From: an uncultured bacterium
GTDB taxonomy: Bacteria; Omnitrophota; Omnitrophia; Omnitrophales; JACQLI01
Assembly (NCBI GenBank): GCA_964565495.1
Contig: CAZMFE010000003.1
Span: forward strand, 1 to 25,962
Length of the DNA: 25,962 bases
Direction of reading: 5' to 3'
The notes under the pieces are model-generated. The model did no database searches and was not told the DNA's origin. It saw only the letters and a list, made by a program, of their open reading frames with translations. Positions 1 through 25,962 of the stretch are shown here, piece after piece (positions within the stretch are counted from its first letter, which is position 1; the number at the start of each line of letters is the position of its first letter). The position numbers and the translations under genes are program-made.

Positions 1-41
1 TTCAGGAGAGGCTTAAGAAGAAGAAAGCGATCCCGGCGTGA
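1..41 (+). CDS. 3' end of upstream CDS (...QERLKKKKAIPA*), probably RNA polymerase alpha subunit by synteny
   Basis: Open frame 3..41 ending in TGA, followed by AGGAG and the rplQ start. rpoA-rplQ adjacency is conserved, but the 12 visible residues are not diagnostic. Confidence 0.45.
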   Translation, partial: QERLKKKKAIPA

Positions 42-56
42 AGGAGATCCATTGAG

Positions 57-641
57 ATGCGGCATCGGCGAAGACGAAGACGACTGGGGGTCAACACCCA
101 TCACCGGAAAGCGCTGCTCCGTAATCTCGTGGGAGGTTTGGCGCTCCACCGCCAGATCCAAACGACTTATGCCCGGGCGAAAGAGACATCCCGCTTGGCT
201 GATAAAATGGTGACTCTGGCAAAGGAGGGAACCCTGGCCGCAAGGAGGCAGTTGATTCGCCGCCTCGGTTCCTCGGAGCTGGCGAAGATTTTTATCGAAG
301 AAATTGCGCCGCGGCTGCAAAACCGAAACGGAGGGTTTACACGGGTCCTGAAACTGGGGAATCGCTCGGGCGACGGGGCCGCGACGGCCCTCGTACAGTT
401 TTCAGTTCCGATCGAGCTCGCACCCAAGGAAAAGAAGCCGAAAAGGGAAAAAAAGCCCCCAGCGCCCAAACCCGCCGCGGAAGAGAAACCGGCCGTCGCC
501 AAAGAAAGAAAGAAAGAGCCGAAGCCCGAAAAGGAGAAGTTGGAAAAGAAGGCCGAGCCTAAAGAAGAGACTCAAAAGCGCGGCGGGTTCCTCGCCAAAC
601 TCAGGAAATTTCTGACCGGCGAAGAAGACAAAAACAAATAG
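57..641 (+). CDS. rplQ: 50S ribosomal protein bL17 with a ~77-aa Lys/Glu/Pro-rich C-terminal extension
   Basis: MRHR...LG...HRKALLRNL, IQTTYARAKE, RNGGFTRVLKLGNRSGDGA are L17 hallmarks. SD AGGAG at 42-46. Confidence 0.97.
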   Translation: MRHRRRRRRLGVNTHHRKALLRNLVGGLALHRQIQTTYARAKETSRLADKMVTLAKEGTLAARRQLIRRLGSSELAKIFIEEIAPRLQNRNGGFTRVLKLGNRSGDGAATALVQFSVPIELAPKEKKPKREKKPPAPKPAAEEKPAVAKERKKEPKPEKEKLEKKAEPKEETQKRGGFLAKLRKFLTGEEDKNK

Positions 642-653
642 GAGGCCACCCCC

Positions 654-1829
654 ATGGCCATCCTTTCTCATCGAATCGCAAAAGTCACTCCCTCCCTCAC
701 CCTTTCCATTACGGCCAAGGCCAAGGCCATGAAGGCTCATGGAATTGATGTGATTTCCTTGAGCGCCGGCGAACCCGATTTTGACACTCCAGATTTCATC
801 AAAGAGGCGGCCATCGAGGCACTCCGCGAGGGGACGACGAAATACACACTGACTGAGGGCACCTTAGAACTTCGGCGAGCGATCGCCGAAAAATTGAAAC
901 GCGATCAAGGACTTGTTTACACTCCCGGTCAAATTGTTGTTTCCTGCGGAGCCAAACATTCAATTTTTAATCTATTTCAGGTCCTCCTCAATGAAGGAGA
1001 CGAAGTCCTCATCCCTTCCCCTTATTGGTTAAGTTATCCCGAGATGGTGACTCTCTCTGGCGGAAAGAACGTTTTCATCGAGACCAGCGAAACCAGTGAA
1101 TTTAAGATCACCCCTTCTCAGTTGGAAAAAACAGTCACCCCCAAAAGCAAAATTTTGGTACTCAATTCTCCGTCGAACCCAACCGGTGCTGTCTATCGGC
1201 GGAAGGAACTTGAGGCTCTCGTTCCGATCTTATTGAAATATCCCAGCCTCTGGATCTTGAGCGACGAAATCTATGAGAAATTAATTTTTGGCGAAGAGAA
1301 ACATGTCTCTATCGCCTCGCGAGATAGAGAGATTAAGGAACGAACCCTACTCGTGAATGGCCATAGTAAAGCTTATGCTATGACGGGTTGGCGTATCGGT
1401 TACTCTGCTTGCCCCAAAGAGGTTGCAGAAGCTGTTTCAAATTTTCAGAGTCATACGACTTCAAACCCAACTTCTTTTGCACAGGTGGGGGCCCGGACCG
1501 CCCTCCAGGACGGGAGAGCAGAGGGAGAGATTAGAAAATGGCGTGCGACTTTCGAGGATCGTCGCGATGTCATTCTGCGCGAACTTGCAATGATTGATAA
1601 GATCAAGGCCTTTAAACCCCAAGGCGCTTTTTACGTTTTCGTGAATATTGAAGCGACGGGCCTCGATTCCATGCGTTTTACCGAGCGGCTCCTCGAAGAG
1701 GCCCGCGTGGCGGTGGTCCCGGGCAAGGTCTTTGGGAGCGACCGTCATATCCGCCTCTCCTTCGCCTGTTCCGAAAAAGACCTCCTCGAAGCCTCCCGCC
1801 GCCTCCGCGACTGGATCCGAAAACTCTAG
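654..1829 (+). CDS. PLP-dependent class I/II aminotransferase (aspartate aminotransferase-like)
   Basis: GEPDFDTP, NSPSNPTG, SDEIYE, SKAYAMTGWRIG (PLP-Lys), PQGAFY motifs. 391 aa, SD GGAGG upstream. Confidence 0.93.
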   Translation: MAILSHRIAKVTPSLTLSITAKAKAMKAHGIDVISLSAGEPDFDTPDFIKEAAIEALREGTTKYTLTEGTLELRRAIAEKLKRDQGLVYTPGQIVVSCGAKHSIFNLFQVLLNEGDEVLIPSPYWLSYPEMVTLSGGKNVFIETSETSEFKITPSQLEKTVTPKSKILVLNSPSNPTGAVYRRKELEALVPILLKYPSLWILSDEIYEKLIFGEEKHVSIASRDREIKERTLLVNGHSKAYAMTGWRIGYSACPKEVAEAVSNFQSHTTSNPTSFAQVGARTALQDGRAEGEIRKWRATFEDRRDVILRELAMIDKIKAFKPQGAFYVFVNIEATGLDSMRFTERLLEEARVAVVPGKVFGSDRHIRLSFACSEKDLLEASRRLRDWIRKL

Positions 1830-1857
1830 CCAACAGAATTCCTCCCAGCCTCTCGGC

Positions 1858-1901
1858 GCCTGCCTGCGCGGAGCCGAAGCACCGCTTCGGCGAAGGCGGG
1901 C
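1858..1901. repeat. REP-like compound hairpin
   Basis: GCCGAAGC (1873-1880)/GCTTCGGC (1884-1891) inner stem. GCCTGCCT (1858-1865)/AGGCGGGC (1894-1901) outer stem with one G-U pair. Confidence 0.75.
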
Positions 1902-1941
1902 TCAGTCGCTTTGGCTTCGGCAAGAACTACGGGCGCTTCAG

Positions 1942-2030
1942 CCGGGGTCCCACCTCGGGATCGCAAGAGTTGTCTCAATGAGGTCCCTGCCTGCCGGCAG
2001 GCAAGGCGCGGAGGGGGAAGAAATTTTCTT
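1942..2030 (+). repeat. Copy of the right arm of the 4184-4356 foldback element with a nested 16-bp perfect palindrome
   Basis: Shares CCTCGGGATCGC, GAGTTGTC and CGCGGAGGGGGAA(G/T)AAATTTTCTT with the ~4283-4357 arm. Contains TGCCTGCCGGCAGGCA at 1988-2003. Confidence 0.85.
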
Positions 2031-2035
2031 TAAGG

Positions 2036-2044
2036 TGATATAAT
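2036..2044 (+). promoter_or_regulatory. Extended -10 promoter for mfd
   Basis: TG-A-TATAAT is a perfect extended -10. It implies the start is GTG 2063 rather than TTG 2045. Confidence 0.55.
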
Positions 2045-2062
2045 TTGGGTAGCGGTTCCATC

Positions 2063-3967
2063 GTGGAAGGGCTCGAGCGCTTGTATGTCGGGCAGACGAT
2101 CGAGCGGGGCTCCTTGGAGACCCTCCTCCAGAAGCTCCGTTACAGGAGGAGAGACTTTGTCTCCGCGCCCGGTGAATACGCCGACCGCGGCGCGACCTTC
2201 GACATTTATCCCCTCACCTATCGCGCGCCGATCCGCTTAGGTTTCGAACTCGACACCATCGTTTCCATCCGCGATTTTTCTCCCCACGAAGGCAAAAGTC
2301 TCACGGGTTTTGAAGAAGTCTTCCTGGCCCCCCTTTCGGAACCTTTCGAGGCTCGGGTCAGCCTTGTTCGCAAGCGATTCGAGGAATTCGAACCGCTCAC
2401 CGAGGTGACGGACCTCGAAGCGGGAGACACTGTGGTTCACCTCCAATATGGGATCGCTCGTTACCTCGGGACGAAAAAGATTGAGATCCAGGGAGAGGCA
2501 AGACGTTGTATGGCCCTGGAGTTCGCGGATCGCGAAATCCTTTATCTCGAAATCACCGAGCCCCTGGAACGCTATATCGGAATCGAAGGGAAAAAGCCGA
2601 AACTGACGCGGCTTCATACCAAAGAATGGGAACGTGCAAAAACCAAGGCCCGGCTCGCCGTCGAAAATGTGGCCCGCGATCTTTTGTCTCTGGCGGCCCG
2701 AAGAGAACTTGGGTGTGGGTTTGCTTTTCCCAAAGACAGTCCCTGGCAGGGTGAGTTCGAGGAAGAGTTTCCTTTCGAAGAGACCGCGGATCAGCTCAAG
2801 GCGACGGAGGAAGTCAAACGGGACATGGAATCCCCTCGGCCAATGGATCGGCTCCTTTGCGGCGACGTGGGCTTTGGAAAGACGGAAGTGGCGATGCGCG
2901 CGGCCTTTAAAGCGGTGACGGCAGGGAAACAAGTCGCCTTTCTCGTTCCCACGACGGTTTTGGCCGAACAACACTGGCTTGTTTTCAAGGAGCGGGCGAA
3001 AAATTTCCCGCTCGCAATCGAAGTCCTCTCCCGTTTCCGTTCCAGGAAAGATCAGATTCAAGTCCTTAAAGGTCTTGAAGAGGGGAAAGTGGATGTCGTG
3101 ATCGGAACGCACCGGCTTCTTTCGGGGGATGTCCAATTTAAAGATTTGGGCCTCGTCGTGATCGATGAAGAGCAGCGTTTTGGCGTGGCCCACAAAGAGA
3201 AATTGAAAAAACTGCGGGAGGTGGTCGATCTCCTCACGTTAACCGCAACCCCCATTCCTCGAACGCTTTATCTTTCCCTCATGGGGGCGCGGGACATGTC
3301 CATGATCCATACCCCTCCCCGGACCCGCCTCCCCATCGAAACCCAAGTGATCGAATACGATGACCGAAAGATTGCCGATGCGATTCAGAGGGAGCTCGCG
3401 CGCGGGGGACAAATCTATTTCGTTCATAACCGGATCGCTTCGATTGAGCGGGTCCACGAGCATTTAAAAACGATTCTTCCGGACGTCCGATTCGGGATTG
3501 CCCATGGTCAGATGCCGTCACGGGCCCTTGAGAAGATCATGAAAGACTTTTTCGAGAAAAGAATCGATTGTTTGATTGCCACCAATATCATCGAATCGGG
3601 TCTCGATATTCCCAATGTCAACACGATCATTGTGAACCGGGCGGATCGATTTGGTCTGGCGGATCTTTACCAGCTGCGGGGACGCGTGGGCCGGTTTATC
3701 GGGAAGCGGCAGGCCTACGGCTATTTTATTGTTCCCCGGAATTGGGTCATGACGCTCGATGCCGAGAAACGCCTGGAAGCCATTGAGCGATTCACGGAAT
3801 TGGGGGCGGGATTCAAGATCGCTTTGAAGGATCTCGAAATTCGGGGCGCGGGGAATATCTTGGGTCACGAACAAAGCGGCTTCATTTATGCCGTGGGTTT
3901 TGACCTCTATTGCCGTATGCTCCGCCGCGCCATCGAAGAGATGAAAGGCAGATCGGCCAAGCGCTAA
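2063..3967 (+). CDS. mfd: Transcription-repair coupling factor, short form (~634 aa: D2-like + RID + SF2 translocase + TRG, no D7)
   Basis: PGEYADRGATFDIYP (UvrB-homology D2), GDTVVHLQYGIARYLG (CarD-like RID), GDVGFGKTEVAMRAA, DEEQRFG, TATPIPRTL, QLRGRVGR, DLEIRGAGNILGHEQSG. Start is uncertain (2045 TTG or 2063 GTG). Confidence 0.92.
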   Translation: MEGLERLYVGQTIERGSLETLLQKLRYRRRDFVSAPGEYADRGATFDIYPLTYRAPIRLGFELDTIVSIRDFSPHEGKSLTGFEEVFLAPLSEPFEARVSLVRKRFEEFEPLTEVTDLEAGDTVVHLQYGIARYLGTKKIEIQGEARRCMALEFADREILYLEITEPLERYIGIEGKKPKLTRLHTKEWERAKTKARLAVENVARDLLSLAARRELGCGFAFPKDSPWQGEFEEEFPFEETADQLKATEEVKRDMESPRPMDRLLCGDVGFGKTEVAMRAAFKAVTAGKQVAFLVPTTVLAEQHWLVFKERAKNFPLAIEVLSRFRSRKDQIQVLKGLEEGKVDVVIGTHRLLSGDVQFKDLGLVVIDEEQRFGVAHKEKLKKLREVVDLLTLTATPIPRTLYLSLMGARDMSMIHTPPRTRLPIETQVIEYDDRKIADAIQRELARGGQIYFVHNRIASIERVHEHLKTILPDVRFGIAHGQMPSRALEKIMKDFFEKRIDCLIATNIIESGLDIPNVNTIIVNRADRFGLADLYQLRGRVGRFIGKRQAYGYFIVPRNWVMTLDAEKRLEAIERFTELGAGFKIALKDLEIRGAGNILGHEQSGFIYAVGFDLYCRMLRRAIEEMKGRSAKR

Positions 3968-3985
3968 AGGGTAAAATCTCTTCTC

Positions 3986-4176
3986 GCCAAGACCCCCCTC
4001 GCCTGGGCCTCAGTCGGATTCTACGCGAGAAATCTACACGAGACGGCGTGGGAAGACCCTTCCGCCGTTCCCCCGCCCCAAAAGATTGGGCGGTGGCCGT
4101 CGGCTTTCCCACGCCGTCTCGTAAGATTTCTAATGACTCCGAATCCGATTCGGCCCTTGGCGAGGGGGTTCTTGGC
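3986..4176. repeat. ~190-bp imperfect foldback (long hairpin) element A
   Basis: Nested stems: 3986-4002/4159-4176, 4013-4020/4141-4148, 4027-4034/4124-4131, perfect 17 bp 4037-4053/4106-4122, 4072-4077/4088-4093. Confidence 0.9.
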
Positions 4177-4183
4177 TGTCAGG

Positions 4184-4356
4184 AGAAAATTTATTCCCCC
4201 GCCGCAATCAGGGCCGAAGGGGGTCCTACAACTCTTGCGATCTCGAGGTGGGGAAAACCCGGCCAGAAGTCTCCTTCTGTGGGACCGGGTGGGGCCCCGC
4301 CTCGGGATCGCTTAGAGTTGTCGCGAGAAGGCCCGCGGAGGGGGAATAAATTTTCT
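4184..4356. repeat. ~173-bp imperfect foldback (MITE-like) element B
   Basis: Terminal IR AGAAAATTTATTCCCC (4184-4199)/GGGGAATAAATTTTCT (4341-4356). Inner pairs ACAACTCT/AGAGTTGT, GCGATC/GATCGC, ACCCGG/CCGGGT. Confidence 0.88.
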
Positions 4357-4404
4357 TCTTCCAGGCGAGGGGATTCTGCCGTTGAACAGGAAAAGATTCT
4401 GCAA

Positions 4405-4433
4405 TTGAAATGAAGAAGGGCTTATGGTATAGG
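4405..4433 (+). promoter_or_regulatory. Sigma70-like promoter for surA
   Basis: TTGAAA (4405-4410), 17-bp spacer, TG-G-TATAGG (4428-4433). ATG lies only 11 nt downstream. Confidence 0.45.
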
Positions 4434-4444
4434 TAGAGCCTACC

Positions 4445-5413
4445 ATGAGGCGTTTTGCTCTCCTCATCGGAGGGTTTCTTTTTTTCGAACTCACACCGGC
4501 TTGGGCCCAAAGGCAGATCGTCGACCGTGTGGTTGCGGTCATCAATGACGAAGCCATTACCCAAAGCGAGCTCGAAGTCTACCTCCGTCCTCTCTACGAG
4601 AGTCTCAAGGAGCAGTATCAAGGGGAAGAATTAAACCGTCAACTCAATGAGGTTCGGCTCAAGCTTTTGAATCAAATGATTGAGGATCGTCTTGTCTTTC
4701 AAGAGTCAAAGGAGCTCGGCATCACGGTTGATGACAGCGAAATCGATGCGATGGTCAATGAGGTGAAAAGGAGATTTTCCTCGGAGACCGAATTCGATCA
4801 AATGTTGGCCGCTCAACGCTACAGTCTGGCCGAACTTCGTGAGGGTTTCCAGCGGCAGATTGCCATCCGAAAGCTCCACGACATGGAGGTCCGCGCCCAT
4901 GTCGTTGTCTCGCCCCGAGAAATCGAAGATTTCTATAAAAACCGAAATCCCGAACTTGCCGAGGAGGAAAAAATCAAGATTCGCTCAATCACCCTCCGAA
5001 AAACCAAGGAAGCTGAGGAGAAAGGTCTGAGCGATGAGGCGGCAAGGAAGAAGCTGGAGTCGGTTGAAGCCCGCATTCGAACCGGAGAAAGTTTTGAAGC
5101 CCTGGCGCGAGAATTTTCAGAAGACGCCCGTGCCAAAGAAGGGGGGCTGGTCGGGTGGGTCCGGCGCGGCGAGATGCTTCCTGCAATCGAAGAGCATCTT
5201 TTTAAGCTCCCGGCCGGAGCCATTTCCCCGCTTTTAGAGACGCCTCAGGGTTATCATCTGTTCAAGATTGAGGAAAAAACGGTGAGCCAAGTCCCTTCCC
5301 TTGAGGAGGTTCGGGAGAAGATTCGCGCAATGATTTTCCGGGAGAAAGCCGGGAAGCGTTTTAAGGAATGGATGAACCAACTCAAGGCGCGCGCCTACAT
5401 CTCCGTTCGTTGA
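4445..5413 (+). CDS. surA: SurA-like periplasmic chaperone / parvulin-type peptidyl-prolyl isomerase
   Basis: Signal peptide (…TPAWA), IVDRVVAVINDEAIT SurA N-domain, one rotamase domain (FEALAREFSED…GGLVGW…ETPQGYHLFK). Lies upstream of pdxA as in the conserved surA-pdxA-rsmA order. Confidence 0.85.
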   Translation: MRRFALLIGGFLFFELTPAWAQRQIVDRVVAVINDEAITQSELEVYLRPLYESLKEQYQGEELNRQLNEVRLKLLNQMIEDRLVFQESKELGITVDDSEIDAMVNEVKRRFSSETEFDQMLAAQRYSLAELREGFQRQIAIRKLHDMEVRAHVVVSPREIEDFYKNRNPELAEEEKIKIRSITLRKTKEAEEKGLSDEAARKKLESVEARIRTGESFEALAREFSEDARAKEGGLVGWVRRGEMLPAIEEHLFKLPAGAISPLLETPQGYHLFKIEEKTVSQVPSLEEVREKIRAMIFREKAGKRFKEWMNQLKARAYISVR

Positions 5414-5513
5414 CAGGATTCAGAATTCAGAAGTCAGAAGAATAGAAGGGAGGACGATTTTGATCGTTAACCTCTGATTTCTGGCTTCTGTCCTCTGACT
5501 TCTGTTTTCTGGG
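5412..5513. repeat. Inverted pair of heptamer tandem arrays
   Basis: Left: GACAGGA TTCAGAA TTCAGAA GTCAGAA … AATAGAA (5412-5447). Right: CTCTGAT TTCTGGC TTCTGTC CTCTGAC TTCTGTT TTCTGGG (5472-5513). Confidence 0.85.
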
Positions 5514-5518
5514 TGGTC

Positions 5519-6574
5519 ATGCAAAAGCCAATTGTTGCCATCACGATGGGAGACCCGGGCGGGATCGGTCCGGAAGTCATCGCACGCACGATCCAAGATC
5601 CTAAAAAGTTCAAGGATGTTTTCCTCCTTTTAATCGGTACGGGGGTCGTCTTTGAATTTCTTGAAGACCGGCTCCCCCTCAGGCTTCCTTTAAACCCGAT
5701 CCCCACCCTCACCCGAGATTTTCTGAGAGATGACTCGGTCAACTTTCTCGATGTCACCGAAGAGGCCCAGTGGCTTTTAAAAAATCACTCTTTCCCCGGA
5801 ACCTCCTCGGATGCCTTGTTTGACATTGGCCGGGTTTCCGTGACCAATTCGGCGATGTCGCTGGCCGCCTTGAAGGCCGGAGCCTATCAAGCGGCGACTG
5901 GACTGGTGGATGCATTGGTGACCGGTCCGGTCAGTAAGGAGGCGATCCGTCTGATTGAACCTAAGTTTCACGGTCACACGGAATATTTGGCTCGCGTTGC
6001 GCGGGTGAAGAGATTTGCCATGATGTTCCTCAATGAAAACGGACGAGGATCTTCCGGGCTTCGAGTGACCCTTGTCACGATTCATGTCCCCTTGAAAAAG
6101 GTGAGCCGCCTCTTAACCGAGGAAACAATCCTTGAAAAGATCCAATTGACCGATGAGTTTTTGAAGACCCGCCTCGGGATCCCAAAACCGAAGATTGCAG
6201 TCTCGGCCCTCAATCCGCACGGTCGGGAAACCGGGGAGGAAGAGGGGAAAGTGATTGAGCCTGCGATTCAGAGGGCCCGGGAGGAAAAGATCAACGTTTT
6301 GGGCCCCATCTCCGGAGACCGCGTTTTTTACGATGCCTATCACGGAACCTATGATGCCGTCGTGGCGATGTATCACGATCAGGCCCTGGCCCCTTTCAAG
6401 CTGATCGCCTTTGACACCGGTGTCAACTTGACGCTCGGTCTGCCTTACCTCCGCACCTCTCCCGACCACGGAACCGCCTTCGACATTGCCTATCAAGGCA
6501 AGGCGGACCCCCGTTCCATGGAATCCGCGCTCCGGTGCGCCCTTAGATTGCTTCGTCCCCCGCACTTTCGTTAA
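5519..6574 (+). CDS. pdxA: 4-hydroxythreonine-4-phosphate dehydrogenase
   Basis: ITMGDPGGIGPEV, GHTEYLA, LVTIHVPL, LNPH, AMYHDQ, RTSPDHGTAFDIA. ATG 5519 preferred over GTG 5513. Confidence 0.95.
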   Translation: MQKPIVAITMGDPGGIGPEVIARTIQDPKKFKDVFLLLIGTGVVFEFLEDRLPLRLPLNPIPTLTRDFLRDDSVNFLDVTEEAQWLLKNHSFPGTSSDALFDIGRVSVTNSAMSLAALKAGAYQAATGLVDALVTGPVSKEAIRLIEPKFHGHTEYLARVARVKRFAMMFLNENGRGSSGLRVTLVTIHVPLKKVSRLLTEETILEKIQLTDEFLKTRLGIPKPKIAVSALNPHGRETGEEEGKVIEPAIQRAREEKINVLGPISGDRVFYDAYHGTYDAVVAMYHDQALAPFKLIAFDTGVNLTLGLPYLRTSPDHGTAFDIAYQGKADPRSMESALRCALRLLRPPHFR

Positions 6575-6597
6575 AAGTGCTGGGTCTTCGCAATGAC
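6545..6597. repeat. Half of a GTCATTGCG-family palindromic element overlapping the convergent pdxA/GT2 stops
   Basis: AGATTGCTTCGTC (6545-6557), hairpin GCACTTT/AAAGTGC, then TCGCAATGAC (6588-6597), the reverse complement of GTCATTGCGA seen at 10638 and 14520. Confidence 0.7.
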
Positions 6598-8250
6598 GGC
6601 GCTTGTTTTACGCTTTCCCTTCGGCGCCACGAAGAATTCCATGTATTTTCCAAGGGCGAGGCGGGTCTGGGCATCAAAGGCGGGAATCGCCCCGAAGATC
6701 GTGGCGATGACGGGAACCAGAAGCCATTGAAAGGCAAAGACGACCTTCTGATAGAGAGGAACTTTTTTCGGACGTTTGGGGAGGAGGAAAAAACTCAGGA
6801 CGATCGAGATGAAAAGACTCGCGATCGCAAGATTGGCAATCACCCCCGCGACGCGCGGGGCATTAAAGTAGGCCACTGAACCTGCGAAGTCGCGATTCGG
6901 CACCCACAGGGGGGCCCAGCTTAGAATCAGCATCATCGGGGTCCAAATCGCCCACGCCACATTCATCTCGAGGAGACGAAAGGTCCGTTTGACTTTGAGC
7001 CAAAGAGGAATTTTCGAATTGGCCAGAAGTCCTCGAACAAGAATCGGAAAATTTTCGACTCCCCAGGCCCACCTTCTTTTTTGGCGGTAGATCGATTGAC
7101 AGGTTTTCCAGAGGTTCTCTCCAATGGCCACATCCATGGAAACAGTGACATAAAGAGGTTCGACCCGATAGTCGCCGTCATAGACGAGGAAGGCCTTCCA
7201 GAAAATCGCTGAGTCATCGGAAACAAGGTCGAGGGGCCAGAAACCCACTTCCACGAGCGCTTGAAAGCTCATGCTGTGACTGGAGAAGGTGACGAGGTGT
7301 TCGGGATCGGTGACTTCAATCAACTGCAGAAAGGAAGAACCCGTTTCGAGGACCCGGGCAAAAGGCGGGGCCTCCCAGAGATTGTTGTGATAGACCGGAA
7401 TCGGCTGGAAACTCGTTCGGGTCCGTCTGGGATGAATGAGGTAATTGTAAGTGAGGCAGGAGAAGTACTCCGGACTCACGACCGTGTCGGAGTCAAAACA
7501 GGAGACCAGGAGATGATCCAAAGGAACGCGTCTCGCCTCAAAGAACTTTTTCGCCCAACGCGCCGCATGAGTCGAATTGGCCCCCTTCACAGGGGCTTCT
7601 CCCGCTCCTCCCTCGGGATGGACGCACACCTCAAAGTGAAGAAAGAATTTTGCGTATCGCTCCCTTAAAATCTCAGCCTGCCCGAGCGCCTCTTTTCCGG
7701 CCCGTTCTTCAACTCCCAGAACGACGACCATTCGATCTCGCGGGTAATTTACACGGGCCAAGGCCTCAAGACTGGGTCCCAAGACCGAAAGTCCTTCCTG
7801 ATAAAAGGGGATGATGACGAGGTGACAAATCTCTTTGGGATCTGGAAAATGGAGAGACTTCTGCCTCACCCGTTCCAGGGTTGCGAGGTGCCTGCGCTCT
7901 GAATAAAGCGCTTTCCAATTCGTTCGGAGTTCACGGAGGCGCCTGCGGCTTCTTGCGATGGCACTTTCCAGATTCCCAAGATCTTCAAGCCGGTTTCGCC
8001 ACTTGACCGACCGCTCCACCTCGAGGAGGCCATAAGAGAGGACGAGGAAAATCGTGAAGTAAATCAGTCGCAAAAGCCAATAGAGGTCAAAGAGGATAAT
8101 GGTTACGACCCCCGCCGCAGGGGCAAACACACAAAGAAGGGTGAGGGAGAGGAGAAGGCTCCAACTTAAGCTCGCGGGGACGATTTCGAGAAAGCGTTCA
8201 AGCCGCCAGGCCTTCGGATCCAGATGCTGGCGAGAATAAGAGAAGGTCAT
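6571..8250 (-). CDS. Membrane-bound family-2 glycosyltransferase (processive synthase-like)
   Basis: N-terminal TM helices, GT-A motifs KGANS, FDSD (DxD), SDD, QKRRW (QxxRW), C-terminal TM helices. ATGA overlap with the upstream PEGA gene. Confidence 0.85.
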   Translation of the reverse strand: MTFSYSRQHLDPKAWRLERFLEIVPASLSWSLLLSLTLLCVFAPAAGVVTIILFDLYWLLRLIYFTIFLVLSYGLLEVERSVKWRNRLEDLGNLESAIARSRRRLRELRTNWKALYSERRHLATLERVRQKSLHFPDPKEICHLVIIPFYQEGLSVLGPSLEALARVNYPRDRMVVVLGVEERAGKEALGQAEILRERYAKFFLHFEVCVHPEGGAGEAPVKGANSTHAARWAKKFFEARRVPLDHLLVSCFDSDTVVSPEYFSCLTYNYLIHPRRTRTSFQPIPVYHNNLWEAPPFARVLETGSSFLQLIEVTDPEHLVTFSSHSMSFQALVEVGFWPLDLVSDDSAIFWKAFLVYDGDYRVEPLYVTVSMDVAIGENLWKTCQSIYRQKRRWAWGVENFPILVRGLLANSKIPLWLKVKRTFRLLEMNVAWAIWTPMMLILSWAPLWVPNRDFAGSVAYFNAPRVAGVIANLAIASLFISIVLSFFLLPKRPKKVPLYQKVVFAFQWLLVPVIATIFGAIPAFDAQTRLALGKYMEFFVAPKGKRKTSAVIAKTQHF

Positions 8251-9677
8251 GGGAAAAGGCCCTCTCCTTCGAAGAGTTTAAACCGGGCGAGCCGGTTCCG
8301 ATCGGGATGGACGAAGTAGAGAAACCCTCGTTTTCGGTCAAGGAGGATCTGAGGGAACTCGCCTGAAATTTCAAAAAGCTCAATGGCCTCTCCCTCCCCT
8401 TCGAAATCAAGGACCTTCACGCGGCTGCCCTCCAGGAATAGAACATATCGGTCGCTGTAAAACCAGAGGAGGTTTCCCAGGGCCTCCTTTCCCTGGTAGA
8501 TTCTGCGGGGAGTCAGGCCCCTTTCGAAGAAAGTCCTTTCGCGTTCCCGTTCAAAATCCACTATCCAGAGCTCGGTCCCTTTCCGGTAAAGAACTCTCGG
8601 ATGAGAATTGGCCAGGGCCAGTTCATGGACTCCCTCGTCGAGAAAATAAGGGAGTTTATTGGAGAAGAGCTTTCCTTGATGGGAAAGGAAAAGGGCGAGG
8701 GCATCCTCTAAAGAAGAGAAGAGGGAGACGGGGGGGAGAAAGGAAATGGAGTATCGCTCTCCTTCATCCGGCCCAAAAATCAAACGAGCCTTCTCGGGTT
8801 CCTTCAAGAGGGTATTTCGAATTTTTCCCTGGGGGGTCACCTCTAAAAAACGCCGTCGTGCATCTAAGACAAAGAGGCGCGATCCATAGAGTGCGAAACT
8901 CCGGATCCTTTTCGGGAGATCGAGATAAAGGACTCCTTCATCCAGATCGAGATACCTCAAGGTCTCTCCTTTGAGATAGAAAAGGGAACTTTTGTGAGGG
9001 GCTCCCCATTGGAGTTGAGTGAAAGGTTCTTGCAAAAGATCCGTTAAGGAATTGACTTGGATCGGGTCGGAAAATCTGACCAACAAGGGGCGAAGACCCT
9101 CGCTCCTTCGAAGAGAAACAATCGCCCGATCGCCCCAAGGGTGAAGAAGAACTTTTTCTACGACCGCCTCTCGAGTGGGGCCGATGGGAAAGATCGGCCG
9201 GAATTCCTTTTTGTCAGGTTCGAAGAGGGTGAGTCCAGAAGCTTTTTCTCCTTCGAGCACAACGAGGCGTTTGCCTCCGGGATCGGACCAAATTTTCGTC
9301 ACCGAAAAGTTTCCCAAAATCTCAAGACGAGGCGAAAGGGGGAAAAGAAGAATATCCTCAAGACGAAGTGCCCGATCCGGTTTCGTCTCAATCCTTTTCT
9401 GCCACGGGTGATATCCCGGGAGGCCGATCCGAAGATCATAGAATCCAGGCCGCAGGTTACGTAGGACAAGGGGAGTCTTGTCGTTGGCAAGAACCCCATT
9501 GACCCAAACTCGAGCCTGGGAAGGTTCCGTCTCTACACTGACAAGGCCGGTCGGCAGCAGGGTTTGCTGGATCGGGCTGAAAATATACCCTAAAGCATAG
9601 AGAATCGTGAGAGGGGCGGCCACAAGGTAGATCCCTACAAATACGAACAAAATGATCCTCCGAAGTTTACCCACCAT
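8247..9677 (-). CDS. Membrane-anchored PEGA-domain protein with a beta-rich (possibly propeller) C-terminal region
   Basis: N-terminal TM helix, then VETEPSQARVWVNG…TPLVLRNLRPGFYDLRIGLPGYHPW (PEGA-like). SD GAAAGGTGA upstream on the minus strand. Confidence 0.75.
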   Translation of the reverse strand: MVGKLRRIILFVFVGIYLVAAPLTILYALGYIFSPIQQTLLPTGLVSVETEPSQARVWVNGVLANDKTPLVLRNLRPGFYDLRIGLPGYHPWQKRIETKPDRALRLEDILLFPLSPRLEILGNFSVTKIWSDPGGKRLVVLEGEKASGLTLFEPDKKEFRPIFPIGPTREAVVEKVLLHPWGDRAIVSLRRSEGLRPLLVRFSDPIQVNSLTDLLQEPFTQLQWGAPHKSSLFYLKGETLRYLDLDEGVLYLDLPKRIRSFALYGSRLFVLDARRRFLEVTPQGKIRNTLLKEPEKARLIFGPDEGERYSISFLPPVSLFSSLEDALALFLSHQGKLFSNKLPYFLDEGVHELALANSHPRVLYRKGTELWIVDFERERERTFFERGLTPRRIYQGKEALGNLLWFYSDRYVLFLEGSRVKVLDFEGEGEAIELFEISGEFPQILLDRKRGFLYFVHPDRNRLARFKLFEGEGLFP

Positions 9678-9729
9678 TCACCTTTCTCAACCCTAGATTC
9701 TGCTTAATTTTACGCTAGTTCACCCCGCA

Positions 9730-9758
9730 TTGACAAGTCAAGCTCGTTCAGCTAAAGT
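9730..9758 (+). promoter_or_regulatory. Sigma70-like promoter for rsmA
   Basis: TTGACA (9730-9735), 17-bp spacer, TAAAGT (9753-9758). Confidence 0.55.
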
Positions 9759-9783
9759 CCAAGACAAGACACTACCCGTCGCA

Positions 9784-10686
9784 ATGTCCTCGACTCAAAT
9801 TGCCCTTCTTAAAAAGTATGGTCTTTCCATTCGTGGGATAAGGGGCCAGCATCTTCTCATCGACCCAAATATTCAGCGAAAAATTGTTGAGCTTCTTGAC
9901 CCAAAGCCCAAGGAGTGGGTTCTTGAAATAGGCCCGGGTCTTGGGGCGCTCACTCAAGAAATTTTGGTAGCGGGGGCATCGGTCATTGCTGTGGAGAAGG
10001 ACAAGCGGTTTTGTGAGATCTTGGAGGGGGAATTGGGACCAGATTACAAAAATAGGCTTTGGGTTGGAAATGCGGATGTCTTGAAAATCGACTTGGAGAA
10101 ATTGCTGAAGCGTGTTCTTGGGTCGTCATTGCGGGCGCTCCGCCACTGCAAAGTTATTTCAAATCTCCCTTACTACATCACCTCGCCTGTTCTTTTCTGG
10201 TTAATTGAGAATCGTAGCTACGTCGAAAAAGCGGTCTTGATGATGCAGCGCGAAGTGGCCAAGCGAATTCTCGCTCAGCCGGGAAACAAGGACTATGGGC
10301 GGCTCACCCTTGCCATTCGCTATTATGCCGAGGTCCACCGCGCCTTTGACGTGTCACGAAATTGTTTCAGCCCGAGGCCGGATGTCGACTCAAGTGTGAT
10401 CACCCTCGACTTTCACTCCCCCTCCAAACTCCCTCGAGGGATCAATCAAGATTTCCTTTTTCATTTGATTCAGGTTGCCTTCGGGGCACGGAGAAAAACT
10501 TTGCTTGCTCGATTAACAAGTGATTCCCAGATTGGAAAATCACGAGGCGAACTGGTTGAAATTTTACGAAAGGTTGGGATCCGCGAAAAAGCCCGGGGAG
10601 AAGACCTCCTCCTTAAAGATTTTATGGCAATCGCCATGTCATTGCGAGGAGCGGAGCGAAGCAATGACGTTCTGCCCATTTATTGA
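9784..10686 (+). CDS. rsmA: 16S rRNA m6,2A1518/1519 dimethyltransferase (KsgA)
   Basis: GQHLLID, VLEIGPGLGALT, SNLPYYI, MMQREVAKR, FSPRPDVDS, FGARRKTL. ATG 9784 lies downstream of the promoter, whereas the ORF-track start 9730 is the -35 box. Confidence 0.95.
   Translation: MSSTQIALLKKYGLSIRGIRGQHLLIDPNIQRKIVELLDPKPKEWVLEIGPGLGALTQEILVAGASVIAVEKDKRFCEILEGELGPDYKNRLWVGNADVLKIDLEKLLKRVLGSSLRALRHCKVISNLPYYITSPVLFWLIENRSYVEKAVLMMQREVAKRILAQPGNKDYGRLTLAIRYYAEVHRAFDVSRNCFSPRPDVDSSVITLDFHSPSKLPRGINQDFLFHLIQVAFGARRKTLLARLTSDSQIGKSRGELVEILRKVGIREKARGEDLLLKDFMAIAMSLRGAERSNDVLPIY
10638..10668. repeat. GTCATTGCG-family palindrome within the rsmA 3' end
   Basis: GTCATTGCGAGGAGCGGAGCGAAGCAATGAC. Its first 20 bp are the exact reverse complement of 14539-14558. 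Confidence 0.85.
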
Positions 10687-10712
10687 CAATAGGAATCGTA
10701 TCATGTTACTAT
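10683..10712 (+). promoter_or_regulatory. Sigma70-like promoter for the gatCAB-tsaD operon
   Basis: TTGACA (10683-10688), 18-bp spacer, TG-T-TACTAT (10707-10712). SD AGGAG ~9 nt before gatC. Confidence 0.55.
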
Positions 10713-10739
10713 CCCTAAATAAGAAAAGGAGTTACGACG

Positions 10740-11024
10740 ATGGCGTTTGAGATTGGCGAGATTGCGGAACTGGCGCGTTTGAGCTTAAGGCCTGAAGAAA
10801 AGGCGAAATTTCAGAAAGAGATCGAATCGATCCTTGCCTATGTGGAGCAGTTGAAAAAGGTCCCGACAGATCATGTTGAGGCAACAAGCCACGTCCTTAA
10901 TCTTGAAAATGTGTTTCGTGAAGATAAAATCAAGCCCTGTGAGGTCCGTGAAGCCGTCCTCAAACACGCTCCCCATCGGGAAGGGAATTTCTTCAAGGTC
11001 CCGAAAGTCATCGAGCAGGAATAA
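10740..11024 (+). CDS. gatC: Asp/Glu-tRNA amidotransferase subunit C
   Basis: IAELARL…ILAYVEQL…NVFRED…FFKVPKVI, 94 aa, directly before gatA. Confidence 0.95.
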   Translation: MAFEIGEIAELARLSLRPEEKAKFQKEIESILAYVEQLKKVPTDHVEATSHVLNLENVFREDKIKPCEVREAVLKHAPHREGNFFKVPKVIEQE

Positions 11025-12442
11025 TGTCCAATCCCCGTTTTACTCTCAAAGAGGCAATTGCCTTTGCTCGCGAAGAAGGCCCGGAAAAACTCATCGACTC
11101 CCTTGCCCAGCGCGTGAAAGAGGTTGATTCCAAGATCAACGCCTACATCCACTTCGATCCGGCACGGATTGAGGGGGCGCACCGGAGCGGCCACCTCCAT
11201 GGAGTTCCAATTTCGATTAAGGACAATATCTGTATTCGCGGGTGGGAGACGACGTGCGCGTCGAAAATCTTAGAAGGTTTCACCCCCCCTTATGACGCCA
11301 CCGTCATTGAGAAATTGCGCGAGGCGGGGGCCACGCTCTTTGGAAAATGCAACATGGATGAATTTGCCTTCGGTTCCTCTACCGAAACTTCGGTCTTCGG
11401 GCCAACCCGAAATCCCTGGAATTTAGATCGAGTCCCCGGAGGATCGAGCGGGGGATCCGCCGCCGCCGTGGCCGCCGATGAGGCCTTCGCCGCCTTGGGG
11501 ACGGATACCGGCGGATCAATTCGTCTGCCTGCCGCCTTTTGCGGCGTGGTAGGCCTGAAACCCACCTATGGGAGAGTCTCTCGTTATGGTTTGGTCGCGT
11601 TTGGCTCGAGTTTCGATCAAATCGGCCCCCTCACAAAGACCGTGGAAGATTGTGCGATCCTGATGAATATCCTCGCAGGACATGATGAACGGGACTCGAC
11701 TTCGGTGGATCTTCCCGTTCCGGATTACACGTTGTCCCTGAAGCGGGGCGTGAAAGGTCTTAAGATCGGTCTTCCTAAGGAGTATTTTGTCAAAGGGATG
11801 GATCCCGAAGTGGAGCAGGCGGTACGCGAGGCAGCGAAAGTGTATCAAAAATTAGGAGCCACGACTCAAGAAGTCGGTCTTCCTCATACGCCTCATTCGA
11901 TTGCGGTCTATTACATTGTGGCCGTCGCCGAGGCGAGTTCCAACTTGGGAAGATATGACGGAGTCCAATACGGGTTTCGCGCCCAAAATGGAAATTTGCG
12001 GGACATGTATTTTGAGACTCGGGATCTTGGATTTGGAGCTGAGGCCAAGCGGAGGATTCTTTTAGGAACCTTTGTCTTGTCCGCGGGTTATCACGAGGCC
12101 TATTATCGAAAGGGCCAAAAGGTAAGGACTTTGATTCGGGAAGATTTTGAGAAAGTCTTCAAAGAAGTCGATTTGCTCCTCACCCCCGTTTCTCCCACCC
12201 CTCCTTTCAAACTCGGGGAGAAAATGACCGATCCCTTGACGATGTATCTTTCCGATATCTTCACGATTTCTGTCAATTTAGCAGGCGTTCCCGCGATGGC
12301 CCTTCCCTCGGGCTTCACAAAATCCGGACTCCCGATCGGAATGCAGCTTATCGCGCGCCCCTTCGCCGAAGAGGCAATTTTCCAAGCCGCTTACGCTTAC
12401 GAGCAGGAAACCCAATGGTTCAAACGCAAACCCAAACTTTGA
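11024..12442 (+). CDS. gatA: Asp/Glu-tRNA amidotransferase subunit A
   Basis: GVPISIKDNI, GKCNMDEFAFGSS, PGGSSGGSAAAVAA, GTDTGGSIRLPA amidase signature. Confidence 0.97.
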   Translation: MSNPRFTLKEAIAFAREEGPEKLIDSLAQRVKEVDSKINAYIHFDPARIEGAHRSGHLHGVPISIKDNICIRGWETTCASKILEGFTPPYDATVIEKLREAGATLFGKCNMDEFAFGSSTETSVFGPTRNPWNLDRVPGGSSGGSAAAVAADEAFAALGTDTGGSIRLPAAFCGVVGLKPTYGRVSRYGLVAFGSSFDQIGPLTKTVEDCAILMNILAGHDERDSTSVDLPVPDYTLSLKRGVKGLKIGLPKEYFVKGMDPEVEQAVREAAKVYQKLGATTQEVGLPHTPHSIAVYYIVAVAEASSNLGRYDGVQYGFRAQNGNLRDMYFETRDLGFGAEAKRRILLGTFVLSAGYHEAYYRKGQKVRTLIREDFEKVFKEVDLLLTPVSPTPPFKLGEKMTDPLTMYLSDIFTISVNLAGVPAMALPSGFTKSGLPIGMQLIARPFAEEAIFQAAYAYEQETQWFKRKPKL

Positions 12443-13866
12443 TGGAACCAGTAATTGGACTAGAGGTTCACGTCCAGCTGAAGACGCGGTCGAAGCTTTT
12501 TTGTCCCTGTCCGAATGAGTTTGGGGCGGAGCCGAATAAGAATACGTGTCCGGTTTGTCTGGGACTGCCGGGTTCCCTGCCGGTTTTGAATCGCGAGGCC
12601 CTTCGGCTGGCGATTCGAGTGGGACTCGCCCTTCATTGTGAAGTGGCCGGTCGGCTCAAATTCGACCGAAAAAATTATTTTTACCCCGATCTCCCCAAGG
12701 CCTACCAGATCTCTCAATACGATAGGCCTGTCAATTCCAAGGGCTTCCTCATGGTGGAGACTCGAAACGGCTTAAAGAAGATCGAAATCACCCGCGCCCA
12801 TCTGGAAGAGGACGCAGGCAAACTCCTTCACGAGGGGGTGCGGGAAGGGAGTCTGATCGATTACAACCGAGCGGGGGTGCCCCTGATGGAGGTCGTTTCT
12901 GAACCCGATCTCCGATCTTCGGAGGATGCCTACGAATATTTGACGACCCTAAAAGCGATTCTTCAGTACCTTGACGTGAGTGATTGCGACATGGAAAAAG
13001 GAAGCCTCCGTTGTGACGCCAATATTTCCGTCAGGCCCAAAGGCGAAGCCCGTCTTGGGACAAAAGTCGAGATCAAAAATATGAATTCATTTCGGGCAGT
13101 CCAAAAGGCTCTCGAGTTTGAAATCAAACGTCAGACCGAGGTTCTCCAAGAAGGAGGAAAATTGACCCAGGAGACGCGTCTGTGGAACGAATCAAAGGAC
13201 GGAACCTTCTCCATGCGGTCCAAAGAATATGCCCACGATTACCGCTACTTCCCAGAGCCCGACCTCGTTCCCTTTACGATTGCGCGGGAGGAGGTCGAGG
13301 GGATTCGGAAGACTTTGCCCGAGCTTCCGCTGGATCGGGCGAAGCGGCTCATGAAGGATTATGGAATTCCGGAGGCGGATGCCTTTCGTCTCGTGCAGGA
13401 CAAAAAATTGGCGGCGTATTACGAAACCTGTGTGGCCGAGAAGGTGAGTCCGAGACTGGCGGCGAACTGGATTCAAAGCGAACTCTTAGGACTTCTGAAT
13501 GAGAAGGGATTAACGATTGAAAAATCCCCTGTTTCAGCCCCAGGGCTTGCTGCGCTGATCCGACTCATTGAAAATAACACCCTGAGTGGGAAAATCGCCA
13601 AGGAGGTTCTCCCCGAGATGCTCGTCGCGGGAAAATCGGCGGAAGCGATTGTGAAGGAGAAAGGACTGGTTCAAATCACCGATACCGAAGTGATCGTGAG
13701 GACCGTCGAACAGGTCATTCAATCAAACGCAGTGGTGGTGAAAGATTTCAAAAATGGAAAGAAAGAAGCCCTCGGTTTTCTTATCGGCCAAGTGATGAAG
13801 GAAACTCAAGGAAAAGCCAGCCCCAAGATCGTAAATGAAATTTTGGAGAAAAAGTTGAAAGGCTAA
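12442..13866 (+). CDS. gatB: Asp/Glu-tRNA amidotransferase subunit B
   Basis: IGLEVHVQL, RKNYFYPDLPKAYQISQ, HLEEDAGK, LRCDANIS, YRYFPEPDL, Yqey-like tail. ATG 12442 overlaps the gatA stop (TGATG). Confidence 0.97.
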   Translation: MEPVIGLEVHVQLKTRSKLFCPCPNEFGAEPNKNTCPVCLGLPGSLPVLNREALRLAIRVGLALHCEVAGRLKFDRKNYFYPDLPKAYQISQYDRPVNSKGFLMVETRNGLKKIEITRAHLEEDAGKLLHEGVREGSLIDYNRAGVPLMEVVSEPDLRSSEDAYEYLTTLKAILQYLDVSDCDMEKGSLRCDANISVRPKGEARLGTKVEIKNMNSFRAVQKALEFEIKRQTEVLQEGGKLTQETRLWNESKDGTFSMRSKEYAHDYRYFPEPDLVPFTIAREEVEGIRKTLPELPLDRAKRLMKDYGIPEADAFRLVQDKKLAAYYETCVAEKVSPRLAANWIQSELLGLLNEKGLTIEKSPVSAPGLAALIRLIENNTLSGKIAKEVLPEMLVAGKSAEAIVKEKGLVQITDTEVIVRTVEQVIQSNAVVVKDFKNGKKEALGFLIGQVMKETQGKASPKIVNEILEKKLKG

Positions 13867-14876
13867 TGTTAACTCTTGGAATCGAAACCTCCTGTGACGA
13901 GACTTCTTGCGCTGTTTTAGAAAACGGCAATCGGATCCTTTCCAACGTCGTCTCTTCAAGCCTTGCAAAGCACAAGCCCTTCGGGGGTGTGGTTCCCGAA
14001 ATTGCTTCCCGGCATTGTCTGGAACAGATCGATTTTGTTTTCAAAACAGCGCTTCGTAAAACCAAGGTCGCCGAGAAAGATTTAGGCCTGATTGCGGTCA
14101 CCCAGGGACCCGGTCTGGTGGGTTCCCTCCTCGTCGGATTATCCTTTGCGAAGGCCCTGGCTTATCAACTCGGAATTCCTTTTGTCGGTGTGAATCACCT
14201 CGAGGGCCACTTGGCAGCTAACTTTATCGGTCGACCCCTCCCTCGGCATCCGTATATTGGACTCATCGTTTCTGGAGGGCACACGGAACTGACGGTTCAT
14301 CGCAACGGTTCCGTAAAAATTCTAGGGTCAACCGTCGACGACGCGGTGGGAGAGGCGTATGATAAGAGCGCGAAACTTTTAGGGCTGGGATATCCGGGGG
14401 GCCCCTTGATCGACCGGCTCGCTCAGAAGGGGAACCCCCAGGCGTTCCGTTTTACGAAACCGAGACAGGAAGGCCGGTTTGATTTTAGTTTCAGCGGGAT
14501 TAAGACTGCGGTACGAAACGTCATTGCGAGCCCCGTCTGCTCCGCTCCTCGCAATGACAGAATCTTAAATGATCTTTGTGCCAGTTTTCAGGAGACGGTG
14601 GTTGGCTGGCTCGTTGAGAAAACAATCGACGCCTGCCGGACCCAAAAGGTGAAAGAGGTTGTGGTTGGGGGAGGGGTGAGCGCGAATTCGAGGCTTCGCC
14701 GCCTCCTTGGCGAGGAAGCAAGACCCTACGGAATCCGGGTTTGGTTTCCTCCTCTGGCTCTGACGGTTGATAATGCCGCCATGATTGCCCGCCGGGGTTG
14801 GGAACTTTATAGAAATGGTAAACGTTCGGATTGGAAGATTTCAGCCTTACCGAATATGAGAATAGGAGAATCGTGA
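13866..14876 (+). CDS. tsaD: tRNA N6-threonylcarbamoyladenosine transferase
   Basis: LGIETSCDET, GGVVPEIASR, NHLEGH, VSGGHT, DDAVGEAYDK, DFSFSGIKTA, GGVSAN, DNAAMIA. Confidence 0.97.
   Translation: MLTLGIETSCDETSCAVLENGNRILSNVVSSSLAKHKPFGGVVPEIASRHCLEQIDFVFKTALRKTKVAEKDLGLIAVTQGPGLVGSLLVGLSFAKALAYQLGIPFVGVNHLEGHLAANFIGRPLPRHPYIGLIVSGGHTELTVHRNGSVKILGSTVDDAVGEAYDKSAKLLGLGYPGGPLIDRLAQKGNPQAFRFTKPRQEGRFDFSFSGIKTAVRNVIASPVCSAPRNDRILNDLCASFQETVVGWLVEKTIDACRTQKVKEVVVGGGVSANSRLRRLLGEEARPYGIRVWFPPLALTVDNAAMIARRGWELYRNGKRSDWKISALPNMRIGES
14520..14558. repeat. 39-bp GTCATTGCG-family palindrome in frame inside tsaD
   Basis: Perfect 11-bp IR GTCATTGCGAG/CTCGCAATGAC, encoding VIASPVCSAPRND. Confidence 0.85.
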
Positions 14877-14877
14877 C

Positions 14878-15327
14878 ATGAGCTGGCTCGCGCCCGAAGA
14901 TCAACAAATGATTATCCGACTTTTTCTTGCCACGCTTTTTGGCGGTCTGATCGGATTAGAACGCGAAATCCATGGGAAAGTAGCAGGGCTTCGGACCCAT
15001 TCGCTTGTGTCGCTAGGTTCCGCCCTCATCATGATTGTCTCGATTGATATTTATGAGGCCTACCGAGGCTTAACCGAGGTCGATCCTTCACGGATCGCAG
15101 CCCAAGTCGTCAGCGGGATCGGATTTCTTGGAGCGGGGGCGATTATCCGATTTCCCACCGGGATTACCGGCCTCACGACGGCTGCGAGTCTGTGGGTCGT
15201 GGCCGGGATTGGCCTGGCTTGCGGCTCCGGTTCTCTCAAGCCGGCCCTCGTTGCGATGGTTCTGGTCCTCGTGGTTTTAGTGGTCTTTGCCCAGGTGGGT
15301 CGGGCGTTCGGTTGGAAGGATGTGTAA
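14878..15327 (+). CDS. MgtC/SapB family membrane protein (short form)
   Basis: IGLERE…AGLRTH, DPSRIAAQVVSGIGFLGAGAI, GLTTAASLW. Confidence 0.92.
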   Translation: MSWLAPEDQQMIIRLFLATLFGGLIGLEREIHGKVAGLRTHSLVSLGSALIMIVSIDIYEAYRGLTEVDPSRIAAQVVSGIGFLGAGAIIRFPTGITGLTTAASLWVVAGIGLACGSGSLKPALVAMVLVLVVLVVFAQVGRAFGWKDV

Positions 15328-16085
15328 TGAATCTCACGCAAAAAACGATTGAAAAGATCTTAAAACAGGTGGCCTCCCGGAGGCTTTCGAGTCGAAAGGC
15401 CTTCGAGCGGTTAAAGGCTCTCCCTTATGAGACTTTCTCTTTTGCCCGCATCGACCATCACCGGAGTCTGCGTAAGGGATTTCCCGAGGCGGTTTATGCG
15501 CCGGGAAAGAGTTTCGCGCAGCTTGAGAAGATCATTGGTTCGATCAAAAGGGCCGGTCAGAATCTCATCGTGACGAGGATGGAGGAGGGGGTGTACCGGA
15601 AATTGAAACGAAAATTTCCAACCCTTCGTTATTCAAAAGAGGCTCGGATCGGTTATCTTCGCAAAAGGGAATCCTTTTCAAAAAATGGCCGGATCGCGTC
15701 GATTGCAGTTTTAACCGGAGGAACAAGCGATCTGGCCGTGGCTGAAGAAGCGGCCCTCGCGTTGGAATTGATGGGACGCCAGGCGGTTCGAATTTACGAT
15801 TGCGGTGTCGCGGGGCTTCATCGACTTTTCGATCAACTCCCAAGATTGAAAGAGGTGAAGGCGATTATCTGTATAGCAGGAATGGAAGGAGCGTTGGCCA
15901 GTGTGGTGGCCGGTCTGACGGATAGGCCCGTGATTGCCGTTCCTACCAGTGTGGGTTACGGCGCGAGCTTCAAAGGGATTGCGCCGCTTCTTGCGATGCT
16001 TAATTCCTGCTCGCAGGGCGTGGCGGTCGTCAATATTGATAACGGTTTTGGCGCCGCTTGTTTCGCTGCCACCGTCACTTCATGA
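15327..16085 (+). CDS. larB: Nickel-pincer cofactor biosynthesis carboxylase LarB (AIR carboxylase-like)
   Basis: DHHRSLRKGFPE, GTSDLAVAEEA, GVAGLHRL, AGMEGAL, PTSVGYG, VVNIDNGFGAA. ATG 15327 overlaps the mgtC stop (TAATG). Confidence 0.92.
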   Translation: MNLTQKTIEKILKQVASRRLSSRKAFERLKALPYETFSFARIDHHRSLRKGFPEAVYAPGKSFAQLEKIIGSIKRAGQNLIVTRMEEGVYRKLKRKFPTLRYSKEARIGYLRKRESFSKNGRIASIAVLTGGTSDLAVAEEAALALELMGRQAVRIYDCGVAGLHRLFDQLPRLKEVKAIICIAGMEGALASVVAGLTDRPVIAVPTSVGYGASFKGIAPLLAMLNSCSQGVAVVNIDNGFGAACFAATVTS

Positions 16086-16534
16086 GCCCCGCCCCGTACC
16101 ACCGCGAAAAGCTGCTTCTCCTCGAGACCAATATCGACGATATGACCCCTCAAGGTTTCGAATTGGTTTACGAGAGGCTTTTTAAAGCGGGCGCTTTAGA
16201 TGTTTGGGTCCAGTCCATTCTCATGAAAAAAATGCGGCCCGCGTTTAAACTCTGTGTCTTGTTCAACCCGCCCCGCAAAGAGAAGTTGATGAAAGTCGTC
16301 TTCAAAGAGACGCCCACGCTTGGCGTCAGGTGTTTTGAAGTCGACCGTTTCTCCCTCCCTCGGAAACAGTTCCGTGTCAAAACCCGTTTTGGGCCCGTTC
16401 GAGTCAAGGTGGGATCTCTTGATTCCGAGCATCGAGTCGTGAATCCGGAATACGAAGACATCAAGCGGATTGCCCAAAGAAAAAACCTCCCCTTCCACAC
16501 GGCCCTACGCGAAGTTAAAAAAGACGTTTCGTGA
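16082..16534 (+). CDS. larC: LarC C-terminal domain only (LarC2-like)
   Basis: LETNIDDM, GALDVW, MKKMRP, ETPTLGVR, VKTRFGPVRVK, PEYEDIKRIA. 150 aa from ATG 16082, no N-terminal or His-rich half. Confidence 0.88.
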   Translation: MSPAPYHREKLLLLETNIDDMTPQGFELVYERLFKAGALDVWVQSILMKKMRPAFKLCVLFNPPRKEKLMKVVFKETPTLGVRCFEVDRFSLPRKQFRVKTRFGPVRVKVGSLDSEHRVVNPEYEDIKRIAQRKNLPFHTALREVKKDVS

Positions 16535-17277
16535 CCCTGCCTCTGGCTCAAAATATCGTGGCGCTAACGAGCGCTGTCCTCGGTGGATTTTTCGCCATCA
16601 CCGTCGGAGTCTCCCACAAAAGGCTTTGTGCGTTAATCAGTTTTGCAGCAGGAACCCTCCTTGGAACCACGTTTCTCCACATTGTTCCTGAAGCACTGGA
16701 AGTCATCTCTTTTCTTGGGGTAGGCCTAGCGCTCTTGTCCGGTTATCTGGTTTTTTTCCTGATCAGCCGATTCATCTTCCACGTTTGCCCGGCCTGCGCG
16801 GCGACTCACTTTGACGAACAGACCGCCTCTCGTTTCAAGAATATCGCCCGCCTCCTTGTCGTTGCTCTCGGGATCCACTGCATGATGGATGGAATCGCCT
16901 TGGCCCTCGGGGGCGAATTAGAGGGAAAAGTGGATCGATCGATTTTTCTGGCGATCTCCGTCCATAAGTTCCCGGAAGGATTAGCGCTGGCAGCCCTTTT
17001 GGTGAGGGCCGGTTTTGAGAAAATGAAGGCATTGGGGATGACGACGGGAATAGAAGCCCTCACCTTTTTGGGATGGATTTTGGGTCTTTTTTCAATCAAA
17101 GGTTTCGCCCCCGACGGGTGGTTTTATCTCGTCCTGGTCCATATCGGAGGGGGGTTTCTCTACCTAGCCCTCCACGCGTTACTGAACGAAAGCGAGGAAC
17201 ACTCCCCTCGTTATGTCATCCTCTTCTTTCTAATCGGCTTCGTGGCGATCGGACTGACAAACTTGATTCCCGCCTAA
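16531..17277 (+). CDS. ZIP-family divalent metal transporter
   Basis: Multiple TM helices, FAAGTLLG…[24 protein letters not shown] metal-site motifs. Confidence 0.88.
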
Positions 17278-17291
17278 GTTCCATCTACAAT
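17263..17291 (+). promoter_or_regulatory. Internal sigma70-like promoter for hisG
   Basis: TTGATT (17263-17268), 17-bp spacer, TACAAT (17286-17291). ATG lies 9 nt later with no SD. Confidence 0.45.
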
Positions 17292-17300
17292 TCTCCTCTT

Positions 17301-18176
17301 ATGTCTAAAAAGCTTAAATTAGCCCTTCCCAAAGGGAGCCTGGAAGAGGCCACTTACGCCTTGATCCAAAAGGCCGGCTTTAACACGACGGTTCTCAGCC
17401 GATCTTATTTCCCCTCTGTGGATGATCCGGAGCTCGAATTCGTCCTTTACCGGCCGCAGGAGATGCCCCGTTATGTAGAAGAGGGAGTGGTGGATTGCGG
17501 CCTCACCGGTCACGACTGGGTGGTCGAGAATAGTTCCGATGTGCGGGAACTTTGTGAGCTCACCTATTCGAAAAGGACGAGGAATCCCATCCGCTGGGTG
17601 CTCGCGGTTCACGAAGATTCTTCCTTCAAGACCGTCAAGGACTTGGAGGGGAAGAAGATTGCGACCGAGCTGGTGAATGTGACGAAGGAGTATCTCAAAA
17701 AAAACAAGGTGAAAGCCGAGGTCGAATTCTCTTGGGGGACGACGGAAGTGAAGCCTCCCAATTTGGCCGATGCCATCGTTGAAGCCACGGAAACCGGTGC
17801 GAGCCTCCGGGCGAATCGGCTTCTCATCATTGATACGGTCCTCGTTTCGACCCCTCAATTCATCGCCAATAAAAAAAGTTATAAAGATCCTTGGAAACGG
17901 CAGAAGATCGATAACCTTATCCTTCTGCTCCAAGGTGCTATTTTGGCCGAAGACAAGGTGGGCTTGAAGATGAATGTGGCCAAGAGGGATCTTGAGAAAG
18001 TGCTCAAAATTTTGCCGGCCATGAAGAAACCCACCATTTCCAACCTCTCGGACAAAAATTGGTATGATGTCGAGACGATTATTGATGAAGCCGTTGTTCG
18101 TGAGTTAATCCCGGAGCTTAAGAAGGCGGGCGCGACGGGTATTATTGAATATCCCTTAAATAAAGTCATCCCCTAA
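17301..18176 (+). CDS. hisG: ATP phosphoribosyltransferase, long form
   Basis: [48 protein letters not shown]-terminal regulatory domain ([10 protein letters not shown]…GATGIIEYP). 291 aa from ATG 17301. Confidence 0.95.
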
Positions 18177-18196
18177 TCGAAAAGGAGACAGTTGAT

Positions 18197-18295
18197 ATGC
18201 CCTGGCCGAAGAAACAGCGCAAGCGGAAGATGAATAAGCACAAACGCAAGAAGAAACTCCGCAAGCACCGGCACAAGAAGAAACCCTGGTCTTGA
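18197..18295 (+). CDS. 32-aa basic protein, bS22/mS38 (AURKAIP1/COX24, DUF1713)-like small ribosomal protein
   Basis: MPWPKKQRKRKMNKHKRKKKLRKHRHKKKPWS, strong SD AAGGAG at 18182-18187, stop overlaps the ispE TTG. Pattern resembles MPxGKKRKRHKxxxHKRKKxxRxxRHKKK as recalled for this family. Confidence 0.8.
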   Translation: MPWPKKQRKRKMNKHKRKKKLRKHRHKKKPWS

Positions 18296-19167
18296 GGCGT
18301 TCGCTCACCCTCGTCAGCCCTGCCAAGCTGAACCTGATTCTTCGGGTGGTTGGAAAGCGACCAGACGGTTATCATGAAATCGTCACGCTTTTCCACCGGA
18401 TTTCCTTGAGCGACACCCTTCGGCTTCATCAAAGAAACTCAGGGATCCGTCTGATTTGTTCCCATCCTCGAGTCCCAAAGAACACCAACCTCATTGTAAG
18501 GGCCTTCCATCTTTTAAAGGCGAGGTACCCCTTTTCGGGGGGAGTCACCGTCCGTTTGACAAAACGGATTCCAGTCGGTGGGGGTCTCGGGGGAGGCTCC
18601 AGTAACGCAGCCGCCTTCCTCAGGGGAATGAACTGGCTCTTCCGGTTGGGGTTGACGACGGAGGAATTGGTGGACGTGGGGAAGGCGTTAGGGGCGGACG
18701 TTCCCTTCTTTATGTCGGAGGCGCGGCAGGCGATCGGACGGGGGAGGGGAGATGAGATCCAGCCTCTCCCTTTTAAGAGACGTCTCTGGTTTGTCCTCGT
18801 CCCAGGAACCCAGGGTCTTTCGACAAGAGACGTCTATTCGGGTTTACGTGGTTCCAAGCACCGGCTTTCCTTGACAAGGGTAAATTACGGTGTTAAATTA
18901 GCTTCCGCATTTCTGGAAAAGGGATCCCCGAGTCGGGCCGAACGGTTTTTAGGAAATGATCTTCAAGGGAGAGCGGAGCGAATACAGCCCTCTCTCAGGA
19001 AGAGACGAGAACGCTTGAGTGGTTTACAACTTGGCACCTGTCAAATGTCCGGAAGCGGTCCTACCTTATTTATTCTTTTCCCATCCCCCCAAAAAGCCGT
19101 GCGAGCTCTTCGCCAAATCCAGCGCCATCCAGGGGCCCGGGCGGCCGTTCTCTGTCATTCTTTCTAG
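18292..19167 (+). CDS. ispE: 4-diphosphocytidyl-2-C-methyl-D-erythritol kinase
   Basis: SPAKLNLIL, RPDGYHEI, KRIPVGGGLGGGSSNAA, LGADVPFF, MSGSGPT. Confidence 0.96.
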   Translation: MRRSLTLVSPAKLNLILRVVGKRPDGYHEIVTLFHRISLSDTLRLHQRNSGIRLICSHPRVPKNTNLIVRAFHLLKARYPFSGGVTVRLTKRIPVGGGLGGGSSNAAAFLRGMNWLFRLGLTTEELVDVGKALGADVPFFMSEARQAIGRGRGDEIQPLPFKRRLWFVLVPGTQGLSTRDVYSGLRGSKHRLSLTRVNYGVKLASAFLEKGSPSRAERFLGNDLQGRAERIQPSLRKRRERLSGLQLGTCQMSGSGPTLFILFPSPQKAVRALRQIQRHPGARAAVLCHSF

Positions 19168-19174
19168 CCTATGA

Positions 19175-19279
19175 ACCCCGTTAGATCCCTCGTTTTATTT
19201 GTCAACTTCAGGTTTCTCCGTCATCGCAACCTTTTTTCTCCCCTTTTCTCGTTTTCTTTGTCGGAGGATCTAACGGGGT
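19175..19279. repeat. Perfect 14-bp inverted repeat enclosing the ispE-spoVG spacer
   Basis: ACCCCGTTAGATCC (19175-19188)/GGATCTAACGGGGT (19266-19279). The right arm covers part of the SD and the GTG of spoVG. Confidence 0.9.
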
Positions 19280-19700
19280 GAAAATCACCGAGGTGCGGGT
19301 TTTCCCGAGGGAAGGGTCGGATAAGAAGCTCAGGGCATTTGCCACGATTACCTTCGACGACTGTTTCGTGGTTCGAGATATTAAGATTATCGAGGGGAAT
19401 AAAGGCTATTTTGTGGCGATGCCTTCCCGAAGAGTGAAGGAACCCTGCTCTCATTGCGGCCATCGAAATGTCATTCGGTCGCGCCACTGTAACCAGTGCG
19501 GGGGAAGCCTTCCTCTCGCTCCTGCCGAGGCGATGCGCGGCCCAGATCCTCATCTCCTTCAGGCCGAGCATAAAGATGTAGCGCACCCGATTACGGCCGA
19601 CTGTCGAGAATACATTCAACGGGCCGTTCTGGAAGCCTATCAGAAGGAAAAAGACAGGCTTCCCGTTCCCCAAGAACAGGAACAACAACAAGTTCAATAA
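19278..19700 (+). CDS. spoVG: SpoVG-family nucleic-acid-binding protein with a Zn-ribbon insert
   Basis: MKITEVRV, LRAFATITFDDCFVVRDIKIIEG…FVAMPSR, HKDVAHPIT…R..I…VLEAY. CxxC-x10-CxxC insert. SD GGAGG. Confidence 0.92.
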   Translation: MKITEVRVFPREGSDKKLRAFATITFDDCFVVRDIKIIEGNKGYFVAMPSRRVKEPCSHCGHRNVIRSRHCNQCGGSLPLAPAEAMRGPDPHLLQAEHKDVAHPITADCREYIQRAVLEAYQKEKDRLPVPQEQEQQQVQ

Positions 19701-19729
19701 AAATCGCGTTGGCCGTGATCAACGCGACG

Positions 19730-19754
19730 AAGCGGGTGAAGAACCCGCTTTTTT
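19730..19754 (+). terminator. Intrinsic terminator-like hairpin after spoVG
   Basis: AAGCGGGT-GAAGA-ACCCGCTT followed by a T run. A second hairpin lies at 19704-19727. Confidence 0.55.
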
Positions 19755-19761
19755 GTTACAT

Positions 19762-19832
19762 TGCCCGATGGTGAAATGGTATCACACCGCCCTTTGGAGG
19801 CGAGGTTCCTGGTTCGAATCCAGGTCGGGCAG
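19762..19832 (+). tRNA. tRNA-Gln (anticodon UUG), CCA not encoded
   Basis: Acceptor TGCCCGA/TCGGGCA (U1-A72), D stem GTGA/TCAC, anticodon loop CTTTGGA, T arm CCTGG-TTCGAAT-CCAGG, discriminator G. One C-A mismatch in the anticodon stem. Confidence 0.96.
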
Positions 19833-19937
19833 TCTGTCCTCTACACCTGCATCTTTCATTTGCCAGGAAGTATAGAGACTCGGGTGAAAAGCTTTGTGGC
19901 GATTAACCGCTGATGGTAATATTGGAAGGGTGAATCG

Positions 19938-20267
19938 ATGAAGCTAGAGGAGCAAGAGGAAAAGGCGCTGAAACGTTTTAAAGAGATTCTAACTGAGCGA
20001 TTTGGTCAAGAGATTGTCAGTGTCCATTTGTTTGGTTCCAAAGCCCGGGGCGACGTTCATCAGGAATCCGATATTGACATCCTAGTTGTGACCCAACAAG
20101 ACGATTGGAGGCTTAAGGAGCAAATCGGGAAAGTGGCTACGCAAGTCCTGCTGGATTATGGAATCTATTTGTCAGTCAAAGTGCTTGGCAGATCCTTCCG
20201 TGAGAAATTAGTCAACGTTGACAGCCCCTTCATTCGCAATGTCCTGCGCGAAGGAATCCTTTTGTGA
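19938..20267 (+). CDS. Minimal nucleotidyltransferase (MNT, putative antitoxin)
   Basis: LFGSKARGD…SDIDILVV pol-beta-like motif, 109 aa, GTGA overlap with the HEPN gene. Confidence 0.9.
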   Translation: MKLEEQEEKALKRFKEILTERFGQEIVSVHLFGSKARGDVHQESDIDILVVTQQDDWRLKEQIGKVATQVLLDYGIYLSVKVLGRSFREKLVNVDSPFIRNVLREGILL

Positions 20268-20667
20268 CAGAAGAGACTCTTGTTTACCTTCAGGAGGAAA
20301 TGAAAAAAGCTGCGCGTTCTCTGAAAGCCGCCCAGAAGCTGCTTGGGGAAGAGCTTACAGACGACGCCGTTTCGAGAGCTTACTACGCTGTTTTCCATAG
20401 CGCTCGCGCTGCCTTGAAGACAAAGGGGATCGAAACCAAGACCCACCAGGGGCTCATTACCCGATTTGCTTTACATCTCTGGTGAAACCGGGTTTGTTGG
20501 AGACGGACTATGGAGATATCCTGCGTCAGGAAAAGGAAGATCGAGAAACAGGGGATTACGAACCTTTTATCAGCTTTAGTTTGGAGGAAGCCGAAAAGCG
20601 GGTAAAGGATGCAGAGCGCTTCGTCACACGGATACAGAAATTTTTTAAAGATTCAGGCTTTAAATAA
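20264..20667 (+). pseudogene. HEPN-domain gene of an MNT-HEPN module, split by a frameshift at ~20476-20482
   Basis: 5' part AVSRAYYAVFHSARAAL…KTHQGLI, 3' part VKPG…RETGDY in another frame. Deleting 2 bp from CATCTCTGGTG gives a single 133-aa protein. Confidence 0.85.
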
Positions 20668-20702
20668 AATATCCTCCCAGCGGAACCGCGTGTTCCGTTG
20701 GC

Positions 20703-20732
20703 CCCGGATCCCTGTGGATCCGGGATTTTTTT
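20703..20732 (+). terminator. Intrinsic terminator after MNT-HEPN
   Basis: CCCGGATCC-CTGT-GGATCCGGG followed by A and T7. Confidence 0.8.
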
Positions 20733-20758
20733 ATTCAGGGAAGTTGATAGTCTATAAA

Positions 20759-20846
20759 ATTGGCAGTCAGTTGCCACTAGGTTGCCAGTAAAATGCCAGT
20801 AGGTTCGTAGCAAGTTCGCAGTAGAGTCGCAGTAACGTCGCAGTAG
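20759..20846. repeat. Eight degenerate 11-bp tandem direct repeats
   Basis: ATTGGCAGTCA GTTGCCACTAG GTTGCCAGTAA AATGCCAGTAG GTTCGTAGCAA GTTCGCAGTAG AGTCGCAGTAA CGTCGCAGTAG. Confidence 0.85.
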
Positions 20847-21278
20847 AGTGTAGGGCCTTTCCCCTCTACACTTGCGCCAGGTTCCATACAAAACTTCATC
20901 GCGCATCGCGTTCCAGAGCTTTTCTGATAAAATTCAGGTTTCATAGGCCCGATTGGAATCGTTTAACACTCGAATCTGCCATTCCCCCTTAGCCACACGG
21001 TAAAGGGAAATCGAGATTTCTATCTCAAACGTAGGTCGTCTGGGAGTGGCGGTCGGGTCGGGCAGAGTATAAAAACGTTTCATTTTCTCAAGCCGAGAAG
21101 CGATTCCCGCACGATACTAACCCCTTTTGTATACCCACCTTAAAAGAGGCTATAAATTGCTATACCGATCAATTTGTAATAAAAGAGATCTCGGGTTATC
21201 TTTCAAGTGTGTAAAGAAACGCTGATTTATTGACGTTGCTTCAAGGGTAAGAAGTGAAAGAGTTAAAAAACAAATCCG

Positions 21279-24200
21279 ATGCGGAAAAAGAGTAGGCGTA
21301 GAGTTCTCGGGGTGTGCACGGGAATTTTATTTTTTTTCTTCCCGCTCCAGGAAACTTACCCCCTTCCTTCCGTTGAAGAAGTAGTGGAGGGGACCGCCAC
21401 GGTTGAAAAAGTCGACAAGACCACTCTCAATGTTACCGCTTCCGGCGATTCGATCATTCATTGGAACTCCTTTGACATCGCCGCTAATGAGACGGTGAAT
21501 TTCTTCCTTCCTTCCCTGGACAATTTTTCACTCAACCGGGTTCAAAGCGGAAGCACCACCCAAGTCCTCGGCACGCTCACCGCGAATGGCAATTTGATTC
21601 TGGTGAATACCGACGGATTTTATTTCGGTTCGACCGCCTCGGTGAATGTCGGCGGACTCATTGCCTCGACCCATGACATTACCAACGCGAATTTTCTTTC
21701 CGGTCATTATCTCTTTGCCGGAACGGAGACCAACCATCCCACCTCCACTTCGATCCTCCATGAGGGGAGTATCCTCACTCGAGAGGGTGGGATGGCGGTT
21801 TTGGTGGCCGATGCGATCGAGAATCGCGGCACGATCGAGGCGCCCCTCGGAACCGTGGCCTTGGCGGCCGGGGAAGTGGTCACAGTCGCAATTTCTCCCA
21901 ATGGCCTCATCACGATTGGAATCGATCAGCCCACCGCTCATACGATCTTGGATAAAGAGGGTCAGCCTATCACCGAACAAGTCAAAAATTCAGGGGAGCT
22001 CACGGCGAATAGCGGCAAAGTCTCCCTCCAGGCCCAGGCCGTGGATCAAATCTTTCAAAGCGCCATTAATCTCGCGGGAACCGTGCGGGCCGATACGGTC
22101 CAAGTGGGCAAGGATGGAGTCATTGAAATTGTGGCTTCTGGACCGATCCAGACCGATGCCACCCTCAGCGCCGACAAGGGAGAAATAGTTCTTGATACTT
22201 CTAAAGATCTTACCGTCACAGGCCCTGCCACCACTTATGGCAACACCACTTTTCAGGCGGATCGGGATATTCATGTGGAGAGCGCTGTCACCACGCATTC
22301 GGGGAACCTCTCCTTCAAAGCCGATTTTGACTTGGATGGGGTGGGGGCCTTCCTTCAGGCGGCTGGAACCACGCTTACCACCACAGGCTTTGGAGATATC
22401 TTGATTTCTGCCTCCGGGGAGAGCACCCTCGCCAATATTGTCTCAGCGGGGAGCCTCTATCTGAATCAAGCCGGAGCCCTAGTCACTTATACCCAGCATC
22501 CCAATGCCATCTTGACCCTCGCCGGTTCCCTCACGATTGGGGCGGGGGTGAGCCTCAAGGCCGCCAACGCGGTTTATGAGGTAGCCAAGGACTGGATCAA
22601 TCTAGGGGACTTTATTCCTGGGTTATCCCTCGTGAAGCTCGTGGGGCCGCTGGATGCCCAAGTAAAAGGCTCAAACAAGTTCAATGATTTTATGATCATT
22701 GGACCTGGGAAAACGGTTATTTTTGACTCAGGCACCACTCAAGATATTGTCGGCACTCTTACCTTTCAGGGCGGATTCGGGAAGCTTCTTACCCTCAGAT
22801 CCTCCATTCCCGCCACCCCTTGGAAGATCAATCCCACAGGTGTGAGAGATATCTCTTATGTGGACCTCAAGGACTCCACAAATATCAATATCCATGGGCC
22901 CCCGATTGTAGTCTTTTATAGCAAAAACTCCCTCGCGAACTCGGGCTGGGATTTCTCCGAAGCTGGTCCCGTGTGGACCGGTCTCGGAAATTCGTCTTTT
23001 TGGTCTGATCCTCTCAATTGGAACGGCGGATTCGTGCCCGGCCCAGGCGACAGGGTCACATTTACCTCCCTTTCTTCCTCCAATTCTTTAATTGATCCTC
23101 TTTTTGAAGGGACTATTTTAAGCCTTATCCTTGACTCTTCTTACTCCGGAACCGTCTCCCTCAGCCGGAACCTCACTGTGTCAAAAGACGTCACTCTGCA
23201 GGGAGGCACCTTGTCGCTTAACGCTTATAGCTTAACGCTTGGCTGGAACTGGACCCTCAATGGCGGCATCTTCGAAGCCGGCACCTCCACCGTGGTCTTC
23301 AATGATGCCTCCCGAGTCTCTACCATTTCGGGAAGCAATACCTTCTATAACTTCAGCTCTCTGACCCCCTCTAAATATATCCTTTTTGAAGCGGGAGAGA
23401 CTCAGACGATCCGGGGAACCTTCAAGATTGAAGGAGCCTACAGCCGGCACATCCGGATGCTTTCTACTGAGACCGGAAGCCATTGGTATATCGATCCCCA
23501 AGGCCCCCGGGACATTAGCTACGCCTGGGTAGAGGATGCTTACAACATCAATCCGATTGAAATCATCATGATCGAATCCACCAATCAGAGGAATGGCGTG
23601 GGCTGGGACCCCACAGCCACCTGGACAAATGGCGGCCTGGACGGAGTCTGGTCCAATTGTTCCAACTGGTCCGGACTCGGAGGTTGTCCTGCTACGCCTG
23701 GTTCGGGAGACGATGTGGTCTTCGATGCCACCAGTGACTCGAACTCAAGTGTTGATGCCGCCTTCACCATCACCACCCTTTCCTTGAATTCCGGTTACAA
23801 CAGCACGGTCACCTTGAACGCCGCTCTGAGTGTCACTAGCGGCGCCGCCGATGTCACGATCAATAGCGGCACTCTTAACGCCAATAATCGGACCCTCACG
23901 ATAAGTGATGATTTCATCGTGGGAGCGAGCGGCACCTTCTCCGAAGGGACAAGCACGGTCGTCTTTCTTGACAATCTTGGCTCTACCATCAATGTCAACG
24001 TGAGCGAGACCTTTAACAACCTCACGATCAATATAACACACAGCGCCGATCTCACCATCACCAGTGGTGACACCCTCATTGTCGCAGGCACTCTCACCCT
24101 GACCAATGGAAACGTCCTCACCGGCACGATCGATGCCCGCGGGAATATCACCCAAGCCTCCACCTTTGACGGCGGCTCGGCCATTATTGACTTTGGAGAC

Positions 24201-25962
24201 AACGCCGTGGCTCAGACCTACACCTCCAACGGCGGCAAAGGTCCCTGGATTCGCTTTGATAACGCCTCCGATGCCTCCGATTCGGTCGTCCTCAATGCCG
24301 CTACCACCTTCTTTGGACTTGACATCACTGCAGACTTTTCCGGCACCGTTCCCTTCACTTATAACGGCTTCAATCTCACCTTAAGCGGCAGCAACACCGA
24401 AATTGGAGGTTTCACCCAGGCCGCAGGGACCTTCAATGCCCCGACGACCCTTACCATCGGCACCGTCGGCAACACGGACAGGGCCAACTTCACCATCTCG
24501 GGCGGCACCTTCAATGAGGGGACCACGACGATCTTTGGCGCATCCGCCCCGGCGATCAATGTCAACGTGAGCGAGACTTTCACCGATCTTCAATTTAATT
24601 TACCGAACGGCAGTAACGGCACTATTACCAGCGGAGACACCCTGATTGTGACCGGCACCCTCACCCTGACCGATGGAACCATCCTCACCGGCACCATGGA
24701 AGCGCGGGGGAATGTCACAGTCGCCTCGACCTACGACACTGGCAGCACCGCTCCTCTTCTTTTCAGCGGAAGCGCAGCCAGCGGACTCGCCACCCAAACC
24801 TTCGATCTCACAGGAGCCACAGGGGCTTTCAACGCCGACATCACCATCACCAAGGACGAAGGACAAGTGAACCTCCTCTCCGCCCTCGTGATGGATGCGA
24901 CGAACCAGGATTTGACACTTTCGAATGCGACGAGCATTTTGTATTTGAATGGAAGCAACCTTACCGTCAACGGAACAGGGAGCACATTTTCCAATAACGG
25001 GGTCCTTCAGTTACAAGGTAGTGAGACCGCGACCCTTCCGAGCGGCGCCAACGACACCAATTCCGGCACTTGGACATACATCGGCGATGGGGACGGCGTC
25101 CAGGATACGTTTGATTTGACAGATTTCGGTACAAGCGATTATTACAACCTTACGATCAACACCACCGACACCAATGACATCATCCGATTAACCTCAGGAC
25201 TCGCCATCGATGGGACTCTCATCGTGACCTCCGGCATTCTCTCTTTAAACGGTAGCAGCATTTCAGACATCTCCGGAGGAGACACTGCCGCCCGCGGAAA
25301 TATCGCCGGGACGGTCCGCTTGCAGGGTGGGGAGACCGTCTTCTGGACCACCAACGACACGGATTCCGGGACCTATGAATACGTCGGCGACGGCGCCGGC
25401 GGCACCGTGACGTTTACCCTCCTTTCCTTCACCGGAACCGATTATAACAATCTTACGATCAACTCAACGGCCGGAGATGAAAACTTTCAGGTGGGAGCTG
25501 CGCTTGTTGTAGCAGGCGATTTAACCACAACGAGTGGAACGATCACCGGAACGAATGATCTTACCGTCCAAGGAGGCGATGTCACAGGCAATGGCGACAT
25601 TAATCTCACCGGTGGCACCTTCACTCTCGACGGCACCGGAAACTTCGGCGGGAATACGGCCTGGGATTTCTACAACCTCACCTTTGGCGATGGCGCAGGA
25701 TCGGCCACCACCACCAAGACGGGCACCGGCTCCATCACCGTCGCCAATGATCTCACGATTGCGGCCAGTCAGAACCTGGATATCGGAGATGATACCTGGA
25801 CCGTGACCGGGGACCTGACCATGACAGGAAATATCTCTGCCGGCACCGGCAACCTGACCGTCAACGGAGGCGCTGTCACCGGCAACGGAGACATCACCCT
25901 CACCGCAGGCACCTTCACTCTCGACGGCACCGGAAACTTCGGCGGGAATACGGCCTGGGATT
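21279..25962 (+). CDS. Giant secreted filamentous-haemagglutinin/TpsA-like protein, 3'-truncated by the window (at least 1561 aa)
   Basis: Signal peptide MRKKSRRRVLGVCTGILFFFFPLQETYP, haemagglutination-activity/TPS domain (WNSFDI…ETVNF…LNRV…GTLTANG…LVNTDGFYFG…VGGLIAST), Thr/Gly/Asn-rich beta-helix-like repeats. I read no stop in this frame to the window end, which explains its absence from the ORF track. Confidence 0.92.
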   Translation, partial: MRKKSRRRVLGVCTGILFFFFPLQETYPLPSVEEVVEGTATVEKVDKTTLNVTASGDSIIHWNSFDIAANETVNFFLPSLDNFSLNRVQSGSTTQVLGTLTANGNLILVNTDGFYFGSTASVNVGGLIASTHDITNANFLSGHYLFAGTETNHPTSTSILHEGSILTREGGMAVLVADAIENRGTIEAPLGTVALAAGEVVTVAISPNGLITIGIDQPTAHTILDKEGQPITEQVKNSGELTANSGKVSLQAQAVDQIFQSAINLAGTVRADTVQVGKDGVIEIVASGPIQTDATLSADKGEIVLDTSKDLTVTGPATTYGNTTFQADRDIHVESAVTTHSGNLSFKADFDLDGVGAFLQAAGTTLTTTGFGDILISASGESTLANIVSAGSLYLNQAGALVTYTQHPNAILTLAGSLTIGAGVSLKAANAVYEVAKDWINLGDFIPGLSLVKLVGPLDAQVKGSNKFNDFMIIGPGKTVIFDSGTTQDIVGTLTFQGGFGKLLTLRSSIPATPWKINPTGVRDISYVDLKDSTNINIHGPPIVVFYSKNSLANSGWDFSEAGPVWTGLGNSSFWSDPLNWNGGFVPGPGDRVTFTSLSSSNSLIDPLFEGTILSLILDSSYSGTVSLSRNLTVSKDVTLQGGTLSLNAYSLTLGWNWTLNGGIFEAGTSTVVFNDASRVSTISGSNTFYNFSSLTPSKYILFEAGETQTIRGTFKIEGAYSRHIRMLSTETGSHWYIDPQGPRDISYAWVEDAYNINPIEIIMIESTNQRNGVGWDPTATWTNGGLDGVWSNCSNWSGLGGCPATPGSGDDVVFDATSDSNSSVDAAFTITTLSLNSGYNSTVTLNAALSVTSGAADVTINSGTLNANNRTLTISDDFIVGASGTFSEGTSTVVFLDNLGSTINVNVSETFNNLTINITHSADLTITSGDTLIVAGTLTLTNGNVLTGTIDARGNITQASTFDGGSAIIDFGDNAVAQTYTSNGGKGPWIRFDNASDASDSVVLNAATTFFGLDITADFSGTVPFTYNGFNLTLSGSNTEIGGFTQAAGTFNAPTTLTIGTVGNTDRANFTISGGTFNEGTTTIFGASAPAINVNVSETFTDLQFNLPNGSNGTITSGDTLIVTGTLTLTDGTILTGTMEARGNVTVASTYDTGSTAPLLFSGSAASGLATQTFDLTGATGAFNADITITKDEGQVNLLSALVMDATNQDLTLSNATSILYLNGSNLTVNGTGSTFSNNGVLQLQGSETATLPSGANDTNSGTWTYIGDGDGVQDTFDLTDFGTSDYYNLTINTTDTNDIIRLTSGLAIDGTLIVTSGILSLNGSSISDISGGDTAARGNIAGTVRLQGGETVFWTTNDTDSGTYEYVGDGAGGTVTFTLLSFTGTDYNNLTINSTAGDENFQVGAALVVAGDLTTTSGTITGTNDLTVQGGDVTGNGDINLTGGTFTLDGTGNFGGNTAWDFYNLTFGDGAGSATTTKTGTGSITVANDLTIAASQNLDIGDDTWTVTGDLTMTGNISAGTGNLTVNGGAVTGNGDITLTAGTFTLDGTGNFGGNTAWD
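25614..25962 (+). repeat. Exact 55-bp direct repeat inside the adhesin
   Basis: 25614-25668 is identical to 25908-25962 (offset 294 bp = 98 codons), encoding GTFTLDGTGNFGGNTAWD. Confidence 0.95.

What the first reader, a model, noticed from the sequence alone, without database searches (positions are those of the whole stretch)
2045..3967. Minimal, possibly de-repressed Mfd (~634-640 aa versus ~1150 aa canonical)
Seen: a D2-like UvrA-binding segment is followed almost directly by the RID, then the complete translocase and TRG motif. The protein stops ~20 aa later, no D1a/D1b/D3 or D7 (TRCF) sequence is recognisable, and both flanks are hairpin DNA. Known: in E. coli D7 masks the D2 UvrA surface and its removal de-represses translocation. 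Inference: a natural streamlined Mfd that may be constitutively active or controlled in trans. Intact motifs and a strong promoter argue against a pseudogene.
Basis: partly seen in the sequence, partly recalled or inferred. Interest (0 to 1): 0.72.

Follow-up and report, generated by a model that had tools for sequence, protein, structure and literature searches.

The report
Minimal four-domain Mfd, conserved across Omnitrophota

Summary
ORF 2045..3967 (+) encodes 640 aa from TTG, or 634 aa from GTG 2063. Residues 15-113 align to E. coli Mfd D2 (132-232) and residues 119-635 to RID-relay-D5-D6-TRG-hook (472-988). D1a, most of D1b, D3 and D7 are absent, with no remnant in the flanks.

It is not decay or misassembly. 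About 240 cluster representatives at 90% identity, down to 53% identity and labelled almost only Omnitrophica/Omnitrophota, are all 599-683 aa with the same four domains. They form one clade apart from full-length Mfds (49/50 bootstraps). They sit in the conserved rplQ-aminotransferase-mfd-surA-pdxA context. Purifying selection acts on every domain, D2 included.

The motor and TRG motifs, the relay Trp, its hook partner and both D2 arginines that bind UvrA in E. coli are conserved. The third UvrA-surface residue (F185) is always polar.

E. coli experiments show that Mfd lacking D7 still performs transcription-coupled repair, with derepressed ATPase and translocation. The likeliest reading is therefore a working, clamp-free Mfd. 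"Constitutively active" remains an inference. A D7 encoded elsewhere was excluded only within about 10 kb. The "strong promoter" claim is not supported.

I found no paper describing this architecture. It is a new variant of a known kind, of moderate interest.

The parts
2045..3967 (+). Short mfd ORF: 640 aa from TTG 2045. Gene callers and most homologs start at the equivalent of GTG 2063, giving 634 aa.
   Evidence: N-termini of 123 family members cluster at residue 7 or 8.
2032..2044 (+). AAGGTGAT Shine-Dalgarno-like site overlapping TGATATAAT (extended -10-like), directly before TTG 2045. Its function is undecided.
   Evidence: Read from the sequence. No full sigma-70 promoter was found by the scan.
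2081..2338 (+). D2 (UvrB_inter / UB2H fold), the UvrA-binding domain; residues 13-98.
   Evidence: Pfam E = 4.5e-16. Aligns to E. coli Mfd 132-213 and to the D2-only chain 4dfc. pLDDT 80-90. R48 and R64 (= Eco R165 and R181) are invariant in 123 sequences; E68 (= Eco F185) is always polar.
2339..2413 (+). Linker, residues 99-123. It has one short helix that aligns to the first ~18 residues of E. coli D1b (215-232) and is otherwise low-confidence and flexible. It replaces about 240 residues of D1b plus D3.
   Evidence: alignment. pLDDT below 50 for model residues 94-116. After the C-terminal tail it is the least conserved segment, at 0.58.
2414..2560 (+). RID (D4), the RNA polymerase beta-subunit interaction domain; residues 124-172.
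   Evidence: Pfam CarD_TRCF_RID E = 5.2e-10. Aligns to Eco 477-525. Eco L499 corresponds to I146, which is I/L/F/M across the family.
2621..2710 (+). Relay helix, residues ~193-222, containing W195 (= Eco W550).
   Evidence: Model helix 187-216 in 634-aa numbering. W195 is invariant in 123 sequences.
2789..3265 (+). Translocase lobe 1 (D5): Walker A GFGKT, Walker B DEEQRFG, motif III TATPIPRT.
   Evidence: Pfam DEAD E = 5.8e-23. Motifs are 0.8-1.0 conserved.
3380..3697 (+). Translocase lobe 2 (D6): motif VI QLRGRVGR.
   Evidence: Pfam Helicase_C E = 3.5e-21. Motif VI is invariant.
3755..3862 (+). TRG (translocation in RecG) helical hairpin, with R576 (= Eco R929) and R600 (= Eco R953).
   Evidence: alignment. 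Both arginines are invariant in 123 sequences. Model helices 565-576 and 583-594.
3875..3961 (+). Hook helices, with V617 (= Eco I970), followed by a short variable tail. The protein ends where the E. coli D6-D7 linker begins.
   Evidence: Family C-termini fall between query positions 634 and 658.
1843..2030 (.). Upstream spacer: one copy of a long-hairpin repeat element. It is not part of the gene.
3986..4372 (.). Downstream spacer: two tandem ~190-nt long-hairpin repeat elements (3986-4176 and 4184-4372). It holds no D7 remnant.

Best explanation
This is the functional Omnitrophota ortholog of Mfd, reduced by one ancestral set of domain losses to D2 - short linker - RID - relay helix - D5/D6 translocase with TRG motif and hook helices. 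Inferred mechanism: the RID tethers it to the beta subunit of a stalled RNA polymerase. The RecG-like motor translocates on upstream duplex DNA and pushes the polymerase forward and off. D2 has no D7 to mask it and is tethered by a flexible ~25-residue linker, so it stays exposed to recruit UvrA (UvrABC are present in Omnitrophota genomes). Without D1a/D1b/D3 and D7, the E. coli-type D2-D7 clamp cannot exist. Any restraint on the motor must therefore come from the conserved hook-relay node, from RNA polymerase dependence, or from expression level. Shown here: the architecture, orthology, phylum-wide conservation, selection, and residue conservation. Inferred: RNA polymerase displacement, UvrA recruitment, and derepression.
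For: Architecture. The structure model resolves D2, RID, relay helix, both lobes, TRG and hook, with a disordered linker, and its best structural matches are all Mfd. Conservation: 120 + 119 cluster representatives, 53-100% identical and 599-683 aa, none with a TRCF domain, labelled almost only Omnitrophica/Omnitrophota. At 50% clustering only 2 of the best 150 representatives are short and the other 148 are 1,006-1,283 aa. The short forms separate from long forms in 49/50 NJ bootstraps. Positional orthology: rpoA-rplQ-aat-mfd-surA-pdxA, and the full-length loci L005 and L007 also carry surA-pdxA downstream. Selection: pN 0.10-0.34 against saturated pS 0.72-0.84 for the whole gene; for D2, pN is 0.08-0.14 against pS 0.52-0.57 in the closest pairs. 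Invariant in the family: catalytic and TRG residues, W195, and D2 R48/R64; V617 is V in 120 of 123 and I in 3. No D7, D1a or D1b-D3 signal in the window or in about 160 kb of Omnitrophota loci, while the controls score strongly. Two Omnitrophota genomes each list uvrA, uvrB, uvrC and mfd at one copy (PMC10066038 supplementary file 6). Established biochemistry: E. coli Mfd lacking D7 has >5-fold higher ATPase, translocates without RNAP, and still displaces RNAP in a RID-dependent way (PMC1874598). It also supports TCR and the MFD phenotype in vitro and in vivo, whereas the D2 surface R165/R181/F185 is essential (PMC3025350). Thermus Mfd is naturally not autoinhibited (PMC13453472).
Against: No biochemical data exist for any member. 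The third UvrA-surface residue (Eco F185) is E/D/Q/R/N in all 123 short sequences, against an aromatic or Leu in 117 of 148 full-length relatives, so the UvrA interface may be altered or lost. E. coli experiments removed D7 or the whole UvrB-homology module, never D1a/D1b/D3 while keeping D2, so D2 function outside its D1 scaffold is untested apart from the isolated D2-UvrA complex 4dfc. Smith et al. 2012 argued that a permanently active Mfd is unlikely to be tolerated. Genome-wide absence of a separate D7 was not tested.
Confidence: 0.7

Rival explanations
1. The architecture is the same, but the enzyme is still autoinhibited by a different intramolecular mechanism. Either the conserved hook-relay interface (W195-V617) keeps the motor off until the RID binds RNA polymerase, or D2 docks on the translocase lobes.
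For: W195 is invariant and V617 nearly so. In E. coli, W550A alone derepresses the motor, which defines a second regulatory node independent of the clamp (PMC3488230). The authors of that paper doubt that a permanently active Mfd is tolerated.
Against: E. coli Mfd lacking D7 keeps W550 and I970 yet is derepressed. The linker between D2 and RID is predicted to be disordered, and no coordinates or PAE were available to test docking.
Confidence: 0.3
2. It has become an RNA polymerase release or recycling factor that no longer couples to nucleotide excision repair. D2 would be kept for another role.
For: The F185 equivalent is never aromatic in the short family. Natural Mfds without repair coupling exist in Buchnera, Wigglesworthia and chloroplasts.
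Against: Those precedents lost D2 and also lack UvrABC, whereas here D2 is retained under purifying selection. R48 and R64 are invariant. UvrABC are present in the two Omnitrophota genomes that could be checked.
Confidence: 0.15
3. It is a split gene: D7 (and perhaps D1/D3) is encoded elsewhere in the genome and acts in trans.
For: Nothing direct. Only about 10 kb on each side could be inspected, and whole genomes could not be scanned.
Against: No D7, D1a or D1b-D3 profile hit in any frame of the 26-kb window or of the 10 Omnitrophota-type loci. No PF03461 among the neighbouring gene calls. The 369-aa gene after mfd in L018 is a membrane protein.
Confidence: 0.07
4. It is an extra, specialised paralog that sits alongside a canonical full-length Mfd.
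For: Not excluded for every genome.
Against: K03723 is counted once in both Omnitrophota genomes readable in PMC10066038 supplementary file 6. None of the named full-length hits is labelled Omnitrophota. The short gene occupies the mfd-surA-pdxA position that full-length mfd holds in L005 and L007.
Confidence: 0.03
5. It is a pseudogene, a recent truncation or an assembly artefact.
For: Repeat-rich spacers flank the gene in this window.
Against: About 240 independent cluster representatives have the same length and domains. pN is far below pS. All motifs are intact. Unitigs from run X1 tile most of the gene, short gaps aside, with 0 mismatches. Relatives lacking the repeats have the same gene ends.
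Confidence: 0.01

Closest known systems
Canonical bacterial Mfd/TRCF (E. coli Mfd, PDB 2eyq and 6x26; TIGR00580; KEGG K03723)
   Same: Orthologous D2, RID, relay helix, D5/D6 SF2 translocase, TRG motif and hook helices. About 50% identity over Eco 472-988 by eye from the alignment (not computed). It occupies the same genomic position as full-length mfd in other phyla.
   Different: It lacks D1a, nearly all of D1b, D3 and D7: 634-640 aa against about 1,150. It therefore cannot form the D2-D7 autoinhibitory clamp or the rigid N-terminal D1-D3 module. The F185 equivalent is polar.
Engineered E. coli Mfd lacking D7 (Smith 2007, PMC1874598; Manelyte 2010, PMC3025350)
   Same: No D7 and an unmasked D2. 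The E. coli construct shows this is compatible with RNAP displacement, transcription-coupled repair and mutation frequency decline, and that it derepresses ATPase and translocation.
   Different: The engineered protein keeps D1a, D1b and D3. It is a laboratory deletion, not a form fixed by evolution.
Natural Mfd variants without the UvrB-homology module (Buchnera aphidicola, Wigglesworthia glossinidia, Arabidopsis chloroplast; PMC3488230, PMC13453472)
   Same: They are natural, lineage-specific domain-loss variants of Mfd in reduced genomes.
   Different: The pattern is the opposite. Those variants lost D1/D2 and kept D7 and the hook-relay interface, in genomes without UvrABC. Omnitrophota keeps D2 and lost D7, in genomes with UvrABC.
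Thermus thermophilus Mfd (978 aa; PDB 6m6a; PMC13453472)
   Same: It is a natural Mfd reported to be constitutively derepressed, which supports the view that clamp autoinhibition is not universal.
   Different: Tth Mfd still has the UvrB-homology module and D7; its clamp is merely dynamic.
RecG
   Same: Homologous SF2 motor with a TRG motif (NCBIfam RecG models score 194-407 bits, all below their cutoffs; PDB 1gm5).
   Different: RecG has a wedge domain and no RID or D2. This protein has a RID and D2 and passes the Mfd equivalog cutoff.

Membership tests
Mfd / TRCF (TIGR00580, K03723) | RNA polymerase interaction domain (CarD_TRCF_RID, D4) | tested here: met
   Pfam PF02559 E = 5.2e-10, residues 124-168. 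Aligns to Eco 472-547. Beta-rich fold in the model.
Mfd / TRCF (TIGR00580, K03723) | RecG-like SF2 translocase with intact ATPase motifs | tested here: met
   DEAD and Helicase_C hits. Walker B, motif III and motif VI are essentially invariant and Walker A is 0.8-1.0 conserved in 123 sequences.
Mfd / TRCF (TIGR00580, K03723) | TRG motif and hook helices wrapping the relay helix | tested here: met
   R576 and R600 (= Eco R929 and R953), W195 (= W550) and V617 (= I970) are invariant or nearly so.
Mfd / TRCF (TIGR00580, K03723) | Curated equivalog score | tested here: met
   TIGR00580 scores 847.9 bits against a cutoff of 800. The full-length enterobacterial model PRK10689 scores 635 against 1329 and is not met.
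Mfd / TRCF (TIGR00580, K03723) | Complete UvrB-homology module (D1a-D2-D1b) | tested here: not met
   Only D2 is present. The D1a and D1b-D3 profiles find nothing.
Mfd / TRCF (TIGR00580, K03723) | C-terminal D7 (Pfam TRCF, PF03461) | tested here: not met
   No Pfam hit. The protein ends at the equivalent of Eco ~993. The D7 profile finds nothing in the window or the related loci.
Mfd / TRCF (TIGR00580, K03723) | ATP-dependent displacement of stalled RNAP and recruitment of UvrA | not testable with these tools
   Inferred from conserved residues and from E. coli Mfd-deltaD7 data.
Natural BHM-less Mfd (Buchnera / Wigglesworthia / chloroplast type) | Loss of D1/D2 with retention of D7, in genomes lacking UvrABC | tested here: not met
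   D2 is present and D7 absent. uvrA, uvrB and uvrC are present in two Omnitrophota genomes.
RecG | N-terminal wedge domain and RecG equivalog score | tested here: not met
   All RecG NCBIfam models score below cutoff (best 406.9 against 718), and the N-terminus is D2 plus RID.

The most novel reading that the evidence does not exclude
Omnitrophota runs transcription-coupled repair with a naturally clamp-free Mfd. A bare D2 on a flexible tether would be sufficient for UvrA hand-off, and D1a, D1b, D3 and D7 would be dispensable. This would be a phylum-wide natural counterpart of a derepressed mutant. It would imply either that constitutive Mfd motor activity is tolerated in these cells or that an as yet unknown regulator replaces D7.
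Probability: 0.45. Interest if true: 0.65.

Novelty: new variant of a known kind. Interest (0 to 1): 0.5.

Why it matters
Mfd regulation is currently understood through the E. coli D2-D7 clamp, and a 2026 study argues that this autoinhibition is not universal. A whole phylum that has kept only D2, RID and the motor is a natural test of which Mfd parts are needed for RNA polymerase displacement and UvrA hand-off. It is also a compact protein (~72 kDa) for structural and single-molecule work. It also raises the question of how cells tolerate an unmasked UvrA-binding surface and an unclamped motor. Separately, automatic annotation calls these proteins plain 'transcription-repair coupling factor', which hides the difference.

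Tried and rejected
1. D7, D1a and D1b-D3 profiles were searched against six-frame translations of the window and 18 loci. Only the full-length control loci hit, so there is no remnant in the spacers and no adjacent split gene.
2. The 369-aa unannotated gene directly after mfd in L018 was considered as a candidate D7. It is a polytopic membrane protein, so this was rejected.
3. The sigma-70 promoter scan found no + strand promoter upstream, so the 'strong promoter' claim was dropped.
4. An Rfam scan of the window found only a tRNA, so the hairpin spacers match no known RNA family.
5. Literature searches for Mfd with Omnitrophica or Omnitrophota, and for surveys of Mfd domain architecture, found nothing on this form. 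Two Omnitrophota genomics papers mention neither Mfd nor DNA repair in their text.
6. The look-up of encoding contigs on the window's own 634-aa product found no record.
7. The genome-contig scan with a single protein returned only 12 loci, 4 of them short-type, so the taxonomic survey rests on the protein searches instead.
8. No RNA-seq run holds the locus, so transcription and the start site could not be checked.
9. I first read the polar F185 equivalent as co-evolution with the loss of D7. I withdrew that reading because F185 is solvent-exposed in E. coli, not buried against D7.
10. It was redone with numpy distances.
11. A third database search with a D7 profile was not run. Full-length Mfds would fill the 120 listed hits, so it could not reveal a divergent standalone D7.
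Full report
**Observation.** The window holds an ORF at 2045..3967 on the + strand, 640 aa from a TTG. An in-frame TGA at 2036-2038 rules out a longer N-terminus. Gene callers and most homologs start at the equivalent of GTG 2063, giving 634 aa. Pfam finds UvrB_inter (residues 13-98), CarD_TRCF_RID (124-168), DEAD (249-407) and Helicase_C (446-551), and no TRCF (D7) domain. The NCBIfam Mfd equivalog TIGR00580 scores 847.9 bits against a cutoff of 800 but covers only profile positions 300-823 of 907. All RecG models fall well below their cutoffs.

Against solved structures, residues 15-113 align to E. coli Mfd 132-232. That is D2 plus the first helix of D1b, by my recollection of the published domain boundaries. 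Residues 119-635 align to E. coli 472-988, which is RID, relay helix, D5, D6, TRG motif and hook helices. Every residue is accounted for.

**Structure.** An AlphaFold model built on a 70-sequence family alignment has mean pLDDT 79 and pTM 0.68. It resolves a beta-rich D2, a disordered linker (model residues 94-116, pLDDT below 50), the RID, a 30-residue relay helix, both RecA-like lobes, the TRG hairpin and the hook helices. Its best structural matches are all Mfd structures. It covers about 70% of its own length but only about 40% of theirs.

**Not decay, misassembly or a split gene nearby.** I built profiles of D7, D1a and D1b-D3 from 148 full-length relatives. They hit the full-length control loci at E = 1e-18 to 1e-60. 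They find nothing in any frame of the 26-kb window, spacers included, and nothing better than E = 0.038 in ten Omnitrophota-type loci totalling about 160 kb. Neighbouring gene calls in four related contigs carry no PF03461 hit. A 369-aa gene that follows mfd in one relative is a polytopic membrane protein. Unitigs of a hot-spring metagenome run tile most of the gene, short gaps aside, with zero mismatches.

**Spread of the short form.** The two protein searches listed 120 and 119 further cluster representatives at 90% clustering. They are 53-100% identical to the window protein and all are 599-683 aa. All have the same four Pfam domains and none has a TRCF domain. Where a source names them, the label is almost always Candidatus Omnitrophica/Omnitrophota. 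The exceptions are one MAG each labelled Elusimicrobia, Verrucomicrobiae and plain 'bacterium'. The GTDB genome scan confirms Omnitrophota titles for the short loci.

In the exhaustive search of representatives at 50% clustering, only 2 of the best 150 are short. The other 148 are 1,006-1,283 aa and about 48-55% identical over the shared region. The nearest named long forms come from NPL-UPA2, Clostridia, Halonatronum, Zixibacteria and Marinimicrobia. A neighbour-joining tree of the shared RID-to-D6 core separates 33 short from 45 long sequences by a single split in 49 of 50 bootstrap replicates. That argues for one ancestral loss.

**Orthology and selection.** In Omnitrophota the gene sits in a conserved block: the ribosomal protein operon ending in rpoA and rplQ, then an aminotransferase, mfd, surA and pdxA. 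The window has the same order. The full-length mfd loci L005 and L007 also have surA-pdxA downstream, so the short gene is the positional ortholog.

Nei-Gojobori estimates against seven relatives give whole-gene pN of 0.10-0.34 against saturated pS of 0.72-0.84. D2 alone gives pN 0.08-0.14 against pS 0.52-0.57 in the closest pairs, or omega of roughly 0.09-0.14. Supplementary file 6 of Seymour et al. 2023 (PMC10066038) is a sheet titled 'KO counts per genome'. For the two genomes whose entries are readable, it lists uvrA, uvrB, uvrC and mfd at one copy each. That supports the presence of the repair partners and argues against a second mfd gene, but only for two genomes.

**Residue-level evidence.** Across 123 short sequences, Walker B, motif III and motif VI are essentially invariant and Walker A is 0.8-1.0 conserved. 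The TRG arginines R576 and R600 (E. coli R929 and R953) and the relay-helix W195 (E. coli W550) are invariant, and the hook residue V617 (E. coli I970) is V in 120 and I in 3. The RID residue matching E. coli L499 is I, L, F or M. In D2, R48 and R64 (E. coli R165 and R181) are invariant. The third residue of the E. coli UvrA-binding triad, F185, is E, D, Q, R or N in every short sequence. It is F, W, Y or L in 117 of 148 full-length relatives. According to Manelyte et al., F185 is solvent-exposed in E. coli and is not part of the buried D2-D7 contact. I therefore read this change as a possible alteration of the UvrA interface and not as a consequence of losing D7.

**Mechanism.** The experimental background is as follows.
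- E. coli Mfd lacking D7 has more than five-fold higher ATPase, displaces a triplex oligonucleotide without RNA polymerase, and still needs the RID-beta contact to remove stalled polymerase (PMC1874598).
- It supports transcription-coupled repair in vitro and in vivo and restores mutation frequency decline. Removing the UvrB-homology module or mutating R165/R181/F185 abolishes coupling (PMC3025350).
- D2 alone crystallised as a 93-residue chain (4dfc). From memory, not checked here, that entry is the D2-UvrA complex.

The Omnitrophota protein keeps the parts that those experiments show to be necessary, and it lacks the regulatory and scaffold parts. The most likely reading is a working coupling factor whose D2 is permanently unmasked and whose motor is not restrained by a clamp.

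Whether it is truly constitutively active is not shown. The hook-relay interface is a second regulatory node in E. coli (PMC3488230), and it is conserved here. Smith et al. also considered a permanently active Mfd unlikely to be tolerated. Brugger et al. 2026 report that Thermus Mfd is naturally derepressed, so the idea is not far-fetched.

**Comparison with what is known.** Natural Mfd variants are already on record in Buchnera, Wigglesworthia and chloroplasts. These lost the UvrB-homology module, kept D7, and live in genomes without UvrABC. The Omnitrophota form shows the opposite pattern. I found no paper that mentions Mfd together with Omnitrophica or Omnitrophota, and none that describes a natural Mfd without D7. 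Absence from the searchable library is not proof of absence. The sequences themselves are in public databases under the plain name 'transcription-repair coupling factor'. I therefore class this as a new variant of a known kind.

**Flanks and promoter.** The 215-nt upstream and 478-nt downstream spacers are made of long hairpins. 3980-4375 folded as DNA gives z = -12.9. They share ends (CGCGGAGGGGGAAnAAATTTTCTT) and internal arms in direct and inverted orientation. A homologous copy, 84-90% identical, lies in the spacer upstream of mfd in L001. Unitig depth reaches about 70x there against about 6x for the gene, and contigs diverge after position 2029. This is a multi-copy palindromic element inserted in intergenic DNA. 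Relatives have spacers of only 24-66 nt. It has no evident link to the domain loss.

The promoter claim rests on TGATATAAT at 2036-2044. That sequence abuts the TTG and overlaps a GGTGAT ribosome-binding-like site. The scan finds no -35/-10 pair, and no RNA data exist for the locus.

**Verdict.** Interest is moderate. The form is a clean natural minimal Mfd fixed across a phylum and is useful for the current debate on Mfd autoinhibition, but it agrees with what engineered deletions already predicted.

Noticed in passing
window 1843-2030, 3986-4176, 4184-4372; L001:657-1002: Multi-copy long-hairpin (~190 nt) palindromic elements fill the spacers on both sides of mfd. They share the ends CGCGGAGGGGGAAnAAATTTTCTT. 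Unitig depth is about 70x there against about 6x for the gene, and contigs diverge after 2029. A copy 84-90% identical lies in a different spacer of a related genome. No Rfam family matches. This looks like a REP- or MITE-like mobile element of these hot-spring Omnitrophota.
   Followed up: partly
window 57-641: Ribosomal protein L17 carries a Lys/Glu/Pro-rich C-terminal tail of about 70 aa (194 aa in total). The L17 genes of related loci are also long, at 181 and 193 aa.
   Followed up: no
window ~22000-25962: Periodic coding-type direct repeats with spacings of 567, 303 and 294 nt, in an ORF that runs off the window end. This may be one of the very long repetitive proteins reported for Omnitrophota.
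   Followed up: no
window 10637-10657 and 14539-14559: A perfect 21-nt inverted repeat pair (TGTCATTGCGAGGAGCGGAGC), 3.9 kb apart, bracketing the gatA-gatB-tsaD block. Its meaning is unknown.
   Followed up: no
L018:11899-13008: In one relative whose Mfd is 83% identical, a 369-aa polytopic membrane protein gene with no Pfam hit is inserted between mfd and surA, at the position of the window's hairpin spacer.
   Followed up: partly
window 19762-19832: A tRNA gene (Rfam RF00005, 60.5 bits) on the + strand.
   Followed up: no
L013 (GCA_053991395.1), 10001-11929: The most divergent short Mfd (P0123, 53% identity) sits in a different context: pseudouridine synthase upstream and clpB-hrcA-grpE-dnaK-dnaJ downstream. 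The rplQ-aat-mfd-surA synteny is therefore not universal within the short clade.
   Followed up: partly

Follow-up and report, generated by a model that had tools for sequence, protein, structure and literature searches.

The gene for TsaD, the essential t6A enzyme tRNA N6-adenosine threonylcarbamoyltransferase, contains in an uncultured member of the Omnitrophota a perfect palindrome that is read through as part of the protein. As such a sequence could be an inserted repeat, a structure kept for its own sake, an adaptive addition to the enzyme or simply chance, we were interested in its origin and in how it is maintained in this gene. The window analysed is the whole stretch of 25,962 nucleotides (26 kb) that carries the gene, and it makes up the entire contig. 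Its assignment to the Omnitrophota agrees with the L17 protein of the contig, whose relatives among named organisms belong to Candidatus Omnitrophica/Omnitrophota only.

A palindrome translated in frame in tsaD

The tsaD gene (13866..14876, plus strand) is an intact ORF of 336 aa with a Pfam PF00814 match at 1.6e-88, and its product matches the Thermotoga maritima TsaD structures 6NAK/6N9A at 3.5e-88. Pairing of the arms bore out the preliminary description of a 39-bp, 13-codon element with a perfect 11-bp inverted repeat at 14520-14558: the left arm GTCATTGCGAG (14520..14530, plus strand; GTC ATT GCG AG, read V I A and the start of S) and the right arm CTCGCAATGAC (14548..14558, plus strand; (C)CT CGC AAT GAC, read P R N D) are 100% complementary and lie 17 nt apart, separated by the interior CCCCGTCTGCTCCGCTC (14531..14547, plus strand). 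Including its tags, the element can be written C-GTC ATTGCGAG [17 nt] CTCGCAAT GAC-A (14519..14559, plus strand), with CGTC at 14519-14522 and GACA at 14556-14559, which is TGTC on the opposite strand. The core is translated in the uninterrupted ORF as the 13 codons V219-D231, VIASPVCSAPRND; the tryptic peptide of this segment is NVIASPVCSAPR. Read in its three frames, the palindrome is open in two, VIA...PRND and SLR...LAMT, and is stopped by a TGA in the remaining one. The hairpin potential is strong, with a single hairpin of -18 kcal/mol predicted for the RNA (z = -5.0 against shuffles). Rfam at gathering thresholds reported one tRNA only in the window and no match at the element.

The position given earlier, between FSGIKTAVRN and DLCASFQ, holds in so far as the element lies inside that segment, but four residues (RILN) separate it from DLCASFQ. 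In an AF2 (AlphaFold2) model built from a 46-sequence alignment (mean pLDDT 87), V219-A221 form the last turn of helix 210-221, S222-N230 a loop, and D231 starts helix 231-260, so that the right arm extends from the last part of the loop to the first helical residue after it. The ten-residue block with the element loop has a pLDDT of 70, the lowest in the C-terminal half of the model, and the alignment with T. maritima TsaD shows a six-residue gap at this site. Compared with alleles lacking the element, the loop is longer by just 4-6 residues; about nine native codons have therefore been lost or replaced, and the element is no clean addition. No target-site duplication is visible, the flanks AAC and AGA not being a direct repeat. 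As the left arm forms a helix turn and about nine native codons are gone, the element is structurally integrated in TsaD, which favours the reading that the 13 residues were recruited from a repeat as an adaptive addition, for instance a new surface for TsaB, TsaE or tRNA; the related genes described below bear on this reading.

Chance symmetry or repeat family

A perfect 11-nt inverted repeat by itself is no more than chance: among 300 copies of the window simulated with a first-order Markov model, 29% had at least one (loop 3-40 nt). Together with the lack of a target-site duplication, this speaks for the view that nothing was inserted and that the symmetry arose by chance, by quasi-palindrome correction (template switching) or as an assembly artefact at a repeat. 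The tsaD palindrome is nevertheless more than chance, because the same 11-mer recurs at 10638, in a copy that is identical over its first 20 bases to the tsaD copy read in reverse complement, because the window holds three exact arms against 0.012 expected, and because the pattern GTCATTGCGAG-N5-35-CTCGCAATGAC was matched in at least 120 other genomes of a one-genome-per-species collection, where about one match is expected by our own arithmetic (596 Gb x 31 spacings / 4^22). Moreover, positions 14468-14800 are the same, base for base, in a Logan assembly made independently from the source run, which is a hot-spring metagenome; the reading frame is intact, and homologous copies occur at the same site in relatives. 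That no insertion took place is thus extremely improbable and, as far as these data go, refuted by the family matches.

In 92 kb from close relatives we counted ten ATTGCGAG-type arms and ten arms of a second type, ATCCTGAG; the tsaD loci of other phyla, 720 kb in total, had no ATTGCGAG-type arm. The arms can be written as YGTCATTGCGAG.

Assignment to the CGTC-tagged repeats

The survey of CGTC-tagged REPs (Di Nocera, De Gregorio & Rocco 2013, BMC Genomics 14:522, PMC3733652) describes units with a terminal CGTC or TGTC tag (CCTC also occurs), an 8-9-bp stem opening with A-T pairs, a 4-5-nt loop, which is variable in some families, and a short unpaired tail, mostly CCA. Head-to-head dimers are common according to this source, and each genome has many dispersed copies, mostly extragenic and near or overlapping the 3' ends of ORFs, notably between convergent genes, with occasional in-frame copies in housekeeping genes; the repeats are described without a dedicated transposase, from five phyla and mostly from Alphaproteobacteria. 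Neisseria dRS3 and the Rickettsia palindromic elements RPE-6 (CGTC-1) and RPE-4 (CGTC-4) are included in the superfamily (PMC3733652).

Like these repeats, the tsaD element has a CGTC tag, with TGTC on the other strand, and a perfect, AT-initial stem of 8 bp, ATTGCGAG / CTCGCAAT. Unlike the unit described in the survey, it has a 17-nt interior, a second tag and no CCA tail. Copies from other genomes bear on its architecture: the shortest (L032, L098) have a 5-nt loop, GTC-ATTGCGAG-CGAAG-CTCGCAAT-GAC, whereas the long copies of relatives (78-99 nt) consist of a unit, a spacer and an inverted unit, YGTCATTGCGAGG...CGAAGCAATC-spacer-GATTGCTTCG...CTCCTCGCAATGACR, in which the units end GCAAT-CCA, -CTC or -CTA. 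In an alignment of seven copies the tsaD copy appears as a dimer with the centre deleted, without the inner CGAAGCAATC...GATTGCTTCG core of the long forms and with its interior as a remnant of the right-hand unit, and the copy at 10638 as a single unit. From tag, stem and alignment, the tsaD element belongs to the CGTC-tagged REP superfamily.

Within the superfamily, the ATTGCGAG stem looks like a further family and probably is one, because its peptides VIA[SR].../...PRND are absent from those listed for the four published families: VIPAKAGI for CGTC-1, VILD.../RHSELVSGS for CGTC-2, VIAGLDPAI for CGTC-3 and VIPWLDHGI for CGTC-4 (PMC3733652). SLR.../...LAMT is likewise not among the listed peptides, and neither VIAS nor PRND occurs in the survey's supplements, so that the comparison of peptides sets the family apart.

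The preliminary description had compared the element with the Rickettsia palindromic elements, and this resemblance is borne out. Those elements are in-frame palindromes in surface-exposed segments of still-functional genes (Ogata et al. 2000, as cited in PMC3733652), and the R. conorii dimethyladenosine transferase (RsmA/KsgA) gene RC1022 also has a repeat (PMC3733652). The tsaD element is similarly an in-frame insertion into an intact gene, at a helix end and a loop with lowered pLDDT. The suggestion of a merely analogous system in a different lineage falls short, however: by tag and AT-initial 8-bp stem the element falls into one superfamily with RPE-4 and RPE-6, and this superfamily member was found in about 17 phyla among the matches listed. 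Differences remain in the stem, as judged from the peptides given for RPE-4 (VIPWLDHGI) and RPE-6 (VIPAKAGI), in the host, here an omnitrophotan, and in arrangement, Rickettsia having one family in many genes and TsaD several families in one loop across a clade. RPE-1 measures 100-150 bp, against 39 bp for the tsaD copy.

GTAG REPs and REPINs, which are associated with RAYT transposases, are short extragenic palindromes, often in inverted pairs, that are presumed to be mobilised as single-stranded hairpins. The tsaD element differs from them in its tag, CGTC instead of GTAG. Peptides such as VGAxLxxA...AGxxPAPT of GTAG REP dimers, found in other TsaD loops, match the supplement of the CGTC survey (PMC3733652). 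Bacterial MITEs such as the QMITEs of Coxiella burnetii (PMC5896051; reviewed in PMC10969869) are also non-autonomous, can lie within or at the ends of ORFs as copies of the present repeat do, and can alter protein termini; they measure 70-300 bp, end in inverted repeats of 15-30 bp, are bordered by target-site duplications and derive from a parent IS. We rejected a MITE identity for the tsaD element, which is 39 bp long with 11-bp arms and has no target-site duplication and no transposase in the window or beside the copies.

Further copies in the window

The additional family members claimed in rsmA, pdxA and a GT2 gene were found, and the window holds two intact and two decayed copies. The rsmA/ksgA ORF (9730..10686, plus strand; Pfam PF00398 at 1e-48) probably starts at the ATG at 9784, where its orthologues begin. 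Its C-terminal tail is formed by the second, single-unit copy GTCATTGCGAGGAGCGGAGCGAAGCAATGAC (10638..10668, minus strand, with the CGTC tag on the minus strand at 10666-10669), which is read MSLRGAERSND..., the ORF ending in ...FMAIAMSLRGAERSNDVLPIY and the stop codon. A decayed copy, CGTCATTGCGGGCGCTCCGCCACTGCAAAG (about 10124..10153, plus strand), is read SSLRALRHCK in a variable loop right before the SNLPYY motif of the same protein. By sequence and fold, a further copy lies between convergent genes (6546..6598, minus strand) as GATTGCTTCG...[terminator-like hairpin]...CTTCGCAATGACG. It supplies the final 8-10 codons and the stops of both pdxA (5513-6574, plus strand; C-terminus ...LRLLRPPHFR) and the GT2 gene (6571-8250, minus strand; C-terminus ...VIAKTQHF), a place like that described for CGTC REPs between convergent ORFs.

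By ORF coordinates it is literally correct, as had been stated, that all copies lie within coding sequences and are read in different frames. Two of the four are terminal, however, at gene 3' ends, which leaves the tsaD copy and the decayed copy of rsmA as the truly internal ones.

Distribution across bacteria

Among the matches listed (at least 120 loci), exact-arm copies come from about 17 phyla, Omnitrophota and CPR among them, compared with the five phyla of the published survey. The hosts are Alpha-, Beta- and Gammaproteobacteria, Desulfobacterota/Thermodesulfobacteriota, Bdellovibrionota, Bacteroidota, Chloroflexota, Firmicutes, Spirochaetota, Planctomycetota, Fibrobacterota, Omnitrophota, Caldatribacteriota, Cyanobacteria, Melainabacteria, Patescibacteria, Gemmatimonadota and Nitrospirota, and one listed copy is from the Rickettsiaceae symbiont Tisiphia (L002). 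The listed copies have constant arms and an interior of 5-35 nt (the limits of the search) that is often palindromic, and in some the flanks lengthen the palindrome. GTC is preceded by C in 64% and by T in 28% of the 121 copies listed from other genomes, and GAC is correspondingly followed by G or A.

Nearly all listed cross-phylum copies are extragenic, often a few bases past a stop codon. A crude test for a spanning open frame gave 25 candidate intragenic copies among the 121, ten of which were checked with Pfam; most of these were spurious frames or upstream regions in GC-rich genomes and were discarded, and two of the 121 were confirmed in a protein domain, in a Fibrobacter aminotransferase and a Collierbacteria GT2 glycosyltransferase. 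With so few verified, and half of the window copies at 3' ends, the term 'family of intragenic repeats' does not describe the family as a whole. The element is rare in viral contigs (one match) and plasmids (four matches), and as neither is enriched, a phage or plasmid vector is not indicated.

Identical 11-nt arms from Bradyrhizobium to Omnitrophota, CPR and Cyanobacteria, and a 33-nt perfect match between the Omnitrophota copy in L205 and a Methylosinus trichosporium plasmid, are the observations on which a far-reaching reading rests, namely that the ATTGCGAG-stem element is one pan-bacterial mobile hairpin whose arms are recognised by a single widespread, putative single-strand DNA nuclease or transposase. 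We regard this as a speculative and rather doubtful idea. If true, the TsaD helix-loop and the RsmA loop would be repeatedly re-hit and not just tolerant, and they would provide a natural assay for the missing mobiliser of CGTC repeats.

The same loops in related genomes

The 46 TsaD orthologues from Omnitrophota, 66-87% identical, are near-invariant except between FSGIKTAV and DLCASFQ, where the segment ranges from 11 to 72 residues (11-17 in empty alleles); the claim that the repeat is translated in frame in a variable region of TsaD is in agreement with this spread of helix-loop lengths. Presence and absence of the element vary among close orthologues. Empty alleles, proposed earlier as something to look for, were found, e.g. 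P0005 and L203, the latter (LYLVRENKFSDPRLA) being the closest gene to the tsaD of the window, with 81% nucleotide and 88% amino acid identity outside the loop. In L202 a 24-nt element, GTCATTGCCA-TCCG-TGGCAATGAC, retains a perfect 10-bp stem through the paired change GCCA/TGGC. Versions of 99 nt (L204) and 87 nt (L206) occupy the same place, and L205 has a 78-nt version elsewhere in the loop, nine codons further on, after RNLVEDSTIS. The element follows AVRN or AVRD in the window, L202 and L204, and AIT in L206. Decay is seen in L201, where the left half and VIA are kept and the right arm is decayed or gone, and in P0002, where only PRND remains.

Other loops carry other repeats: a GTAG-tagged REP dimer, GTAGGGGCGCCCCTTGTGGGCGCCC...GGGCGGGCACGAGGCCCGCCCCTAC, in L207, a palindrome CCCCTCACCC...GGGTGAGGGG in L208, a CGTC element with the stem ATCCTGAG in L209 and, judged by its peptide VIPAEAGIQ, a CGTC-1 type in P0064. 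When the loop was left out and a neighbour-joining tree drawn from the remaining sequence, filled alleles were intermixed with empty ones; the tree is crude and supports only a patchy distribution. A metagenome scan with TsaD yielded only one locus above 70% identity.

RsmA shows a comparable picture. In the loop before SNLPYY, the window has the decayed CGTC copy, L204 a right arm of CGTC type together with GC-rich hairpins, and L206 the CCCTCACCCC family; to judge from these sequences, the loop is a second sink for repeats like that of TsaD. At the position of the rsmA tail, L204 has a decayed copy and L206 none.

These alleles bear on the adaptive reading introduced above. In its favour, L201 retains VIA despite the decayed right arm. 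On the other hand, the peptide is unconserved even among orthologues 83-87% identical (P0002 RNLVSGHPPRNDNFLT, P0004 RNVIAAPPKTGKDEWIT, P0005 empty), the inserts across the clade are chemically unrelated and comprise 0-60 residues, and model confidence is lowest there. It is therefore not a peptide that TsaD orthologues share without the DNA symmetry. An adaptive addition is very unlikely on this evidence, and we see no sign of the functional protein remodelling that the preliminary description had proposed, as relatives have decayed, empty or unrelated repeats at the same site.

The arms are conserved to a different degree than the genes around them. Element-bearing tsaD genes are only 38-48% identical at third codon positions, near saturation, whereas the arms of the window, L204, L205 and L206 are identical at 21-22 of 22 positions, and L204 and L206 agree at about 90% over the left 40 nt of their copies; the copies are thus not old neutral relics. 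The arm identity could stem from recent or repeated insertion, from gene conversion by other copies or from selection on the hairpin. Such conservation, far above neutral expectation, could reflect hairpin selection and would then count against a pure passenger. Accordingly, a role of the nucleic acid with the peptide as a by-product has to be considered; an mRNA structure that slows translation or sets the stability of a gatCAB-tsaD-mgtC transcript, or a DNA site for a host protein, are candidates, each of them unlikely. The arm conservation, the compensatory pair change in L202, the strong predicted hairpin and the general view that REPs act as RNA elements (PMC3733652) are in line with such a role. 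However, in the closest relatives the loop is empty, has decayed arms (L201) or is occupied by unrelated families, and therefore no specific structure is required in tsaD; the interior varies, the total length of the element ranges from 24 to 99 nt, and re-insertion or gene conversion explains the arm identity equally well. We thus consider it improbable that the hairpin is kept in tsaD for a function of the nucleic acid.

Search for a mobilising enzyme

The statement that no mobilising enzyme can be identified was borne out. When the ORFs within 400 bp of the 121 listed copies were clustered, no recurrent neighbour gene emerged; neither a GIY-YIG gene nor a RAYT-like one adjoins the motif in the 1.8 Mb of loci covered (phmmer with an approximate E. 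coli RAYT query for the latter), and the window has no transposase. Small GIY-YIG genes were considered as repeat neighbours and dismissed, as the motif does not flank those in L204, L207 and L123, and the cross-phylum copies have no such gene beside them. Two papers citing the survey, on HUH endonuclease phylogenomics (PMC6006769) and RepRanger (PMC12306157), do not identify a CGTC mobiliser. A full-text literature search for the arm sequences and typical translated peptides returned unrelated primer matches only, and a search for Omnitrophota with palindromic repeats nothing relevant. As none of the copies has a linked transposase or nuclease, we infer mobility only from the distribution.

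Origin and persistence of the element

Taken together, the tsaD element is most likely a selfish, non-autonomous hairpin repeat of the CGTC-tagged REP superfamily that survives as a passenger at a tolerant site of TsaD. The copy would have been a head-to-head dimer with the stem ATTGCGAG whose centre was lost. Such repeats would multiply in the genome through an enzyme acting in trans, and most copies would end up just 3' of genes. An intragenic copy may persist only if it does not shift the frame (at 39 nt it adds 13 codons), if the frame used is free of stops and if the site is tolerant; as two of the three palindrome frames are open, a 3n-base insertion in a tolerant loop should often be viable. 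The end of helix 210-221 and the loop before helix 231-260 would be the only such site in TsaD, and for this reason different repeat families would accumulate there across the Omnitrophota. The 13 residues would be translated as a passenger, neutral for TsaD function, with the left arm now coding the last helical turn. Decayed versions, empty loops and unrelated families at the same place in the closest relatives fit such tolerated passengers. Families with different tags presumably have different mobilisers, and selection would decide where copies stay; as these families occur in the same TsaD and RsmA loops, protein tolerance and not target specificity would account for their position.

Implications

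The kind of event is already described for the Rickettsia palindromic elements; new are the phylum, the host gene and probably the family. In-frame insertion of palindromic repeats, best known from Rickettsia, is thereby extended to the Omnitrophota and to TsaD. For annotation, the peptides VIAR...PRND, SLR...LAMT, VGAxL...PAPT and GERxRVRG in MAG proteins are to be read as repeat translations and not as domains, and such translations inflate N- and C-terminal extensions in gene calls. Two aspects appear worth following up, namely that a single loop is a hot spot for several families and that the arms are identical across bacteria. The arm identity across many phyla sharpens the question raised by the 2013 survey of what mobilises CGTC-tagged repeats, and the TsaD loop, a single permissive loop that collects at least four unrelated repeat families across the clade, is a natural illustration of how selection filters selfish DNA in proteins.

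Results and discussion

In the orthologues of TsaD from relatives, the variable helix-loop between FSGIKTAV and DLCASFQ, which in the window carries the CGTC-tagged palindromic element, was found to hold repeats of different kinds. The loop at locus L207 contains a head-to-head dimer of a REP with a GTAG tag (7929-7998), that at L208 a CCCCTCACCC...GGGTGAGGGG palindrome (2315-2410) coding for PLTPALS...GERVRVRG, and that at L209 a CGTC element with the stem ATCCTGAG (1118-1222), which codes for ...ILRFAQDD. In the source hot-spring metagenome run, a depth of 30-37 was reached over the conserved stretch coding for FDFSFSGIKTAV, owing to several additional contigs matching there. These contigs part from the window exactly at 14512/14513, the start of the variable loop, and therefore co-occurring relatives have different alleles of it. 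A second hot spot for repeats is the loop of RsmA immediately 5' of the SNLPYY motif: in this region (window 10039-10176; L204 6024-6161; L206 4737-4874) it is occupied by a decayed CGTC copy in the window, by two GGGGCCAGGCCCC hairpins and one GCAATGACG arm at locus L204, and by a CCCTCACCCC/CCCTCTCCC-GGGAGAGGG element at L206.

Further elements of the CGTC type were observed in relatives, at L204 (8397-8483, 9963-9989 and 12441-12502), at locus L121 (8495-8578), and at L205 (367-454). The gatA-gatB junction presents a nested case, with a ATCCTGAG palindrome within a ATTGCGAG-type element, and GatB is called there as 524 aa compared to 483 aa in the window, an extension made by the gene caller; others lie in the gatB-tsaD spacer and within the larC gene as called. 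Where a gene call is lengthened at the N terminus by running through repeats of this kind, the added part is probably an artefact of annotation.

The preliminary description had suggested looking for GIY-YIG or RAYT genes flanked by the repeat. L204 (16300-17077) holds two identical tandem GIY-YIG genes of 104 aa, each starting within a copy of the tRNA-Gln(TTG) 5' half, followed by the complete tRNA gene at 17005-17077. A related gene is located immediately upstream of tRNA-Gln(TTG) at locus L123 (~5030-5380), and another upstream of surA at L207 (803-1153). The CGTC repeat does not flank these genes at L204, L123 or L207. They appear to constitute a small GIY-YIG cassette that is tied to, or targets, the tRNA-Gln(TTG) gene in Omnitrophota.

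Two other inverted repeats were noted in the window. One, a composite palindrome (3986-4176), follows closely on the 3' side of the mfd-like gene (2045-3967) and shows no sequence relationship to the CGTC element. It has outer arms of 36 nt (81% complementary) and a nested perfect 17-nt inverted repeat (4038-4054 / 4106-4122, spacer 51 nt). The ORF that contains it (3910-4413) gave no Pfam match, and the palindrome may represent either a structured RNA or an element resembling a MITE. The surA-pdxA spacer is filled by CAGAATTCAGAAGTCAGAAGA / TCCTCTGACTTCTGTTTTCTG (5421-5511; 21 nt, 86% complementary, spacer 49 nt).

Separately, ribosomal protein L17 (57-641) comprises 194 aa with its Pfam domain limited to residues 20-115; the C-terminal extension of ~70 residues is common to Omnitrophota relatives (L17 of 160-214 aa).

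Finally, L205 1185-1217, in the right-hand unit of an Omnitrophota tsaD element (GATTGCTTCGTCGCTTCGCTCCTCGCAATGAC...), is 100% identical over 33 nt to positions 100183-100215 of plasmid NZ_CP023738.1 from Methylosinus trichosporium OB3b, so that the repeat differs very little from phylum to phylum.

Follow-up and report, generated by a model that had tools for sequence, protein, structure and literature searches.

A single reading frame on the forward strand, positions 21279-25962, occupies the last part of the stretch of DNA analysed here (25,962 nucleotides, hereafter the window). It runs for 1,561 codons with zero stop codons and is still open at the window end, and its start is fixed by an in-frame TAA located 12 nt 5' of the ATG. 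As much as 97% of the 1,561 residues can be aligned with homologues, at ~41% identity, which indicates that the frame is coding and not open by chance. The first-pass annotation had listed the gene as missed by ORF calling. It was indeed absent from the ORF list, but the cause was mechanical (frames running off an end were omitted) and not biological. The genes upstream of the frame in the window are housekeeping genes, and the GatB among them places the DNA in Omnitrophota. The features discussed below are as follows, with the method of detection in parentheses.

19761..19834, + strand: tRNA-Gln(ttg) (ARAGORN; Rfam, 60.5 bits)
19938..20668, + strand: MNT nucleotidyltransferase gene and frameshifted HEPN gene, a toxin-antitoxin-type pair (Pfam)
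20703..20849, + strand: terminator-like hairpin at 20703-20733 and, after it, eight tandem units of 11 nt at 20760-20849, both within the 610-nt leader region
21279..25962, + strand: 5' part of a TpsA-family exoprotein gene, 1,561 codons, 3' end missing (open frame, upstream in-frame stop, homologues)
21279..21365, + strand: signal-peptide-like N-terminus, aa 1-29 (sequence reading, hydropathy, alignment invariants L29 and P30)
21366..22178, + strand: TPS (two-partner secretion) domain, aa ~30-300 (PF05860, TIGR01901, PDB matches, invariants)
22059..23978, + strand: predicted beta-solenoid stalk, aa 261-900 (AlphaFold2)
22662..22922, + strand: module A copy 1, aa 462-548 (self-comparison, jackhmmer over relatives)
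23325..23567, + strand: module A copy 2, aa 683-763 (self-comparison, jackhmmer over relatives)
23952..25088, + strand: two diverged ~189-aa repeats, aa 892-1270 (self-comparison; low-confidence all-beta AlphaFold2 model)
25008..25613, + strand: two diverged ~101-aa repeats, aa 1244-1445 (self-comparison; pLDDT 60-82 in most of the stretch)
25614..25962, + strand: beginning of a tandem array with a perfect 294-nt (98-codon) unit (self-comparison, 55 nt identical at offset 294)

We examined the region between the tRNA gene and the frame. The same tRNA-Gln follows spoVG in two other loci (L018 and L019), and synteny with two close relatives ends exactly at this tRNA. Neither an integrase nor a GC shift was found in the non-syntenic segment beyond it. 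This refines the earlier description of a tRNA-linked island, in that the TpsA gene lies inside the variable segment and not next to it. The MNT gene (19938-20267; PF01909, 47 bits) and the HEPN gene (20264-20668; PF05168, 66 bits upon read-through) lie between the tRNA and the TpsA gene. In the leader, no riboswitch or other known RNA was detected with Rfam, the fold z-score was only -2.05, and no match to a sigma-70-like promoter was obtained. No TpsB, FecR or CHASE2 gene was found by phmmer or Pfam in positions 1-21278; the region downstream of the TpsA gene lies outside the window.

The N-terminus, MRKKSRRRVLGVCTGILFFFFPL, has six basic residues and then a hydrophobic core about 15 residues long, and the mean Kyte-Doolittle hydropathy of residues 9-20 is 2.5. 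It aligns with the signal regions of the relatives, consistent with a putative N-terminal Sec signal. An ESPR-type extended signal (PF13018) was not found in a Pfam scan of the visible protein. The putative cleavage region aligns with the 'A-LP' of the relatives but places a Pro at -1 of the aligned signal-peptidase site. The TPS domain was confirmed in three ways: by PF05860 (residues 53-277; 91.2 bits, cutoff 33.5), by TIGR01901 of NCBIfam (58.9 bits, cutoff 29.1), and by matches to PDB sequences, which were the secretion domains of EtpA (E=5e-36, residues 5-300), HMW1, and HxuA. The earlier assignment to TpsA/FHA-like exoproteins was supported. TPS domains have conserved NPNL and NPNG(I) motifs; here LNRV is present, and the NPNG motif reads N110-T-D-G113, with N110 and G113 conserved and the Pro replaced. 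In the clade, the N and G of this motif are (near-)invariant, and the Pro position varies among relatives.

Beyond the TPS domain, no other Pfam or NCBIfam family scored above threshold in the 1,561 visible residues, in agreement with the earlier view that only structural repeats follow in the visible part. A TrkA_C match at residues 911-938 was set aside as spurious (24.7 bits, under the Pfam cutoff of 27). No transmembrane-like segment was detected after the signal, the maximum 19-residue hydropathy being 1.57. Prediction of the structure by segment, which the first-pass annotation had suggested, gave a confident model for residues 261-900 (mean pLDDT 91.6, pTM 0.78), in which all secondary structure consists of short beta strands and the chain is predicted to form a beta-solenoid. 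This stalk holds the two copies of module A together with two W-x-G...W-S-x-x-x-N-W segments. A Foldseek search of the model against the PDB listed only generic beta-helix proteins, none of them significant, and module A, which is a hallmark of the family, had no Pfam match at E <= 10. Residues 881-1561 were also modelled as all beta, at a pLDDT of 64.6. Self-comparison of the protein revealed diverged internal repeats of about 220 aa (two copies), 189 aa (two), 101 aa (two), and 98 aa (at least two).

The last of these repeats marks the point at which the sequence stops. The window ends 55 nt into the second copy of the perfect 294-nt unit, and the TpsA frame stops there because the contig broke within this repeat. 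A collapsed 324-nt contig had a depth of 20.8x against 5.5x in X1 and of 8.85x in X2, and a joint that goes back 294 was present as well. The depth of the 294-nt array was ~3.8x in two hot-spring metagenome runs; this requires at least about 260 further codons and therefore a protein of at least about 1,820 aa (~5.5 kb). The frame thus neither ends shortly after the window nor appears fragmented. As had been proposed, the C-terminal end lies beyond the window, and the terminal module A of the relatives is still to appear. Repeat depth showed that the frame continues, but attempts to extend the contig did not reach further: an exact 50-mer of the window end was absent from the genome and metagenome contig collections searched, and the Logan contigs of both sequence-bearing runs likewise break at the 294-nt repeat. 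The terminal 98-aa unit had no counterpart in the relatives and is specific to this gene. The 98-aa array is recently amplified, and fibre length can vary through repeat expansion. The length of the gene is evolving by very recent expansion of this 98-aa repeat, which also explains its truncation in assemblies.

Next, the protein was compared with its relatives. The closest (40-63% identity) are proteins of Omnitrophota metagenome-assembled genomes (MAGs) named 'filamentous hemagglutinin N-terminal domain-containing', and the closest N-terminal match, in L025, reaches 63% identity in the TPS region and has an adjacent TpsB. Such proteins of the same phylum (for example P0001 in GCA_016192545.1, P0003, P0004, and P0005) share the TPS domain, stalk, two module A copies, and repeats, with 41-48% identity across as much as 97% of what is visible here. 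They differ in that the terminal 98-aa unit occurs only here, and in that most of their loci have TpsB immediately upstream, where none is present here. The two N-proximal module A copies are found in P0001-P0007, P0018, P0021, and P0023. Complete relatives have 1,283-2,659 aa (3.9-8.0 kb), or about 2,990 aa in the case of L009 if read across a frameshift; the TpsA ORFs of two relatives are open past 3,740 aa (beyond 11.2 kb). Apart from TPS, the Pfam lists of the complete relatives contain only an occasional FG-GAP, PATR or MBG. Common to them is a C-terminal end in which a last module A is followed by a linker and a small conserved tail. The possibility that this tail is a FecR-like half-domain was rejected, as it had no Pfam match and an hhalign probability of 0.2% against the neighbouring FecR proteins. 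A profile of the tail (~65 aa) retrieved nothing from PDB sequences or from a 5.8-billion-protein database, for the size of which the domain is too short.

The gene neighbourhoods of the relatives were also inspected. Of about 25 distinct close loci, about 15 have TpsB (POTRA_2 + ShlB) next to TpsA, in some cases (L013, L022) on its downstream side. Where the 3' end of TpsA is visible (eight loci), FecR is adjacent in six and a CHASE2 cyclase in four, in two gene orders and with overlapping stop and start codons. The set of four genes (TpsB, TpsA, FecR, and CHASE2 cyclase) is present in L001, L021, and L022/L035 and partially in L005, L009, and L013. CHASE2 genes also lie beside more distant TPS genes (L031, L064, L067, L073, L097), and L020/L030 and L033 have TpsB and TpsA without FecR or CHASE2. 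No description of the four-gene set was found in the literature searched.

Taken together, these results very probably identify the frame as coding for a TpsA passenger that an Omnitrophota bacterium exports by two-partner (type Vb) secretion, its likeliest role being that of a surface or attachment fibre (adhesin). Judged from architecture only, an adhesin is the most likely role because catalytic and toxin domains are absent from the visible part and from every complete close relative. Like EtpA of ETEC, HMW1 and HxuA of Haemophilus, and FHA/FhaB of Bordetella, the protein combines an N-terminal signal and a TPS domain with a predicted long, repeat-built, right-handed beta-helix shaft, and its relatives have an adjacent POTRA_2 + ShlB gene. 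It differs from these proteins in showing no similarity past the TPS domain, no Fil_haemagg repeats, and NTDG in place of NPNG. Its shaft is composed of module A and W...W-S-x-x-x-N-W elements for which there is no Pfam model, and there is no TpsB upstream in the window. The linkage of the relatives to FecR and CHASE2 is a further difference from classical TpsA loci, and was not found described in the literature searched.

We considered whether the frame could be an assembly artefact or a decaying pseudogene instead of a functional gene. Coverage is low (about 5x), the adjoining HEPN gene is frameshifted, and the TpsA of L009 is split into two ORFs. However, the frame is stop-free across 1,561 codons, contigs of two independent runs tile the region with 99%+ identity and no indels, and the invariant residues of the family are kept along its length, so that an artefact or pseudogene is extremely improbable. 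The first-pass annotation had called the protein giant and linked it to the giant genes reported in Omnitrophota. In the published accounts, these genes exceed 20 kb and encode C39/S8 peptidase N-termini, many transmembrane helices, and SecA-like helicase domains; a T2SS-like locus precedes them and PilZ genes follow. The giant ORFs comprise Archaeovorin and Dockerin types, the V. archaeovorus protein having 39,678 aa, with proposed functions in prey attachment and cell-wall degradation. In a term search, these accounts did not mention haemagglutinin nor, where searched, 'two-partner' or 'TPS'. The phylum is the same, both kinds of protein are large, repetitive, extracellular, and proposed for attachment, giant ORFs do occur at other places of the syntenic region in close relatives of this genome, and the two relatives with frames open beyond 3,740 aa make a larger size possible. 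The window, by contrast, holds a TPS domain without transmembrane segments, and Pfam, hydropathy, and the upstream genes gave no C39/S8, SecA-like domain or T2SS-like locus. The window shows 4.7 kb of the gene, repeat depth implies a minimum of about 5.5 kb, and the close relatives with a visible 3' end are of the ordinary lengths given above. It is therefore very unlikely that the frame is the 5' end of such a gene for prey attachment and cell-wall degradation, and the link to the reported giant genes was not borne out.

An attack function had also been suggested, in which a CdiA-like, toxin-tipped TpsA would deliver a C-terminal toxin into neighbours or prey, with the toxin and a downstream immunity gene both beyond the window. 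A TPS domain and a long beta-helical fibre, here predicted and with putative export by a TpsB, are shared with CdiA, the C-terminus lies past the contig break, one member of the clade (P0024) has FG-GAP and TcdB_toxin_midN, and Omnitrophota have been proposed as predators or parasites (PMC10066038). However, the 1,561 visible residues contain neither FHA-1/FHA-2 (Fil_haemagg) repeats nor a pretoxin domain (Pfam, repeats at E <= 0.1). All 12 of the complete close relatives that were inspected (P0001, P0002, P0009, P0013-16, P0019, P0020, P0022, L009, and L033) end in the small conserved domain, without toxin or enzyme families or immunity modules, and the genes downstream of the relatives are FecR/CHASE2 or housekeeping genes and not small immunity-like ORFs. 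A contact-dependent effector is thus improbable. Less remote, although still unlikely, is a role of the fibre in second-messenger signalling, as sensor or as output. As in its relatives, it would be co-expressed with a periplasmic FecR-domain protein and a CHASE2 cyclase of the GGDEF or class III type, and its conserved tail would stay periplasmic and report engagement of the fibre to the cyclase. The complete and partial four-gene sets with their overlapping codons, and the CHASE2 genes beside distant TPS genes, point in this direction; FecR and CHASE2 form a known sensing module that controls biofilm in Burkholderia (PMC5192318). Against it, there is no FecR or CHASE2 gene within the window, three of the loci named above (L020/L030 and L033) do without both, and the TpsA tail has no detectable similarity to FecR. 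Somewhat more doubtful again is membership of the gene in an Omnitrophota clade with one TpsA-TpsB-FecR-CHASE2 cyclase operon, in which the fibre, through its conserved tail, would either supply mechanical or contact input to a cyclic-nucleotide circuit or be the regulated output of that circuit. If true, it would provide the first candidate partner for the orphan CHASE2 sensor domain and a means for host-dependent nanobacteria to sense contact with another cell. The four-gene set, if real, would make the unknown input of CHASE2 approachable by experiment.

For the preferred reading, an adhesin-type TpsA fibre, a mechanism can be drawn from established knowledge of FHA, HMW1, EtpA, and HxuA. 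The protein would be exported by Sec into the periplasm, where a TpsB transporter of the Omp85 type would recognise its TPS domain through POTRA domains. The window does not contain the cognate TpsB gene, which probably lies downstream or elsewhere. The chain would then be threaded through the TpsB barrel and fold progressively outside the cell into a rigid fibre. By analogy with the complete relatives, the missing part should continue with further repeats and a last copy of module A, and then a linker rich in acidic residues, Gly and Ser and the ~65-aa conserved C-terminal domain, and genes for a FecR-domain protein and a CHASE2 nucleotide cyclase may follow. The protein is an ordinary member of the known TpsA family, already recognised by automatic annotation in related MAGs, and taken alone it is one more TpsA-type fibre that changes little. 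Omnitrophota are mostly tiny, possibly host-dependent cells. They carry classical type Vb secretion fibres, distinct from the giant genes, as candidates for cell attachment. With coils of about 20 residues and 0.48 nm each, a fibre of roughly 35 nm would be expected from the visible part alone.

Translation of positions 21279-25962 of the forward strand gave a stop-free frame of 1,561 codons that was still open at the end of the window. The start codon was fixed by an in-frame TAA located 12 nt upstream of the ATG, and the frame was absent from the ORF list because the list leaves out ORFs running off an end. At the N-terminus, MRKKSRRRVLGVCTGILFFFFPL..., a strongly basic n-region precedes a hydrophobic core of ~15 residues, and no other transmembrane (TM)-like segment was found downstream of this core in the visible 1,561 residues. 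In Pfam analysis, residues 53-277 matched the TPS domain (PF05860) with 91.2 bits (cutoff 33.5), and NCBIfam TIGR01901 matched with 58.9 bits. No family besides TPS was above threshold in Pfam or NCBIfam; a TrkA_C match, under the cutoff and covering only 28 residues, was rejected. Residues 5-300 were similar in sequence to TPS domains of known structure, those of EtpA (E=5e-36), HMW1, and HxuA, and the NPNG motif of the domain reads NTDG in this protein. Thr, Gly, Ser, and Asn are abundant in the protein, and self-comparison revealed that it consists of nested diverged repeats.

Repeats of the window TpsA (the first four from self-comparison)
aa 458-900, ~220-aa repeat, two copies
aa 892-1270, 189-aa repeat, two copies
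aa 1244-1445, 101-aa repeat, two copies
aa 1406-1561 and beyond, 98-aa repeat
aa 462-548 and 683-763, module A, a segment recurring in the TpsA clade, part of the solenoid

Homologue alignments spanned up to 97% of the protein at ~41% identity. The first-pass annotation had described a TpsA-type ORF of at least 1561 codons with signal, TPS domain, and repeats, which was confirmed by the translation, the profile matches, the similarity to EtpA, HMW1, and HxuA, and the homologues. These results indicate that 21279-25962 is a real but 3'-truncated TpsA gene.

The fold was modelled with AlphaFold2 for residues 261-900, using an alignment with 14 homologues. Short periodic beta strands were predicted throughout (mean pLDDT 91.6, pTM 0.78). 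A Foldseek search of this model against the PDB gave no significant neighbour; the entries listed, none significant, were right-handed beta-helix surface proteins and lyases, including HxuA, Ag43, tapirin, SepA, EtpA, FHA, and tailspikes. Residues 881-1561 were also modelled as all-beta, with a pLDDT of only 64.6 and the terminal repeats modelled best. Module A had no match in Pfam. Signal, TPS domain, and beta-helix together support membership in the TpsA family.

The end of the window was compared with two hot-spring metagenome runs, X1 and X2, both of which contain the window TpsA sequence. In both runs, the final ~320 bases formed a separate 324-nt contig, and this length (294 + 30) is characteristic of a perfect tandem repeat that has collapsed. 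The repeat contig was covered at 20.8x in X1, where its flank was at 5.5x, and at 8.85x in X2. One X2 contig links position 25907 back to 25614, and the last 55 nt of the window are identical to 25614-25668. The 294-nt unit corresponds to 98 codons, in frame and without a stop, and ~3.8 copies are implied; therefore, the protein extends to at least approximately residue 1,820. A contig of a diverged copy in X2 suggests that further repeats may follow. No longer version of the window end was found in an exact-match search of public contigs. These results indicate that the window end is an assembly break and not the end of the gene; the first-pass annotation had likewise placed the C-terminal end beyond the window.

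Named matches of the window GatB were all from Omnitrophota/Omnitrophica (75% identity to the best named match and at most 83% to unnamed matches). The nearest relatives of the window TpsA were likewise proteins of Omnitrophota MAGs, named [quoted passage not shown] at NCBI; automatic annotation of related MAGs already identifies members of the clade. Where the 3' end was visible, relatives were 1,283-2,659 aa long (~2,990 aa for locus L009 if its frameshift is read through). At two independent loci (L010/L039 and L027), the ORFs stayed open for at least 3,740 aa and ran off the available sequence inside ~100-aa tandem repeats, in L027 on a contig of 2.17 Mb. In at least 10 complete relatives, the last module A copy lies 20-390 aa from the C-terminus. 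In P0001, P0002, P0009, P0015, P0019, and L009, it is followed by an acidic/Gly/Ser-rich linker and a conserved tail of ~65 aa (...NPWxxFGT...DFKTxVxVYEGxVxV...). No terminal module A was reached in the window TpsA up to residue 1,561, which agrees with a substantial missing C-terminal part.

In L009, a frame change at 14296-14307 divides TpsA into ORFs of 1,432 and 1,551 aa; the gene is either a pseudogene or, being rich in repeats, was misassembled. A second TPS gene lies nearby in L005 (13114-16215), and in L040 (342-20629) two TPS ORFs lie in tandem, one of 3,100 aa and the other of at least 3,663 aa. In L002 (15652-16041), the P0012 TpsA stops abruptly before a DUF4096 transposase fragment, which suggests truncation by an insertion sequence.

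A POTRA_2 + ShlB TpsB gene, encoding the outer-membrane partner transporter, adjoins TpsA in ~15 of ~25 distinct close loci, mostly directly upstream, including in L025, whose TPS domain is the closest match, and downstream in L013 and L022. This adjacency is good evidence that the clade uses two-partner secretion. No TpsB, FecR, or CHASE2 gene was found in the 21 kb upstream of the window TpsA, and its TpsB partner is probably downstream or elsewhere. Among the eight loci with a visible 3' end, TpsA was adjoined by a FecR-domain protein of 154-163 aa in six and by a CHASE2 sensor fused to GGDEF or a class III cyclase in four; two gene orders occur, and the stop and start codons often overlap. 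CHASE2 genes were also found beside some TPS genes that are more distantly related. As a module of a biofilm-regulating operon, FecR + CHASE2 is known from Burkholderia (PMC5192318). In the literature searched, no paper tied this pairing to two-partner secretion, although one may exist elsewhere. By analogy, the operon link in relatives suggests coupling to cyclic-nucleotide signalling. This TpsB-TpsA-FecR-CHASE2 set is the most interesting by-product of the analysis, and its bearing on the window gene depends on the sequence past the window.

The protein has a signal-like N-terminus, a TPS domain, a beta-solenoid, and recent repeat amplification, and its relatives have TpsB partners. By analogy with the established mechanism of FHA, HMW1, EtpA, and HxuA, it would be exported by Sec, its TPS domain would be captured by the POTRA domains of TpsB, and it would be translocated through the TpsB barrel and fold vectorially into an extracellular fibre. 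The visible part would measure ~35 nm (estimated with ~20 residues and 0.48 nm per coil). An attack function had also been proposed; however, no enzyme or toxin family was found in the visible part or in the complete relatives, and the protein therefore most likely serves as a surface or attachment fibre, as judged from sequence. The visible part is not CdiA-like, because it lacks the Fil_haemagg repeats of CdiA. The proposed tie to the published Omnitrophota giant genes was not upheld either: those genes exceed 20 kb, encode C39/S8 peptidases, many TM helices, and SecA-like domains, and are preceded by a T2SS-like locus and followed by PilZ genes, features that the window TpsA does not fit. 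In the giant-gene literature searched, haemagglutinin was unmentioned, as were "two-partner" and "TPS" in the part checked for those terms.

The 21 kb upstream of TpsA contain housekeeping genes (rplQ, aminotransferase, mfd, surA, pdxA, GT2, PEGA, ksgA, gatCAB, tsaD, mgtC, larB/C, ZIP, hisG, ispE, and spoVG); tRNA-Gln, an MNT/HEPN pair, and a 610-nt leader lie between these genes and TpsA.

Features between tRNA-Gln and TpsA
19938-20267, forward strand, MNT nucleotidyltransferase gene, paired with the HEPN gene
20264-20668, forward strand, HEPN gene, interrupted by a frameshift of 1 nt at about 20478-20486
20760-20849, eight tandem copies of an 11-nt unit (consensus ~kTyGCAGTArr), spaced one helical turn

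The order ksgA-gatCAB-tsaD-mgtC-larB-larC-ZIP-hisG-ispE-spoVG-tRNA-Gln is shared with the related loci L018 and L019 (GatB ~80% identical), which continue 3' of tRNA-Gln with a DegT aminotransferase. Synteny is lost exactly after tRNA-Gln, and the non-syntenic segment holds both the MNT/HEPN pair and TpsA. One copy of a 13-mer direct repeat (19838/20863, 12/13 identical) lies 4 nt past tRNA-Gln and the other beyond the MNT/HEPN cassette, and 10 nt of the 3' acceptor arm of the tRNA recur exactly at 21056-21065. These direct repeats (19823-19850, 20863-20875, and 21056-21065) may be att-like scars left by a small insertion, with weak statistics and no integrase. GC content showed no shift (0.48-0.56 throughout). 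The tRNA-linked island of the first-pass annotation is partly supported, by the synteny break at tRNA-Gln, but TpsA lies inside the variable region rather than beside it, and neither an integrase nor a GC shift marks it.

Reading through the HEPN frameshift restored a full HEPN domain (66 bits), and the frameshift points either to decay of the toxin-antitoxin pair or to an error, coverage here being ~8x. The 11-nt array sits right after the HEPN terminator, ~430 nt 5' of the TpsA start. GCAGTA-N5-GCAGTA was observed twice against 0.01 expected and in none of the 22 related loci compared; the array is possibly a protein-binding array. In L018 (1-7420) and L019 (1-6941), the ORFs directly upstream of ksgA are very large (at least 2,567 aa in one and 4,344 aa in the other). 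By contrast, the window has genes for a GT2 glycosyltransferase and a PEGA-domain protein on the opposite strand (6571-9677). This site is a second point of variation within a region that is otherwise syntenic, and it is here that the true large genes of this lineage lie. The larC ORF (16058-16534) encodes only 158 aa, compared with 277-307 aa in these two relatives, and the mfd ORF (2045-4413 region) encodes 640 aa followed by an overlapping 167-aa ORF without a Pfam match; both short ORFs may be truncations or frameshifts.
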